This document shows positions 1-42,950 of a stretch of 42,950 bases of DNA, piece by piece. Below the pieces are notes generated by a model. It saw nothing but the letters and a program-made list of their open reading frames with translations. It made no database searches and was not told the DNA's origin. Made by a program: the position numbers and the translations under genes. This DNA comes from a virus. Taxonomy: Duplodnaviria > Heunggongvirae > Uroviricota > Caudoviricetes. The stretch's first letter is position 1. The number at the start of each line of letters is the position of its first letter. The stretch lies in the IMG/VR virus record IMGVR_UViG_2870479586_000005. One strand, 5' to 3'.

Positions 1-1044
1 TTACTCCAGAGACAGCCGAACCGAAAAACCGTTTTCAGCGAGCGTCAGACTCAGTGTGTTGATAGTCCAGTCCCGGTCCTCCTCGGTCCCGAATCCTTGA
101 GTTGTGACTTTGCATTCTGCTGTCAGCGACACTAAATCGAGCGTCGCTGGCGTCGTGTACGTCATAGAGAACTCTTTTTTAGCTGCACCGCCCTTGAGCC
201 CTGGTGCAGCTTCTTTCGCTGCGTCGAGCGACGGCTCAACTGCCGGCCATTCAATGACAGGATCGCCGCCACTACCTGTCCGCAATTCTTTGATCTGCCC
301 AGTTGCTGTGTCGTGATATTTAATCAGATACGTCGGTTCCGGATTTTCGCCACCGCTACCACTATCGCCACTTTGTCCATTTCTCGAATAGCCCCAGCTG
401 GAGTTATCACGACGAGTTAGCGTGTAGTGCTGGAGCGGAGCACCGCTAACAGATTCGCCCGCGCCGCGCGGCAGGAATATCCAGTACCCGCCCGCGGGTT
501 TACTCACCGCATCGAATCTCGTTGCGAGCCGCGACATCAGGTGCATATCTGACTCGCCGACCTGATCGAGTTGCGTGATAACATTGTCTGCAAACCGCTT
601 TGATACGCGTGGTTTTAGCCCATTATCGCTCGCTATTGTCGCAACGATATCGCTGACAGTGACGTCGCTCCAGGAACGAGTCTTTTTGCTCTGAACTGTC
701 GGAGATCCTTTTGCTGCGTTCATCGGAGCCGCTTTTGCTGTGAAATCAACTACCCGGGGTTCACCGCCACTGCTAGCACCGTCAACGATGTATATCCCTT
801 TATCAATTATCTGATTACCGAAACCGAGCCCAATACTGATTTTTACTCCGCGGGCCGGAATTTTCAGAGTTTCAGAAACTATTGCTACGCGGAGTTCGTC
901 TGTCTGTTTACTGGAGCCGCCGTAATCTGTCAGCGTGATATTGATCAAACCTTTTCTTATTTTATCCGTGATGTTTTTATTATCAGCAGATATATAAAAA
1001 TTAGGTTTCCACGCCTCCACGCCAGTATTTACGTAATCACTCAT
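1..1044 (-). CDS. P2 gpD-like tail protein (late control D / baseplate hub family)
   Basis: 347-aa ORF at the end of a P2-order tail block, directly after gpU- and gpX-like ORFs. Its stop codon is window bases 1-3. Confidence 0.75.
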   Translation of the reverse strand: MSDYVNTGVEAWKPNFYISADNKNITDKIRKGLINITLTDYGGSSKQTDELRVAIVSETLKIPARGVKISIGLGFGNQIIDKGIYIVDGASSGGEPRVVDFTAKAAPMNAAKGSPTVQSKKTRSWSDVTVSDIVATIASDNGLKPRVSKRFADNVITQLDQVGESDMHLMSRLATRFDAVSKPAGGYWIFLPRGAGESVSGAPLQHYTLTRRDNSSWGYSRNGQSGDSGSGGENPEPTYLIKYHDTATGQIKELRTGSGGDPVIEWPAVEPSLDAAKEAAPGLKGGAAKKEFSMTYTTPATLDLVSLTAECKVTTQGFGTEEDRDWTINTLSLTLAENGFSVRLSLE

Positions 1045-1047
1045 TCA

Positions 1048-1272
1048 TCAATCCCATAATTGCGTTTCTTTTTTAACCGGCTCTGGTTCGATATCTGGTA
1101 AAACAATTTTTTCTCCAGCACGAAACACGGCACACATATCCGTTACGCCGTAATTCGAAACCTGATATAAAACAGTCTCTGTCGTTTTTGACGCTCTCCC
1201 GTAGACCGCAAGGCAGATCTGATCGAGACGGTCACCGTCCCGTGTAGTGTATGTAATCATTTGGGGCCCCAT
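1048..1272 (-). CDS. P2 gpX-like tail protein X
   Basis: 74-aa ORF between the gpU-like and gpD-like genes. Size and position match P2 X. Confidence 0.65.
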   Translation of the reverse strand: MGPQMITYTTRDGDRLDQICLAVYGRASKTTETVLYQVSNYGVTDMCAVFRAGEKIVLPDIEPEPVKKETQLWD

Positions 1273-1291
1273 TAATTAAAAGGATTTCATA

Positions 1292-1441
1292 ATGAGAATT
1301 AATTTTAGTAGTCGGAGAGGTATTAGTATTTCGGCGTCAAAAAAAATACCATCAGGTTGTTTTACATTTATGTTCGTAGTTTTTTTATTATTTTTATACT
1401 TGTTAAGTGCTCTGGTAGCGCTTGATTTTGTATTAATCTAG
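1292..1441 (+). CDS. Small hydrophobic ORF (49 aa) on the opposite strand; moron candidate
   Basis: Translated by hand (below the 60-aa track cutoff): MRINFSSRRGISISASKKIPSGCFTFMFVVFLLFLYLLSALVALDFVLI. AAGGA lies 8 nt upstream of the ATG. Basic N-terminus followed by one TM-like helix. Sits in an AT-rich 160-bp gap between the X and U genes. Confidence 0.35.
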   Translation: MRINFSSRRGISISASKKIPSGCFTFMFVVFLLFLYLLSALVALDFVLI

Positions 1442-1861
1442 CGAAGCTCCATAATATTCGAGCGTGAGTGAAAAGTCCTGCGATTTAGGTGTTCCGCCCA
1501 TCAAAAAGCTGTTTTGCGTTTCAGTTAGTTCTCGCAGCACCCAGTACCCTTTCACCTCCCCGGTCCCCAGCACTAGCTGCTGGGGTTCTCCCGTGTTCCC
1601 GAGCGCTCGCAAATCTGTCAACAGGCCGACGCCGCACCCGTCAAGAAATAAAGCGTTTATCTTTCCATCGATAGTAATTGTGGGGTTCGGTCGTCCGGTT
1701 ATCTGCAACGCGTCGTTTTTCCCGAATCGTGTTTGCTGAGCCCAGCGCCAGGCGTCACTACGTTGCAGTTTGTTGTACGCTACTGTTGATATAGCAAAAA
1801 TGAAATCACCCAGGCCGAGCATGATATCCTCAGCACCGTTTATTGCATCACTCATTGTCAC
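1433..1861 (-). CDS. P2 gpU-like tail protein
   Basis: 142-aa ORF immediately downstream of the tape-measure gene, in the P2 T-U-X-D order. Confidence 0.7.
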   Translation of the reverse strand: MTMSDAINGAEDIMLGLGDFIFAISTVAYNKLQRSDAWRWAQQTRFGKNDALQITGRPNPTITIDGKINALFLDGCGVGLLTDLRALGNTGEPQQLVLGTGEVKGYWVLRELTETQNSFLMGGTPKSQDFSLTLEYYGASLD

Positions 1862-3496
1862 CCCGCCGCCGCTGGTTTATCAAACATCGCGCCACGATTG
1901 TACGAACTCGCAGCCTGTCTCAGTCCATCGAGCACCCCCGACGCTGCAGATTGTTGTATTGACTGCGGATCTGTCGCACCGACAATATTGATTTCGATTT
2001 TATTGTTTTGCTCCGGCGCAGGTGTCGAGACTGCCTGCTTCAACGTATCAATATTTAACGTCGACGAATCCAGTGCTGCAGGCGCGGTATTTTTATTTAC
2101 CATCCCGGATAATGGATTAACAAACGCGAGCATTGATTCTGCCTGAGATTTTGCCTGTTCTTGCCGTTCTGGATGCCGCATATTTTCGACAGCCTCTTCG
2201 GCTTTTGCCTTCGCAATATTATCAGCAGTCAATCCAGCGTTCGGTGAATATTTACCTCCCGAATCCATAAACTCTTGATATGCCCGATTATATTCGTCAT
2301 TATAAGTTTTCTGTTCTTCATCTGATTTTTCATCCGGAATAAGCCACTCCAGTTTCTTTACGACAGCCCATATAATCTTCCCGAATTTGACGCAACCTTC
2401 TCCAAAATTGACGATGCCATCCCACATTTTTTTCATATTTTCTGGTTTTACCCACTCAGTAATTGTGCTGACAAAACCACCCTGATTATCCTTAAACCAG
2501 GATGTAAATGTTTCACGTACTGAGTCAAACGTCGGCGCGAGTTCCCCCCGATTTTACCGAGTGTATCTGCAAGTCCCGACGTAATAGAGCCCCACAGATT
2601 TGTCACTGATACATGCGCACGCGCCGCCCCTTCCGCACCCTCTTTTGTTAACAAATTCGACTTTTGCGCGTCAGACATTGTCTGTTCCCAGCTTTTACCC
2701 GTCGCCTTCATATACGTCATGATCTTATTAGCCTCGCCCCCATGAGCTGGTCAGCGAGGCTCGCCGCTTGCTTCTCATCTTTCATTTCAGAGATGCGACG
2801 CATAACCTCATTAAACTGTTTTTCCCGATCCCAGCCAGCCATTCGTTTTTTCGTCAGGCCAATTTGAAATAACATGGGATTCAGGCTTTTTTCGTTTCCG
2901 ATTTCGCCGATTTTATTTGTAAGTTCTTCAGACAAATCCCCGATATTTTCGCCGTTCAGGCCCGCGGCTTTACCAATATTTTCCCACGCAGCGTATTTTT
3001 CGACGCCAACGCCGTAGGACTTCGCCAGACCGAGTTTTTCTGACGTCTCTGCATTCATTGCCAGCGAACCAGCTGCAGCACCGCCAATGAGCCCTGCCGC
3101 GCCAAGTGTCCCCCATTTGATACCCCGCCCCGTAGCCCTCACCGCACCTGCGGCGGCTCGTCCGCCCCATTTTGCAGCTCCTTTTGCGCGACCCGTCCAC
3201 TTCTCCAGCCGCTGTTTTTTAGCAAGTTGAGTATTCAGCGCCTCCTGGTCCTGCGTTGTCGCTTTTATCCGACGGTCCAGCTTTTGATACTGAGCAGATA
3301 AATCAGAAACGTCTTTACCTGCCAGTTTCATTGCTGCGATTTTGTCTTTTAATTTATCCTGACTTTTCGTTAATTTCCCGACAGTAGACGACGTCTGCCG
3401 AATCGCATCATTGAGTTCTGTTGTACCGCGACGAAACGACGGGTCTATTCGCCCACCGAATACAACCTGCGTTTTAAAGTTTTGAGAAATAGCCAT
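1858..3496 (-). pseudogene. Tail tape measure protein; frame interrupted twice at homopolymers
   Basis: Three consecutive ORFs (2717-3496, 2448-2720, 1858-2436) lie in three frames. The protein sequence reads through if one base is added at the C5 run (2737-2741) and one at the C6 run (2544-2549). 1639 nt + 2 = 547 codons. Gly/Ala-rich and coiled-coil content is typical of tape measure proteins. Confidence 0.7.
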
Positions 3497-3886
3497 CGAT
3501 TTTCATGACCTCGTTTACATAGAAATTAAAAACCCGGTACGGCAGGTCCATTTGCGTATCGGGCGGGATGGCAAGTTTTTTCGCAATAAACGGAATCAGA
3601 ATAACTATATCTGATGTCGGTCTTTCGGGGGCTTTACCAGTTCGTTAAACGCGGCCTCCATTTGATCGTAATCGCACGCAGGCAGTGCATATAAATCCTC
3701 ACGCTCCAGATTTGCCAGGCGCGCCAGCATTGTCGCTGTCCGCTCTTCAAGACCACTTTTATCGTTACTGAACATAATGCGGTCGCGTAATTTTGGTTCG
3801 CGAATAGTAATTGTATCGCGGCTCTCACCCTTAATAATAAACGGGCGAGAGAGCGTAATAGTCATACTGTCTAATAATGATTCCAT
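3474..3886 (-). CDS. Putative E+E' -1 frameshift extension of the tail chaperone
   Basis: The -1 frame is open from just upstream of the E stop down to 3474. It encodes a protein-like tail (..DIVILIPFIAKKLAIPPDTQMDLPYRVFNFYVNEVMKIDGYFSKL). The frames overlap across a C5 run (plus-strand G5 at 3627-3631). Confidence 0.4.
3605..3886 (-). CDS. Tail assembly chaperone (P2 gpE-like)
   Basis: 93-aa ORF between the tube and tape-measure genes. Confidence 0.6.
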   Translation of the reverse strand: MESLLDSMTITLSRPFIIKGESRDTITIREPKLRDRIMFSNDKSGLEERTATMLARLANLEREDLYALPACDYDQMEAAFNELVKPPKDRHQI

Positions 3887-3898
3887 TTTATTTGCCTT

Positions 3899-4411
3899 TT
3901 AATATACATGGAGAATACGAGCAACGCCCGCAAGAACGTCAACACCATTAATTACTCGTTTCATTTTTGCAGGATGAATCTCGTAAATAACTTTTCCATT
4001 TTGAACTCGTTTATAATAGCTCGGCGCAATCGTTACTGATTGCCCAACTGCTGATTTTGAATCAGTCCCCTGCGCGTCATCAGTAATCGCCGTAATAAGC
4101 CCCTCATATGTATCAATACGTTCAAAATTGACACCGTAATTGTCAGTATATGCACTTCGAATTTCGAACCTTGTTTTAGCACCTGGTATTAATCCAAAAT
4201 ACCCCATCACACCAGAATCGGAGCCAGAGACTTTAAAACTGGCTGACATTTTCTCCATCCCCCCATCCAGAGTGATAGCTGTATCCATCGCGCCTGTTTT
4301 AAACTCGTCTTCGATTATTTTCATATCGACTGGAGTATATTCAGTACAATTTAAAACCCGTTCGCCCTGCACGAATAGCGCAAACGCGCGGTAAGCGTTG
4401 CTGTCTGACAT
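3899..4411 (-). CDS. Tail tube protein (P2 FII-like)
   Basis: 170-aa ORF directly downstream of the sheath gene. Confidence 0.75.
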   Translation of the reverse strand: MSDSNAYRAFALFVQGERVLNCTEYTPVDMKIIEDEFKTGAMDTAITLDGGMEKMSASFKVSGSDSGVMGYFGLIPGAKTRFEIRSAYTDNYGVNFERIDTYEGLITAITDDAQGTDSKSAVGQSVTIAPSYYKRVQNGKVIYEIHPAKMKRVINGVDVLAGVARILHVY

Positions 4412-4428
4412 ATTTAATCTCCGAATTA

Positions 4429-5930
4429 TCAGGCTGCTTCTTTAAAAAGGGAGGCCAGTGCTTCAACTGTATAGTCATTATTAATGCGGTACATTAACGT
4501 AATTGTTTGTGCCGGAGATTTCGGACCAAAATCAACATTAATATAAAGATTACCCGCAGCCAGGCTTTCTTTTGTATTCAGCTCACTGTCTAACCACGCA
4601 CGCCCTCCGTTAATCGCACCCTGCTCCTCTAATTTGTGCAGATATGCGTTTATCGACTCGACAACGTCTGTTCCGAGGTGCAGGTCTATCGGACGATCAA
4701 TAAAATCGGTCATCATTGCCCGGGCTATAGAATCCTCAATTACGTCAGCTGTTCGACGAACGCTCTCGAAAGACCATTGCGGGCTGAGGCTGCACAAATA
4801 GTTACCCCAGTGTCTGAACCCGTCATAGCGAATAATCGTGCTGACCTGGCTGGCATTCAGCAGGTTCGCTGTGCAGTTTGTCTCACCAATAATAAAATCG
4901 TCGACTTGTTCAAGCCCTGTAACTCCGTAGATATTCTGGTTCGATTTACTCCACCAGAATCCTTTTTCATTATCAATTCGGGCTCGTAAACCAGCAGCGA
5001 TAGCTGAATACGGACGAGATAACCCACTGACATCACTCGTAGAATAAACGCGAGGTCGCAACAACTCAGCGCGTCCGCCGAGTTTTTGCCTGCGATTCAC
5101 AACGTCTGCAGGGGTAGCAGCGCGCGGAGAGTCGATATAACACACTCCCCGGAGTTTATTTGCAACCACTTCAAGCTGAGCCGCTATTTCGTCTCGTGCG
5201 CTGTAATCCGGCGCTATAATAATTCGCGGGGTAACTTCGTTAATTTGCGCTGACGTCAAAAGCGAATTAATTCCGGCGATAACATTTTCGCTCATATCAG
5301 CGTCGTCGCTACTCTCTACAACGCGAACAACAACGATTAATGCATCAGTCTGATTTAAAATATCAGAAATAGCGGGGGGCAGAGTCCCGTATTTCCCGAG
5401 CAGGGCGGCTTTCTTCTGACTACCTGCAATTAATACAGGAGAATTAATCGGGAATGCGTCATCCGTTCCACCTGATAAATTTGTAGGTGGAAGACCAAAT
5501 ACTGTACCGGTTCCGGAATGCTCGCCACCAAAAGTTACATTAATCCACTCTCCGTCTGTTTTCCCCTCTCTATATTCCTGATTCTGATCATACATTTTGC
5601 CGGGGTCATTCCCGGCTCCGTAATCATCGTTAATTTTTTTGTTCCGTCGGGCAGCGTGCTATATCCTGGAGTGCAGGTTGCGCCCTCAACTGTCATATCT
5701 ACAATTTCAACAACCCATTTATTCCCGTCGCTGCCCGGTGATACAGTTGAAAACTCAACGAGATTATCAGCCAGCGATGAGCCCCACGTTAATGATGCTC
5801 TCGTAGCCTCCGCGACGTTCGTCGCAGTACCAACAATCCCAATCACGGAAATATCTACTGTGTTGATCTCTTTTGTGCCGTCGTCGTATTCGAGCGTGCG
5901 AATACCGTGCAAAAAATTAGTTACGCTCAT
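4429..5930 (-). pseudogene. Contractile tail sheath (P2 FI-like); frame interrupted once at a homopolymer
   Basis: The 131-aa ORF (5535-5930) has a sheath-type N-terminus (FLHGIRTLEYDDGTKEINTVDISVIGIVGTA). The 388-aa ORF (4429-5595) is the rest of the protein. Adding one base to the T7 run at 5634-5640 fuses them (..PDGTKKINDDYGAGNDPGKMYDQ..). 1502 nt + 1 = 501 codons. Confidence 0.8.
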
Positions 5931-6316
5931 TTTATTCCTTCTCTATTTTCACCAATTCGCGTCGCTATTGCTTCTTTAAGCTCGGCCAAGTTTTCGATTT
6001 GCGCGTCAGATGCGGTTCCGGCATCTACTGCACACTGAATTGAGAATGCCTCAATTGACAGATCGCCAACAGTCCGTAATGTAGTCTGGAGTTTTTGCGT
6101 CTGCTCTTTTTTTACAAATTTAGAAATGCTCCCATAATCCCCGCTCAGCGCTCTTTCATATAAAACCCTACCGTGTTCCTCGCAATCATTTTTCATTGCG
6201 GTGAATGGAATGTCGTTTCCAATCCCGTCAATATCGCAAATAATATTTATAGATAACCCATGCTCGTCATTAAAAACAGGGTTTGTTATTTTTCTAAATG
6301 AATCAACACTTATCAT
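5927..6316 (-). CDS. Tail fibre assembly chaperone (gpG/Tfa-like)
   Basis: 129-aa ORF immediately after the fibre gene, with start/stop overlap. Confidence 0.6.
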   Translation of the reverse strand: MISVDSFRKITNPVFNDEHGLSINIICDIDGIGNDIPFTAMKNDCEEHGRVLYERALSGDYGSISKFVKKEQTQKLQTTLRTVGDLSIEAFSIQCAVDAGTASDAQIENLAELKEAIATRIGENREGIK

Positions 6317-7500
6317 TACGCAATCCTAATAGCTAAAAAACAGGCAGTCCCAATATCACCGACTCCACCTGGTGAATACGCCATAGCTCGCCATGAGCCA
6401 ACAAGTGGTGTGTCATAAAATGGTTTTGTGGCAATATCCGTGTTATATGAACCGGTATTATTTATACTAGCGTAATATAAATCACCTCCAGCCCATATGG
6501 AGCCCGGGAGTATTTGGGGTGCATGATTAATAGCGACAAGCGCATAAGTATTAACCGCGCCAACAACACCTATTTCCGGTGATGGGTCCGGTGAAAGACT
6601 TATATCTATGTTGCCATTTTCATCCGGCGACTCCCCGTTAATCGTTTTAACCGGTTTAAGATTAGCCTCATTCCAGTATTTATACGTCCGTCCGCCACAC
6701 AGTAATACCAGGCCATCATAGTGAACTCCGCGTAATCTATAAAAAACCTTCTGATTGTTTTCTCCACGGGTCGAAAAATCTAAATAATCGCCCGACACAT
6801 CTGATAAACCAGCAAGTGAAAACAACGTCAAATCAGTGCCCGGTTTGTTTATATTTATTTGTTTTTTAGAGGATAAAACGTCTTCAAAAATCACATCATC
6901 TTTAAAAGTATTTGGATGAGTAAATGCATTACCCTTATCTCTATATGCAACGTCCCCATCTATACCAATATTTTTCCGCGCAGCCTGCTGAGCAGTATCA
7001 CCATTTGCGGAAATTTCAGATAAGTTTTTACTTATCTGCAAATATTTTTTGTCAGCTTCCTCGGGAGTTACGTAGTTGTCATATACTACAACATTAACCG
7101 TAGATGTGCTGGACACCGCGAGGGTGTATTTATACGTGATTGAAATCAGCGCGCCGTTGCTGTCCGTGGGTTTTAAAATATCCGGCGAACGCGCTACAGA
7201 GTACAGTTCACCTTTATCTGTCAGTATTCCCACTTCGCGGATAGTATAGCCGCCGGTTTCCGGTGGTACGTATAGCGTAAAAATAACCTGATTACCGCTA
7301 TTTTCTGACGATTTAATATCACCGCGATACGTCTCGTGAATTAATGCTGTTCGTGCAGGGTCTGGTGTTACATCGTCGTTTCCGTTCGCGTCACCGATAA
7401 CAAATTTGTTCAGCACCACTGGAACGCCTGACGCCAGGGCGGCGGCCTCGAGTTGTGCGCCACGGTCTGTCAGTACTGCGTAAATTTTATTTTCAGCCAT
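6316..7500 (-). CDS. Tail fibre protein (P2 gpH position)
   Basis: 394 aa. The conserved-looking N-terminal third has a tail-collar type pattern. The C-terminal part looks divergent. Confidence 0.7.
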   Translation of the reverse strand: MAENKIYAVLTDRGAQLEAAALASGVPVVLNKFVIGDANGNDDVTPDPARTALIHETYRGDIKSSENSGNQVIFTLYVPPETGGYTIREVGILTDKGELYSVARSPDILKPTDSNGALISITYKYTLAVSSTSTVNVVVYDNYVTPEEADKKYLQISKNLSEISANGDTAQQAARKNIGIDGDVAYRDKGNAFTHPNTFKDDVIFEDVLSSKKQININKPGTDLTLFSLAGLSDVSGDYLDFSTRGENNQKVFYRLRGVHYDGLVLLCGGRTYKYWNEANLKPVKTINGESPDENGNIDISLSPDPSPEIGVVGAVNTYALVAINHAPQILPGSIWAGGDLYYASINNTGSYNTDIATKPFYDTPLVGSWRAMAYSPGGVGDIGTACFLAIRIA

Positions 7501-8119
7501 TTGGCCCTATCTCCACATTTAAACTAACAATTGGTGAGCCCGATATATATAGCCCGCCGTTAATTTTTACACCGCCGTCGCCGTCTGCTGGGACGTTTAC
7601 GCCTATTTTCGCGTAAGGTGTACCGGCTATAAAAAACTCACCATCGACACCCGTTTCGAAATTTATTTCCTTTAATAATGAACGACAATTTTTTGCATCA
7701 AATATTTGCGCTATAAATGTATTCAATAGCTCTAAATCTAACCCTATACTTTTTAGCAGATATATTTTAATTGCGAATGTATACGGGTCGTCCCTGGGCG
7801 TGGCTTCAAACCACTCTCTCATTTTGCTCTCAAATCCCACCGTTAATAATGCTCGTTCGACGGCACCACGCGTGCCGCGATGTTTATTTTGCCAGGCTGC
7901 GGCCTTAATAATTTCGCGTTTTTGCTGCTCGCTCCAGTCGGGGTTCCAGTAGGTGACCGCGTACTCCCACGCCAGCCACGGCAACAGATTTGCAGGGCAC
8001 AAATCGGGATTTTTAATAATTCGAATATCGCCAGGCAGATCGCCGACGTGAGATAAAACAACCTCAAGCGCCCTCTCAGGGGTTATTGCGTTCGGAGGCA
8101 GTACGCTTTGACTTGTCAT
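7493..8119 (-). CDS. P2 gpI-like baseplate/tail protein
   Basis: 208-aa ORF between the baseplate J-like and fibre genes. Confidence 0.7.
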   Translation of the reverse strand: MTSQSVLPPNAITPERALEVVLSHVGDLPGDIRIIKNPDLCPANLLPWLAWEYAVTYWNPDWSEQQKREIIKAAAWQNKHRGTRGAVERALLTVGFESKMREWFEATPRDDPYTFAIKIYLLKSIGLDLELLNTFIAQIFDAKNCRSLLKEINFETGVDGEFFIAGTPYAKIGVNVPADGDGGVKINGGLYISGSPIVSLNVEIGPNG

Positions 8120-8121
8120 GG

Positions 8122-9042
8122 CTACCCCATTTGCACGCTGAGTTTGATTTCTGTGCAGTACGGAGCCTGTCCGACGCCAGCAATCACATCCTCTGTTGGC
8201 GATATCAGAATCACACGCTCCGTTCCGTCACGATGTATCGCGTCGTAAATTCCTGACAGGGCTGCTGTCGCCCCGATTTTATGTTGTGTAGCCACGTATA
8301 TAGCTAAATCGCTTTGAGCACCGTTGAGCAACACGTTCTGATCGGGACCGAGCCCCGCTACGATAACGGCTTCAACCCGGTAATTCAGGTTCGACGCAGG
8401 TTTTACAGTCACGAAATCAGTCAGCGGTCGAGTATCGTCAGGAGACAGGGCCGCATTCACTGTATTCAGTAGTGATTGAGGCGGAGTGCCGTCGCCGGTT
8501 CGCGACAAAACATACATATCGACGTATCCAGGCTGGGTCACCGGCGGGCCGTACGCCTGAGCTGACAGAACGTCGGGATCACTCGACAGCGCGAAATAGT
8601 TATAGGCGTTCGTACTGCCGGCAGTATTCCGCGCGTACCATGATAGCTGTATGCGATGACGATACTCGTCGTCACTCTCGTAAACCGCCTCAGTCGGAGG
8701 AATTGCGTCAGGATTAGCTGGCGTTATCAACAGCCGCAGGCAGTCAAAATTAGCGCCGATCTGGTCGAGGTCACTCCCTTTTGCAAACGCGAGCAATACA
8801 GCGAGCATCCCCTGATTTACCCGAGCTGTAATAATGATTTCTCTGTATGCAACTATTTCCAGCAGTTTAACGGCCGGGTCTGACTCCAGGAGTGCGTTAA
8901 ATTGTGGATATAATATCTGCAATTCTGACAGTAGACTGGATTTAACATCTGAAAATAATGGGGTTTTAACGAATGCTGGCGGCGGCAGCAGACTCATATC
9001 AATAGTTTTCACTATCGAATTCTGAACTGTTGATGTTATCAA
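8122..9042 (-). CDS. Baseplate J-like protein
   Basis: 306-aa ORF in the P2 W-J-I order. Confidence 0.75.
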   Translation of the reverse strand: MITSTVQNSIVKTIDMSLLPPPAFVKTPLFSDVKSSLLSELQILYPQFNALLESDPAVKLLEIVAYREIIITARVNQGMLAVLLAFAKGSDLDQIGANFDCLRLLITPANPDAIPPTEAVYESDDEYRHRIQLSWYARNTAGSTNAYNYFALSSDPDVLSAQAYGPPVTQPGYVDMYVLSRTGDGTPPQSLLNTVNAALSPDDTRPLTDFVTVKPASNLNYRVEAVIVAGLGPDQNVLLNGAQSDLAIYVATQHKIGATAALSGIYDAIHRDGTERVILISPTEDVIAGVGQAPYCTEIKLSVQMG

Positions 9043-9380
9043 AATATCAGTTCCATATTATTAAACTCTAATCGCTGTTGTGTTTCGATATCTGTTGCGA
9101 TAATTAATATTGTTATTTTCCCGATGTCCACTGCTAACACATTTATTCTGTCAATTCTGACGCGTGGTTCCCAGCGTGCTATTGCTCCTGCACTTTCCAT
9201 TATTATTCTCATAGCAAGCGACGGATCAGTGGGATTATCAACGAGGTCAAATAATTTGCTGCCGTATTCCGGCAACATTACACGGGTTCCCAGCGGGGTC
9301 GTTAAAATATCAACGATAGACTGACAAATGTGATCAGTCCCCGATAAAGGCTTACCGGTGTTACGGTCCATTCCAAGCAT
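9039..9380 (-). CDS. Baseplate wedge protein (P2 gpW / T4 gp25-like)
   Basis: The pattern ..LGMDRNTGKPLSGTDHICQSIVDILTTPLGTRVMLPEYGSKL.. resembles gpW/gp25. The preferred start is the ATG at 9380, just after the gpV stop. The track ORF extends to 9428. Confidence 0.75.
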   Translation of the reverse strand: MLGMDRNTGKPLSGTDHICQSIVDILTTPLGTRVMLPEYGSKLFDLVDNPTDPSLAMRIIMESAGAIARWEPRVRIDRINVLAVDIGKITILIIATDIETQQRLEFNNMELIF

Positions 9381-9382
9381 AT

Positions 9383-10284
9383 TTACGCCATTGGTTGGTT
9401 CGGTTGTTGTGTTTCCCCGTTCGGACATATATGAGTGTGTCCGTTGTACGTTGTGCGGACCTCAGTCATTGTGCCTTGTCGGTCCTGCACCTCTTGCCCT
9501 GCTAACACACTACCGCGAGTTGTGATATTACCTGTTCCACCGTTATCTCCAGTGACAGAAATATCGTTACGGAATGTCGCTAATTTATCTACTACTAATG
9601 TCTCGGTAATATGCGTTGGACCAGCTAGTGTTATACCACCCGGAGCCCACGCGCTGATTGTTTGAGCTGTCAGCGATATTCTGTTCGCAGCAGTAACACT
9701 AACAGAACTCGTTGCTATAACGTTCACTAAATCAGCATGTGCGTTAATTGTATCTGTCGCTGTGACATTAATAATATCAGCGTCTGCGTTAATTAATTTC
9801 CCACCATGGATATTAACTACATTTTCGCTATTAATAGTAACATCTGCGCGTCCAAATATTTCTATTTCAGACTCACCGAGTATTTTTACCACGCCGTCCG
9901 GTACGCCCTGCCATGTCAGAGTGTGATTTTTTGTGTTATACGTCATCGTAGCCCCGTCACAGTATGCAGTGACATGATCATGGGGTCATTGCTTGGCGGA
10001 GCTTTGTCGTCAATGTGCAGCCCGAGCATAACTACACCGTTCCGCGTATCCCCACCCTCAGAAACAACAGTAACGGGATCGCCCACTGATGGTGCGCTCC
10101 AGTCGACGCGTTCTGAGGTGGCGTGAGTAAACCACTGCAGCCAGCCTGACTGGTGTTCGCCACCAAATGAGACTCGGCAGCGTGGAGGATTCATTTTAAC
10201 TGCAGCTATCGTGCCGCGTTTAACTGCGTCACGCAGCCTGCGCGCGTTCTCCGCTGCAGCATATTCATCGTCCGATTGGGCCAT
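9383..10284 (-). pseudogene. Baseplate spike/assembly protein V; frame interrupted once at a homopolymer
   Basis: The 118-aa ORF carries the N-terminal OB-type part and the 187-aa ORF carries the beta-helix/spike part. Adding one base to the G4 run at 9982-9985 gives ..PSNDPHDHVTAYCDGATMTYNTKNHTLTW.., which matches my recollection of P2 gpV (..HIRFPDGAVIEYEPETSALTV..). 902 nt + 1 = 301 codons. Confidence 0.7.
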
Positions 10285-10801
10285 AATAGTCGCCCTCATG
10301 TTCTGCGCCGATATCTGGTGCTATTCCGACGTATATATTTTTCAGGGTCCCCTGTGAGGGATAATCGAAAATATCTGGACCAACGCCTACAACCTGCGTG
10401 AACGACACGCACTGAACTGAATGCGAACCGACTGACTGCCCGTTTTTAATCCAGTCGCACGGTTCCGCGTCGCTGAATTTTGCCGGTTTAGTTCCGGGAC
10501 CGAACATTCGCCCATTGATCCAGCTCGTCATATAGAGCGCTGCATTCTGCGATTTCAGTCCGTACTGATCAGCTGCAAATTCACGCAGCAAATACAAATT
10601 ACACGACAGCTCGACTGACTGAATTGAGCCTGGAACCGATTCGTCACTCTGTGACCAGTTGCTGATTTCCAGGAACAGAGCTGGCGTTTCAAATCCAGCC
10701 GGAATTTCCGGATAAATTCCGAATGTTTTGATGAACGGTATTTGTAAAACCGCGCCTTTAACGCGATCAAGATATTCGTCAAATGCATCCAGTCCGCTCA
10801 T
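10265..10801 (-). CDS. Virion protein of unknown function (tail completion / neck position)
   Basis: 178-aa ORF between the head-tail joining genes and the baseplate block. Confidence 0.45.
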   Translation of the reverse strand: MSGLDAFDEYLDRVKGAVLQIPFIKTFGIYPEIPAGFETPALFLEISNWSQSDESVPGSIQSVELSCNLYLLREFAADQYGLKSQNAALYMTSWINGRMFGPGTKPAKFSDAEPCDWIKNGQSVGSHSVQCVSFTQVVGVGPDIFDYPSQGTLKNIYVGIAPDIGAEHEGDYYGPIGR

Positions 10802-11477
10802 AATCGTTTACCTGTTTTTGGGTCTACGTGGACATTACCTTTCACGCGACCGCGCAAATCTTTCTCAAAAAAGCCCATAAAAACAGGGCCAATGTTTTCA
10901 AAAATATAATCATCGATAGCATCCTCCAGCGCGTCGTGCACAGGTACGCGAGCCTCTTCGATTCCTCCGCGATCCAGTCGAATCCAGACACTTTTCGCAC
11001 CGTAGCGTTTCGCTACGAATGAATCGGGCCAACTCATCATCGCCAGCCCTGCACTTTTGGGTGTAAAAGTTGCCCCTCTAGCGCCTTTTTTGGTTTTCAA
11101 AAACAGGCCGGTCTCAGGATCGCGAGGCTGTTTTTGCCTCCGTGGATTTTGTAATCGCCCCTTTAGCTCAGATACCCGGAAATCATTCAGACCGTACCAG
11201 AGCTTGGCGCTGCTCAGGTCTCCTGCCCTTCTTTTGTAAAATTACGGCGCTTAATGAACGGCTTGATTCGTTTATCTACGGCCTTATGATTTTTAGCTGC
11301 CAGTGCAGTCAAAATCATTCCTGCTGAAATTCGGTGCATATGTTTTGCAGTTCGGTTCAGCGCCCTGTTGTATACCATTAACATTTGATGTTGCGTCGCG
11401 CTGATTTCGACTCTGAGCTGCTCCAGCGCCGAAACATCGATATCGAACATCTGCGCGTTACTACGTAAATCGGCCAC
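10798..11477 (-). pseudogene. Virion morphogenesis protein; frame interrupted once at a homopolymer
   Basis: The 87-aa ORF (11214-11477) and 100-aa ORF (10798-11100) are linked by an open frame across 11100-11235. That frame reads ..AGDLSSAKLWYGLNDFRVSELKGRLQNPRRQKQPRDPETGLFLKTKKGARG... Adding one base at the T4 run 11232-11235 fuses them. 680 nt + 1 = 227 codons. Confidence 0.5.
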
Positions 11478-11508
11478 GGTTCCCCCTTAAGTGGGACCGA
11501 GGTCCCAC

Positions 11509-11889
11509 TTAGTATTTTGAATACTCGCTGTTTTCGCTGGACGTGTGAGGCTCTAAAAAAATATTCGTGAGCCCTGTGCCATCAGGTTGAGGCTCTTTAA
11601 CCACGTAATCGGTCCAGCCAGACCAGGTAACAGAGCCGTCAGGTTCGATGCTGCGCTGCTTTGGAACCTGGACGACGTCACGCGCAACAACGCCAGCGAC
11701 GTCGTCCGAGAGCGCCGTCAGGCTCGTTACTGTACCGGTAATAAAACCAGCGTGAGGAACGTCAACGCGCGCGTAAGGCTCGTTGAAAATAGCGATAATG
11801 GGGTCGGTTTTACCGCGTAATTTAACGGGCCGTCCCCACTCACGGATCATCTCCTCGTCGCCGGCCCGGAGGTCATCGTAGTAGCTCAT
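11509..11889 (-). CDS. Head-tail joining / head completion protein (putative)
   Basis: 126-aa ORF in the head-to-tail junction block. Assigned by position only. Confidence 0.4.
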   Translation of the reverse strand: MSYYDDLRAGDEEMIREWGRPVKLRGKTDPIIAIFNEPYARVDVPHAGFITGTVTSLTALSDDVAGVVARDVVQVPKQRSIEPDGSVTWSGWTDYVVKEPQPDGTGLTNIFLEPHTSSENSEYSKY

Positions 11890-12305
11890 AGAGCGTAAAC
11901 GTGATCAGCTGCGATAAGGTCTGCGACCTCCGGTGAATCAACAACAATTTCACGGCCTGCGGCAACAATCTCGCGAACGCGACGCCCGTTCACGTAGTGA
12001 TAAACGTCCAGCGTGTTACGCAACTTGACGCGGCGCGTAGCCGGTGCGAGCTCCTGCTCTTGTGACTGTGAAACGATAGCGCTCGCGATTGATTGAGCGA
12101 GTTCATTATCGGTCCCGGACGCAGTATTCACTGTAATCTCGATGCCTCCCGCGTCACCGGATTGCTCGTTCAGAATATCGAGCTCTGACTCAGCGCCGGC
12201 AACGATTGATTCCAGTTCCGCAATAGTCCCGCTGCGCGGTAATTCGCGACCGAGCTGAGCGCTCAGATCGTCAATACGCGCCAGCAATTCTGTTTTTGTG
12301 CTCAT
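11886..12305 (-). CDS. Hypothetical head-module protein
   Basis: 139-aa ORF directly downstream of the major capsid gene. Confidence 0.4.
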   Translation of the reverse strand: MSTKTELLARIDDLSAQLGRELPRSGTIAELESIVAGAESELDILNEQSGDAGGIEITVNTASGTDNELAQSIASAIVSQSQEQELAPATRRVKLRNTLDVYHYVNGRRVREIVAAGREIVVDSPEVADLIAADHVYAL

Positions 12306-12339
12306 GTTGATTCCTTAACAAAAAAGAGCCTTTCGACTC

Positions 12340-13374
12340 TTACGCGATTTTTACGACAACGAACGCGTCGGCGTCCGTGAGGACCATTGCTGGCGCGGAT
12401 TGCGTCATTGTTTGCGTCACTGCCGGATCACCGGTAGTGGTCCAGACTTTTGGATAGCGCGTCGCTTCGGAAATACCCTCTTTCAGCGCGTCTTCGTCCT
12501 GAATTGCGCCATAAGTGCGGAGCCCGCGGTTTTTTGTGTTGCCAAGGATCATCGTGTTATCCGGCATATAACGCGTTTCAGTGTCTGTTACCGGGTCGAG
12601 GTATTGCCCTTTGTAGACAAACAGCGCAGTGTCGCCGTAGTAGCCTTTAAAGCTGACAACGTCGCCCAGGTTTTTCAGCGCGACCTCGAGCTGGCTGTTT
12701 GAGCCACGGCGCGTATCCAGTGCCGTCCAGAATTTTTTAAAACGCTTCAACTGCTTCCAGGCTTTACCATCCATGATGATCACGTTAACAGCACCGGAGG
12801 CGAGGTCTGCATAGGATTCGATATCGTCGCTCGGGTCATACGTTTCCGCGTCCTGCGTAGACCAGGCTGTCGAACCAGACTGAGTGACGTTATTCGTCGC
12901 GCTGCGGCTCATGTCGATCTCATAGGTCTCGATATTGCTGCCGGAAACTGTGTATTTACCGTACAGAACCGCCTGCACAGCCTGAAATTCTTCGAGCTGG
13001 CTGATGCTCAGTTCCTCATCGAGCAAGTTCTGCATGATGATTTTTGCACGACGTTCGACCGGTGTTTCCGGCTGGCCAATCTGCTCTCCGGCGGCGCGCT
13101 TGATGCTCATATTCGGATTGATCGTGTGTTTGGGTTTCGTGTAACCCGGCTTAAAATGGTTAGTTGAATAGCCGCGGGTGCGATCTACTTTGCCGGTGAT
13201 CATCGGCGCGCAATACACCGCCATATTGACCTTACCCGGGATTTTATCCAGAAAAACCTCTTCGCTCGTAAACGTGTAGGTCTCACGGAAAAACAGTCTT
13301 AAAAACAACGAATTGAACTTAAATACCTGCTGTGTCGCGGTAATCAATTCTGACGTAGTAAACGAATCGCTCAT
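12340..13374 (-). CDS. Major capsid protein (lambda gpE family)
   Basis: 344 aa, following the protease and decoration genes in lambda order (B-C-D-E). Confidence 0.8.
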   Translation of the reverse strand: MSDSFTTSELITATQQVFKFNSLFLRLFFRETYTFTSEEVFLDKIPGKVNMAVYCAPMITGKVDRTRGYSTNHFKPGYTKPKHTINPNMSIKRAAGEQIGQPETPVERRAKIIMQNLLDEELSISQLEEFQAVQAVLYGKYTVSGSNIETYEIDMSRSATNNVTQSGSTAWSTQDAETYDPSDDIESYADLASGAVNVIIMDGKAWKQLKRFKKFWTALDTRRGSNSQLEVALKNLGDVVSFKGYYGDTALFVYKGQYLDPVTDTETRYMPDNTMILGNTKNRGLRTYGAIQDEDALKEGISEATRYPKVWTTTGDPAVTQTMTQSAPAMVLTDADAFVVVKIA

Positions 13375-13388
13375 TTATATATCCTGTT

Positions 13389-13411
13389 ATAAAAAAACCG
13401 CCCGGAGGCGG
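13389..13411 (-). terminator. Intrinsic terminator/attenuator-like hairpin between the decoration and capsid genes
   Basis: Minus strand: GCCGCC-TCCG-GGCGG followed by T7 (plus-strand A7 at 13391-13397). Confidence 0.4.
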
Positions 13412-13432
13412 CTTGTTTTGAGTTTTTTGCTA

Positions 13433-13762
13433 TCAGCCGACGCTGATCGGCGTACCCGCAAATGCTGATTTGCGTTTAGCTACGTCGGTAACCGTACCCC
13501 AGTTAATCGCCGTGTAACGGAACGAGCCTGATTTATAGTACGAGCAGTCTGCAGAACTGGAGCCAGTATTAACTGCGGTGGCAGTGAGGCCAATAGCTTT
13601 ACCGACTGAGCCGTCCCAAACCTTAAACGTCCCGACAGTAGCGTCGAGCATAATCGGTGTCAGCCGGGGTACGTTGATCCCGCCCTGAAAATGACCGACG
13701 GTCGTGACAACAAGGTCAGGCCCAAGAATAAAATCGTCCGGGCTATACGTTTCTGTAGTCAT
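13433..13762 (-). CDS. Head decoration protein (lambda gpD-like)
   Basis: 109-aa ORF between the protease and capsid genes. Confidence 0.7.
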   Translation of the reverse strand: MTTETYSPDDFILGPDLVVTTVGHFQGGINVPRLTPIMLDATVGTFKVWDGSVGKAIGLTATAVNTGSSSADCSYYKSGSFRYTAINWGTVTDVAKRKSAFAGTPISVG

Positions 13763-15069
13763 TATTCATCCCCTAAAATTGAACGCCCTGCAGCAACCAG
13801 CATCGAGACGTTTGCGGTTGTTCCTGTTGCCGTAGTACTGCCAGCATCCTGAATAGTCGCTGGTGATTCAGTGCTCATTAGTGTATCGAGCGCCGTTTCT
13901 GTCCGCGCCTGCGCCGTTTTAGGTGCTGCAGCGAGGACTACCTGCGCCTGCCCGACCGTCATCCCGGGGACGCCAGCGAGCGCTTTTGCCTGCGCCTCGC
14001 GCCCAACAGCTTCGGGACAATTGATGATGGCCATCACACGCGCCAGTTCGCTTGATGCGGCGTCCGCGCGAATCTGCTCCGTGTTAAACTCAACCTGCGC
14101 GACAGTAGTCGTGGTCGCGGTTTGTTCTGTGGTCGTGGTCTCCGCCGTGGTTTCTGTACCAGACATAAAGCGCTCCATTTTTGGTTTCAGTGCGTCGGCC
14201 ATCACTGCGATAGCGTCCGCGTAATTAACGAGTTGATCAGCGAGACCAGATTTAATCGCGTCCGCGCCGATAAATACTGCAGCTTCCGTGGCCAGCACCC
14301 TGGATTTTTTCAGCCCGGTATAATCCGAGACTTTTTGCGCGAACTGCTCGCGCGTGCTGTTAATACTCAGCTGGAATTCGTCGCGAACGTCGCCTGGCAG
14401 CTGGGAATACGGGTTCCCGTCAACTTTGTGCGCGCCGGCGTAAATCAGCGTCACGTCGACGCCAGCAATCTCCAGCGCTTTTTCGACGCAGCGGTGAGCC
14501 ATCAGGACACCGATTGAACCAACTGTGCCTGTCTGCGTTATCAGCCGGCGCGAACACGCTGACGCCAGCAAATAGGCAGCGCTGCAGGCCGTATCGCTGG
14601 CCAGCGCCCACACAGGTTTTTGCTCTCGCGCCCGGGCGATTAAATCAGCAGTATCAAACGCGCCGGCGACTTCACCGCCAGGGGAGTCAATATCAAGCAG
14701 GACCCCTCTTACATCGGGATCAGAAATCGCCTGCTGCAGGCGTTTTGCGATTCCGTCGTAACCGCTCATCCCGCTAACTGGGTTGATATAACCCAATTTA
14801 TGAACCAGCGTCCCGGTAACCGGCAGAACGGCTATACCACGCTCCACGCGATACGATTTCTGGCGTGTTCGCTCGCTGCTGTCCCACCCCATCGCGAGCG
14901 CGTTCATTTCGTCGCTGTTCATTACCTCTCCAGACGCTGTATCAATCAGTCGCCCGGTACCGAACCGGTCGCTCAGCGCCGAAAAAAATACCCGCGCGTA
15001 GGTGGGCTCCAGCAAAAGCGGTTGATTGAACGCCCTGGCGGCGAGGTGCGGAAAATTGTTCCACGGCAT
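13762..15069 (-). CDS. Head maturation protease/scaffold (S49 family, lambda gpC-like)
   Basis: 435 aa. The N-terminal SppA/ClpP-like region is followed by a Thr/Ala-rich scaffold-like tail. Follows the portal gene with an overlapping start. Confidence 0.8.
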   Translation of the reverse strand: MPWNNFPHLAARAFNQPLLLEPTYARVFFSALSDRFGTGRLIDTASGEVMNSDEMNALAMGWDSSERTRQKSYRVERGIAVLPVTGTLVHKLGYINPVSGMSGYDGIAKRLQQAISDPDVRGVLLDIDSPGGEVAGAFDTADLIARAREQKPVWALASDTACSAAYLLASACSRRLITQTGTVGSIGVLMAHRCVEKALEIAGVDVTLIYAGAHKVDGNPYSQLPGDVRDEFQLSINSTREQFAQKVSDYTGLKKSRVLATEAAVFIGADAIKSGLADQLVNYADAIAVMADALKPKMERFMSGTETTAETTTTEQTATTTTVAQVEFNTEQIRADAASSELARVMAIINCPEAVGREAQAKALAGVPGMTVGQAQVVLAAAPKTAQARTETALDTLMSTESPATIQDAGSTTATGTTANVSMLVAAGRSILGDE

Positions 15070-16643
15070 CAGTTACCTCCCCAGCCGTTATCGTTGGTAT
15101 TTGAGGGGTGAGATACAGACCATGACGGTTCGCTCAGCCCCATTTCACGCCGGCGCTGAATTTCGTATTCCTGCTGCTCCATAACCTCCTCGTAATCCTG
15201 TCCCTGCAGCGCCAGTTCGTTCTGATACGTGCTGAGGCCAGTTGTGATGCGCATGGCGCTCTCCTGAACCTCTTTCAGCCCATCAATCGCCATGCGACCA
15301 GCGCCGATCCAGAGCGCGTTCGTCCAGGAGTTCCGCGCCTCATAAAACGACCGGACAGCTGAGCGTGGCAGGGTGATAATTCCGCGTGCCAGCGCCTCTT
15401 CAAACCAGCAGCAGAACATCAGCGACGCCTGTCGCGCGGCGATAAAACGTCGACGCCCCATGAAAAATCGCCAGCTGACGTTAGCACTGGCCCGGGCGCT
15501 GGAGTAACTGACCTGGCTGTAGTCCCGGCTAAGTTCTTCGTATGACGCGCCAACGCCAGCTGCAACGTAACGCAGGAGTGATTTTTCCAGTGAACTAAAA
15601 CCAGCATCAGCATTCTGAGCGGTCTGTAAACTGAGTTTGTCGCCGGGATGCAGGTGGGGAACTTTCACACCACCGAGCTTGATATTTGCGCCGTTGTAGT
15701 ACGTCACGTAACTCTGAATAAACGAATTCAGCGGGTTCGAGTCGATATCAGTACCCGCGCCGGCGATATATTCAAACGCCTGCTGGCTGTCGAGCTCTGA
15801 TTCGATTGTCGCGGCATACATCGCCTTCACAATGGCGCTCTGCAGTTGTGTTTGCTGCAGTGTGTCGAGCATTTTCAGGCGCTCCATGACGCTGTAAAAA
15901 ATATTGTCCCCGCGGGTCTGTCCGTCCTCGAGCGGCTCGAATATGTGGATGAATGCGTGTCTGCCGCTGCTGAGCTGTGCTGGGATACGCCGGCATTTAC
16001 CGACTCCGCCGAGAGGGTAAGTATCCTCGGCTATCCAGTACCCGACCGCGGCCCCGTTTTTATCGATATCAACACCGGCGCGGCGAAATTGAGTGTCAGC
16101 TGCGTAACCCGGATTTCGAATCCGTTTCGGTGAGACCATTTTGAATCGCGTCCGAAAAACGCTGCCGGCACTACTCTCCCATACTGGTTGTACGCAGGTT
16201 TCACCGTTGAAAGCGTGAGTAGCCACGCCCTCGCGGATCATCATTGTGAACGTCCGTTTCCGCTCGATATCAATCGTGCAGTGAGGGTCCTCGGCGTATT
16301 CAGTCCACGCTACCTCGACGTCACGCGCCAGCGCCCTGGCGTCCTCGCGAGATATGCCGAGGTAACGCCAGTTAGGGCGATAACTCAACTTAAACAGATT
16401 GCCGACGATATGATCCTGGTGCAGCTGCACGGCGTTCGACGCGACGCCGTTATTGCGAACGAGATCGTCTGCTCGCGCGTTACCGCGATAAAAATTCGGC
16501 AACAGTGCTGCGTCGGCGCTCTGCTGTGGTGCGTTCCAGTCAATCAGCTGGCCACCGAAACCGGGACCGCCGCCGTTATACCCCGCGTAACGGCGTAGTG
16601 GCGTTTTACCGTCAGGCCCGAGCAGCTGCTGCGGAGCAGTCAT
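15069..16643 (-). CDS. Portal protein (lambda gpB family)
   Basis: 524 aa, between the gpW-like gene and the protease. Confidence 0.85.
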   Translation of the reverse strand: MTAPQQLLGPDGKTPLRRYAGYNGGGPGFGGQLIDWNAPQQSADAALLPNFYRGNARADDLVRNNGVASNAVQLHQDHIVGNLFKLSYRPNWRYLGISREDARALARDVEVAWTEYAEDPHCTIDIERKRTFTMMIREGVATHAFNGETCVQPVWESSAGSVFRTRFKMVSPKRIRNPGYAADTQFRRAGVDIDKNGAAVGYWIAEDTYPLGGVGKCRRIPAQLSSGRHAFIHIFEPLEDGQTRGDNIFYSVMERLKMLDTLQQTQLQSAIVKAMYAATIESELDSQQAFEYIAGAGTDIDSNPLNSFIQSYVTYYNGANIKLGGVKVPHLHPGDKLSLQTAQNADAGFSSLEKSLLRYVAAGVGASYEELSRDYSQVSYSSARASANVSWRFFMGRRRFIAARQASLMFCCWFEEALARGIITLPRSAVRSFYEARNSWTNALWIGAGRMAIDGLKEVQESAMRITTGLSTYQNELALQGQDYEEVMEQQEYEIQRRREMGLSEPSWSVSHPSNTNDNGWGGN

Positions 16644-16873
16644 AATCGAACTCCCACGGGCCGACGGCGTCCCGTACTCAGACCGAGCTGTGATTTCAGC
16701 TCGATAATGTACGTTCGGAGCTGCTCAATACTCGCCTGCGAGTATTGATAGCTCCGGTTATTTCCTGCTGAATCGCCGTGAGACAGCGACACGGTCGATT
16801 TACCCGTTAATAATTTGTGCAGAGCGATTTCCGCTTCCAGCAGTCGTTCTGTTAAAACCTCGCGCGACGTCAT
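16640..16873 (-). CDS. Head-tail connector (lambda gpW-like)
   Basis: 77 aa. The pattern ..ALHKLLTGKS...IEQLRTYIIELKSQLG..RRRP resembles lambda gpW. Confidence 0.7.
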   Translation of the reverse strand: MTSREVLTERLLEAEIALHKLLTGKSTVSLSHGDSAGNNRSYQYSQASIEQLRTYIIELKSQLGLSTGRRRPVGVRL

Positions 16874-18834
16874 TAGCTCCCTCCGAGCATTCTGGCCATC
16901 TCCTCGAGAGACAGTTTGTTTTGTGATTTTTTCCGTTGCTCAGCGAGCGTCTCGAGATTGAGCTGGAAACGAATTTTACTGATACGCAGCGCTGCCAGTC
17001 CGTACACCCAGCAGTCGAGCGCCTCATTTCGCCGGCCCTGGTTGTCCCAACGATAAACGACGCGACCGTTAATGAGTTTCGGGATCAGAACCTCGGAGAC
17101 GAGCTGTTTTGCCTCTGTCGTGCTGAATATTTCGTCGTCGTTGGGAAAATGAATCGCACCTGGTGTCGCCGATTTGGAGTCGGGTTCCAGCTGCAGGCGC
17201 ATTGCGAGCAGGTCTTTCGCTGTATCTGTCCCAATCAACGACAAATACACTTTATTCGCGTTACGGGTACGAGGCATATTTACGACCGGCTGGCCGTATG
17301 AGCTCGCACCCTTGATTGGAATGACCCACAGCGGACCGAGTTTCAGCGAGCGGTTATAAACGACCTGCGCATCTATGCCGCCGGTATCCCACGCCCAGCG
17401 ACTGACGCCGATTGTGGTCCCGTCGCTGCGCCGGTATTGTTTGCGAATCACGCCGTCGACGCGCTGCAGCGTATCCTCCTCGTCGTAGCGACCGAGGACG
17501 ATTGTTTTATCAATCAGCCAGCACTCCTCCTCGGCTCCCCAGCCCCACACGTAACACTCGTAGCGCCCGGACGTCTGAGAGTCGATGCCGCCGGTTATAT
17601 AAACAACACCGTCAGGAACCTGGCTGGCGTATCTTTCCCGGCGATTAACGAGAATATCGTGTTCCAGCTGCTCGCTGGCCACTTCGCTCCAGAGTTCGCC
17701 GAGCGTAGTGTTATGAAACGTTTTTTCTTTGAGTGGTTCGCCCTTCGCTTTCAGCCACTCGCTGACAATCTCGCCCCAGCCGTCGAGATTCAGTGAATAC
17801 AGGGCGTTTATCACGATCGCCGCGTGTTTCGGCGCGCGAACGACGCCACCGTCATGATCAAAAAAATGGATTCCGTCTCGGGTCCAGGTGCAGTCCTCGG
17901 CTATCCAGCGCCCCCCGAGCTCCATTTTTTCGAGATCGCGATAGTAAAAATGCTCCGGGCAGTGGCAGCACTGGTAATACGCGGACGACGATTTCGACTC
18001 GTTGGTCTGCAGGCTGTCATCCCACTTGAGACCGTATTCGATACCGTCGAAACCAAATACCAGGGTCTGCTCCTCGCTACAATGCGGACACTTCAGGTAA
18101 AAACGAAATGTCAGATCAGCAGCGTCTTCCAACATTTCGATATGACTTTTACCGGTGACTGTCGGTGTCGAACCGAAAATCGCCTTCGGGTACGCTGCCC
18201 CTTTAATTCGAACGAGCGCCAGTTCGATGGGCGAGCCCTCGCCTTTGCCTTTTTTGGCAACTTCCAGCGGCCAGCCGTCAACTTCGTCACCCTCGACAAC
18301 CTGTTTCGTTAGTCGCCGGAAATTTCCTGGCGTACTCGCGCCGCGAAAATCAATAATCGCGCCGTTCATTTCTTTACGCTGGAGATTGTTACGCTCGTTG
18401 CTTTTATCCCAGTCGGGGAAAATTTTCTGAATCACCGGCATTTCGGCGATAGCGGGGTCAACCTCATCGGCGACAAATCCATCCGATTCGTCATCGATAG
18501 GCTGATAGACCACGGCACTACGTTTTTTGTGCTCAGCGAAATAGAGCAGCGCCGCGACGAGTATTTTTGTATAACCGAGACGAGCTGATTTGCGAACAGA
18601 CACGATTTTTATCGCGTCGTTAGTCATCATATTGAGCATCACTACCTGGACCGGCTGAGTCGTCCAGTGGCCAGCGATGTGGCTGGAGCCCTCAGGGAGA
18701 TAAAAATATTTATCAGCCCACTTAACCCCCGTCATCGGTATCGTCACGCGCAAGGGATTCAACCCTGTCGAGATCGCGTTCGATATCGCTGACATCGTAA
18801 TCGCTGAAATCGACTCGTATGTCTGCCAGTTCAT
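16873..18834 (-). CDS. Terminase large subunit (lambda gpA-like)
   Basis: GVKWADKYFYLPEGSS parallels lambda gpA AVEWADANYYLPKES. The start is uncertain (18834, 18795 or 18735), and the longer forms overlap the small-subunit gene. Confidence 0.85.
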   Translation of the reverse strand: MNWQTYESISAITMSAISNAISTGLNPLRVTIPMTGVKWADKYFYLPEGSSHIAGHWTTQPVQVVMLNMMTNDAIKIVSVRKSARLGYTKILVAALLYFAEHKKRSAVVYQPIDDESDGFVADEVDPAIAEMPVIQKIFPDWDKSNERNNLQRKEMNGAIIDFRGASTPGNFRRLTKQVVEGDEVDGWPLEVAKKGKGEGSPIELALVRIKGAAYPKAIFGSTPTVTGKSHIEMLEDAADLTFRFYLKCPHCSEEQTLVFGFDGIEYGLKWDDSLQTNESKSSSAYYQCCHCPEHFYYRDLEKMELGGRWIAEDCTWTRDGIHFFDHDGGVVRAPKHAAIVINALYSLNLDGWGEIVSEWLKAKGEPLKEKTFHNTTLGELWSEVASEQLEHDILVNRRERYASQVPDGVVYITGGIDSQTSGRYECYVWGWGAEEECWLIDKTIVLGRYDEEDTLQRVDGVIRKQYRRSDGTTIGVSRWAWDTGGIDAQVVYNRSLKLGPLWVIPIKGASSYGQPVVNMPRTRNANKVYLSLIGTDTAKDLLAMRLQLEPDSKSATPGAIHFPNDDEIFSTTEAKQLVSEVLIPKLINGRVVYRWDNQGRRNEALDCWVYGLAALRISKIRFQLNLETLAEQRKKSQNKLSLEEMARMLGGS

Positions 18835-19288
18835 TCAGGGCTATCGCCAGCTCCTCTCGTAATACACTGCTCGCCTCCTGCGGCATTTCAGGCCACACCT
18901 TTTTCAATCGTGGTGGCCACGACTCGACGCGGGTACGTAATTCAACGGCGACGCGAGATACAGCAACGCTAATTAATTCAATTGGCGCGTAGCGTTTAGC
19001 GAGAATGCGGCGTTTTACTCGTGCCATCAGGATTCGCTCCTGTCGTTCCTCATTTTTCAGCCACTGCTCGCGATTTTTTTCGGGAGAATTGTCCCCCACT
19101 TCCGGTTCGTCAGTACCAATTGTGTCGCGTCTATTACTCCGGAGATAATGAATATAAAAATGGCGCCAGGCATCAAGGTCCCAATCGCCACGTCCCTGTG
19201 GGACTGGAGCTCCCGGAAGTTTTGCGAGATCGCGCAGACGACGATCAGATAGCAGTAAATGTGCTGCGACCTCAGCCTGACTTGCCAT
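18722..19288 (-). CDS. Terminase small subunit (Nu1-like)
   Basis: 188-aa ORF immediately upstream of the large subunit, with an N-terminal HTH-like segment. Confidence 0.6.
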   Translation of the reverse strand: MASQAEVAAHLLLSDRRLRDLAKLPGAPVPQGRGDWDLDAWRHFYIHYLRSNRRDTIGTDEPEVGDNSPEKNREQWLKNEERQERILMARVKRRILAKRYAPIELISVAVSRVAVELRTRVESWPPRLKKVWPEMPQEASSVLREELAIALNELADIRVDFSDYDVSDIERDLDRVESLARDDTDDGG

Positions 19289-19384
19289 TAAAAATCCTCA
19301 CCGGAACCGGAAATACCCAAAATGAAAAAATACTAAAAATGAGTGAGTTTTTGCGCGTCTACCGACCCTCGGTGTTTTGGATTT

Positions 19385-19415
19385 CGGAAAGGACCCGCGA
19401 CCAGGGTGGGCTATC
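19385..19415 (-). other. Candidate cosN region
   Basis: The minus strand reads CCCTGGTCGCGGGTCCTTTCCG about 110 nt upstream of the small-subunit ATG. It shares TCGCGGGT plus a T-rich tail with the lambda left end as I recall it (GGGCGGCGACCTCGCGGGTTTTCGC). Confidence 0.3.
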
Positions 19416-19643
19416 TCCCTTTCAGGACAGGAATCGGGGGCTCGCATCAGGTTCATCAAACTCGACTGTAGCCTCGCGGCGTACTTGTTTGCATACATCA
19501 GCTTTGTGTATCTGATTATCAGCGTAAGCTTTCACTTTGGCAGCGAGCCATCCTTTTGCGCTGTATCGATAGACTACCGAACAAGTTTTCGATATATGTA
19601 TATATCTTGAACTTATTGATATCCTTACAGAAAAACAACAACC

Positions 19644-19904
19644 ATGAGAACGCAAAAAATGAACAGAGAAAAAATTGAAGCCTTAATGAGCGTAATATTA
19701 AAAGAAGCTGACCCAAAAAAGTTTCCTGAGACGTTATCAGAGGACGCCATCGTATCTTTTTATCGTGCGAACTCCTCTTATCTAAATTGTTCAACTTTAA
19801 GAGAATGGCTAAGCGGCGAAGCAGAGCCTTCAGATGAGATACTTCAGAAGATTATGGTTCAGAACAACTGGCGCGCAACAAAATGGTCAAATCAGTTACC
19901 TTAA
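19644..19904 (+). CDS. Opposite-strand 86-aa ORF; possible small XRE-like regulator
   Basis: Lone plus-strand ORF between the lysis and packaging genes. ..CSTLREWLSGEAEPSDEILQKIM.. resembles the second half of an XRE-type HTH. Confidence 0.4.
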   Translation: MRTQKMNREKIEALMSVILKEADPKKFPETLSEDAIVSFYRANSSYLNCSTLREWLSGEAEPSDEILQKIMVQNNWRATKWSNQLP

Positions 19905-19918
19905 TCTGTTGAATGTGT

Positions 19919-19942
19919 GCCGCCTTAAAACAAAAAGGCGGC
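19919..19942. terminator. Hairpin between convergent genes (no U-tract)
   Basis: GCCGCCTT-N8-AAGGCGGC between the 86-aa ORF (plus strand) and the lipoprotein gene (minus strand). Confidence 0.3.
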
Positions 19943-19963
19943 CTCTCGTTAAAGTAAATTACC

Positions 19964-20158
19964 CTATTTTCCACCAAGGCATGAAGCCTCTGCCCCGGTT
20001 GAATCAATACAACCACCGTTCGCAGTAGTAATCTTCGTACCCGGCGCGATCATCACGTGTTTAATACTGCTGCCGTCAGCGCGAGTCGCTTCGGTGTATG
20101 TCGAATGTGTGCAGCCTGCCATCGTGAAGAACGCGACAGCTAAGAGAAGTTTTTTCAC
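19964..20158 (-). CDS. Small lipoprotein at the end of the lysis cassette (o-spanin-like position)
   Basis: 64 aa with signal peptide and lipobox (FFTMAGC). Confidence 0.55.
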   Translation of the reverse strand: MKKLLLAVAFFTMAGCTHSTYTEATRADGSSIKHVMIAPGTKITTANGGCIDSTGAEASCLGGK

Positions 20159-20165
20159 GTTTTAC

Positions 20166-20645
20166 CTACGCTTCTGAGATAGATTTCTCAGCATTCACCA
20201 ATGGAAGTGATTGTGGAACATCCGTTTGACCTGCTGGCCAGCGGTAGCCTGTTACGCGGGAACGAGGAAAAGCTTTGATATTCACTGCGTCTGCCTGGTT
20301 GCCACCCAAAATCATTAAATCCCCGGCGGCATTTTTCCCGACAACAAAGCCAACGTGACCACCGCCAGACCGAGACAGAATAGCAATGCATCCATAGGCG
20401 GGTTCCTTCAGTTCATTACCCCAATCGAGATAAGAATTCGCAGACTCAAAACGCGTTGAGCGAATACCCGCACGTTCCAGCATTGCCCCGGTGAAAGCAG
20501 CGCACCACGGTGTTTCGTCATCCTTAATGCCGCCGCGTTTGATATCTTTCCAGTACTGCACAATTTCCGCAGCATGTTGCTTCCCTTTCATTTCCCGAAT
20601 GCCGAGGTTTTTTCGAGCCTCAATTAGCCATTTAGGATCGGTCAT
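20166..20645 (-). CDS. Endolysin candidate (NlpC/P60- or CHAP-like cysteine peptidase type)
   Basis: 159 aa in the lysis position. ..ETPWCAAF.. followed by ..GGGHVGFVV.. suggests a Cys/His catalytic pair. Confidence 0.65.
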   Translation of the reverse strand: MTDPKWLIEARKNLGIREMKGKQHAAEIVQYWKDIKRGGIKDDETPWCAAFTGAMLERAGIRSTRFESANSYLDWGNELKEPAYGCIAILSRSGGGHVGFVVGKNAAGDLMILGGNQADAVNIKAFPRSRVTGYRWPAGQTDVPQSLPLVNAEKSISEA

Positions 20646-20917
20646 GACCTGTCTCCTGTTATTTTTGAAATATTCCCTCGTGCCCGCCAGACAGCAATAC
20701 AGATGGTGAGGTTGAGAAAGAACTCTGCGGGATCAACCTGCGTATATTTCCCGTAAAAAATTCGTAGGGCTATCCACGCAGCAGACAGAATCGCGAGGTA
20801 AGCAGTTAGTGAGATGAAAAAACGATAGCGGCCTGTTTTTTGAAAAAACATCAACCGTAGTGCCAACATCAGACAAATAATTGCATTGGCATTGATGAGG
20901 ACAGAGTGCAGGGTCAT
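20642..20917 (-). CDS. Holin/antiholin-like membrane protein
   Basis: 91 aa with about three hydrophobic helices. Its start overlaps the upstream gene. Confidence 0.55.
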   Translation of the reverse strand: MTLHSVLINANAIICLMLALRLMFFQKTGRYRFFISLTAYLAILSAAWIALRIFYGKYTQVDPAEFFLNLTICIAVWRARGNISKITGDRS

Positions 20918-21255
20918 TATTTCATCCCCTTATCTGATTTCCATAAACGAGCTTGTGACATGATCCGCAACAGTGATGTAACGCTGATTACTGATGCAAC
21001 CAGTGCACCAATGGCGGGAGAGACTTTTACTGTTACGGGAGGGTTCAGGTGACTCAGCACCGCGTTCAGAATACCGGTAATGATGGCTGATGCTGTTTCA
21101 GCGCAATACACACCACCAACAAATGAAATGAGTGCGAAAATAACCTGCTTCCAGAATCGATGCTGCCCGGATGACAACACATAGAGAGCTGCGCCTGCCA
21201 GCGCACAGATCATCACTGCAGGTGTTGCCTCAGGAAATAACGCAGCAAACGTCAC
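20917..21255 (-). CDS. Holin-like membrane protein (N-terminus possibly extends to 21299)
   Basis: 112 aa from a GTG start, multi-TM. An ATG at 21299 with an AGGA RBS opens a 15-codon frame (MSEPLTAGVAAGSAG). That frame joins in-frame if one base is added to the C4 run at 21255-21258. 383 nt + 1 = 128 codons. Confidence 0.55.
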   Translation of the reverse strand: MTFAALFPEATPAVMICALAGAALYVLSSGQHRFWKQVIFALISFVGGVYCAETASAIITGILNAVLSHLNPPVTVKVSPAIGALVASVISVTSLLRIMSQARLWKSDKGMK

Positions 21256-21314
21256 CCCGCCGAGCCAGCAGCAACGCCAGCGGTTAGAGGTTCAGACATG
21301 ATTTTTCCTGATTC

Positions 21315-21341
21315 AGAAACGACAAAACCCGCCGTGGCGAG
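21315..21341 (-). terminator. tR'-like intrinsic terminator upstream of the lysis genes
   Basis: Minus strand: CUCGC-CACG-GCGGG followed by TTTTGTCGTTTC, between the predicted late promoter and the holin RBS. Confidence 0.4.
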
Positions 21342-21409
21342 GTTCTTAGAGATTTGGCAACATACCAAATTAGCGTTAAATATGGCCTATTTTGTTCGGT
21401 TTTGCAAGC

Positions 21410-21438
21410 ATTATACGCAAACGTCGTCTAAATGGTTC
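21410..21438 (-). promoter_or_regulatory. Candidate late promoter (PR'-like) downstream of Q
   Basis: Perfect -10 TATAAT on the minus strand (plus 21410-21415). The -35 is weak (GAACCA at 17-nt spacing). Lies about 85 nt upstream of the terminator, the lambdoid PR'-qut-tR' layout. Confidence 0.35.
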
Positions 21439-21496
21439 TGATAATGATGCAAAGTTGCAAGAAGTGCCACTTCATCAAGTGCTCTCACCGCCTCTT

Positions 21497-22081
21497 TCAT
21501 TCCTGCCCAGTGCGGGAGTATGTTTCGCACCAGGTGGAACGAGAAACAGACAACATTCCAGCTAGCGCAGATCCGGCCATCTCCTTAAAATCCTCGCGTT
21601 TATTTGCTGCTGCGACCGCCTGCACGGACAACCACACCAACGAAAGCAGGCGCTTGACTACTTTTCTCTGAGTTGACGCAGAGATGTTTCCTTTATAGCG
21701 ACTCCAGACAGCCTCACAAATAGCTGTTTGGTGTTTGAACGCCAGGTTACCACCGTAGCAATAGCGCAACCACGCCTGCTGGCTAACGTCGAGCGCGTTC
21801 ACAGCGCGGCGCCACGATGAATCAGCGAATTCAAAATCATTCATCGGCGGCGCGGGGCGACGTCTGCTGAAACTTTCCAGGGCATAAACTGGCGTAACCA
21901 GAGCATCAACGGTCCGGTCCTCCAGTTGCACACGATGAATATGTTTGCGTGGGTATGCGTTTTTATCTGCTGGCGGGTGCTCACACAATGCTTCCAGTTG
22001 CCCCTTAGAACCACCAGACAAATCCCGCAATGCAGCGCGCAGTTTTATGCGGGTATATTCCAATAAATACTCGTTACTCAT
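21497..22081 (-). CDS. Late-gene antitermination protein Q
   Basis: 194 aa. ..QQAWLRYCYGGNL.. fits my recollection of the Phage_antitermQ family. Positioned just upstream of the late promoter and lysis genes. Confidence 0.75.
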   Translation of the reverse strand: MSNEYLLEYTRIKLRAALRDLSGGSKGQLEALCEHPPADKNAYPRKHIHRVQLEDRTVDALVTPVYALESFSRRRPAPPMNDFEFADSSWRRAVNALDVSQQAWLRYCYGGNLAFKHQTAICEAVWSRYKGNISASTQRKVVKRLLSLVWLSVQAVAAANKREDFKEMAGSALAGMLSVSRSTWCETYSRTGQE

Positions 22082-22374
22082 CAGATAAACTCCTCATCGC
22101 GCCAGATAGCCAGTGTTCTGAAAACTCCCTCAGCGTGCATCAACAGCAATGAGTCGTGCTCGTAATCCGTTTTTGTACGTCCGTCGATAGCATCGTGACA
22201 CGCACTACAGGCGATAGCGCCCTGCATATCGTGAGGTTTGATGGCTGTGCCGCACGTTCCGGCGAGACGATAATGAGCCAGTACGCTGGTTTCAGGATTG
22301 TGATTGCACACACCGGGGATACGCACAGTACAAGCGCGACCACGTGCAGCTTTTCTCAGGTCGATTTTTTTCAT
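22081..22374 (-). CDS. DUF1364 protein (DLP12 YbcO-like)
   Basis: 97 aa, Cys/His-rich (..CTVRIPGVCNHNPETSVLAHYR...CSACHDAIDG..). ATGA overlap with Q. Confidence 0.7.
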   Translation of the reverse strand: MKKIDLRKAARGRACTVRIPGVCNHNPETSVLAHYRLAGTCGTAIKPHDMQGAIACSACHDAIDGRTKTDYEHDSLLLMHAEGVFRTLAIWRDEEFI

Positions 22375-22967
22375 GATGTGTAATCCAGCAGCTGCGCGGC
22401 GGCATTTTCAGCGGCCTCCTGAGAGGCAAACGTGCGGAACAAAATATAATTCCACAGCACATCTAAAACGGCTGAATACAGTTGACCGAACTCAAGATCG
22501 TCCATCGCAGCAAACGAGATTGAACGAGGTACGCGCATCAAACTGCCGTCTGGCATCTGATGAACGTCATAAAACCCAGCTTCCATAATCGCCCATGCGC
22601 GAAACGCCTCGAACGACTTCACCGCACTGATATTCCCCGCGCGCTTTTCCGACTCATCGAGAAGATACTGATCAGCCAGCTCTGCCATGACATCACCGTG
22701 TCCACCGTAATACGCCAGTAACTTAACGTAGCCATGGACCAGTTCGCGCTCCGCAGGAGAAATAGCCCCTCCGGACGGATGCCAGTAATCAAAGCCCAGG
22801 TTTAGAAGTGAGAAAAATTTACGATGAAACGCGGGATTACGCGCCTGTTTGAAATCTGCATACACAACAGCACCTGGTTTGACTCGTTCAGTCAACCAGC
22901 GTTGCGTGTCTGGTGTCGCGGGTATTAGCGAACCGCCGGATACCCTGATAAATGAATGCTGCGCCAT
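22371..22967 (-). CDS. DUF1367 protein (DLP12 YbcN-like)
   Basis: 198 aa, directly upstream of the DUF1364 and Q genes as in DLP12-type prophages. Confidence 0.7.
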   Translation of the reverse strand: MAQHSFIRVSGGSLIPATPDTQRWLTERVKPGAVVYADFKQARNPAFHRKFFSLLNLGFDYWHPSGGAISPAERELVHGYVKLLAYYGGHGDVMAELADQYLLDESEKRAGNISAVKSFEAFRAWAIMEAGFYDVHQMPDGSLMRVPRSISFAAMDDLEFGQLYSAVLDVLWNYILFRTFASQEAAENAAAQLLDYTS

Positions 22968-23044
22968 GTTTAACTCCAGGTGGCGCGGCAGTGTTCAGAA
23001 AATGGTGCCGGGTGTTCAATCCAGCACCGATATTATACCGTGTT

Positions 23045-23224
23045 TTACGCGTCAGGGGGTGTAATAGTATATCCAGCTATTTCTGCCAACTCGAGAAACG
23101 CCATCAGGCTGGCAATCCGTTCATCATCAGTCAGAACACGCACACCAACGATGTGTCCGTCCTTACGCTTGATAACAGCCCGGCATGTTTCCGGTAGTTC
23201 GCCTATAGATTCTTGAATATTCAT
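23045..23224 (-). CDS. 59-aa ORF behind a LexA-box promoter (candidate SOS-induced small protein)
   Basis: Translated by hand (below the track cutoff): MNIQESIGELPETCRAVIKRKDGHIVGVRVLTDDERIASLMAFLELAEIAGYTITPPDA. A GGGGGAAG RBS lies 3 nt (GAC) upstream of the ATG. 180 nt including the stop. Confidence 0.45.
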   Translation of the reverse strand: MNIQESIGELPETCRAVIKRKDGHIVGVRVLTDDERIASLMAFLELAEIAGYTITPPDA

Positions 23225-23246
23225 GTCTTCCCCCTAACGCCATTGC

Positions 23247-23262
23247 CTGTGCATTTATACAG
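23247..23262. promoter_or_regulatory. LexA-box-like site CTGT-N8-ACAG
   Basis: gcCTGTgcatttatACAGta is an exact match to the CTGT-N8-ACAG core with an AT-rich spacer. It overlaps the -10 of the promoter below. Confidence 0.5.
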
Positions 23263-23282
23263 TATTTTATGGCATTTGTCAT
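23254..23282 (-). promoter_or_regulatory. Sigma70-like promoter for the 59-aa ORF
   Basis: Minus strand: ATGACA-17 nt-TATAAA, ending about 30 nt upstream of the ATG at 23224. Confidence 0.45.
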
Positions 23283-23375
23283 AACGCCAGATACAATGAG
23301 GGAATAATGAACAATTATATTCACGTCGTGAATTTTATTAAACGGTTTTATAGGGGATTAAACCGTTTATGGTCA

Positions 23376-24017
23376 TTATTTATCACTCCTGTAAATTGAA
23401 ATTAACCATTTTCTAATCGTCGACGCTGCAGGTGGGTCAGAGTATTTCGCCACAAAAATACCGGATATGTATTGCACACCACGCGATAATGGCGCTGTCG
23501 GGTTTTCAGTAAAAAAACGATCAGCCAGTTCAATGGCTTCGCTTTTTAATCTGTGCTGTGGCCGTCCTCCGCCCTTAGTGCCAAGGTAACGCGCCAGTTG
23601 TTTGAAACGGTAGGCGATGATTAACGGTCGCATCATCATATTGAAAAAATCTCGGGCATCGTTGTCAGCGCCTTGCGCTATCAACAGTGCAAAAAACAGA
23701 TACGGGATTGTGTACACTTCAGGAGATATACGAACCCGTTCACAAGTTGGTGGAGCCAACTCAATAAGTAAGTCAGCCAGCGGATCCCCCTTTTCTCCAT
23801 GTTTGTAATAGCGATACAGAGGCCCGATATCGAGTTCACTCACGTCAATTTCAGGATGCCCGGCAACGGTTGTACGTATCTCTTCTGCCAGAGCGTCAAA
23901 TATTACCCCGGTCCGCTCAAGATAGAGCCTCCGGGTCGAACCGCGATCATCCAACGCCCGTAACATATCTAACCGGCTTACGAAAGTTTCAGGCCAGTCC
24001 TCATAGAAAGTTTTCAT
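23376..24017 (-). CDS. Hypothetical protein (213 aa) with a possible C-terminal HTH
   Basis: Preferred start MKTFYEDW, with GAGG 5 nt upstream. The track ORF starts at a GTG at 24053. The C-terminal ..GGGRPQHRLKSEAIELA...ASTIRKWL.. is HTH_7-like by eye only. Confidence 0.55.
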   Translation of the reverse strand: MKTFYEDWPETFVSRLDMLRALDDRGSTRRLYLERTGVIFDALAEEIRTTVAGHPEIDVSELDIGPLYRYYKHGEKGDPLADLLIELAPPTCERVRISPEVYTIPYLFFALLIAQGADNDARDFFNMMMRPLIIAYRFKQLARYLGTKGGGRPQHRLKSEAIELADRFFTENPTAPLSRGVQYISGIFVAKYSDPPAASTIRKWLISIYRSDK

Positions 24018-24085
24018 AATTACCTCGAATAATAAAAACTGCATTATTTGCACAATTTATTATTCGTTTTCACATCGCAGGGTTC

Positions 24086-24115
24086 TATAAAAAAGAAAAC
24101 CCGCCGAAGCGGGTT
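24086..24115 (-). terminator. Rho-independent terminator after the 92-aa gene
   Basis: Minus strand: AACCCGC-TTCG-GCGGGTT followed by TTCTTTTTTA. Confidence 0.7.
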
Positions 24116-24135
24116 AGTTAATAAGTTACACCAGG

Positions 24136-24414
24136 TTATGAGGCCATACCGTAAGCTTTTTTATGCATCCCATGGTCATAGCCCATATTATATGCTTCAA
24201 AAGCATCTTTATGACGGACATGCCCAGCCTGGCTTTCGGGTAAATCACCTAAAACAGAGTCATCAACCGCACGCGGAACGCCGATTAATGCATGCCACAT
24301 ACCTTTATCATAGGCACATCCACAACACTTGTGCCGCCCAACGTTACCCTGATTTGCAGAAAGAACATCAAACATACTGTCGTGACGATGTGACTTTTTA
24401 CAGATGTGTTTCAT
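24136..24414 (-). CDS. Cys/His-rich 92-aa protein, monocistronic
   Basis: MKHICKKSHRHD...GRHKCCGCAYDKGMWH...HVRHKD...HGMHKK. Has its own terminator downstream. Confidence 0.55.
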   Translation of the reverse strand: MKHICKKSHRHDSMFDVLSANQGNVGRHKCCGCAYDKGMWHALIGVPRAVDDSVLGDLPESQAGHVRHKDAFEAYNMGYDHGMHKKAYGMAS

Positions 24415-24442
24415 TCATTGACCTATATCATTTTCGGTAATG

Positions 24443-24504
24443 AATGCTTTACACGGGATCCCGGTTGAGGTAATCTCCCAAACCGAGATCTCAACGAAAG
24501 CATT
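24443..24504 (+). other. Long imperfect hairpin (about 19 bp in three stacked stems)
   Basis: AATGCTTT(24443-50)/AAAGCATT(24497-504), GTTGAG(24464-69)/CTCAAC(24490-95), ATCTC(24473-77)/GAGAT(24485-89). Confidence 0.45.
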
Positions 24505-24522
24505 AACCGATGTTTTTGTATG

Positions 24523-24558
24523 GCCCTGACAGTTGGCGCTGTCAGGGCTTTCCCTTTG
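24523..24558 (+). terminator. Orphan plus-strand terminator-like hairpin
   Basis: GCCCTGACAG-TTGGCG-CTGTCAGGGC (10-bp stem) followed by TTTCCCTTTG. No plus-strand gene lies upstream. Confidence 0.5.
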
Positions 24559-24636
24559 ATGCGACTCTAAAAACTTCGCAACCTCCAGATCCTATCCAGG
24601 ACCAAGAAAAACTTCAATGAAAAGATCAAGTTAGAT

Positions 24637-24652
24637 CTGTATTTTTTTACAG
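24637..24652. promoter_or_regulatory. LexA-box-like site CTGT-N8-ACAG
   Basis: atCTGTatttttttACAGat lies in the 92-aa/ImmA intergenic region. On the plus strand it fills the 17-nt spacer between TTAGAT (24631-36) and TGTAAT (24654-59). Confidence 0.45.
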
Positions 24653-24882
24653 ATGTAATAAATCACACATGTAATAGCCTTCCCTTTCCGTTCTCATCTG
24701 GCCTCTTGTGGCATCCATTTTTTTAAGAAACATATGGACGCCTAAAAAACCACTAATGTCATGATTATCATGTATGTTTTTACTGGAAACATTGAGCCAT
24801 CCACAATGCAGCGTAAAAAGCAAGCAATTCACAAGATTTTAAAGTGATTTATCTGGAAGACTTTACTACTAACAGTTAATAT

Positions 24883-24927
24883 CGTACCAGAAGTGCAGAA
24901 TTTGCACTTTCACAGGAAAGTGGTACG
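24883..24927 (+). promoter_or_regulatory. Nested dyad symmetry in the ImmA leader
   Basis: CGTACCA(24883-89)/TGGTACG(24921-27) enclose AAGTGCA(24891-97)/TGCACTT(24903-09), about 55 nt upstream of the ImmA ATG. Confidence 0.35.
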
Positions 24928-24981
24928 GAACATGTTGTCTATATTTCGACCAACAATCGTAATGCAGTAACTGGAGGAGCT

Positions 24982-25470
24982 ATGGCTACCAACCCAAGAG
25001 AGCACGCCCGGCGAGTGCTGGACACGTTCTGGTGCGGGCGTGGTTTCCCTGTTGATCCAGCGAAAATTGCTCACGACATGGGATTAGATGTTTTTATTAC
25101 CGATCTTCCTGGGAAAGTTTCTGGCGCACTGATTAAACAAAAAGATCAAGATCCAGCGATCTTTCTAAACAGTGATGACAACAAAGTTCGTCAACGTTTT
25201 TCATGTGGGCATGAGTTGGGGCATTACATCGCCCGGCAAGCATCGCATAGTGATGAATATGAGTACGTTGATTTACGTGGCGAAACCGCAAGCGCCGGAA
25301 CGCATCCTGATGAAATTTTTGCGAACAAGTTCGCAGCAGAACTTCTGATGCCGGTTGATGAGGTCAGAAAACTGCACGCTGACGGCCAACCAAGTTATAT
25401 AATGGCGCATTATTTTGGCGTATCTGACGATGCGATGACTTATCGTTTAAAGAACTTGAGGTTGGGGTAA
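24982..25470 (+). CDS. ImmA/IrrE-family zinc metallopeptidase (M78/DUF955), stand-alone with no HTH
   Basis: 162 aa. HEXXH motif in ..FSCGHELGHYI.. and the downstream ..EIFANKFAAELLMP.. typical of the family. GGAGGA RBS. Confidence 0.85.
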   Translation: MATNPREHARRVLDTFWCGRGFPVDPAKIAHDMGLDVFITDLPGKVSGALIKQKDQDPAIFLNSDDNKVRQRFSCGHELGHYIARQASHSDEYEYVDLRGETASAGTHPDEIFANKFAAELLMPVDEVRKLHADGQPSYIMAHYFGVSDDAMTYRLKNLRLG

Positions 25471-25479
25471 CGCTTTAGA

Positions 25480-26085
25480 ATGCCATCGGATGACGATTTT
25501 AACAGCCGTTTCAAACAGGAAGTTGCACGCCGACTGAAGGATTCCCTCAACCTACACCGTCAGTTAGCAGAAGAGGTTGAGCCGGAGGACGATGAAACTC
25601 CGGTTCAGTCCCCTGATGAAACTTCACCTCTGCAAAAGATTTCGCACGACCCCAAAAAACCATCTGTCCGTATTCACGGAATAGCCAGAAAAAGAGCTGC
25701 CGAAGCTCGCAAAATGGCTGTAGCTGCGTCTAGCAAAAGAACTCCAACTGCTACACCATCTCAACAAGTCACCCGTACTGAGAGTAAAATCTTGACCGAG
25801 TTCACATCTGTGAAACAGGTGAGTTCACTTGATACCGAGCATGAGCGCAAACAACTCAACAACAAAGATTTTGAAGCTGAAATCGCTCTAAAAAAACGCT
25901 ACGGAAAATGGTTCCTGATAATCCTTGCTTGCCAACTTCTGATAATGAATGGGGTATTTATTGCCGACGGCGCAGGTAAGCTGGAATTTGAGGATTTAAC
26001 ACTACAGTTGTACATGGGCGGTACTTTGACAGAGGTATTCGGCCTCGTGCTGGTCGTGACAAAATACCTTTTTAAACGCAAGTAA
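25480..26085 (+). CDS. Protein with a disordered charged N-terminal region and two C-terminal TM helices
   Basis: 201 aa, starting 9 nt after the ImmA stop. About 140 residues are low-complexity and charged (Pro/Glu/Ser/Lys-rich). Then come KWFLIILACQLLIMNGVFIA and GGTLTEVFGLVLVVTKYLF. Confidence 0.7.
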   Translation: MPSDDDFNSRFKQEVARRLKDSLNLHRQLAEEVEPEDDETPVQSPDETSPLQKISHDPKKPSVRIHGIARKRAAEARKMAVAASSKRTPTATPSQQVTRTESKILTEFTSVKQVSSLDTEHERKQLNNKDFEAEIALKKRYGKWFLIILACQLLIMNGVFIADGAGKLEFEDLTLQLYMGGTLTEVFGLVLVVTKYLFKRK

Positions 26086-26086
26086 C
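26011..26086 (+). repeat. Direct repeat, copy 1 (the true 3' end of the 201-aa gene)
   Basis: About 76 bp, with only a handful of mismatches to 30514-30589. Confidence 0.9.
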
Positions 26087-26333
26087 TCTCTCGGTCCAAC
26101 AGTCTTTCGAAAGCCCTGATCAAAGGGCCTTGATAAATTAGCAGTGCGTTGAAAACAGATAGTTATTCCCATCAGTTCCAACGTAATACACATCAAAAAA
26201 ATCACCATTCTTTTGCTCTACGTCAACACCTACCCTTAAAAAAATAATTCTCCAAGAATGAGAAAGTTATTGTGTGTATTAGATAAGATATGAGCTGACA
26301 CATCTATGGCGTGGAGCCAAACCTAATATGACA

Positions 26334-26370
26334 GTCCGCTCTGTGCCAAGAGCGAACATTACAAACACAC
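26334..26370 (-). repeat. Conserved hairpin motif, copy A (downstream of the 291-aa gene)
   Basis: Minus strand: GTGTGTTTGTAATGTTCGCTCT-TGGCAC-AGAGCGGAC. 9-bp stem (one G-U pair), 6-nt loop. Confidence 0.6.
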
Positions 26371-26509
26371 TAAAATTTATGTTTGTACTTCGCTGTAGCC
26401 ACCTAAAAGTATTATTGCGGGTGGTTTCGTGACAATGTTAGATATTCTTCATTTTGAATTGATTACTGAATTAAGATAAAACCACCCGAATTAAAACTAT
26501 CAAAAGTAT

Positions 26510-27385
26510 CTATGGTTGTTCATCACTCTCTTCTGAAAGTATTTGTACTACTTGTCCACACTCTCCACATACTACGTGTAATTGACTATCTTCTTCGGAC
26601 TTGAAAATCTCACTAACTAAGCTATGACAGTTAGGGCATTTTATCTCGTTATCAAAACCTATGAATTTAAGGAATAAGTTTTGAATTAATGAAACTGCAG
26701 TGCAAGTGAGTATAAGGCAAATTTTAGCGTCAGGAATGTTTTTGTTTGAAGAGTGCACCGTCTCTGCGGAAAAATCCCATGCAGACTCAATCGTTGAGCG
26801 GCAATATTTTCTGAGACTTGAGTTTCGTTTTCCTGCGGCATACAACCCAATAATAATTCGGCAAATATTTTTAAAGTCAGCTGCTTTAATATTTTCTTTT
26901 TTTAATATATCCTCATGAGTTTTATAAAGGTGAGCAGCAAGCTCAACCATGCTCTCTCTACAAGTTAGTCCAATACTTTGAATATCTTCAGGGGCCTTAA
27001 TATTATTCAGAGCAACAGCAGAAGCATTTAACCTCCGGCTAATAGAACGAAGCATATCTATATCTAAAGGTAACTCATCAATAACATGTTTGAAATCATT
27101 GCTATGTCTTGCTTGTAGTCTTTGAGTTATACCCAAATGAAAAGAATATGCTTCATCAGCAGAAAAGAAAAACTCATTTTGAGTGTATAAGTTTAAAGGA
27201 ACGTTTTCACCTTCAGCAACCCACCAGTTACCATCATTTTTTGTTCTGACGTTCCAAATGTTAACCTCAAAACCTAAATCATTAAATGTTTGCTCAACTT
27301 GCATGTTTTTTATGTTTTCTATATTTTGAGTTTTTAAATATTCAGTAATTCTTTTCTCAGCATCGATTCTGTATTCTGGTGTCAT
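26510..27385 (-). CDS. Hypothetical 291-aa protein with a C-terminal zinc ribbon
   Basis: AT-rich gene. Preferred ATG at 27385, with AAGGGA upstream (the track uses a TTG at 27391). C-terminal CPNC-x18-CGEC. An internal RLQARH matches the loose Rx4-6H pattern. A TTAACG-17-TATAAT promoter-like element sits in the 58-nt gap upstream. Confidence 0.6.
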   Translation of the reverse strand: MTPEYRIDAEKRITEYLKTQNIENIKNMQVEQTFNDLGFEVNIWNVRTKNDGNWWVAEGENVPLNLYTQNEFFFSADEAYSFHLGITQRLQARHSNDFKHVIDELPLDIDMLRSISRRLNASAVALNNIKAPEDIQSIGLTCRESMVELAAHLYKTHEDILKKENIKAADFKNICRIIIGLYAAGKRNSSLRKYCRSTIESAWDFSAETVHSSNKNIPDAKICLILTCTAVSLIQNLFLKFIGFDNEIKCPNCHSLVSEIFKSEEDSQLHVVCGECGQVVQILSEESDEQP

Positions 27386-27449
27386 GTGCAATCCCTTTTA
27401 ATAAGATACTAAAAGTAAAAGCGCATTATAGCATAACACATACAATGCG

Positions 27450-27695
27450 TTAATGCGTATGCTTGTGCCCTGTAATGATTTCAAAATGAACGTTTGCATA
27501 CAACTGTTTTTTGATCTGGTTGTATTGCAACAGAATGATTTCCACTGCTCGTTCATAGCTGATCTTCAGTTTAGTTAGCATGTCCGTTCTGTGCCTTTTA
27601 AGTTCATTCTTGCCATACTTAGCCGACTTGAATGCTATTTCTTCTATCACTTTTTTAGTTGGCATATTGGGGCTAGAGTTCCGTTCCTCGCTCAC
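27450..27695 (-). CDS. Hypothetical 81-aa helical protein
   Basis: GTG start with AAGG upstream (alternative ATG at 27665). Lies between hairpin motif B and the 291-aa gene. Confidence 0.4.
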   Translation of the reverse strand: MSEERNSSPNMPTKKVIEEIAFKSAKYGKNELKRHRTDMLTKLKISYERAVEIILLQYNQIKKQLYANVHFEIITGHKHTH

Positions 27696-27729
27696 GGCAG
27701 ACCTTAAGCTCAGTTAGTTCGTCTGCTCC

Positions 27730-34689: not shown

Positions 34690-35750
34690 AATGCCCCTTC
34701 CCTGGTTTTACGCAGTGTTTCTGGCTTCATCAGGTAATCAAACCCTGCCCGCCAGCCGGTGCGATATTCGCCGCCGAAATAGAAGTCTGGGGCGTTATCG
34801 CGGAATTTTTCGAAGTAGCCGATAAATGCGCCAAGAGTTTGCGTGCGCATATGTGCCAGCAGGCGCAGGATTGCCCGACGGCGGTCAGTATCAATTTCAG
34901 CTATAGGTAGCAGGTCGCCCAGAATCTCGTTGTAGCCCTTCACAACTTCAGCAGGGTCAACGGCAGCCTCAGCAGTGGCCCACGTCTCAGCGTCAGCCAG
35001 GTATCCGTCAAACCGGTTTACGCGGCAAATGTTCGCAGGTTTCGGAACGCTTCCGCTACGACGGCGCCATGTCGCAATAACCCAACGAATTACTAACTGA
35101 ATCTCAGCCACGCTGTAACCAGCGCGGGTGGTGGTGGCAGTTAGCAGCATGACAAACGGTTTAACGTCGCGGCAGCGGGTACCGACTTTCTCGTTGTAGT
35201 AGTTCAGAGCTTTTTGAGCGTCAGCGAGAATGATTTCCTCGCCCTCCCCCTTTTGGGGGTAAGGGGGATCTTTTATCTCTGTAGTACTCTCTGTTGTATT
35301 CTCTGTAGGAGATTGGGTCATTTTGACCTTAGCGCATGGGTCAACTTGACCTGATGCTTGGGTCACATTGACCTCTTCGATTGGGTCAACTTGACCTAAT
35401 CGATTGGCCACAGGGAATGTTGTCTCTTCAATCTTACATAACTGGGCATAATTGATTGAATACCACTTGGTTTTATCCCAGGCATCACTGTTAAAGTTCC
35501 CAGTAAGCAACACATTCAATTTTTCCAGATTGGCCAACACGCGTTTTATTGTCGACTCGCTCCAGAACGGGAATTGTTCTTGCCAGTCGGTCACACTGTT
35601 GTACACCCAGTGGCGATTTTCGAAGAAATTTTGAGACGAATTCAGCCAGTAGTGGATTTGCTGTAGAACGATGGCTTCATTCAACCCTATAGTGCATGCC
35701 AACGTGGGCAGGACCTGAAGGGGGTTTTCGTTAATCAGCAAACGACTCAT
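34686..35750 (-). CDS. Replication initiator (lambda O-like)
   Basis: N-terminal ..NPLQVLPTLACTIGLNEAIVLQQIHYWL.. is a replication-organiser-type HTH. The ori iterons lie inside the gene. Preferred start is the ATG at 35750 with GGAG upstream. Confidence 0.7.
   Translation of the reverse strand: MSRLLINENPLQVLPTLACTIGLNEAIVLQQIHYWLNSSQNFFENRHWVYNSVTDWQEQFPFWSESTIKRVLANLEKLNVLLTGNFNSDAWDKTKWYSINYAQLCKIEETTFPVANRLGQVDPIEEVNVTQASGQVDPCAKVKMTQSPTENTTESTTEIKDPPYPQKGEGEEIILADAQKALNYYNEKVGTRCRDVKPFVMLLTATTTRAGYSVAEIQLVIRWVIATWRRRSGSVPKPANICRVNRFDGYLADAETWATAEAAVDPAEVVKGYNEILGDLLPIAEIDTDRRRAILRLLAHMRTQTLGAFIGYFEKFRDNAPDFYFGGEYRTGWRAGFDYLMKPETLRKTREGAL
35314..35397. repeat. Origin iterons: four copies of TGGGTCA-NN-TTGACCT
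   Basis: Copies at 35314, 35337, 35359 and 35382 (spacing 23/22/23 bp). Each is internally palindromic (GGTCA..TGACC). Confidence 0.7.
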
Positions 35751-35752
35751 AC

Positions 35753-35977
35753 TCAGATCTCCAGAGCTTCGGCTATCTGACGACAACCGGCTTCATAGTC
35801 CGCATTGCTCAGCCCTTTGTCGCGCAACTCGACCTTCCTGGATTCATACTGCTCCCACACCGAAAGCGCGGCAGCCATACGCCCATCAAAAATAGGTTGG
35901 ATCTCTGCAACATGTGCCGGGCGCCCATTCAGGTGCCAGCCGTTACGCCAGGTAATGCGGTCAATATGTCTTAACAT
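35753..35977 (-). CDS. Hypothetical early protein (74 aa)
   Basis: ORF between the YdaT-like and O-like genes. Confidence 0.4.
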   Translation of the reverse strand: MLRHIDRITWRNGWHLNGRPAHVAEIQPIFDGRMAAALSVWEQYESRKVELRDKGLSNADYEAGCRQIAEALEI

Positions 35978-36016
35978 CGGTCTTTCCTCGGTATAAGTTA
36001 AACGCTGGTCAGGCGC

Positions 36017-36493
36017 TCATGCATGGTGGCCTTGCGCAGTGCTTATCACTGCTCCTCGCGTCGCTACCAGCGCCGCTATTGCTTCGTCAATTTCCTGAAT
36101 AGTTAACTCTGGCGCGAAGTGGAGATGTACAGCGTTAATCGCTTCCACCCCTTCTTTTGCCGCCAGCGTTGCCAGCAAAACGGGATCGCCCGGCGACTCC
36201 AGACGCGCCCGCCGTTCTGCGGGTAGCACTGCTTTCATCACACTGGCCAGCACCTGAGTTTTTCGGCGCGCCGCCGTTGTCTCGCCACGTAACCAGCGAA
36301 AGATTTTCTGCCGGTTGTTGTTGATGGCTCTCCAGTCCACGTTGCCGTCCGTGTCCTCAAATTCATGTAGTCTCAACTCATCATTGCGTCCCTGACTGAA
36401 CCAGGCCCGGCAGATTTCAATCGTGACGAGTTCCTGCCCTGCCCTTGCCGCCCAGGTCAAAATCTCTTTTTGTAATTCCTCTTGGTTTTCCAT
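36017..36493 (-). CDS. YdaT-like protein (cII position)
   Basis: 158 aa, second gene of the rightward early operon after the Cro/YdaS-like gene, as in Rac-type prophages. Confidence 0.5.
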   Translation of the reverse strand: MENQEELQKEILTWAARAGQELVTIEICRAWFSQGRNDELRLHEFEDTDGNVDWRAINNNRQKIFRWLRGETTAARRKTQVLASVMKAVLPAERRARLESPGDPVLLATLAAKEGVEAINAVHLHFAPELTIQEIDEAIAALVATRGAVISTAQGHHA

Positions 36494-36552
36494 AGCGTCT
36501 CCTGTCGCTAAAAATTGATTACGCTTAATCAGATGTAATAAGCCGCCTTTTG

Positions 36553-36750
36553 CTAAGCTTTTTCATGTTTTGGAACATCGTAAAAAGTCGGGTCATATTT
36601 CAGTGCTCCATTAGTGATATGGTCGAGTCGAGCTGCTCGCTTTTCAGGAACTGTTGCCCCCCAACGAGTAACCGCCACTTGTGATATACCCAGCACCTTG
36701 GCTGTGGCTGTCTTTGAACCAAAAAAACTAATAACCGTCTCTGTTTTCAT
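36553..36750 (-). CDS. Cro-like HTH repressor (YdaS/Cro family)
   Basis: 65 aa. ..GSKTATAKVLGISQVAVTRW.. HTH. GGAGGA RBS. Divergent from the cI-like gene. Confidence 0.75.
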   Translation of the reverse strand: MKTETVISFFGSKTATAKVLGISQVAVTRWGATVPEKRAARLDHITNGALKYDPTFYDVPKHEKA

Positions 36751-36762
36751 AATTCCTCCGCG

Positions 36763-36813
36763 TAACTTTTGTTAGCAACATAAATACTAACGAAAGTTAT
36801 GTCAAGTTAACTT
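36763..36813. promoter_or_regulatory. OR operators (TAAC-N4-GTTA)
   Basis: TAACTTTTGTTA (36763-74) and TAACGAAAGTTA (36788-99), plus the palindrome AAGTTAACTT (36804-13). Confidence 0.55.
36777..36805 (-). promoter_or_regulatory. PR: TTGACA-17-TATGTT
   Basis: Perfect -35 on the minus strand. An operator half-palindrome pair occupies the spacer. Confidence 0.6.
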
Positions 36814-36818
36814 ATATT

Positions 36819-37232
36819 ATGAGGATGAAAAATTTGATGCTTAGCGACCGTTTATCTCAAAGACGCAAACAGCTTGGTCTAACCCAACAACAGCTTGCTG
36901 ATATGGTTGGAAGATCGAGTGTGAGCGTTTTTAAATGGGAAAGCGGACAAAATGAACCAAAGGGCCAGAACTTGTTGGCTTTGGCCAATGCACTCAAGTG
37001 TTCTGCCACATGGCTGCTTTTTGGTGACGAAGACCAGGCGCCAACTCCGGTAGACGAATTACCAACAGAGCTGGATTCACGTCAAAAAAGATTGTTAGAG
37101 TTATTTGATTCATTACCCGAGTCAGAAAAAGAAAAGCAACTAATTGAATTAGAAGATAAAGTTGAAAACTTTAATCGTTTATTTGAAGAGTTACTGGTTA
37201 CCAGAAAGAAACTAACCCCCACCAAAAAATAA
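36819..37232 (+). CDS. cI-like prophage repressor (XRE HTH) without an S24 peptidase domain
   Basis: ..LGLTQQQLADMVGRSSVSVFKWESGQNEP.. HTH followed by an acidic coiled-coil tail. At most 137 aa, with no LexA-like Ser/Lys domain. Start could be 36819, 36825 or 36837. Confidence 0.8.
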   Translation: MRMKNLMLSDRLSQRRKQLGLTQQQLADMVGRSSVSVFKWESGQNEPKGQNLLALANALKCSATWLLFGDEDQAPTPVDELPTELDSRQKRLLELFDSLPESEKEKQLIELEDKVENFNRLFEELLVTRKKLTPTKK

Positions 37233-37235
37233 AAT

Positions 37236-37270
37236 AAAGGCAATGTTTTCAATGCATTGCCTTTATTTTT
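37236..37270 (+). terminator. Rho-independent terminator after the repressor gene
   Basis: AAAGGCAATG-N9-CATTGCCTTT followed by ATTTTT. Confidence 0.65.
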
Positions 37271-37281
37271 ACCCCAAATAC

Positions 37282-37331
37282 TAACTTTTGTTATAAAACA
37301 TCTTGCACATAAAATTACCTTTAGTTATATT
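37282..37331 (+). promoter_or_regulatory. OL operators and PL (TTGCAC-17-TATATT)
   Basis: TAACTTTTGTTA (37282-93) is identical to the OR site. TACCTTTAGTTA (37316-27) lies in the spacer between TTGCAC (37303-08) and TATATT (37326-31), mirroring the PR layout. Confidence 0.5.
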
Positions 37332-38178
37332 CATTCCATCAACAACGCTTACCCAGCGGCAGTTGTTCAGAAACACGTTCTGACAGCCGGAAAGACGGCA
37401 CCAAATTTTGCGCGTCGGCGCCAACACGGTGACAGAGGGAAAGACTTCACCGGCATATGGCACATGTGTCGAAGCGGTCTGGATGGAAGCGGAGCCTTAA
37501 CGCGTTGTCTCCATAGCAGGTAGCCGGAATGTGCAAGCCACAGCCAGGTATGAGCGATTGATTCACCATCAAGGCGATACGGTGTGACCACCAGGGAAGA
37601 GTCCTGGCTACAACACGAGAGCGCACTTCATCGACTCAACTTTGAGCTTTGTCGTTAAATTTTGAAATGGCGGAGTGCGCTCCCGGTTGTGGTGAACAGG
37701 TGTTTAACGGGAACTCCCTGCCCGTTACCCGGTTCGATTCCGGGCGCCCATCATCAATTTGCTGTGTTTAGTCTTTGCCCAGTCCGCACGATGGGCCATT
37801 TTTTCACACAGCCAGGTTTTATCGCTGTGCCTGAGTCCCCAACAGGAGAGGCCAAACCCGCAGCGTGACACCAGGGAAAGACCGGAGGAAGTACCACGCC
37901 TGACCAGCGTTGACCATGAGCCTGACCAGCTCAAAACAGGAAAGACCAGCCCTGTACGGTCGTAATGGAAACATAACGACGCCGGAAACGTAACCGGCAC
38001 CCTTTAGATAGCAAAAGACCCGCACAAGGCGGGCCAGTTACCCCGAACGGCGACCAAACCATTCGGATTTATCACAAGTGACCAAACTTGTGATGAGGAA
38101 AGACCAACGACACTGACGCTATGGAAGCTGATCAATATTCGCTGATCGGCTCTGAGTATACATTACCAAGGAGTCGCT

Positions 38179-38499
38179 ATGGAAGCGCGCACCATCCCAG
38201 TAACACTCTTTATTCATTATGCAACTTCAACTTTCAGCCACGAAAAGCTGCTTGTTGCGACGGTTGATATGTCAAAAAATTTTCCAGACAGGTACATCCT
38301 TCTGGAAAGCCGCGAAATTGAAATTACCGTCAACCAGCCCCAGCCAATCGACATCATCGGTTTACAGGTCGAGCAGCTGCATGAGCAAAAACAGAAAACA
38401 GCCGCCGACGCCCAACAGCGTATTGCTGCTATCGATGACGAAATCCAGCAGTTACTTTGCATCGAATACACGCCAGATACCGATGAAATCCCCTACTAA
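38179..38499 (+). CDS. Hypothetical early-left protein (106 aa)
   Basis: First ORF with an RBS (AAGGAG) after the long leader. Confidence 0.5.
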   Translation: MEARTIPVTLFIHYATSTFSHEKLLVATVDMSKNFPDRYILLESREIEITVNQPQPIDIIGLQVEQLHEQKQKTAADAQQRIAAIDDEIQQLLCIEYTPDTDEIPY

Positions 38500-38529
38500 A
38501 GACCACTGACCTGTAATGAGGAAAGACCA

Positions 38530-38859
38530 ATGACCATTTTTAACGGCTTGTTAGAAGCGAAAAAAGGCGCGCTCAAAAACGGTGCGATCCCGGCGCTGGC
38601 CATCGCCATCGACGCCCCTAACAAAAAAGTTGCCGAGAACATCATCATCGGCAAATTGTGGGAAGCCTACCCTGACCACGGCGACAACTATTTCAAACCT
38701 AAAATCTGGGAGGATGCCCCAGGCCAACCGCGCCCAGGCGTCGGTGAGTTTGATGAGACGTTTGCCACAGAACACAGTTTTGATGGCGAAAAATGGGTAG
38801 TTAACCCCCCGCTGATTCAGATAGCGGTTCAGCAGATATCGCACAGGTTAACGACCTGA
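38530..38859 (+). CDS. Hypothetical early-left protein (109 aa)
   Basis: Preceded by the TAATGAGGAAAGACCA initiation cassette. Confidence 0.5.
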   Translation: MTIFNGLLEAKKGALKNGAIPALAIAIDAPNKKVAENIIIGKLWEAYPDHGDNYFKPKIWEDAPGQPRPGVGEFDETFATEHSFDGEKWVVNPPLIQIAVQQISHRLTT

Positions 38860-40745
38860 TGAAACTGCCTGCTCGTGAACGCTTCGCCGCCGTCCTGCTG
38901 TTCAGCCACGACGCCAACGAAGTCGACAGTGAATTGCTTGCGCAGACGCGTGAATACCTGGAGATGCTCGACAACAGTGATACTAACAGTGAGGATGAGG
39001 TTGACGCGTTTAACCGCATCGTCCTCGATGCCATGGTAGCGTGTAAGCCCATTGAGTACATGCATATTGCTGGATTGAATAATCTGGTACATGCAATTTT
39101 GGCAAGTTGCGATACCCAGGAACAAAACCCGACCAGTTGGACTATCTCCAAATTTATAAAAAAATGGGTAGAGAATCCCGGTAAACGCGATGAAATGCTG
39201 CCGGAGGTAAAACCACAAACAGCATCCGCACGTCCTTACCAACAGACTCACGCCACACTGGATCGTGAAATTGCCTGCGCCCTGTTACCTGTTGCCCCGG
39301 AAAAAATCACCCCCAGCATCCTGAAAGCGGCAGACGAAATAATCAGTCAGGACAGGGAAGATTTTAAACGCTGGTCAATGGCCTTGCGCACAACGGATCA
39401 GATCCTTGCCTATGACCGCGCATCAGTATTCGGTGTTATTCAGAGCGCCCCCGCAAAAGACACGTACCACTTCCCACAATCCCTGCGCAGTCACATCGAC
39501 AACTGGCTGCAAGCTAACGGGCAGCGTGATGCAAATGCTGTTGAAGAGAAGCCAAAGGAAGCAGCACCAAAGGATGATGTAAAAGTCACCAACCACGGCG
39601 GCGGACGATTCTCAATTGATGGGATGATGTCAGAAACATCCTCAAATCAGGGCGAAAAAAGCGAAGCAGCAAATGCTGGAGAACGTAGTTTGCAGCAGTT
39701 GCGTGAGCAGTTTGTCACGCCCCGCCATGTGTATGGCGTACCAGAAAATAACGCCGTATCACAGCGGGAATCTGTAACTGTTATCCTGGAAGAAGAGACT
39801 CCTCCACAAGAAAAACTTAGCGAGCAGGTAAAGGAGCCTGTGCAGAACGTTGACGCGCTGGTTGAGCGGATCCATACCGAAGAGCACCAGCGGCAGAATG
39901 CAATCTCAGCTATCGAAACGGAGTTAAATGACTCCAGTGATACGGATAACCTGGCATTGTGGAAGAACGTATTCAAAACCGATGAGCGTTTCACCAAAGC
40001 TTTCTCTCAGAATGGCGGCGGCACATCCATCAACGGTACTTATATAGCGATGAAAGCGACTCGCGAATTTGGGCCGTTTGGTATTGGCTGGGGTGTAGAG
40101 GTGGTGGAAGAGCGTTTTGATAAAGGCGCACCGATAGTTCGCAAAAAACAGGTTGGTGAAAAAATAGAATGGGATCTGATTCAAGACGGAGTTGGCGGGT
40201 ACCTATGTGAAATGCACCACACCATGAAAGTTAGAGTCTGGTACATATTGAATGGGGTGCGCGGTGAGTCCGAGGCTTACGGATGCACACCTTATATCTA
40301 CGACACTAAATACGGACCAACAAGCGACGGCGAAGCGCCGAAGAAATCCTGGACGGATGCTGTTAAGAAAGCGCTATCCCCTCTCGGATTCAGCGCCGAT
40401 ATTTTCATGGGCCTGTACGACAATCCGGAATACCGCCAGAGGAATAAAGCTGAGTTTGATATCAAGAATGCCAGCGAAAATGCGGAAGATGCTACCCGTC
40501 TGCGTAAGGAACTGGATGAGAAGCTTATCAACGTTGCCAATACGCTGGCCGCCGCGGTAACCGCCAACGAAGTAAACAAGGTATTTGGCCTCATCGCCCG
40601 CGAAGTGGATGTACACCGAAAAGCAGCAGAAGCCAAAGGCGATAAAGAATATTCATCGTATCTGGGATCGCGCCTGCGCCGTATCACCGACATCAAAACT
40701 GAACGCCTCGCCGCCCTCACCGCTGCACAGGAGCAAACCGCATGA
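38859..40745 (+). CDS. 628-aa protein with a C-terminal Rad52/Sak-like single-strand annealing domain
   Basis: ..SINGTYIAMKATREFGPFGIGWGVEVVEE.. and ..KKSWTDAVKKALSPLGFSADIFMGLYDN.. parallel Rad52-family motifs (..FG.NGWS.. and ..KEA.TDALKRALR.FG..LGN.LYD). About 370 N-terminal residues are unassigned. Confidence 0.65.
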   Translation: MKLPARERFAAVLLFSHDANEVDSELLAQTREYLEMLDNSDTNSEDEVDAFNRIVLDAMVACKPIEYMHIAGLNNLVHAILASCDTQEQNPTSWTISKFIKKWVENPGKRDEMLPEVKPQTASARPYQQTHATLDREIACALLPVAPEKITPSILKAADEIISQDREDFKRWSMALRTTDQILAYDRASVFGVIQSAPAKDTYHFPQSLRSHIDNWLQANGQRDANAVEEKPKEAAPKDDVKVTNHGGGRFSIDGMMSETSSNQGEKSEAANAGERSLQQLREQFVTPRHVYGVPENNAVSQRESVTVILEEETPPQEKLSEQVKEPVQNVDALVERIHTEEHQRQNAISAIETELNDSSDTDNLALWKNVFKTDERFTKAFSQNGGGTSINGTYIAMKATREFGPFGIGWGVEVVEERFDKGAPIVRKKQVGEKIEWDLIQDGVGGYLCEMHHTMKVRVWYILNGVRGESEAYGCTPYIYDTKYGPTSDGEAPKKSWTDAVKKALSPLGFSADIFMGLYDNPEYRQRNKAEFDIKNASENAEDATRLRKELDEKLINVANTLAAAVTANEVNKVFGLIAREVDVHRKAAEAKGDKEYSSYLGSRLRRITDIKTERLAALTAAQEQTA

Positions 40746-41311
40746 GCACAGCTATCGCTATTGCAAAAGAATATGCCAGCCTGATTGACCTGCTGGAAAC
40801 CTCCGACGAACTGACGCCAGAGATGATCGCCGACACGCTTGAAGGTATGGAAGGAGAACTGGGAGACAAACTGGACGCCATGATGGTCATCTGCCGCAAT
40901 TTACAGGGCAATGCCAATACCTGCGCTGAAGAAATGTCTCGCCTGGCTACCCGTAAGACGTCCTTTGAAGGCAAGGAAAAAGCAATCCGAAAGCATATGC
41001 TCGCCTGCCTGCAAGCTGCTGGCCTGGATAAACTGAAAACCGCAAAAAACACATTTACTGATGCACAGGGGGCTATCCGGGTAATTATCGATAGCAAAGA
41101 TAAGATCCCGGATGAGTATGAAGGCGTGTCACTTGTTGATGTAGAAACGGTTATTACACCAAACAAGCGAGCCATTAAAGAAGTGATTGAATCTGCGGAG
41201 GCGGTTGCCGCCGAAATACTGGCGCGTGGAGAAACACCACCAGCCGAGTTATTAAACCCGGTACCAGGCGCACATCTGGAACGCGGCGAACGTTCACTGA
41301 GGGTACGCTAA
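40742..41311 (+). CDS. Siphovirus Gp157-like protein
   Basis: 189 aa, acidic and helical, with the N-terminal pattern ..EYASLIDLLETSDELTPEMIADTLEGMEGELGDKLD... Sits adjacent to the annealing protein, as is common for this family. Confidence 0.55.
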   Translation: MSTAIAIAKEYASLIDLLETSDELTPEMIADTLEGMEGELGDKLDAMMVICRNLQGNANTCAEEMSRLATRKTSFEGKEKAIRKHMLACLQAAGLDKLKTAKNTFTDAQGAIRVIIDSKDKIPDEYEGVSLVDVETVITPNKRAIKEVIESAEAVAAEILARGETPPAELLNPVPGAHLERGERSLRVR

Positions 41312-41472
41312 TGCTTAAACTCACATTAAAGCGTGGTGACGCGGTTCACCTGGTACTTGCCGATGGAACCAACGGCATTATTGAAGCACGGAGCCGCTGC
41401 GAACTTGGGCTACACCTGCCAGAAAACATTAAGGTCACGCGGGAGAAATCGGCATTCCCCCACCAGAACTGA
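41311..41472 (+). CDS. 53-aa ORF with a CsrA-like (or AbrB-like) sequence pattern
   Basis: Translated by hand: MLKLTLKRGDAVHLVLADGTNGIIEARSRCELGLHLPENIKVTREKSAFPHQN. TAATG overlap with the upstream gene. Compare E. coli CsrA MLILTRRVGETLMIG...RIGVNAPKEVSVHREE. Confidence 0.35.
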   Translation: MLKLTLKRGDAVHLVLADGTNGIIEARSRCELGLHLPENIKVTREKSAFPHQN

Positions 41473-41541
41473 TTACGCCTAATCAGAAATAAAAACTCAC
41501 CATCGCTAGCATTGCGATTCACCAGTAACCGGAGGATCACA

Positions 41542-41766
41542 ATGCTGCGATGGCAACCGGGAGCAACTCTGCTCTCCGCATTTGATATCAAAATTGGCCG
41601 ACTGTCGGCCAGCGTCAGGAAACAGGCTGTGACCGAGTCTGATATTGCCCGTGCCTGCAAGGCGGCAGATGACGCAATAAGCTACATAATGAGGAAAGAC
41701 CATGAGAAGCGATCACGACATAATCACCAGAGAAGAAATGGTCGAGCTGACGGGAAGCCCACTTAA
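41542..41766 (+). CDS. Hypothetical protein (74 aa)
   Basis: ATG at 41542 with a GGAGGA RBS. Its 3' end overlaps the next gene by 65 nt. Confidence 0.4.
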   Translation: MLRWQPGATLLSAFDIKIGRLSASVRKQAVTESDIARACKAADDAISYIMRKDHEKRSRHNHQRRNGRADGKPT

Positions 41767-41965
41767 ATCAAAGCAATGTGAGGCTCTTCGCCGGGCTGGA
41801 ATTTTCTTCATGGAAAGGGCTGACGGGCACCCAAAAACAACCTGGGGCCATTTCATGAACCCAATAAAATTTCGCAATTTACAGGAGGTGACGACGCGAA
41901 AAGATGATGAACCTGATTTTGGAGCAATATTTAATGGCCGGAAAGAGAAAGAACCCAGCAGATAA
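41702..41965 (+). CDS. DUF4224-like small protein (excisionase position)
   Basis: ..IITREEMVELTGSPLKSKQCEALRRAGIFFMERADGHP.. fits the DUF4224 pattern. Immediately upstream of int. Confidence 0.6.
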   Translation: MRSDHDIITREEMVELTGSPLKSKQCEALRRAGIFFMERADGHPKTTWGHFMNPIKFRNLQEVTTRKDDEPDFGAIFNGRKEKEPSR

Positions 41966-42950
41966 CTGGATGCCGCCTCGTGTTTACCAGGGCAAAGCGG
42001 CCTACGAATTCAGGAATAAAGATAACAAAGCGATACGCCTGTGCGCATTGGATGCGCCACGATCAGCCGTATGGCTGGCATATGAAAAAGCGGTCGGTGA
42101 CGAAAAAGAAAGAAATACTTTTCAGGCGCTCGCGGAACAATTCATGACCTCCCCTGATTTTATGGATTTGGCAGTCGAAACCAGGAAAGACTACACAAAA
42201 TATTCCGGAAAAGTTCTGCCTGTCTTCGGGAAGATCGACCCGGATAAAATCAAACCTGAACATATTCGGCGCTATATGGATCAACGCGGTTTATCAAGCC
42301 GAACTCAGGCAAACAGGGAAAAAAGCTTTATGTCCCGGGTATTCCGTTGGGGTTATGAGCGAGGTTATGTCCAGAGGAATCCTTGCCAGGGAGTTAAGCA
42401 GTTTAAAGAGACAGCACGCGAACGTTATATTACGGATGAAGAATATCAGGCCGTTTATGAAGTGTCTCCTGACGTCGTTCGCGTGGCAATGGAGATTGCC
42501 TACTTATGCGTGGCCAGACAGAGTGATGTACTTTCATTGCAGAAAGACCAGCTGTTCAATTCCGGGATCTACATTCGTCAGGGAAAAACCGGCGTTAAGC
42601 AAATCAAAGCCTGGTCGCCTCGTCTGCAGAAAGCGATAGCTCTGGCTCGTTCTCTGCCATTAAAAACGGGAATCAGTAGCCTGTTTGTGATTCATCAAAC
42701 TACCGGTGGCAAGTACACCCGTGATGGTTTTAACTCTCGTTGGCGTGATGTCAAAGCGGCAGCACAGGAAAAATATCCTCATCTGCAAATAGACTTCACA
42801 TTTCATGATCTGAAAGCAAAAGGTATCTCTGATCTGGAAGGCAGCCTGGAAGAGAAGCAAGCAATTTCCGGGCATAAGAACCCACGACAGACAGCTGCCT
42901 ATGACCGAAAAGTTAAAGTAGTGCCCGTAGTTGGTGGCCAGAGAAAATGA
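41934..42950 (+). CDS. int: Tyrosine integrase
   Basis: Phage-integrase C-terminal motifs (..FTFHDLKAKG.. and ..GHKNPRQTAAYDR..). Preferred start MAGKRKN at 41934. The stop is the last codon of the window. Confidence 0.9.
   Translation: MAGKRKNPADNWMPPRVYQGKAAYEFRNKDNKAIRLCALDAPRSAVWLAYEKAVGDEKERNTFQALAEQFMTSPDFMDLAVETRKDYTKYSGKVLPVFGKIDPDKIKPEHIRRYMDQRGLSSRTQANREKSFMSRVFRWGYERGYVQRNPCQGVKQFKETARERYITDEEYQAVYEVSPDVVRVAMEIAYLCVARQSDVLSLQKDQLFNSGIYIRQGKTGVKQIKAWSPRLQKAIALARSLPLKTGISSLFVIHQTTGGKYTRDGFNSRWRDVKAAAQEKYPHLQIDFTFHDLKAKGISDLEGSLEEKQAISGHKNPRQTAAYDRKVKVVPVVGGQRK

Follow-up and report, generated by a model that had tools for sequence, protein, structure and literature searches.

This locus raises the question of how a prophage responds to DNA damage when its repressor carries no self-cleavage domain. 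The window (the whole stretch of DNA that was analysed, 42,950 nt) is a lambdoid E. coli prophage with its early-right and late genes on the minus strand. Its repressor of 137 aa (36819..37232, plus strand) had been predicted to lack an autocleavage domain, and this was borne out by Pfam, which gave HTH_3 alone and no S24 peptidase. Non-cleavable repressors are known to be countered by LexA-controlled antirepressors, namely Tum of coliphage 186 and AntC of N15 (as cited in PMC3121763). In the Gifsy prophages the corresponding operon consists of a LexA box, dinI, an antirepressor gene and irsA, and the antirepressors GfoA, GfhA, GftA and FsoA bind and inactivate Gifsy repressors, those of Gifsy origin being under LexA control (Lemire, Figueroa-Bossi and Bossi, 2011; PMC3121763).

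In the window, a predicted LexA box is followed in order by a gene of 59 codons, a DUF1367 gene, a DUF1364 gene and the antiterminator gene Q. The original prediction was that the 59-aa protein is a candidate small antirepressor of the Gifsy kind, and this proposal is supported by the box, the position of the gene, the type of repressor and homology to proven antirepressors within PHROG 340. Going by these comparisons, the gene probably encodes an antirepressor of the GfoA/FsoA/Rem family, with a promoter that LexA of the host would keep closed during lysogeny.

The predicted LexA operator and its promoter

The minus strand around the operator and the ORF reads ttATGACAaatgccataaaaTACTGTATAAATGCACAGGCaatggcgttAGGGGGAAGacATG. 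An exact CTGT-N8-ACAG core had been predicted at 23247-23262 and is present there (minus strand, 23262..23247), at the centre of a predicted LexA operator at 23245..23264 whose 20-mer is TACTGTATAAATGCACAGGC; this site has the best heterology index (HI) of the window and is conserved among relatives. The index was calculated with a symmetrised matrix of 26 E. coli LexA operators, and the absolute HI values are approximate. On this scale the box scores 8.9, a value equalled by 7 of 200 shuffles and lying within the span of the training operators (2.3–11.9). Two copies of the bare core were counted in the window where 0.45 would be expected, and 6 of 100 shuffles gave at least two. Judged alone, the box is only moderately significant, and its standing is decided by conservation across related loci. 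Of the two boxes originally put forward for scoring, the second, at 24637-24652, proved weak (HI 11.3; 40 of 200 shuffles) and is confined to loci having the same accessory segment. Another allele of the window's LexA box reads ATATACAGGT.

An overlap between the LexA-like box and the -10 of a minus-strand promoter had also been predicted, and it can be read directly in the window. The putative sigma-70 promoter (23254..23282, minus strand) is composed of ATGACA (23282..23277), a 17-nt spacer and TATAAA (23259..23254), and the latter hexamer falls within the predicted operator. The promoter was missed by a consensus promoter scan because the scan demands a T at the last -10 position; ATGACA-17-TATAAA/TATATA is nonetheless kept in both E. 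coli sub-lineages, between which the spacer differs. The predicted G-rich ribosome-binding site corresponds on direct reading to a purine-rich Shine-Dalgarno, AGGGGGAAG (23227..23235, minus strand), and a purine-rich Shine-Dalgarno precedes the small gene in all lineages compared.

Further upstream there is a promoter-like site, TTAATA-16-TATAAT (23341..23314), which is outside the cover of the LexA box. A palindrome within it, TTCACGaCGTGAA, was considered and set aside, being present as a single copy in the window and unrelated to the repeats of the immunity region. In the window the sole hairpin directly upstream of the LexA promoter, where Gifsy-type modules have a Rho-independent terminator, is AT-rich; the homologous GC-rich terminator is found 0.85 kb upstream (24115..24098), with a 213-aa ORF intervening.

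To assess conservation, relatives of the 59-aa protein were gathered from 71 IMG/VR loci, from species-representative genomes and from one phage record; with a narrower alignment of the small protein, only 2 loci came from the species-representative genome scan. A predicted LexA box was present in 70 of the 73 loci having upstream DNA, with HI values of 1.4–8.9 and an end 19–29 nt before the gene. These loci represent at least three lineages, defined by the identity of their small proteins to that of the window: E. coli group A (98–100%), E. coli group B (about 75%) and a Klebsiella/Raoultella-type group (36–42%). Between lineages the upstream DNA is unalignable except for the promoter and the box, and at the homologous promoters of Gifsy-2, SEN34 and mEp237 the boxes score 4.7, 3.7 and 4.1, respectively. 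As sequence evidence for a real LexA box, this conservation across divergent lineages is decisive. The window box is the weakest of the family, all others scoring 1.4–7.0. A GTGCTCTTAAA motif upstream of the -35 is common to the Klebsiella-type promoter and the dinI promoters of SEN34 and mEp237, which suggests common ancestry of these promoters.

The 59-aa gene and its protein family

The ORF (23045..23224, minus strand) starts with an ATG at 23224 and its stop codon ends at 23045. It had been described as unannotated, which turned out to be incorrect, as RefSeq already holds the protein as WP_001025459.1, a 'hypothetical protein'. The ORF is intact, has an identical sequence in many genomes and shows a dN/dS of 0.15–0.24 between lineages, so that by the pattern of substitution it is a real gene under purifying selection.

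The window protein matches PHROG 340, a family labelled 'unknown function', with an E-value of 1.6e-20. The same family is matched by FsoA (1.1e-26), by the GfoA-type proteins of SEN34 and mEp237 (6e-21 and 1.4e-20) and by Rem of prophage Qin (4.4e-21), and because all three of these types fall in PHROG 340, the window protein shares its family with three experimentally characterised antirepressors. Rem, which derepresses DicA in E. coli K-12 (Ragunathan et al., 2023; PMC10448788), had itself first been found by PSI-BLAST from GfoA and FsoA (PMC10448788). By direct BLASTP the characterised sequence closest to the window protein is FsoA (E 3e-8, 41% identity over 39 aa), and alignment with a family profile using hhalign gave probabilities of 97.7% for FsoA and 96.7% for the GfoA type, with Rem weaker at 85%.

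The reference sequences used here were fixed as follows. FsoA is the 78-aa ORF L080:3494-3730, assigned through le154 and le162, two primers listed in Table S1 of Lemire et al. (2011) that encode MNSQQMM and ...EAGIRFEEISNVG. GfoA was represented by the near-identical SEN34 and mEp237 copies, found by blastn on a phage collection, in place of the 14028 sequence; the gfoA primer le163 matches their C-terminal coding sequence at 97%, and exact and degenerate searches of IMG/VR with the 3' end of gfoA gave no match. The gfoA primer encodes ...RRLGYRVTPPSDI, which is similar to the end of the window protein, ...AGYTITPPDA.

The core that the window protein has in common with the GfoA type is made up of a beta-hairpin, a DDE(H/R) motif, a helix and a C-terminal GY-x-(V/I)-TPP. 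At 59 aa the window protein is shorter than GfoA, FsoA and Rem (77–83 aa) and is without their N-terminal ~20 residues. Its AlphaFold2 model (pLDDT 83) is a beta-hairpin followed by a helix, for which neither Foldseek against the PDB nor a profile search of PDB sequences returned a significant match. Pfam assigned it to no family, DinI included, and some of its relatives bear the precomputed tag PF27490.1.

GfoA and GfhA of Gifsy-1 and Gifsy-3 are similar to the window system in combining a PHROG 340 protein, a LexA box over the promoter and a short non-cleavable repressor. They differ in size (about 77–82 aa), in a non-canonical start where the window gene has ATG, and in their promoter hexamers, the -10 of the GfoA type being at the edge of the box whereas that of the window is inside it. 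The gene order of SEN34 and mEp237 (dinI, GfoA type, DUF1367, and on to nuclease and Q) is that of the window except for dinI: there is no ORF in the 21 nt between the window box and the 59-aa gene, and phmmer with the DinI of Gifsy-2 found none in 75 loci.

The Rem–DicA pair of Qin likewise joins a PHROG 340 antirepressor, encoded upstream of the Q region, to a DicA-type repressor, and rem is downstream of the same AACCCGCTTCGGCGGGTTTT terminator as the window gene. Unlike the window gene, rem has no LexA box before it, the best HI of that region (12.2) being located elsewhere. FsoA also differs from the window gene in its setting, belonging to an early-left operon of Fels-1 under a CI-type repressor, with no LexA control, and being dispensable for Fels-1 induction (PMC3121763). 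The three family copies without a LexA box are all in an operon of this early-left type. Long CI-like repressors lie a few kb from two of them, a situation like that of FsoA in Fels-1, and the same setting is seen for weak relatives of the window protein in Stx phages and in ASU11; the locus of the third (L066) offers no more than a weak CI-like match and a 146-aa HTH protein.

GftA of Gifsy-2 occupies the same slot, between LexA box and DUF1367 (the order there is LexA box, dinI, gftA, DUF1367, NinG, Q), and has the function proposed for the window protein. It belongs, however, to PHROG 4847, and BLASTP of the window protein against it gave no alignment; only the GfoA-type proteins bridge the two PHROGs, and weakly (E 0.01–0.04). 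Tum, compared by description, has 146 aa and a DinI-like C-terminal half where the window protein has 59 aa and no DinI domain in Pfam. Taken on its sequence relationships, the window system is a short version of the GfoA/FsoA/Rem antirepressor module that lacks dinI. Since the mechanism of such modules is already established, the value of this assignment is in annotation and extension and not in a new concept.

The downstream genes and the hairpin before DUF1367

The next gene in the putative operon encodes a DUF1367 protein (22371..22967, minus strand; Pfam E 2e-78) and begins 77 nt past the stop codon of the 59-aa gene. The irsA homologue STM1020, which follows gftA in Gifsy-2, is also a DUF1367 gene (Pfam E 4e-98), and because a gene of the irsA family comes next, the 59-aa gene is in the gftA/gfoA slot of the Gifsy operon. 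DUF1367 is next after the small gene in all LexA-box loci with captured downstream sequence, and most such loci continue with a nuclease gene and then a late regulator, either Q or, in the Klebsiella-type phages, an HTH protein. In the window these are the putative nuclease DUF1364/YbcO (22081..22374, minus strand; Pfam E 1.2e-41) and Q (21497..22081, minus strand; Pfam E 1.7e-32).

The original prediction was that no obvious terminator separates the promoter from the DUF1367-DUF1364-Q genes. This is right insofar as no canonical terminator is found, but between the 59-aa gene and DUF1367 there is a conserved hairpin with an 8-bp stem, GGUGCUGG-AUUGAACAC-CCGGCACC (23004..23028, minus strand), followed by AUUUUCU (23003..22997). 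Its loop UGAACA is invariant while the stem covaries, and it occurs upstream of DUF1367 in all lineages, Gifsy-2 and SEN34 included. Of 78 occurrences of the motif GGNNTGAACANCC in 1.42 Mb of loci, all but one precede a DUF1367 gene, at a distance of 50–59 nt from its start where measured. An Rfam search over 21000-25500 returned nothing credible.

These features bear on an alternative reading, in which the LexA-controlled promoter mainly drives DUF1367-DUF1364-Q directly and the small protein is ancillary; the SOS response would thereby turn on the late-gene activator while bypassing the immunity switch, an effect which could also add to antirepression. The missing canonical terminator and the constant succession of DUF1367 and, mostly, nuclease and late regulator are as this reading would have them, and irsA was counted within the LexA operon by Lemire et al. 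(PMC3121763). The hairpin and AUUUUCU before DUF1367, on the other hand, could limit read-through, the small gene needs no further function, given its homology to three proven antirepressors, and expression of gftA alone suffices for induction of Gifsy-2 (PMC3121763). We consider direct drive of Q unlikely to be the main role of the promoter.

The Q gene of the window has a C-terminus truncated by a frameshift, which relative to loci L001 and L005 is a 1-bp deletion (C4 to C3) at about 21514-21516, and with Q frameshifted this copy of the prophage may fail to complete induction. Together with a LexA box weaker than any other in the family and the insertion of ISEc53 inside the same operator in some E. 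coli genomes, this deletion could indicate that the module is here a decaying relic, its operator degraded, its protein truncated or inactive and its control of induction lost. Yet the HI of the box falls among the values that working E. coli operators have in the matrix used here, the ORF is intact, widespread in identical form and under purifying selection, and the frameshift, sitting in a homopolymer, could be a sequencing error. Decay is for these reasons an improbable account of the locus.

Repressor, proposed route of induction and distribution

The presumed target of the candidate antirepressor, the 137-aa repressor, is homologous along most of its length to GtgR of Gifsy-2 (BLASTP E 2e-11) and has 51% identity to DicA, including a conserved C-terminal stretch, LPESEK...FNxLFEELL. 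The 59-aa gene is 13.6 kb away from it, not in the immunity region but downstream of the genes for replication. Among the LexA-box loci with the immunity region captured, 43 of 44 have a short repressor of 128–154 aa together with a YdaT-like gene, the exception being L060, which has a 258-aa S24-like repressor.

Covariation between variants of the small protein and types of repressor was considered as evidence of pairing and discarded, there being no one-to-one correspondence: near-identical small proteins are found with at least four repressor types and, in one case, with the 258-aa S24-like repressor, so that the target cannot be proved from pairing. GfoA shows a similar cross-reactivity, and the pattern fits, without proving, a target in a conserved C-terminal region. 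Such a region exists in the stretch LPESEK...FNxLFEELL, which is conserved among the co-occurring repressor types while their HTH domains vary. This stretch is likely to be the contact of the antirepressor, which would parallel what GfoA reportedly does to two heteroimmune repressors.

Two other genes of the window might be thought to trigger induction, namely that of an ORF6N-domain protein (30613-31449, minus strand) and that of an M78 ImmA/IrrE-like peptidase (24982-25470, plus strand), in which case the 59-aa protein would have some other role linked to DUF1367. Antirepressor is a frequent annotation of ORF6N/KilA-N-type proteins, peptidases of the ImmA type cleave HTH repressors in other elements, as with ImmA and ImmR of ICEBs1, and the linkage of the small gene to DUF1367 is constant. 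The ORF6N gene, however, has no LexA box upstream, the M78 gene belongs to a variable accessory segment missing from the closest genome, and the proven antirepressor genes gftA and gfoA are linked to DUF1367 in the same way. Induction through either protein is accordingly very improbable.

We return to the reading of the 59-aa protein as a LexA-controlled antirepressor, for which the following sequence of events is proposed. In the lysogen, a LexA dimer on the operator would cover the ATGACA-17-TATAAA promoter at its -10 hexamer and start region. Upon DNA damage, activated RecA would bring about the self-cleavage of LexA and the promoter would be turned on, allowing the 59-aa protein to build up and to bind the DicA/GtgR-type repressor, probably through the C-terminal region conserved among heteroimmune repressors. 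Release of the repressor from its operators (36493-36819) would then permit early transcription and lytic development, and the same transcript may run on past the conserved hairpin into DUF1367-DUF1364-Q. In this scheme LexA binding, SOS inducibility and the protein–protein binding that releases the repressor are inferred from Gifsy-1, Gifsy-2, Gifsy-3 and Rem–DicA. Counted against it are the weakest box of the family, a -10 without the final T, the short protein and the absence of dinI, and likewise the uncovered promoter-like site upstream, the frameshift in Q and the lack of one-to-one pairing with repressors.

Tentatively, the scheme might be extended in two directions, in either of which the module would do more than repeat that of Gifsy: one short antirepressor may serve, by way of LPESEK...FNxLFEELL, against many heteroimmune DicA/GtgR-type repressors that prophages of E. 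coli and Klebsiella encode, or the covarying hairpin may be an RNA element that gates the SOS transcript into Q. If the C-terminal target is indeed shared, one SOS pulse would induce unrelated co-resident prophages together.

Prophages with this locus would probably be induced through LexA and an antirepressor and not through self-cleavage of the repressor, which is relevant to prophage induction by DNA-damaging antibiotics and to cross-talk among co-resident prophages. The assignment also proposes a function for a widespread hypothetical protein, whose family remains labelled 'unknown function' in PHROG 340 despite three experimentally characterised members. A profile search gave 459 clusters at E <= 1e-3, the best 120 of which were all named 'hypothetical' or 'uncharacterised'. 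A literature search on the closest phage record, vB_EcoM-705R4, found nothing about induction. The 600 bp around the ORF (22900-23500) are 97.7% identical to phage record ON470624; 444 of 5,426 complete E. coli genomes carry this region, and the locus is also found in many Klebsiella-type prophages.

Variation and disruption of the predicted LexA operator

The predicted LexA operator overlaps the −10 element of the putative promoter of the candidate antirepressor gene. The right half of this operator was found to be variable when positions 23245–23253 of the window were compared with their counterparts in L010–L021, a set of E. coli copies with 98–100% identity in the small protein. The alleles of this half were ATATACAGGT, ATGTACAGGT, ATGCACAGGT, ATGTACAGGC, and ATGCACAGGC, and the heterology index (HI, approximate in absolute terms) of these E. 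coli operators ranged from 3.1 to 8.9, the allele of the window being the weakest. Such polymorphism of the operator may represent a tuning of the induction threshold.

An insertion sequence, ISEc53 of the ISL3 family, was also identified inside the predicted operator in some E. coli genomes. It was located at approximately 1480–1500 of locus L085 (NZ_LR890693.1), with the junction ...GGGGAAGACCC/ATAAATATACAGGT..., and a second genome match (H31) possesses an identical breakpoint. The insertion parts the candidate antirepressor gene from its −35 hexamer. Among the 444 complete E. coli genomes with the locus, up to 25 gave partial matches only.

Elements flanking the candidate antirepressor gene

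Downstream, between the candidate antirepressor gene and the DUF1367 gene, the minus strand encodes a hairpin (23004–23028) of the form GGUGCUGG-AUUGAACAC-CCGGCACC, which is followed by the tail AUUUUCU extending to 22997. The loci collected, 1.42 Mb in total, contain 78 copies of its motif, GGNNTGAACANCC, and 77 of these copies occur upstream of a DUF1367 gene, those of Gifsy-2, SEN34, and mEp237 included, at a distance of 50–59 nt from the DUF1367 start where this was measured. Compensatory changes are present in the stem; a comparison of the hairpin with Rfam gave no match.

Upstream, the window has a minus-strand terminator, AACCCGCTTCGGCGGGTTTTCTTTTTT (24098–24115). Gifsy-2, SEN34, and mEp237 each have a nearly identical terminator ahead of their LexA promoter, and Qin has one ahead of rem. 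In the window, a 213-aa ORF (PHROG 5215, unknown function; 23376–24017) lies between this terminator and the LexA promoter. There is also a promoter-like site on the minus strand, TTAATA-16-TATAAT (23314–23341), which is positioned upstream of the LexA box and outside its cover. The spacer of this site holds a perfect palindrome, TTCACG-a-CGTGAA, which occurs as a single copy in the window and bears no likeness to the repeats of the immunity region.

Further along, the minus-strand Q gene of the window differs from those of L001 and L005 by a 1-bp deletion that shortens a C-run from CCCC to CCC (21514–21516), giving a product of 194 aa with an altered end as against 223 aa. The deletion may be a sequencing error; otherwise, the late-gene activator of the window copy is defective.

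Second palindrome and plus-strand features

A second CTGT-N8-ACAG palindrome, ATCTGTATTTTTTTACAGAT (24635–24654), has an HI of 11.3, a value that was matched or bettered in 40 of 200 shuffles, and no convincing promoter overlapping it was found. It is restricted to loci having a shared accessory segment, namely the window, L005, and L012. On the plus strand, positions 24982–26085 carry a gene for an M78 (ImmA/IrrE-like) peptidase and, after it, a 201-aa ORF whose C-terminal part includes a hydrophobic stretch. Both are oriented against the phage operons and belong to an accessory segment absent from the closest genome. A strong terminator-like hairpin of 12 bp (7 GC) also occurs on the plus strand (24522–24549), with no plausible plus-strand gene upstream of it.

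Family annotation and exceptional loci

A profile search with the small-protein family returned 459 clusters at E ≤ 1e-3, the best 120 of which carried no name beyond "hypothetical" or "uncharacterised". PHROG 340 is labeled "unknown function", yet its members include FsoA, GfoA-type proteins, and Rem; some family members have the Pfam tag PF27490.1.

A predicted LexA box of enterobacterial type (HI 4.0) was found in OM816834.1 (L004/L007), deposited as "Stenotrophomonas phage vB_SmeS_BUCT708". The early genes of this phage are like those of Klebsiella/Raoultella-type IMG/VR loci, about a dozen of which encode a small protein 98–100% identical to its own, and its stated Stenotrophomonas host looks doubtful. 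L060 (IMG/VR 2767802184_000002) is a mosaic exception, being the sole locus in which the LexA-boxed small gene is accompanied by a 258-aa S24-like repressor in place of the short repressor.

Follow-up and report, generated by a model that had tools for sequence, protein, structure and literature searches.

The window, that is, the whole stretch of 42,950 nucleotides of Caudoviricetes DNA that was analysed, carries a pair of plus-strand genes separated by 9 nt and flanked on both sides by genes of the minus strand. The Q-antiterminator region lies on one side of the pair and the antirepressor/replication region on the other. The features that bear on its interpretation are the following:

24631..24658, no strand assigned: LexA-box-like palindrome TTAGATCTGTA-N6-TACAGATGTAA, with the core CTGT-N8-ACAG at 24637-24652, found by sequence scan.
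24649..24724, no strand assigned: indel of ~76 bp between A-T7-A direct repeats (24641-24649 and 24717-24725), found by alignment of E. coli-type contigs.
24722..24981, plus strand: untranslated cassette leader of ~260 nt, almost invariant in E. coli copies (alignment A2).
24883..24927, plus strand: nested dyad in which CGTACCA...TGGTACG (24883-24889/24921-24927) encloses AAGTGCA-N5-TGCACTT (24891-24897/24903-24909).
24982..25470, plus strand: rmrA-like gene for a 162-aa, HTH-less ImmA/IrrE (Peptidase_M78) zinc metallopeptidase, the predicted antitoxin (Pfam, homology to Gordonia phage Kita).
25480..26085, plus strand: rmrT-like gene for a 201-aa predicted pore-forming, membrane-depolarising toxin (phrog_5346, homology to Kita gp33, synteny).
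30514..30589, plus strand: orphan 3' end of the 2-TM toxin gene, from a diverged allele, comprising its final 25 codons and the stop codon, ~90% identical to 26017-26085.

A sequence-only reading of this DNA had described a tightly linked plus-strand pair amid minus-strand genes, in which a minimal M78/DUF955 peptidase, recognised by its HELGH motif and third-ligand block and lacking a fused or adjacent HTH partner, precedes a protein with a disordered, charged N-terminus and two C-terminal TM helices. The layout given above and the protein analyses that follow agree with this description.

The 162-aa protein matches Pfam Peptidase_M78 (PF06114) with an E-value of 7.7e-18 and contains both HELGH and the third zinc-ligand block FANKFAAELLMP. 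Residues H77, E78, H81 and E111 are invariant, or almost so, among 67 orthologues; the product of the first gene is an HTH-less ImmA/IrrE zinc peptidase with its catalytic residues intact. The AF2 model (pLDDT of 91) has its best PDB matches in CapP (PDB code 7T5T) and IrrE (PDB code 3DTE), and PADLOC likewise ranks CapP first (2.4e-25), followed by partial RmrA models (down to E=5.8e-12). The gene is preceded by a strong SD sequence, GGAGG at 24973-24977, located 4 nt ahead of the ATG. No HTH gene adjoins it, and the neighbouring proteins of 92 aa and 225 aa are without a Pfam match.

The 201-aa protein matches phrog_5346 across its full length. Hydropathy peaks at residues ~143-163 and ~175-195 coincide with the C-terminal helices of the AF2 model, which comprises a helix at residues 4-32, a stretch with pLDDT below 50 over residues 34-118, and helices at 119-164 and 172-198. 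The model is mostly disordered (mean pLDDT of 62), and hydropathy and AF2 agree on the layout: a helix at the N-terminus (4-32), then a charged, disordered linker (33-118), and last a juxtamembrane helix followed by a 2-TM hairpin (119-198). The predicted topology is that of a small N-in/C-in protein. Only the ~85-residue segment formed by the juxtamembrane helix and the 2-TM hairpin is widely conserved, with Q152, N157 and E185 as conserved polar residues, in a family that numbers 674 clusters at 50% identity. Pfam scans of the protein alone, or of 20 members of alignment A1, returned nothing credible at E-values up to 10, with neither a SLATT nor a holin family found. PADLOC gave no match, every RmrT model included, and a Foldseek search of the model against BFVD revealed nothing under E=3.9.

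The association of the two genes extends far beyond the window. The neighbourhood survey of 201-aa homologues for which the sequence-only reading had called revealed an M78 peptidase gene directly upstream, on the same strand, in 33 of the 33 fetched loci that carry a full-length relative of the 2-TM protein. The syntenic loci, which come from Proteobacteria, Firmicutes and Actinobacteria, include 24 examined by locus scans (L001 among them); further syntenic loci are L034, L036, L038, L039, L040, L042-L044 and L045, as well as Mammaliicoccus phage phi31 and Gordonia phage Kita. Loci L035 and L041, short contigs ending inside the pair, were left out of the count. The order of peptidase followed by 2-TM gene is constant, the two genes are always adjacent and they frequently overlap. 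Many taxa and mobile-element types are represented among the fetched loci, and the pair is both conserved and mobile, independently of its neighbours. Carriers other than the present prophage type include P4-like satellites, Mu-like phages and chromosomal sites, and in Firmicutes prophages the pair sits after the lysis cassette. The pair is present in 453 of 5426 complete E. coli genomes (~8%), and its usual annotation is "ImmA/IrrE metallo-endopeptidase + hypothetical protein". Disruption of the module by IS1 in some genomes was considered and rejected, as the IS1 insertion is located downstream of the toxin gene and not inside the pair.

The functional assignment derives from Gordonia phage Kita, in which gp32, or RmrA(D25) (YP_009301393.1), and gp33, or RmrT(D5) (YP_009301394.1), form a validated toxin-antitoxin pair (PMC10440598). 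The peptidase displays 43% identity to Kita gp32 by BLASTP (E=1e-41). Kita gp33 scores 43.6 bits against the HMM of the 2-TM family (E=1.3e-9 at Z=1e6), while the best of 2000 shuffled sequences reached 11.8 bits, and hhalign of the family with Kita gp33 gave E=9e-5, although a profile restricted to enterobacterial members reached just 59% probability. The homology between the toxins is remote and confined to the 2-TM domain, and the route to Kita passes solely through a family member from a Rhodococcus MAG. A tblastn search of INPHARED phages with the E. coli toxin produced a single weak match, in Mammaliicoccus phi31 (E=1), which gene context and HMM scores of 1e-8 to 1e-10 confirmed as a relative. 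The Kita proteins served as controls for the database searches: Kita RmrA gives the same PADLOC pattern as the 162-aa peptidase (CapP best, RmrA partial), and Kita RmrT, like the 201-aa protein, is without a Pfam or PADLOC match.

Kita RmrT is a pore-forming toxin (PMC10440598) that is toxic in E. coli, where the membrane is rapidly depolarised and permeabilised and macromolecular synthesis is shut down (Ernits et al. 2023, PMC10440598). The Kita peptidase counteracts the toxin, albeit incompletely, and the pair confers narrow anti-phage protection, against some myoviruses; AlphaFold gave no model of the Kita toxin-antitoxin complex (PMC10440598). On the basis of this homology, the pair described here is probably a RosmerTA-type toxin-antitoxin and probable anti-phage module of a "Kita subtype" (RmrA D25 / RmrT D5), carried as a moron in the variable defence-cargo hotspot of a lambdoid E. 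coli prophage. The earlier comparison with RosmerTA, and the general idea of a membrane-acting toxin-antitoxin or abortive-infection module, were well directed. Toxicity of the 201-aa protein, its neutralisation by the peptidase and depolarisation of the membrane are predicted by analogy with the Kita homologues. An anti-phage role is likewise probable from the context, as the neighbouring DUF2971 protein is the PADLOC candidate PDC-S31 and GmrSD/NsnA-like cargo is found in the same slot.

In the proposed mechanism, the peptidase would be translated efficiently in the lysogen from its strong SD sequence and the toxin poorly from a weak and distant one, such that the toxin is kept harmless. The peptidase most likely binds or cleaves the cytoplasmic N-terminal or juxtamembrane region of the toxin, perhaps with assistance from ClpXP, which has been reported in other Rosmer systems. 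When a susceptible phage infects the cell, the balance between toxin and antitoxin would be upset; the toxin would then oligomerise, the membrane potential would collapse and the infection would abort.

The features of the 2-TM protein have also to be weighed against a function without any toxin-antitoxin behaviour, in which it would act in superinfection exclusion or in lysis timing (holin/antiholin-like) and be processed or matured by the peptidase. The N-in/C-in 2-TM topology and basic C-terminal tail, which recall class II holins, and the position of the pair next to the lysis cassette in several phages are in keeping with such a role. However, the host phages encode their own holins, the pair also resides in satellites and at chromosomal sites that lack lysis genes, and the Kita homologue is a toxin that is counteracted by its peptidase and confers defence (PMC10440598), which together make a non-toxic function unlikely.

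The region upstream of the RosmerTA-like pair had been read as a LexA-box-like site that fills the spacer of a TTAGAT/TGTAAT promoter-like pair. The CTGT-N8-ACAG site does exist, and lies within a palindrome with 11-nt arms (24631-24641 / 24648-24658), 345 nt upstream of the ATG. The promoter part of the reading is not confirmed: the hexamers fail the sigma-70 scan, which reported no promoter-like site there, and TGTAAT is without the A at position 2 of a -10 element. The box itself is weak: on a PWM built from SOS boxes, its score of 13.2 bits is at the bottom of the 12.7-26.6 range of the training set. A score of this size is expected only ~0.17 times per shuffled 43-kb window.

The right (ACAG) half of the palindrome is supplied by the ~76-bp indel, a segment against which E. 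coli carries a natural type I-E CRISPR spacer (match confirmed). Of seven close relatives, E. coli-type phage contigs taken from IMG/VR and GTDB, five are without the segment (the cassettes without the LexA-like site in this close set being L012-14, L016 and L017), and among the 453 complete E. coli genomes with the cassette it occurs in only 22. No CTGT-N8-ACAG was found within 600 nt upstream of any of the more distant cassettes, where L004, L011 and L019 contain poor CTG-N10-CAG matches only. The LexA box is thus conserved neither among the E. coli loci, at 22/453, nor in any distant cassette.

In contrast, the leader is almost invariant in E. coli copies and probably holds the operon's own promoter. 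It contains no convincing small ORF, and an Rfam scan of 22800-26600 returned no family. The nested dyad in the leader, which had been noticed previously as a 14-bp element, is real and is kept in eight of eight aligned E. coli-type cassettes; its predicted RNA fold is unremarkable (z = -1.18), and it may serve as an operator or form an RNA hairpin.

These data bear on the proposal that LexA, bound at 24631-24658, represses the operon and that DNA damage or induction switches on a membrane effector, serving as an abortive-infection, exclusion or lysis-assisting device. The extended palindrome and the rarity of its score in shuffled sequence speak for such control, as does the retention of both CTGT and ACAG in E. 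whittamii (L002). In addition, the long form may be ancestral, because random insertion is unlikely to create a palindrome with 11-nt arms, and the short form would then be a deletion between the A-T7-A repeats. Against it stand a score at the floor of the range of real boxes, the distance to the ATG, the poor flanking hexamers and the probable location of the real promoter within the leader, downstream of the site. The site is, moreover, missing in ~95% of the E. coli copies and in every distant cassette, and the module therefore works without it. SOS triggering, as the sequence-only reading had suggested it, is accordingly improbable, and the palindrome is a lineage-specific upstream feature, outside the conserved logic of the module. 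A much better, conserved SOS box, at 23245-23264, does occur in the prophage, where it lies immediately ahead of another gene, which encodes a 59-aa antirepressor-like protein (phrog_340).

A bolder version of the toxin-antitoxin interpretation, to which little probability is given, is that HTH-less RmrA is a true "proteolytic antitoxin" that would cut pore-forming RmrT in its fast-evolving linker, on the cytoplasmic side, or in its juxtamembrane helix, thereby destroying or licensing the toxin, and that a LexA operator was acquired or retained in a minority lineage. If so, DNA damage or prophage induction would reset the balance, and SOS would be coupled to a membrane-depolarising effector.

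A different role for the peptidase had been put forward as well, namely that the stand-alone ImmA cleaves the non-autocleavable prophage repressor in trans and so induces the prophage, the 2-TM protein serving as a sensor or in an accessory role. ImmA, IrrE and CapP each cleave Xre-type repressors (10.64898/2026.05.16.725639), and the repressor of this prophage (36819..37232, 137 aa) is indeed a short HTH_3 protein that lacks an S24 domain. It is, however, encoded in an immunity region 11 kb away from the peptidase gene, which is coupled to the 2-TM gene in 33/33 loci and to a repressor in none. The peptidase also moves among unrelated phages, P4-like satellites, Mu-like phages and chromosomal sites, and is without the GAF domain of the ssDNA-sensing groove of CapP and IrrE. 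Because of this constant coupling and these unrelated carriers, and because the prophage possesses antirepressors of its own, in the form of the SOS-box-controlled 59-aa gene and an ORF6N antirepressor, an anti-repressor function is very improbable indeed.

The remnant at 30514-30589, which had been taken as a sign that the pair is a recurrent resident of this locus, is real. Its neighbours are the LprI gene on one side and, on the other, the convergently oriented ORF6N antirepressor gene. The LprI-remnant-Ant unit is found in more than ten related contigs, and in L025 and L026 a GmrSD/NsnA-like gene occupies the slot held by the pair here. Taken with this fixed unit and with the replacement in L025 and L026, the remnant marks a scar left by recombination in a hotspot of variable cargo, and it reveals nothing about function.

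The RosmerTA assignment provides a functional label (Kita subtype) for a pair that is annotated in general terms and is found in ~8% of complete E. coli genomes, and it places the predicted 2-TM toxin in a large, cross-phylum family. As this family is without a Pfam or PADLOC model, current defence finders miss these loci. The assignment also corrects two over-readings, SOS control and an anti-repressor protease role. The E. coli pair, which resides in a native prophage of a tractable host, is convenient for asking how a peptidase that lacks both sensor and DNA-binding domains neutralises a membrane toxin.

Comparison with other known systems delimits the assignment. CapP/CapH and IrrE/DdrO contain the peptidases closest in sequence and fold: CapP 7T5T matches with E=1.7e-4 by sequence and a TMq of 0.65 by fold, and IrrE (3DTE/8SLN) also matches. 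In CapP, HTH and GAF domains form an ssDNA groove (CapP 142-288; 10.64898/2026.05.16.725639). In contrast with CapP and IrrE, the 162-aa peptidase lacks the HTH and GAF domains of the ssDNA-sensing groove, and its loop from HExxH to the third ligand has no cysteine-switch cysteine. CapP/CapH systems combine a peptidase+HTH+GAF protein of ~240-290 aa with a neighbouring CapH, whereas here positions 3-151 of the 242-position CapP profile are matched, a CapH-like gene is missing, no HTH substrate is encoded next to the peptidase, and no defence operon that it could regulate follows. ImmA/ImmR, known from ICEBs1 and from temperate phages of Gram-positive bacteria, likewise has an M78 peptidase (~160-170 aa) that stands alone and is carried by a mobile element. 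It differs in its adjoining Xre-type, ImmR-like repressor within an immunity module, an arrangement seen neither in the window nor in related loci; the present pair lies outside the immunity/lysogeny module, and its peptidase has a membrane protein as conserved partner.

Two further candidates were rejected on account of their different architectures. In the clpP-dependent E. coli TA of Rousset 2021 the toxin comes first, and PD-lambda-2 of Vassallo 2022 combines HigB with an Xre-peptidase fusion and a third gene. A literature search for a defence system combining M78 and transmembrane proteins under other names returned nothing besides RosmerTA.

RosmerTA is defined as a Zn-peptidase antitoxin with a toxin of unknown function (10.1101/2022.05.11.491447), and Tn-seq shows rmrA to be essential, with a link to ClpX (PMC13566846). 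The canonical form of RosmerTA (Millman et al. 2022) consists of an M78 Zn-peptidase antitoxin and a variable toxin and acts as a TA-type phage defence, as is predicted for the present pair. Canonical RmrA, however, comprises ~360-400 aa with an N-terminal Xre HTH, while the 162-aa protein corresponds to the peptidase domain alone, its PADLOC RmrA match extending over positions ~166-266 of a 363-position profile. An Xre HTH fused to the peptidase and a match to an RmrT model are both absent here, and they are equally absent from the validated Kita pair. PADLOC would not name the locus RosmerTA, because no RmrT model matches.

The closest counterpart is Kita RosmerTA, which displays the same peptidase-to-toxin order with tight coupling, an HTH-less peptidase of ~160-180 aa that is 43% identical, and a small toxin whose N-terminus varies and whose C-terminal 2-TM domain is homologous. 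The TM2 motif T-x-x-E-V-x-G...I/V-T-x-x-L-F is conserved, and both pairs are phage-borne morons located outside the immunity module. Differences involve the toxin, which has 119 aa in Kita and 201 aa in E. coli, where an N-terminal helix and a fast-evolving, disordered, charged linker of ~85 residues have no counterpart in Kita. The host phylum and phage type differ as well, the LexA-like palindrome upstream is found in the E. coli lineage analysed here, and toxicity and defence assays exist for the Kita pair, while the E. coli pair is known from sequence. The earlier view that the pair fits neither the RosmerTA nor the anti-repressor template exactly is therefore not sustained, as in Kita RosmerTA an HTH-less peptidase is followed by a toxin anchored C-terminally in the membrane, both homologous to the present proteins. 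The architecture of the pair has already been described, and by sequence homology the pair probably belongs to the RosmerTA kind.

The window belongs to a larger E. coli prophage. Its head genes are lambda-like and its tail genes P2-like, and it also has a Q antiterminator, a RepO/helicase replication module and an immunity region of the YdaT type; the copy in strain C41 is integrated beside tRNA-Ser and mtfA. The cassette under study comprises two genes:

24982..25470, plus strand, peptidase ORF, 162 aa
25480..26085, plus strand, two-transmembrane (2-TM) ORF, 201 aa

The two ORFs are separated by 9 nt and flanked on both sides by minus-strand genes, matching the coordinates and linked arrangement described in the sequence-only reading, which as a whole was mostly accurate. 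Direct reading of the sequence identified a strong Shine-Dalgarno motif for the peptidase gene (GGAGG, 4 nt from the ATG) and a distant G-run only for the 2-TM gene.

The 201-aa protein has no match in Pfam or PADLOC searches, its sole match being phrog_5346, annotated as "unknown function". Hydropathy and AlphaFold2 agree on a layout that starts with a helix (residues 4-32) followed by a disordered, charged segment (33-118), a long juxtamembrane helix running into TM1 (119-164) and TM2 (172-198), as had been proposed (a disordered N-terminal region and two C-terminal TM helices). Positive charges flank the TM helices, LKKRYGKW ahead of TM1 and KYLFKRK at the C-terminus, and the positive-inside rule therefore puts both termini in the cytoplasm. 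A word-indexed search retrieved 48 relatives, while an exhaustive profile search revealed 674 cluster representatives at E<=1e-3; the 150 matches listed are all small (49-236 aa) and carry a C-terminal 2-TM domain. In the family alignment (A1) and distant members, wide conservation is limited to the last ~85 residues, with the rough consensus D-x-x-LKK-x-Y-x-x-W... Q-L-x-x-M-N... L-Y-M-G-G-T-L-x-E-V-F-G-x-V-L-V-x-T-K-Y-L-F. The N-terminal region is charged, of low complexity and highly variable in length.

The 162-aa protein matches Pfam Peptidase_M78 (E=7.7e-18), in agreement with its earlier assignment to this family, and phrog_87, "metallo-protease". In PADLOC it matches CapP best (2.4e-25), at profile positions 3-151 of 242 only, and RmrA models come next with partial matches. 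The AlphaFold2 model, built with 67 orthologues as input, is confident (pLDDT 91), and its closest PDB neighbours are CapP (7T5T) and IrrE/PprI (3DTE, 8SLN). The residues of the HExxH motif and of the third zinc ligand (H77, E78, H81 and E111) vary little or not at all, and the peptidase has an intact catalytic site. In contrast with CapP, the window peptidase ends where the HTH and GAF domains start, which in CapP make up an ssDNA-sensing groove (10.64898/2026.05.16.725639).

Loci of 2-TM relatives (L numbers) were fetched from GTDB genomes, IMG/VR, a protein collection and GenBank phages. This neighbourhood survey, suggested by the sequence-only reading, revealed an M78 gene immediately upstream on the same strand in all 33 loci with a full-length 2-TM relative, a count that leaves out L035 and L041, short contigs ending inside the pair. 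The gap between the genes ranges from -23 to +11 nt. Hosts include Enterobacterales, Plesiomonas, Gallibacterium, Microbulbifer, Thalassotalea and Silvimonas, as well as a Desulfuromonas MAG, Firmicutes prophages, a Rhodococcus MAG and Gordonia phages. The pair occupies the lambdoid nin region, prophage ends beside the integrase, and sites 3' of holin and lysin in Firmicutes prophages. A Mu-like phage (L010) has it between the endolysin and a Mor-like late activator, and in L007 and L038 it is placed comparably, ahead of lysis or head genes. It is also carried by P4-like satellites with primase, AlpA and integrase, and at plain chromosomal sites, e.g. after sucD or beside a tRNA. No HTH gene was found as a conserved neighbour among the fetched loci. 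Peptidase orthologues at about 53-56% identity keep the 2-TM partner (L034, L036), while one at 45% (L037) is without it. The two genes form a conserved unit that is mobile.

Upstream of the pair, the motif CTGT-N8-ACAG, which occurs twice in the window against 0.45 expected, was confirmed at 24637-24652 inside a longer palindrome, TTAGATCTGTA-N6-TACAGATGTAA. The SOS control earlier proposed for this LexA-like site is unsupported. An approximate PWM built from E. coli SOS boxes scores it at 13.2 bits, at the low end of the 12.7-26.6 range of the training boxes, a value reached ~0.17 times per shuffled window, and it lies 345 nt upstream of the peptidase ATG. The promoter-like pair proposed around the site did not hold up, as its hexamers are poor and a promoter scan there reported nothing. 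In an alignment of upstream regions from closely related cassettes, the right half of the palindrome belongs to a ~76-bp segment with A-T7-A direct repeats at both borders, which is absent in five of the seven relatives fetched (L012-14, L016, L017); these read CTGTATTTTTCAGAAAC, a sequence that does not qualify as an SOS box. Of 5426 complete E. coli genomes, 453 carry the cassette but only 22 the 76-bp segment. More distant cassettes lack CTGT-N8-ACAG in the 600 nt that precede them; poor CTG-N10-CAG matches, in three loci (L004, L011, L019), are all that is seen, and several display ordinary sigma-70-like hexamers near the start codon instead. An insertion is unlikely to create a palindrome with 11-nt arms at its junction by chance, so the short upstream form may have come from an ancestral long form by deletion. 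Whichever form is ancestral, the module is maintained without the LexA-like site. Downstream of the indel lies a leader of ~260 nt, with the nested dyad at 24883-24927, that hardly varies between E. coli copies.

Two further features were observed in this region. E. coli isolate AF39 carries a type I-E CRISPR spacer (NZ_OZ547136.1, 666950-666982) that matches 24647-24678 at 100% (L049 401-433), with an AAG PAM at 24679-24681 on the minus strand; its target falls within the ~76-bp variable segment bearing half of the palindrome. The interval that separates the cassette from the divergent 92-aa gene (24136..24414, minus strand) holds, at 24522-24549, a GC-rich hairpin of 12 bp with TTTCCCTTT after it; this is terminator-like on the plus strand, with no plus-strand gene evident upstream of it.

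The top SOS box of the window is located elsewhere, at 23245-23264 on the minus strand (TACTGTATAAATGCACAG; 17.3 bits with the approximate PWM). Placed directly between a promoter-like region and an RBS, some 20 nt ahead of the RBS, it precedes the ORF to which this RBS belongs:

23045..23224, minus strand, 59-aa ORF, phrog_340

This box is kept in nine related contigs, with a diverged allele presenting the perfect consensus TACTGTATATATATACAG. The family phrog_340 also matches the C-terminal part of the prophage ORF6N antirepressor, and the 59-aa ORF is probably a LexA-controlled small antirepressor. Thus, the prophage is already equipped with a conventional route from SOS to an antirepressor. 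Its repressor, an HTH_3 protein of 137 aa, has no peptidase domain, and the cassette peptidase had been considered as a possible trans-acting protease that inactivates it. This role is unlikely, both because of the prophage's own SOS route and because the peptidase is strictly coupled to the 2-TM gene across unrelated elements. A weak LexA-like match, CACTTGTGATATACCCAGCA (36676-36695; 10.5 bits), in the divergent repressor/cro intergenic region (36493-36819) is probably operator-like rather than an SOS box.

The region between the pair and a remnant 2-TM allele (30514-30589) contains or adjoins:

26510..27391, minus strand, unassigned 293-aa protein with C-terminal zinc ribbon, after the DUF2971 gene
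27863-28942, minus strand, DUF2971 protein, 359 aa, PADLOC candidate PDC-S31 (E=1e-50), between pair and remnant
29515-30589, LprI gene and remnant, then 30613-31449, convergent ORF6N antirepressor (Ant) gene, a fixed unit

The remnant, previously taken as a sign of recurrent residence of the pair at this locus, is real and spans 25 codons. The LprI-remnant-Ant unit is fixed in more than ten related contigs (including L013, L014, L016, L025, L027-L032), and the scar is therefore old and inherited along with the LprI gene. In a sister prophage (L025/L026) the intact pair is replaced, leaving a 28-codon 3' remnant, by cargo (L025 3300-8800) comprising a GmrSD_N/Menshen NsnA-like 352-aa protein, a 182-aa protein with an RxxxxH-like motif and a 242-aa membrane protein. 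This replacement, the remnant unit and the PDC-S31 cargo identify the pair-to-remnant region as a hotspot of variable cargo and defence genes, in which the 3' end of the 2-TM gene has repeatedly served as a recombination boundary. The DUF2971 and zinc-ribbon proteins are both part of the hotspot's cargo. The association supports a defence-type role of the pair by location only. In the viral contig L024, the protein just upstream of the pair (4407-4880) presents, by eye only, a Panacea (DUF4065)-like N-terminal motif, KLQKLLYYCQ, a hint that NetFlax-network TA modules may lie nearby.

A tblastn search with the Rhodococcus-MAG family member reaches gp33 of Gordonia phage Kita and of Kita relatives. 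Kita gp32/gp33 (YP_009301393.1/YP_009301394.1) is RmrA(D25)/RmrT(D5), an experimentally validated RosmerTA pair in which RmrA is an ImmA-type protease antitoxin (Ernits et al. 2023, PMC10440598). RmrT expression quickly stops translation, transcription and replication, and depolarises and permeabilises the E. coli membrane; RmrA neutralises it in part, and together they protect cells from a few myoviruses of the BASEL set, a narrow range (the text and figure legend are at odds on whether the second affected one is Bas59 or Bas60) (PMC10440598). Over 157 residues, the window peptidase and gp32 (178 aa, "metallo-protease") share 43% identity (E=1e-41). Kita gp33 (119 aa) scores 43.6 bits against the broad 2-TM family HMM (E=1.3e-9 at Z=1e6) and 34.6 bits against a narrower one; the best of 2000 shuffles keeping the hydrophobic block gave 11.8 bits, and among 2636 natural ORFs only true family members scored. 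In hhalign, the enterobacterial 2-TM profile aligns with gp33 at E=9e-5 (probability 59%) across both TM helices, including the conserved TM2 glutamate.

Alongside the observed domain identities, toxin topology, strict synteny and RmrA/RmrT homology, the E. coli pair would act like the Kita pair, with a membrane toxin and a peptidase antitoxin in an anti-phage role. The peptidase would act on the cytoplasmic part of the toxin by binding or cleavage, possibly assisted by ClpXP, and infection would release the toxin. In Pectobacteriaceae, Tn-seq finds rmrA essential, and clpX essentiality goes along with the presence of rmrA (PMC13566846). Conservation is far higher in the peptidase than in the N-terminal part of the toxin (e.g. 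86-89% versus 51-52% identity in L018 and L019), which is compatible with, but no proof of, that part being a fast-evolving substrate or sensor region. The locus would be a tractable system for how an ImmA-type peptidase controls a membrane toxin. Its practical use lies in annotation, the family being large, without a Pfam or PADLOC model, and present in ~8% of complete E. coli genomes.

As controls, Kita RmrA in PADLOC reproduces the pattern of the window peptidase, with a best match to CapP (6.7e-26) and partial RmrA matches, and Kita RmrT, similar to the window 2-TM protein, has no Pfam or PADLOC match. Since the validated pair behaves alike, the silence of these databases on the window locus is not evidence against membership. 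D25 proteins carry an HTH "often", not always (PMC10440598). The earlier reading of the pair as a new architecture is not supported, both proteins being homologous to Kita RmrA/RmrT, and the window pair is predicted to be a RosmerTA of the HTH-less Kita subtype. Gene order is identical in the two, peptidase then 2-TM gene, with gp32 overlapping gp33 by 4 nt in Kita.

Follow-up and report, generated by a model that had tools for sequence, protein, structure and literature searches.

A conserved pseudoknotted RNA, a tRNA-like element and an RprA-type module in the early-left leader of a lambdoid phage without N

GOLLD and ROOL are large, ornate prophage RNAs that often lie beside tRNA genes. RNAs punctuated by a tRNA or a tRNA-like element include the C4 RNA of P1 and P7 and the M3 RNA of phi80, which are RNase P substrates, as well as MALAT1-mascRNA and the 3'ETS-leuZ sRNA. 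In Enterobacteriaceae, RprA is an Rcs-induced, Hfq-dependent sRNA. Its natural processed form, RprAproc, corresponds to the last 47 nt of RprA, is present in vivo and is active by itself (PMC9262595). The put RNA of the lambdoid phage HK022 is about 70 nt long, comprises two stem-loops and a triplex, and follows both PL and PR (PMC9378689).

The locus considered here is the leader of about 840 bases that separates the PL-type promoter from the first early-left gene in a 42.9-kb stretch of phage DNA, the whole of which is referred to below as the window. A preliminary description had regarded this leader as free of true ORFs and rich in repeats and hairpins, and had offered a put-type antiterminator or decayed genes among the possible explanations; the main parts that it missed are the core domain, its M1 and M2 flanks, and the copy of RprA. 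The evidence assembled below supports a functional non-coding RNA in this stretch and speaks against coding DNA.

Layout and non-coding character of the leader

The features of the leader are compiled in Table 1. PL has the form previously proposed for it, and the promoter scan gives the overlapping form TGCACA-16-TATATT; operator-like palindromes (TAAC-N4-GTTA) flank it on both sides and recur near PR, and the repressor gene (36819-37232) with its terminator hairpin lies directly upstream. The ORF at 38179 was correctly recognized as the first with a ribosome-binding site and specifies a 106-aa protein (phrog_2479). According to PHROGs, the PL operon consists of phrog_2479, a split exonuclease, a Mu-Gam-like protein, a small ORF without known function, xis and int, with assignments that include phrog_2482 and excisionase; none of its ORFs is N-like, in agreement with the preliminary description. 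On the rightward side, only 59 nt separate cro from the cII-like gene.

Table 1. Features of the PL leader, with positions in the window
Feature	Position	Strand	Basis and details
PL-type promoter	37303..37331	+	TTGCAC 37303-37308, 17-nt spacer, TATATT 37326-37331
Transcript start from PL	~37338	+	inferred position
5' leader hairpin region	37367..37448	+	predicted fold
Hairpin UCAGAA-ACACG-UUCUGA	37367-83	+	predicted fold
Hairpin GCCG-GAAAGA-CGGC	37386-99	+	predicted fold
Hairpin GAGG-GAAAGA-CUUC	37435-48	+	predicted fold
Conserved structured core RNA	37451..37607	+	covariance model, covariation, predicted fold
Core helix H1	37451-59/37463-71	+	core fold
Core helix H2	37475-78/37523-26	+	core fold
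Core helix H3	37479-81/37517-19	+	core fold; extension variable
Core helix H4	37537-39/37573-75	+	core fold
Core helix H5	37558-62/37568-72	+	core fold
Core pseudoknot	37564-67/37581-84	+	core fold
Core helix H6	37591-95/37603-07	+	core fold
M1, long irregular hairpin	37611..37689	+	CAAC/GUUG closing, AGCGCACUUC/GGAGUGCGCU inner stem, variable tip
M2, tRNA-derived element	37689..37757	+	predicted fold
M2 degenerate acceptor-like stem	37691-95/37751-55	+	predicted fold
M2 anticodon-arm-like hairpin	37705-27	+	predicted fold; 9-nt loop
M2 canonical T-arm	37728-44	+	predicted fold; loop UUCGAUU
RprA 3' domain homologue	37759..37808	+	seed UUGCUGUGUUUAGUCUUUGCC, then intrinsic terminator
Intrinsic terminator	37777-37804	+	terminator scan; stem 37777-81/37792-96, U-run 37799-37804
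Read-through leader, part 1	37807..37998	+	predicted fold, cassette comparison
Hairpin	37807-29	+	predicted fold
Third GAAAGA-loop hairpin	37871-85	+	predicted fold
Two ORF-less junction cassettes	GCCTGACCAGC 37898, 37920; GGAAAGACC 37939	+	cassette comparison
Hairpins	37959-80, 37981-98	+	predicted fold
Read-through leader, part 2	38018..38107	+	comparison of four lineages
Hairpin C	38018-36	+	compensated stem
Hairpin A	38043-66	+	loop CGACCAAA; compensated stem
Hairpin B	38071-94	+	loop GACCAA
RBS-like motif GAGGAAAGACCAA	38095-38107	+	kept among four lineages
Shine-Dalgarno AAGGAG and start codon, first PL-operon gene	38167..38181	+	SD 38167-72, start 38179

That the ORFs of the leader are non-coding, as had been suspected, is borne out by comparison with related prophages: relatives at about 73-78% identity are ORF-free here and keep the hairpins through compensatory changes, and the core domain covaries strongly. 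PGAP annotates no CDS between the repressor and the 38179 ORF in an E. coli locus of about 99% identity, and no N-like or other ORF aligned to the leader was found in related phages; the presence of such an ORF is what the preliminary description had named as fatal to an RNA reading. The sole ORFs found at the leader belong to a 503-nt moron insertion between 37380 and 37396 in prophages of the E. coli SE11 type. Two candidate reading frames were rejected, namely a small uORF after 38097, whose ATG is present in only two of the four lineages, and a 26-aa frame ('STTLTQRQL') that starts upstream of the transcript start and is disrupted in L018 by a 2-nt indel.

The 5' leader hairpins are confined to this phage lineage, whereas the core domain is not. 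Their fold by itself is not significant (z = -1.3); their stems are nevertheless compensated in L018 and BUCT708 (GCCCG/CGGGC and GCGG/CUGC) around an unchanged GAAAGA loop. Beyond the terminator, the segment 37807-38180 folds with z = -3.4, and its minimum-energy structure contains the hairpin at 37959-80 and the two adjacent GACCAA-loop hairpins A and B, all three of which had been noticed before; hairpin B keeps an identical loop on four entirely different stems in four lineages. The GAGGAAAGACCAA motif behind it is itself retained in all four, with an ATG following in two. For GACCAA, placement in hairpin loops is the sole notable feature; it is not enriched, the window containing 14 copies against 20 expected. 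A CsrA sponge was considered and dropped, since at least 14 GGA motifs were seen by eye and about 13 are expected by chance in 840 nt.

The repeats noted previously, five copies of GGAAAGAC (37389, 37438, 37875, 37939 and 38097) and the 11-bp direct repeat GCCTGACCAGC, all lie where they had been placed. Across the window, GGAAAGAC occurs 10 times against 1.18 expected, a count reached by no shuffle, and every copy is sense to the early operons. Outside the leader, four of the five copies belong to real ribosome-binding sites of the form gaGGAAAGACC(A/G)ATG (33262-, 35980-, 38520+ and 41693+), the fifth (42184) having no start codon behind it, and the full cassette, (G)CCTGACCAGCG...gaGGAAAGACC(A/G)ATG, recurs at 35977(-) and 33258(-) in front of real early genes. 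Both GGAAAGAC and GCCTGACCAGC thus belong to the phage's recurrent intergenic RBS junction cassette, present here without an ORF. The idea of decayed genes is justified to that extent.

Conserved core domain and its distribution

The core comprises about 165 nt folded into six helices and a pseudoknot. In three homologues found by BLAST, the 21-mer GGUAGCCGGAAUGUGCAAGCC (37519-39) is identical, and it then served as the search string for every later core locus, so that its constancy in those later loci is by construction. A covariance model of the core (R1) recovers 37442-37617 at 135 bits (E 3e-44) as the sole copy in the window. In a MAFFT alignment of 42 core sequences, 95.3% of cells are paired, compared with 30-45% when the partners are slid, 13 of the 33 pairs have changed on both sides, and none of 500 shuffles equals the pairing and covariation seen. 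With 79 distinct sequences, the paired fraction is 96.1%; taking both sets together, compensatory changes affect 12-13 of the 33 pairs. Because G-U pairs are frequent at fixed positions, the + strand is the folded one; among relatives, core lengths differ by non-multiples of three. The string GCACAU can pair either within H1 or with AUGUGC at 37529-34, the two arrangements being mutually exclusive, and this alternative has no covariation support because both sides are invariant. Given its constant 21-nt stretch and its pseudoknot, the core could just as well be an aptamer, a ribozyme or an element that binds polymerase.

The Rfam/Infernal scan that the preliminary description had proposed yields no family on the core: with permissive filters and both strands, Rfam 15 gives no match to 37442-37617 at E<=10, and at gathering scores the only matches in the window (isrK, C4 and c4-a1b1) all lie elsewhere. 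A full-text literature search that included invariant 15- and 16-mers of the core found no description of it; preprints on Pas-sRNA and Minerva were set aside as concerning other elements. With neither an Rfam 15 family nor a searchable paper to its name, the core appears to be a new RNA family.

The family is present in at least 136 distinct loci of temperate phages, exclusively of Enterobacteriaceae. At least 120 IMG/VR contigs contain the exact 21-mer (105 distinct cores), the core model returns 97 full-length matches of 132-177 bits, and a 971-nt leader query matches 660 of 5426 complete E. coli genomes. Three genomic settings can be distinguished: lambdoid PL leaders, the ban operon of P1, P7 and D6, and epsilon15-like tRNA units; a CI-type repressor lies upstream of the core in approximately 55 loci, while the epsilon15-like group accounts for about 38 and the P1-like group for 19. 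Carriers include P1, P7, D6, phiV10, SPN1S and mEp390, in which the family is unannotated or mis-annotated as small hypothetical proteins.

In each setting the core is accompanied by a stable RNA. In lambdoids this companion is an RprA-like sRNA, whereas epsilon15-like phages have tRNA-Arg and P1 has tRNA-Ile; adjacent tRNAs are co-oriented with the core in 28 of 28 cases. Its 5' end is defined by promoter and tRNA-Ile spacing: in 15 distinct upstream contexts, 7-8 nt separate H1 from the end of the -10 hexamer, and H1 begins 15 nt past the 3' end of tRNA-Ile in P1-like phages. In the window, the core begins about 113 nt past the predicted transcript start, not at the start. In P1, neither M1 nor M2 accompanies the core, which stands by itself in the 5' UTR of ban. 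In epsilon15-like phages, it occupies an RNA-only unit that lies on the strand opposite the neighbouring genes and ends at a canonical intrinsic terminator.

M1, M2 and the RprA-like module

The segment 37608-37812, immediately 3' of the core, folds with z = -4.3. An M1-type hairpin begins no more than 14 nt from H6 in 75 of 82 distinct loci, and its inner stem covaries between lineages. M2 is a tRNA-like element, not a tRNA: the T-arm alone is canonical, and a D-arm and CCA end are absent. The T-arm-like string GGTTCGATTCCGG (37731-43) of the preliminary description is therefore real and forms part of a tRNA-derived module. The best Rfam match to M2 is tRNA-Sec at 19.3 bits, below the gathering score of 47; ARAGORN reports no tRNA or tmRNA gene in the whole window and, applied to M2 modules with relaxed thresholds and introns, only noise. 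Other loci have at the M2 position either a cloverleaf-like module with GUUGUGGU(G)/(C)ACCACAAC as its closing stem or a genuine tRNA-Arg(UCU), whose start falls inside GUU|GUGG at the foot of M1 in 12 of 12 distinct loci. RNase P cleavage at M2 itself is suggested by analogy only, because neither ARAGORN nor Rfam calls a tRNA there.

Next to M2 lies a copy of the 3' domain of RprA, a known RNA family, just as M2 is of a known kind. Both this homology and the terminator were absent from the preliminary description. The segment is 84% identical over 50 nt to annotated chromosomal rprA (E 2e-5 against 28 Gb); in 5362 genomes at least 80% of the query is matched, and in the 80-90% band all 27 chromosomal matches listed fall in rprA. 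The Rfam RprA model (RF00034) scores 37.4 bits (E 0.002) against a gathering score of 70. The two 5' hairpins of RprA align poorly, so that the element is not a full-length RprA; what is present is the 3' domain, with its conserved single-stranded seed UUGCUGUGUGUAGUCUU and a Rho-independent terminator. The seed occurs downstream of the core in 42 of 136 distinct loci, on the same strand every time, and at least five different terminator stems follow the constant seed among phage copies. At its 3' edge (37755), M2 directly meets AAUUUGCUG; this string lines up with the RprAproc start, as counted back from the RprA 3' end. The seed finds no complementary sequence within the window, which makes a target in the host likely. 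No 'RprA-like' phage RNA was found in the full-text literature.

Proposed model, alternative readings and comparison with known systems

In our preferred reading, to which we give about an even chance, the leader is a PL-driven stable-RNA operon that is cut at the tRNA-like element and carries an attenuating terminator. A transcript from PL would contain, in order, the short hairpins, the pseudoknotted core, M1, M2 and the RprA-type tail of about 50 nt, and many transcripts would terminate at 37804 as RNAs of about 470 nt. Enzymes of tRNA processing may cut at M2 (RNase P at GUU|GUGG, 3' processing at about 37755), which would free a stable core-M1 RNA and an sRNA akin to RprAproc. The latter would presumably depend on Hfq and act in trans on host mRNAs through the conserved seed during induction or infection. 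Since polymerases that read through would transcribe a further structured segment and allow expression of the exonuclease, Gam, xis and int genes, the terminator would act as an attenuator.

Given that small stable RNAs accompany the core in all three of these unrelated phage groups, it is probably not a put-type antiterminator but a discrete, stable RNA with a conserved host factor as its binding partner. That it contacts some conserved host component is almost certain for a structured RNA so conserved in three unrelated groups. A bolder reading, plausible but held tentatively, is that the core founded a new class of phage RNA that acts on a conserved host machine, for example the tRNA-processing or tRNA-targeting apparatus or RNA polymerase. 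Such a class would have spread by module exchange among lambdoid, P1-like and epsilon15-like phages, always co-transcribed with a stable-RNA cargo (an sRNA with the RprA seed, a mimic of tRNA or a tRNA for a rare codon), and it could work as a sponge or a mimic, as a ribozyme or by modifying elongation, in a manner unlike that of described families.

The discrete-RNA interpretation has to be weighed against one in which the core is a cis-acting elongation or antitermination RNA, comparable to put or to the rrn anti-Rho leader, which would substitute for N/nut in N-less phages by modifying its transcribing polymerase to cross the untranslated leader and terminator. The core does stand at the very start of repressor-controlled early operons, in the place of nutL or putL, and an N-like gene is absent; a strict scan places a terminator after the core and ahead of the first ORF in at least 45 of 100 loci, as is the case here, and in P1 the core occupies the untranslated gap before the helicase gene ban. 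However, the leader is not an HK022 put-type RNA, and this suggestion of the preliminary description is abandoned: the R1 model finds no second core copy downstream of PR or elsewhere in the window and nothing at E<=1 in the HK022 PL and PR regions, and the core is unrelated to put in sequence, size and fold. A blastn-short comparison of those regions with the leader returned only a 16-nt match inside cII and chance 9-13-mers; an inverted-repeat search of HK022 did not delimit putL or putR. Moreover, the epsilon15-like unit ends at an ordinary intrinsic terminator, the close relative E. whittamii L133 keeps the core and has lost the RprA module together with the terminator, and the first 800 or so untranslated nt of the P1 ban operon are without the core. 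As the seed-plus-terminator module is conserved, termination appears to be used, not suppressed. This conservation and the terminated RNA-only units also speak indirectly against an action of the put kind, in which RNA polymerase becomes terminator-resistant by way of the beta' zinc-binding domain. Overall, antitermination is an unlikely function of the core; the points about intrinsic terminators do not bear on a Rho-only function.

A further proposal concerns the flanking hairpins only and is compatible with the stable-RNA operon: the fixed purine loops (GAAAGA and GACCAA; UGAAAA in relatives) could be boxB-like sites for an unrecognised phage or host RNA-binding protein, be it an analogue of N or a regulator of translation that binds GGAAAGACCAAUG ribosome-binding sites too. 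The loops are invariant on fully compensated stems, and in both operons the string GGAAAGACC(A/G) serves early genes, at least four in all, as their RBS. Nevertheless, we rate this as quite improbable, given that PHROGs provides no candidate arginine-rich protein in the PL operon, that boxA (CGCTCTTA or GCTCTT(T)) is absent from 37301-38200, that there are many sites instead of one per operon, that the motifs belong to one phage lineage whereas the core is wider, and that GACCAA shows no overall enrichment.

Little probability attaches to a riboswitch or self-processing ribozyme that sets terminator fate or RNA ends. The pseudoknotted fold with its constant 21-nt stretch, the position upstream of a terminator in lambdoid leaders and the two exclusive GCACAU pairings would suit such an element, but 170 nt and two autonomous domains separate the core from the terminator, there is no overlapping expression platform, the core precedes a tRNA in epsilon15-like phages and a helicase gene in P1, and the GCACAU/AUGUGC strings are invariant on both sides. 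Finally, decayed coding sequence and recombination scars without a function of their own, to which the ORF-less cassettes, the 16-nt HK022 cII identity (37343-58) and the tolerated SE11-type insertion might point, can be given almost no weight as an account of the leader, in view of the strong covariation and conservation across phage groups, the folding z-scores of -4.3 and -3.4 and the core length differences; decay is essentially refuted for 37451-37808 and 38018-38107 and possible for 37886-37958.

These results indicate that an RNA family has been overlooked in phages studied for decades, and that the early-left operon of N-less lambdoids probably opens with a stable-RNA unit instead of N/nut or put, which bears on how such phages control early transcription. 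Identification of the partner of the core might uncover a new means by which temperate phages manage their hosts. The exact phage copy of the second seed of RprA suggests that phages tap, or gave rise to, part of the RprA regulon and offers a new angle on the function of RprAproc.

Compared with known systems, the leader shares with HK022 put a structured, cis-encoded RNA directly after PL in a lambdoid without N. The put RNA is short and present in two copies, whereas the core is more than a pair of stem-loops, being pseudoknotted, about 165 nt long and present once; unlike the put of N-less lambdoids, it also occurs in P1 and in the epsilon15-like RNA-only units. With lambda nutL/N, the leader has in common its operon position and small GC-stemmed hairpins with purine-rich loops, of which GAAAGA, and UGAAAA in relatives, presumably resemble the boxB loops of lambda; here, however, there is neither an N-like gene nor boxA, several hairpins replace one, and the loop string doubles as the phage's RBS spacer. 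As in GOLLD and ROOL, to which Rfam finds no match in the leader, a phage-borne structured RNA combines a variable periphery with recurrent tRNA adjacency, but the core is much smaller and belongs to early repressor-controlled units in phages of Enterobacteriaceae.

Relative to RprA, the phage copy lacks the rpoS-activating 5' half and varies in its terminator stems, and, whereas RprA has its own Rcs-dependent promoter, the copy would be the tail of a structured RNA of about 470 nt driven by PL. With tRNA-punctuated RNAs, the locus shares a tRNA or tRNA-like element that directly abuts a structured RNA and, in lambdoids, is then followed by an sRNA. M2 differs from these precedents in having neither a D-arm nor a CCA end, and its cleavage is putative; by analogy with them, the geometry would let tRNA-processing enzymes define both RNA ends.

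A structured RNA core in unrelated phages

Segment 37451-37622 of the leader downstream of PL is 70-77% identical, by BLAST against phage genomes, to mostly unannotated gaps in unrelated phages, including SPN1S and other epsilon15-like phages, the P1-like D6 and SJ46, Tyrion, and Klebsiella phages; the same core is also present in P1, P7, phiV10, and mEp390. At least 120 IMG/VR contigs contain the 21-mer GGTAGCCGGAATGTGCAAGCC, which the first three homologues share without a mismatch; these contigs yield 105 distinct cores, and an 18-mer taken from it was confined to Enterobacteriaceae among the named species-representative genomes searched. The derived fold comprises six helices and an H-type pseudoknot. 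In a MAFFT alignment of 42 distinct sequences, built without structural information, pairing holds in 95.3% of cells, compared with 30-45% when partners are slid; both sides have changed in 13 of 33 pairs, a level matched by 0 of 500 shuffles. When 79 distinct sequences are aligned to the covariance model, the paired share is 96.1%. Since G-U pairs are fixed and 28 tRNA neighbours are co-oriented, the plus strand is the RNA strand. Hypothetical-protein CDSs have been annotated over the core in mEp390 (gp36, locus L125 3015-3257), Tyrion, and BUCT709; because the core covaries and match lengths vary among relatives by non-multiples of three, these are probably mis-annotations. The core had no match in Rfam 15, even at E<=10, and full-text literature searches that included invariant 15- and 16-mers as queries returned no description of it.

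Among 129 loci assessed with an upstream ORF, three settings cover most. In the lambdoid setting (about 55 loci), a CI-type repressor on the same strand precedes the core; the order in one such locus, L055, is repressor, terminator, TTGACA-18-TACATT, and then the first core helix, H1, about 7 nt further. The -10 hexamer ends 7-8 nt upstream of H1 in 15 distinct upstream contexts. In the P1-like setting (19 loci), the C1-controlled ban operon houses the core, 15 nt past tRNA-Ile(CAU), and in P1 the core stands by itself upstream of ban. The epsilon15-like setting (about 38 loci) is a self-contained unit of promoter, core, the long hairpin M1, tRNA-Arg(UCU), and intrinsic terminator, on the strand opposite to the terminase and portal genes.

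What follows the core

M1 begins at most 14 nt from the last core helix, H6, in 75 of 82 distinct loci, and its conserved base covaries from lineage to lineage. A homologous hairpin module, AGCGCAC...UUUGUCGUUAA...GGAGUGCGCU, lies 60-140 nt upstream of the core, and not downstream, in many epsilon15-like loci (L011, L020, L034, L099, and others), indicating that modules have been shuffled. Immediately 3' of M1 stands either a real tRNA-Arg, whose first base falls inside a GUU/GUGG motif (written GUU|GUGG) in 12 of 12 distinct loci, or a cloverleaf-like module, M2, closed by GUUGUGGU(G)/(C)ACCACAAC. The string that the preliminary description likened to a tRNA T-arm is indeed the T-arm of the window's M2, which is not a tRNA.

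The tail that follows shares 84% identity over 50 nt with the 3' end of chromosomal rprA, a match that in 5362 E. coli genomes takes in 80% or more of the query; the Rfam RprA model agrees weakly (37.4 bits, E 0.002, under the gathering score). The part matched is the seed plus terminator, the counterpart of RprAproc, a 47-nt processed and active RprA found alongside the full-length RNA (PMC9262595). Downstream of the core, the seed GCUGUGU(G/U)UAGUCUU followed by a terminator occurs in 42 of 136 distinct loci. These loci appear to be lambdoid-type, P1-like and epsilon15-like loci having tRNAs instead. The seed is on the opposite strand in 0 loci and is joined to at least five different terminator stems; its constancy beside differing stems shows that the seed itself is under selection. 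No complement of the seed was found in the window, so its targets are presumably in the host.

Repeats, hairpins, and insertions in the leader

The window is an E. coli lambdoid prophage. As a 971-nt query, its leader region is matched at no less than 99% identity by 4 complete E. coli genomes and has some match in 660 of 5426. BUCT708 (L128, OM816834, a 'Stenotrophomonas' phage) and BUCT709 are about 72-80% identical to the window prophage in the immunity region and across the whole leader, with the same gene order, and the Stenotrophomonas host given in their records seems questionable. In PHROGs, the PL operon comprises phrog_2479, exonuclease, a Mu-Gam-like protein, one small ORF without known function, xis, and int; no N-like gene is among them, in agreement with the preliminary description, whose leader motifs were likewise all located but which missed the intrinsic terminator. 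A frameshift divides the exonuclease gene (phrog_2489) into ORFs 38530-38859 and 38859-40745, with a C6 run at 38805-38810; its near-identical counterpart in E. coli, locus L001, has C7 there and a single intact 738-aa CDS. The split is a sequencing error or marks a true pseudogene. Elsewhere in the prophage, Rfam gathering-level matches to isrK (80 bits), C4 antisense RNA (74.5 bits), and its a1/b1 target (52.9 bits) at 31453-31650 (-) mark an RNA immunity/antirepressor module of P1/P7 or Gifsy type.

Features of the early-left region and junction cassette sites
Feature	Coordinates	Strand	Remarks
cro-like gene	36553-36750	-	immunity region
HTH repressor gene	36819-37232	+	own terminator hairpin directly after
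PL	37303-37331	+	TTGCAC-17-TATATT
ORF-free stretch	from PL to 38179		first gene with RBS starts at 38179
M1	37611-37689		
M2	about 37689-37757		canonical T-arm, anticodon-arm-like hairpin, degenerate acceptor stem
RprA-like tail	37759-37808		
Intrinsic terminator	37777-37804		within leader
Junction cassette	33258-33300	-	
Junction cassette	35977-36016	-	
Junction cassette	37898-37947	+	
Junction cassette	38095-38107	+	
Junction cassette	38500-38532	+	
Junction cassette	41685-41704	+	

GGAAAGAC is present in 10 copies in the window against 1.18 expected, all 10 sense to the early operons; outside the leader, 4 of 5 copies lie within the RBS gaGGAAAGACC(A/G)ATG of real genes, and (G)CCTGACCAGCG precedes two of these four. 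Because copies sit in RBSs of real genes, the GGAAAGAC and CCTGACCAGCG repeats represent the phage's recurrent intergenic junction cassette, of which the leader carries copies without an ORF. The cassette, (G)CCTGACCAGCG ... gaGGAAAGACC(A/G)ATG, lies upstream of several early genes in the PL and PR operons alike; it may serve as a recombination linker or as a common site of translational control.

The region past the terminator was compared in four lineages (the window; L018 with BUCT708; L046; E. whittamii L133). Across them, hairpin B (38071-94) retains one GACCAA loop on four wholly different stems, the stems of hairpins A and C are compensated, and GAGGAAAGACCAA is conserved with or without a following ATG; stems of the 5'-end GAAAGA-loop hairpins are compensated too. 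These small hairpins are limited to the window's lineage. On the minus strand (38017-38035), hairpin C resembles an intrinsic terminator (GGCCCGCCTTGTGCGGGTC + TTTTGCT), with weak Rfam Trp-leader and isrK-like matches and no convincing minus-strand promoter downstream; its L046 counterpart has a U-tail on the plus strand.

SE11-type prophages, otherwise 98% identical, carry a 503-nt two-gene moron (L129 1652-2154, E. coli SE11; ORFs of 74 aa on the plus and 77 aa on the minus strand) between 37380 and 37396, which shows that the leader can accommodate insertions outside the core; a different insert, about 650 nt long, is present in TUM13936. At the leader start, CAACGCTTACCCAGCG (37343-37358) matches HK022 perfectly over 16 nt (L127 2038-2053; E 3e-4, small search), within the helix-turn-helix-coding part of a 98-aa ORF (L127 1962-2258) that we assign as cII-like and the record leaves unannotated; the match may be a scar of old recombination.

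A proposed stable-RNA operon, compared with put and RprA

The favoured reading is that the head of the PL operon is a stable-RNA operon ordered as core with M1, tRNA-like punctuation, RprA-seed sRNA, and terminator. Judged from this architecture, tRNA-processing enzymes would cut the predicted transcript, and expression of the recombination and integration genes would be attenuated by the terminator. The small leader hairpins may bind a protein, a rival reading that is compatible with a stable-RNA operon; the constant 21-nt stretch and pseudoknot of the core would also suit a ribozyme or aptamer. Action of the core against Rho only is possible. The put-type antitermination raised in the preliminary description is disfavoured: the covariance model finds a single core copy in the window and none in HK022, the core has no similarity to put, core-bearing RNA-only units terminate normally, the conserved terminator looks used, and one close relative retains the core after loss of the terminator.

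The same full-text searches returned no description of a phage RprA-like RNA. In some lambdoid loci (L016, L028, L014, L052), similarity to RprA reaches upstream of the seed (UAACAACGAAAGCUGUGUGUAGUCUUUGC versus RprA AAACAACGAAUUGCUGUGUGUAGUCUUUGC), which argues for common descent of rprA and the phage module over convergence and raises the question of which came first.

Follow-up and report, generated by a model that had tools for sequence, protein, structure and literature searches.

The locus at positions 38530 to 41311 of the window (the whole stretch of viral DNA that was analysed, 42,950 nucleotides) is probably an early-left homologous-recombination module, in which a RecE-type region is joined to a Rad52-fold annealase in one protein and the gene is coupled to a second gene of the Gp157 family. 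In our best reading, the module is nuclease-free, consists of these two genes and is widespread.

Extent of the large gene and the origin of its frameshift

The two ORFs on which the initial annotation was built are present in the sequence, an ATG-initiated 628-aa ORF at 38859-40745 and a 189-aa ORF downstream of it (both on the + strand, Table 1). The larger ORF, however, is not the whole gene that it was taken to be, but the downstream part of a gene for a 738-aa protein at 38530-40745 (+). As read, this region holds a 109-aa ORF (38530-38859) and then the 628-aa ORF. The first matches positions 1-94 and the second positions 109-728 of the same family, phrog_2489, and related E. coli prophages carry a single 738-aa ORF at this place. 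The point of division is a run of C residues, of which the window has six (C6) and the closest relative seven (C7); relatives have either C7 or ACCCCC. Megablast with the locus as query gave no match in the phage collection, and homologues were reached by tblastn instead.

From the sequence comparison, the single-base loss dividing the gene is most likely a sequencing or assembly artefact, because 13 of the 16 indels between the whole window and the closest genome, which is ~99% identical, are of the same kind: at each of them, a homopolymer run is shorter by 1 nt in the window. These losses are spread over the window, across structural and regulatory genes, which is the signature of sequencing chemistry and not of selection. 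A probable homopolymer sequencing error thus makes the 738-aa gene appear as two ORFs, and the odd 628-aa ORF is a product of that error. Likewise, a second homopolymer loss, in the C-run at 41457-41462, explains why the small gene downstream of the module has 53 aa here and 60 aa (a 183-nt ORF) in relatives. We did not retain programmed frameshifting at the C-run of the large gene as an explanation, because 12 further homopolymers elsewhere in the window show the same kind of 1-nt loss.

An alternative is that the prophage carries a genuine pseudogene here, in which the change from C7 to C6 is biological and the full protein is not made. At most, the 628-aa product would then be translated from Met111, by re-initiation at the TGATG overlap, and we regard both proposals as quite unlikely. 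The frameshift is indeed in the sequence as given, the 109-aa ORF ends in a stop that overlaps the ATG at 38859, and decay is common in prophage genes (in the closest relative, the Q gene is interrupted by an internal stop). Against this stand the homopolymer losses in the remainder of the window and the distribution of the C6 allele: a 71-nt probe across the run matched 442 complete E. coli genomes, none of which gave a 100% match to C6. If the frameshift were real, the gene would be broken in this strain.

Table 1. Features of the locus and of the genes beside it (positions in the window)
Feature	Position	Strand	Basis or remark
Small conserved early-left operon gene, 106 aa	38179..38499	+	phrog_2479, E = 3.3e-51
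Actual beginning of the large gene; alpha/beta head domain of YdfE_N type, residues 1-94	38530..38811	+	
C6 homopolymer; 1-nt loss by which the gene is read as a 109-aa and a 628-aa ORF	38806..38811	+	alignment to relatives
Helical domain 2, residues ~110-225 of 738 aa	38859..39203	+	AlphaFold helices 115-223, pLDDT 75-93
Helical domain 3, best conserved N-terminal module	39246..39533	+	homologous to RecE ~260-370; pLDDT 91-96
Disordered acidic linker, ~90 residues	39555..39818	+	pLDDT < 50 for residues 343-353 and 364-429
Short conserved linker motif, GGGRFSIDGM	39597..39626	+	
Predicted Rad52-fold annealing core, residues ~472-627	39942..40409	+	AlphaFold model, pLDDT 90.7
C-terminal helical tail, three long helices	40425..40742	+	model helices 176-218, 222-245, 249-280
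Sipho_Gp157 family gene, 189 aa	40742..41311	+	PF05565, E = 2.4e-28
Small gene 3' of the Gp157 gene, 53 aa here	41311..41492	+	phrog_2482, E = 5e-31

Domains of the 738-aa protein

The N-terminal ~340 residues are a non-catalytic RecE/YdfE-type region of three folded domains. This part of the protein had been described as acidic and without any recognisable motif. The acidic, disordered stretch is there, but RecE-family profiles match the region, and Pfam PF27430 (YdfE_N) is present in the N-terminal regions of relatives. Residues about 231-336, at the third domain, match RecE-family profiles, and residues 232-327 were matched directly to RecE ~260-370: this domain matched phrog_607 (the family of Rac RecE) at positions 275-371 with E = 6.5e-25, NCBIfam NF007259 (exodeoxyribonuclease VIII) at positions 260-370 with E = 2e-12, and K-12 RecE at residues 263-332 in BLASTP with E = 0.008. 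In the reciprocal test, K-12 RecE matched phrog_2489 (2.7e-5), and an iterated profile aligned RecE 12-455 with residues 13-432 of the 738-aa protein, pairing the second domain with RecE ~114-225. The score against NF007259 was 46 bits, with a full-length cut-off of 1269, and the 738-aa protein is therefore not an equivalog.

The N-terminal region has no nuclease fold, and a PDB sequence search with the 738-aa protein returned nothing meaningful. The PD-(D/E)XK domain PF12684, which is present in K-12 RecE, is absent from the protein. In RecE, the nuclease domain (residues 564-866) is separate from the N-terminal region, whose function is unknown, yet the N-terminus enhances linear-linear recombination (PMC11611040).

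The same N-terminal region is found with any of three C-termini: a Rad52-like domain, the RecE PD-(D/E)XK nuclease, or a DnaQ-like DEDD nuclease (PF16473). The linker motif, in the form G-x-G-x-F-S-[IV]-[DE]-G-L, occurs in 12 of the 16 annealase-class, 8 of the 15 nuclease-class and 3 of the 7 DEDD-class representatives, and one representative (P0254) combines the PF06630 RecE head (4.6e-77) with the Rad52-like C-terminus. An artefact had been named as one possible origin of the fusion. The fusion is genuine: E. coli, Salmonella, Pectobacterium phage ZF40 and others carry it without a break, and relatives show one longer gene at this position, not the two separate genes that would have spoken against it. 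Stand-alone homologues of the annealase (243 aa) do exist in Pseudomonas; they have no such N-terminus and keep the Gp157 partner, which argues that the annealase and Gp157 form a conserved functional unit. An identification of the Salmonella homologues with the Gifsy-1/2 'recE' of the Bossi laboratory was rejected, because only residues ~105-401 are shared, at 34% identity; Gifsy-1/2 RecE is annotated as exodeoxyribonuclease VIII.

The last ~270 residues are predicted to be a Rad52-fold single-strand annealing domain followed by a helical tail, in agreement with the Rad52/Sak-like domain that the initial annotation placed there. When the model was compared with the PDB by Foldseek, ranks 1-8 were all the human RAD52 N-terminal domain (1h2i, 5jrb, 8bjm, 1kn0, 8rjw; E = 4e-7 to 5e-6, probability 1.00, TM 0.48-0.60 on the target), and the first match after these eight entries had E = 0.06. 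The predicted core consists of a beta-sheet plus hairpin and then a helix with conserved basic residues, and it shares ~17-18% of its residues with RAD52 when the structures are aligned. The domain scored 13.6 bits (E = 0.063) against PF04098 (Rad52_Rad22), below the 20.3-bit cut-off, and sub-threshold matches to this profile were seen at E <= 1 in 29 of the 31 family members (best, 1.4e-5). Two further indications come from the stand-alone homologues, one with a precomputed PF04098 match and one named Rad52/Rad22 family protein by NCBI. The 31 homologues share an invariant KKS-TDA-KKAL-G motif (K148, K149, S150, T152, D153, A154, K156, K157 and G163), which we take to resemble the KxAxTDxxKRALR motif of RAD52. 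A profile of the C-terminal family did not reach RAD52 among PDB sequences, so that the annealase assignment rests on the predicted structure together with consistent weak profile matches. The helical tail of the model, a candidate partner-binding domain, is also found in the stand-alone homologues, where it is shorter.

The Gp157 gene and the prophage operon

That the next gene is Gp157-like, as had been noted, is borne out by PF05565, which it matched with 99.6 bits (cut-off, 28.6), residues 6-156 aligning with positions 4-149 of the 162 in the profile. The gene also matched phrog_253 (1.8e-46), which PHROG labels 'Mu Gam-like end protection'. A likeness to Mu Gam was not reproduced at the sequence level: BLASTP against Mu Gam was not significant (E = 3.2), hhalign with 6- and 16-sequence profiles against Mu Gam/2P2U gave a probability below 1%, and PDB profile searches with Gp157 yielded no match, 2P2U included. 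Mu Gam itself belongs to phrog_491, not to phrog_253.

Judging from the junction, the Gp157 gene appears to be translationally coupled to the annealase gene: the stop and start overlap by 4 nt (ATGA), with GGAG 8 nt upstream. At ~40% protein identity, the identical 4-nt overlap recurs in E. coli and Salmonella, in Pectobacterium phage ZF40 and PMG1, and in a Pseudomonas genome.

The locus resides in a temperate E. coli prophage with lambdoid regulation and a contractile tail, integrated beside the tRNA-Leu/Cys/Gly cluster by pgsA-uvrC. The recombination module lies in the early-left operon, flanked by the cI-like repressor and xis-int. The 106-aa gene upstream of the module had no match in Pfam, NCBIfam or PADLOC; Salmonella and ZF40 carry a 107-108 aa gene upstream of the large gene, which is likened to it by size only. 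In the prophage ORFs covered by the scan, a RecE/Exo-type nuclease gene did not turn up, as the initial annotation had stated. Its suggestion of an anti-defence domain gained no support: the PADLOC scan showed no defence-system match, with a library that does not cover anti-defence proteins. The 43-kb window contains 2 Chi sites, which is near chance. This low count fits a rule given in a 2025 survey, that Chi is absent from phages with their own Rec module and an anti-RecBCD gene (PMC12315714).

Proposed role of the module

We propose that the Rad52-like domain would bind single-stranded DNA as an oligomer and anneal complementary strands, as is the case with Sak, Erf, Red-beta and RecT. Gp157 would be made in step with the annealase and serve as its partner, possibly as a DNA-end-binding protector that keeps RecBCD off the phage ends; this function is suggested by the PHROG label and by the anti-RecBCD score given to ZF40 in the survey (PMC12315714). 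Because no phage exonuclease is encoded, the single strands would have to be supplied by host nucleases or by replication, and the combination of an annealase with an anti-RecBCD function and no nuclease would make this a P22-type module. The RecE-type N-terminal region would be a portable adaptor of enterobacterial temperate phages and not an enzyme, joined to whatever domain for end processing or annealing a phage employs, a role that we infer from the domain architecture. Its folded domains and linker motif probably hold the attached domain at a DNA end or bind it to a partner or host factor.

A more tentative extension, possible but doubtful, is that the folded domains and the linker motif dock three DNA-end effectors onto a common hub; equally conjectural is that these effectors are, in enterobacterial temperate phages, a 5'-3' nuclease, a 3'-5' nuclease and a Rad52-type annealase. 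Candidates for the hub include a host replication or repair factor and the DNA end itself. If this is true, it would explain why full-length RecE, but not the nuclease domain alone, promotes linear-linear recombination, and the annealase fusion with Gp157 would be a self-sufficient nuclease-free system usable for recombineering.

Two other functions have to be weighed against annealing. The protein could be an exonuclease, as its labels in PHROG ('exonuclease') and in some PGAP entries ('exonuclease family protein', 'phage-associated endonuclease') would have it, and its homology to exonuclease VIII over residues ~230-340 is real. This is highly improbable, since that homology is limited to the RecE N-terminal region, apart from the nuclease domain (PMC11611040), the protein has no PF12684 domain, and the same label has spread to the 243-aa stand-alone Rad52-like proteins. 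Alternatively, the Rad52-fold domain might not serve recombination at all, with the RecE-type N-terminus being the main functional part, for example as an antagonist of RecBCD or of a defence system. The Rad52 superfamily does include non-annealing end protectors, such as DdrA, which protects ends or binds single-stranded DNA. Furthermore, defence systems often target phage annealases (PMC11846896), and in the survey phages of the Gifsy-1 and Tritos classes, whose large proteins share the N-terminal region, appear without a recognised anti-RecBCD gene (PMC12315714). We nevertheless consider a non-recombination function unlikely: the gene lies in the canonical Rec slot, is coupled to a gene for an annotated end protector and is accompanied by few Chi sites, all of which fits a Rec module, the stand-alone homologues keep their Gp157 partner without the N-terminus, and PADLOC gave no match. 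Roles that could be envisioned for such a protein are end protection or single-strand binding, replication initiation or restart, and that of a decoy or sensor target; the N-terminal region could also provide the anti-RecBCD function in the Gifsy-1 and Tritos classes.

The recombination module favoured here shares features with several known systems. With the Rad52/Sak family (the human RAD52 N-terminal domain; Sak of lactococcal phage ul36; PF04098) it has in common the predicted fold, the PF04098 matches and a site in a phage recombination module, whereas the 738-aa protein is extended by 460 residues of RecE type at its N-terminus and by a long helical tail at its C-terminus, and its conserved partner is Gp157 and not an exonuclease. 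RecE (exonuclease VIII; Rac prophage, Gifsy-1 and Gifsy-2) has a homologous N-terminal region, a similar size and the same early-left operon position upstream of xis-int. In contrast to RecE, however, the protein has a Rad52-fold annealase in place of the PD-(D/E)XK nuclease domain and a head of the YdfE_N type (PF27430), not PF06630, and the downstream gene is Sipho_Gp157, with no adjacent recT. The YdfE-type proteins of Tritos and the Qin prophage (823 aa) have the same type of head and the RecE-like middle region and occupy the same place in the operon, between dicB-ydfD and xis-int, but they end in a DnaQ-like DEDD 3'-5' exonuclease (PF16473, 2.2e-67) and are not followed by a Gp157 gene. 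The P22-type modules (Erf annealase and Abc anti-RecBCD, with no nuclease) have the same inferred layout, with resection supplied by the host; their sequence families are unrelated, and at this locus the annealase forms a fusion with the proposed RecE-type adaptor.

A further parallel is gp07 of ZF40, which has the same architecture (N-terminal profile, 1e-133; Rad52-like profile, 2e-96) and is followed by a Gp157 gene. The survey by Zheng, Casjens, Davidson, Amundsen and Smith (2025) credits ZF40 with an anti-RecBCD gene alone (SAP negative), and the Chi sites of this phage are many (19/2), a poor fit to a strong anti-RecBCD function (PMC12315714). The survey also names 'RecE-2' proteins, to which it assigns no function (PMC12315714). 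The 738-aa protein, a RecE-related early-left-operon protein without a nuclease domain, has the feature given there for this type and plausibly corresponds to it, and the role proposed here would then extend to the 'RecE-2' proteins. Surveys would score recombination modules differently, with the entry for ZF40 changing from 'anti-RecBCD only' to 'annealase plus anti-RecBCD'. More generally, a Rad52-type annealase is the most likely identity of thousands of 'hypothetical' or 'exonuclease' proteins in prophages of E. coli, Salmonella, Klebsiella, Yersinia and Pectobacterium, and also of the 243-aa Pseudomonas phage homologues under their misleading 'exonuclease' label. The N-terminal 560 residues of RecE, long unexplained, gain a comparative handle from the occurrence of one region with three unrelated C-terminal effectors, and the conserved annealase-Gp157 pair is a candidate for a new recombineering system.

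Gene structure and homopolymer losses

The initial annotation had assigned the annealase to a 628-aa ORF, which is present as listed, but the true gene almost certainly starts further upstream, at 38530, and encodes 738 residues. The 628-aa ORF aligned with positions 109-728 of the 728 positions in phrog_2489, and the 109-aa ORF preceding it aligned with positions 1-94 of the same PHROG family; the two ORFs lie in different frames and are joined at a TGATG overlap. The locus is 97-98% identical in related E. coli prophages and was found in 458 of 5,426 complete genomes, chromosomal in every case. A check for relatives with two separate genes at this position, as the initial annotation had proposed, showed that the related prophages are annotated with one gene of ~738 aa (exactly 738 aa in the relative L001). 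In the alignment, C6 at 38806-38811 of the window corresponds to C7 or ACCCCC in relatives, and a 71-nt probe spanning the C-run had no perfect match among the 442 genomes that it matched.

Comparison with the closest genome, L012 (complete E. coli genome, ~99% identity; four aligned blocks, omitting ~3 kb at 26.1-29.1 kb), revealed 16 indels, 13 of them 1-nt losses from homopolymer runs in the window. The losses sit at run ends, for example at 1387, 2550, 2742, 5606, 9986 and 11229, with further ones at 21259, 21331, 21517, 32464, 38811 and 41462. This pattern points to homopolymer under-calling, of which it is typical, as a systematic property of the window sequence. Because of it, we consider that the real gene is almost certainly the 738-aa one and that the 628-aa ORF is a sequencing artefact. 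Other window ORFs may likewise contain false splits or truncations.

Features of the annealase locus and the 738-aa protein
Feature	Position	Strand	Basis or remark
109-aa ORF	38530-38859	+	just 5' of 628-aa ORF
628-aa ORF	38859-40745	+	ORF listing
738-aa gene	38530-40745	+	almost certainly the real gene
Gp157 gene, 189 aa	40742-41311	+	Sipho_Gp157 PF05565, 99.6 bits, E = 2.4e-28
Alpha/beta head	residues 1-93		AlphaFold model
Helical domain	residues 110-225		AlphaFold model
Helical domain	residues 240-335		AlphaFold model
Disordered acidic linker	residues 343-430		AlphaFold model
Long helix running into annealase	after linker		AlphaFold model

Domain composition of the 738-aa protein

No Pfam match was obtained for the 628-aa ORF at E <= 0.1. 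Homologues of residues ~470-738 number in the hundreds, and many are stand-alone ~243-aa proteins of Pseudomonas and its phages; one homologue bears the name Rad52/Rad22 family protein, and another has a precomputed PF04098 match. A 31-sequence alignment of homologues of this domain contained invariant motifs, including KKS-TDA-KKAL-G, and Pfam scans of each member matched Rad52_Rad22 (PF04098) at E <= 1 in 29 of the 31, with 1.4e-5 as the best E. The protein of the window scored 13.6 bits, under the 20.3 cut-off. The AlphaFold model built from this alignment (pLDDT 90.7) has three long helices past the Rad52-like core. [quoted passage not shown] Because no RecT, Red-beta or Mgm101 structure appeared near the top of the Foldseek ranking, the domain is closest to Rad52 proper, i.e., Sak-like, in agreement with the initial annotation. 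The protein falls under the Pfam threshold and is most fittingly placed as a remote member of the Rad52 superfamily; it would work like the Sak/Rad52-type annealases. The PHROG label 'exonuclease' (phrog_7838, phrog_2489) is misleading, both for the fusion and for its stand-alone Rad52-like counterparts, and has been carried into RefSeq phage records (ZF40 gp07, PMG1_00054).

The N-terminal region had been described as matching no motif that was recognised. It can be assigned, as shown by matches of residues 232-327 to phrog_607, the family of Rac RecE (positions 275-371, E = 6.5e-25), and to NCBIfam exodeoxyribonuclease VIII (positions 260-370, E = 2e-12), and by PF27430 (YdfE_N), which Pfam places at the N-terminus of relatives. 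Reciprocally, K-12 RecE matched phrog_2489 (E = 2.7e-5), and BLASTP against K-12 RecE gave E = 0.008. An iterated profile aligned K-12 RecE 12-455 to residues 13-432, an alignment that is transitive because the profile includes RecE-like intermediates. K-12 RecE itself consists of PF06630 (residues 2-178) and PF12684 (residues 615-850); the name of PF06630, 'Exonuc_VIII', is misleading, as the family covers the N-terminal ~200 residues, which are non-catalytic and not a nuclease. Residues 1-470 were modelled with a pLDDT of 77.6.

With residues 111-457 as the query, HMMER searched all of 1.8 billion representatives and retrieved 92 proteins, which we classed by C-terminus, locally and by Pfam. 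At least 13 representatives end in a Rad52-like domain, at least 13 in a RecE PD-(D/E)XK nuclease, and at least 6, together with phage Tritos, in a DnaQ-like DEDD exonuclease (PF16473). One representative, P0254, combines a PF06630 head (4.6e-77) and the RecE middle region with a Rad52-like C-terminus. The short conserved linker motif G-x-G-x-F-S-[IV]-[DE]-G-L (39597-39626) occurs in members of all three classes and is missing from K-12 RecE; it resembles a docking site for some partner. In P0122 (E. albertii, 622 aa) and P0138 (Salmonella, 718 aa), a clearly diverged form of the Rad52-like domain follows almost the same N-terminal region, which indicates inter-module recombination at the linker.

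In contrast to RecE, the 738-aa protein has no nuclease domain and is not accompanied by recT, and its identification as RecE was ruled out on these grounds. We found no published description of a RecE-type N-terminus fused to a Rad52-like annealase. The feature is real and widespread, and is a new architecture within known phage annealase modules; it provides a useful reassignment of the protein and a starting point for working out what the RecE N-terminus does, with no new principle demonstrated. Overall, the initial annotation was borne out in part, and its interpretation has partial support.

The annealase-Gp157 pair and its possible roles

The Gp157-like nature of the downstream gene was confirmed by Pfam. 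The annealase stop overlaps the Gp157 start (ATGA), with GGAG 8 nt upstream, and this translational coupling is conserved: the homologous pair has a 4-nt overlap also in Salmonella prophages, Pectobacterium phage ZF40 (gp07/gp06), Pseudomonas phage PMG1 and one Pseudomonas chromosome with a stand-alone annealase. The Salmonella homologue is on at least 1000 contigs and falls in 2,011 of the collection's index blocks, and ZF40 gp07 matches both the N-terminal (1e-133) and the Rad52-like (2e-96) profiles. Because the overlap recurs, including beside a stand-alone annealase, the conserved unit is the annealase-Gp157 pair, to which a RecE-type N-terminus is added in enterobacterial members (E. coli, Salmonella and ZF40).

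In the favoured scheme, the C-terminal domain, as an oligomer, would anneal complementary single strands and Gp157 would work with it, possibly via end protection. The latter is proposed because phrog_253 (the Gp157 family) is labelled 'Mu Gam-like end protection' and because ZF40 counts as anti-RecBCD positive in Zheng et al. 2025 (PMC12315714). The same survey lists ZF40 as SAP negative; our analysis points to a fused annealase, at least for the protein of the ZF40 type. Similarity of Gp157 to Mu Gam was not reproduced at the sequence level. The host would supply resection, as in P22-type modules; the ORFs scanned gave no Exo/RecE/YqaJ-type nuclease, bearing out the earlier impression, and the two Chi sites in the window are near chance expectation. 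The N-terminal region would be a non-catalytic adaptor common to three kinds of end-processing proteins. [quoted passage not shown]

Prophage surroundings

YdaT-like and then Cro (P22_Cro) genes run leftward. Rightward lie a cI-like HTH repressor gene, a stretch of ~0.9 kb that lacks any long ORF, then orf106, the 738-aa gene, Gp157, orf60, and the excisionase (DUF4224) and integrase genes. Elsewhere are replication genes, an antirepressor with C4/isrK RNAs, NinB, Q, lysis genes and terminase; a contractile tail was noted in the relative. The small gene orf60 (phrog_2482) has a start overlapping the Gp157 stop (TAATG) and a weak CsrA-like Pfam match (E = 0.065), and a C6 to C5 loss at 41457-41462 cuts it from 60 aa in relatives to 53 aa. 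Immediately upstream of the antirepressor gene (phrog_4792; 30613-31449, -), at 31453-31650 (-), Rfam identified isrK and the C4 antisense RNA together with the a1/b1 targets of the latter. This is a P1/P7-type immI-like antirepressor control region, in a prophage whose immunity region is lambdoid.

A low-GC island at ~26100-29100 (GC 0.33-0.37), unaligned to the closest relative, carries three ORFs on the minus strand, one of 293 aa (zinc-ribbon hint), one of 81 aa and one of 359 aa (DUF2971). The closest relative has a GIY-YIG nuclease gene and IS1 at this position, and the island probably serves as a slot for variable cargo or defence genes. Between the repressor gene and orf106, at 37250-38180, no ORF exceeds ~90 aa and Rfam gave nothing at the gathering threshold; two small overlapping genes are annotated there in one relative.
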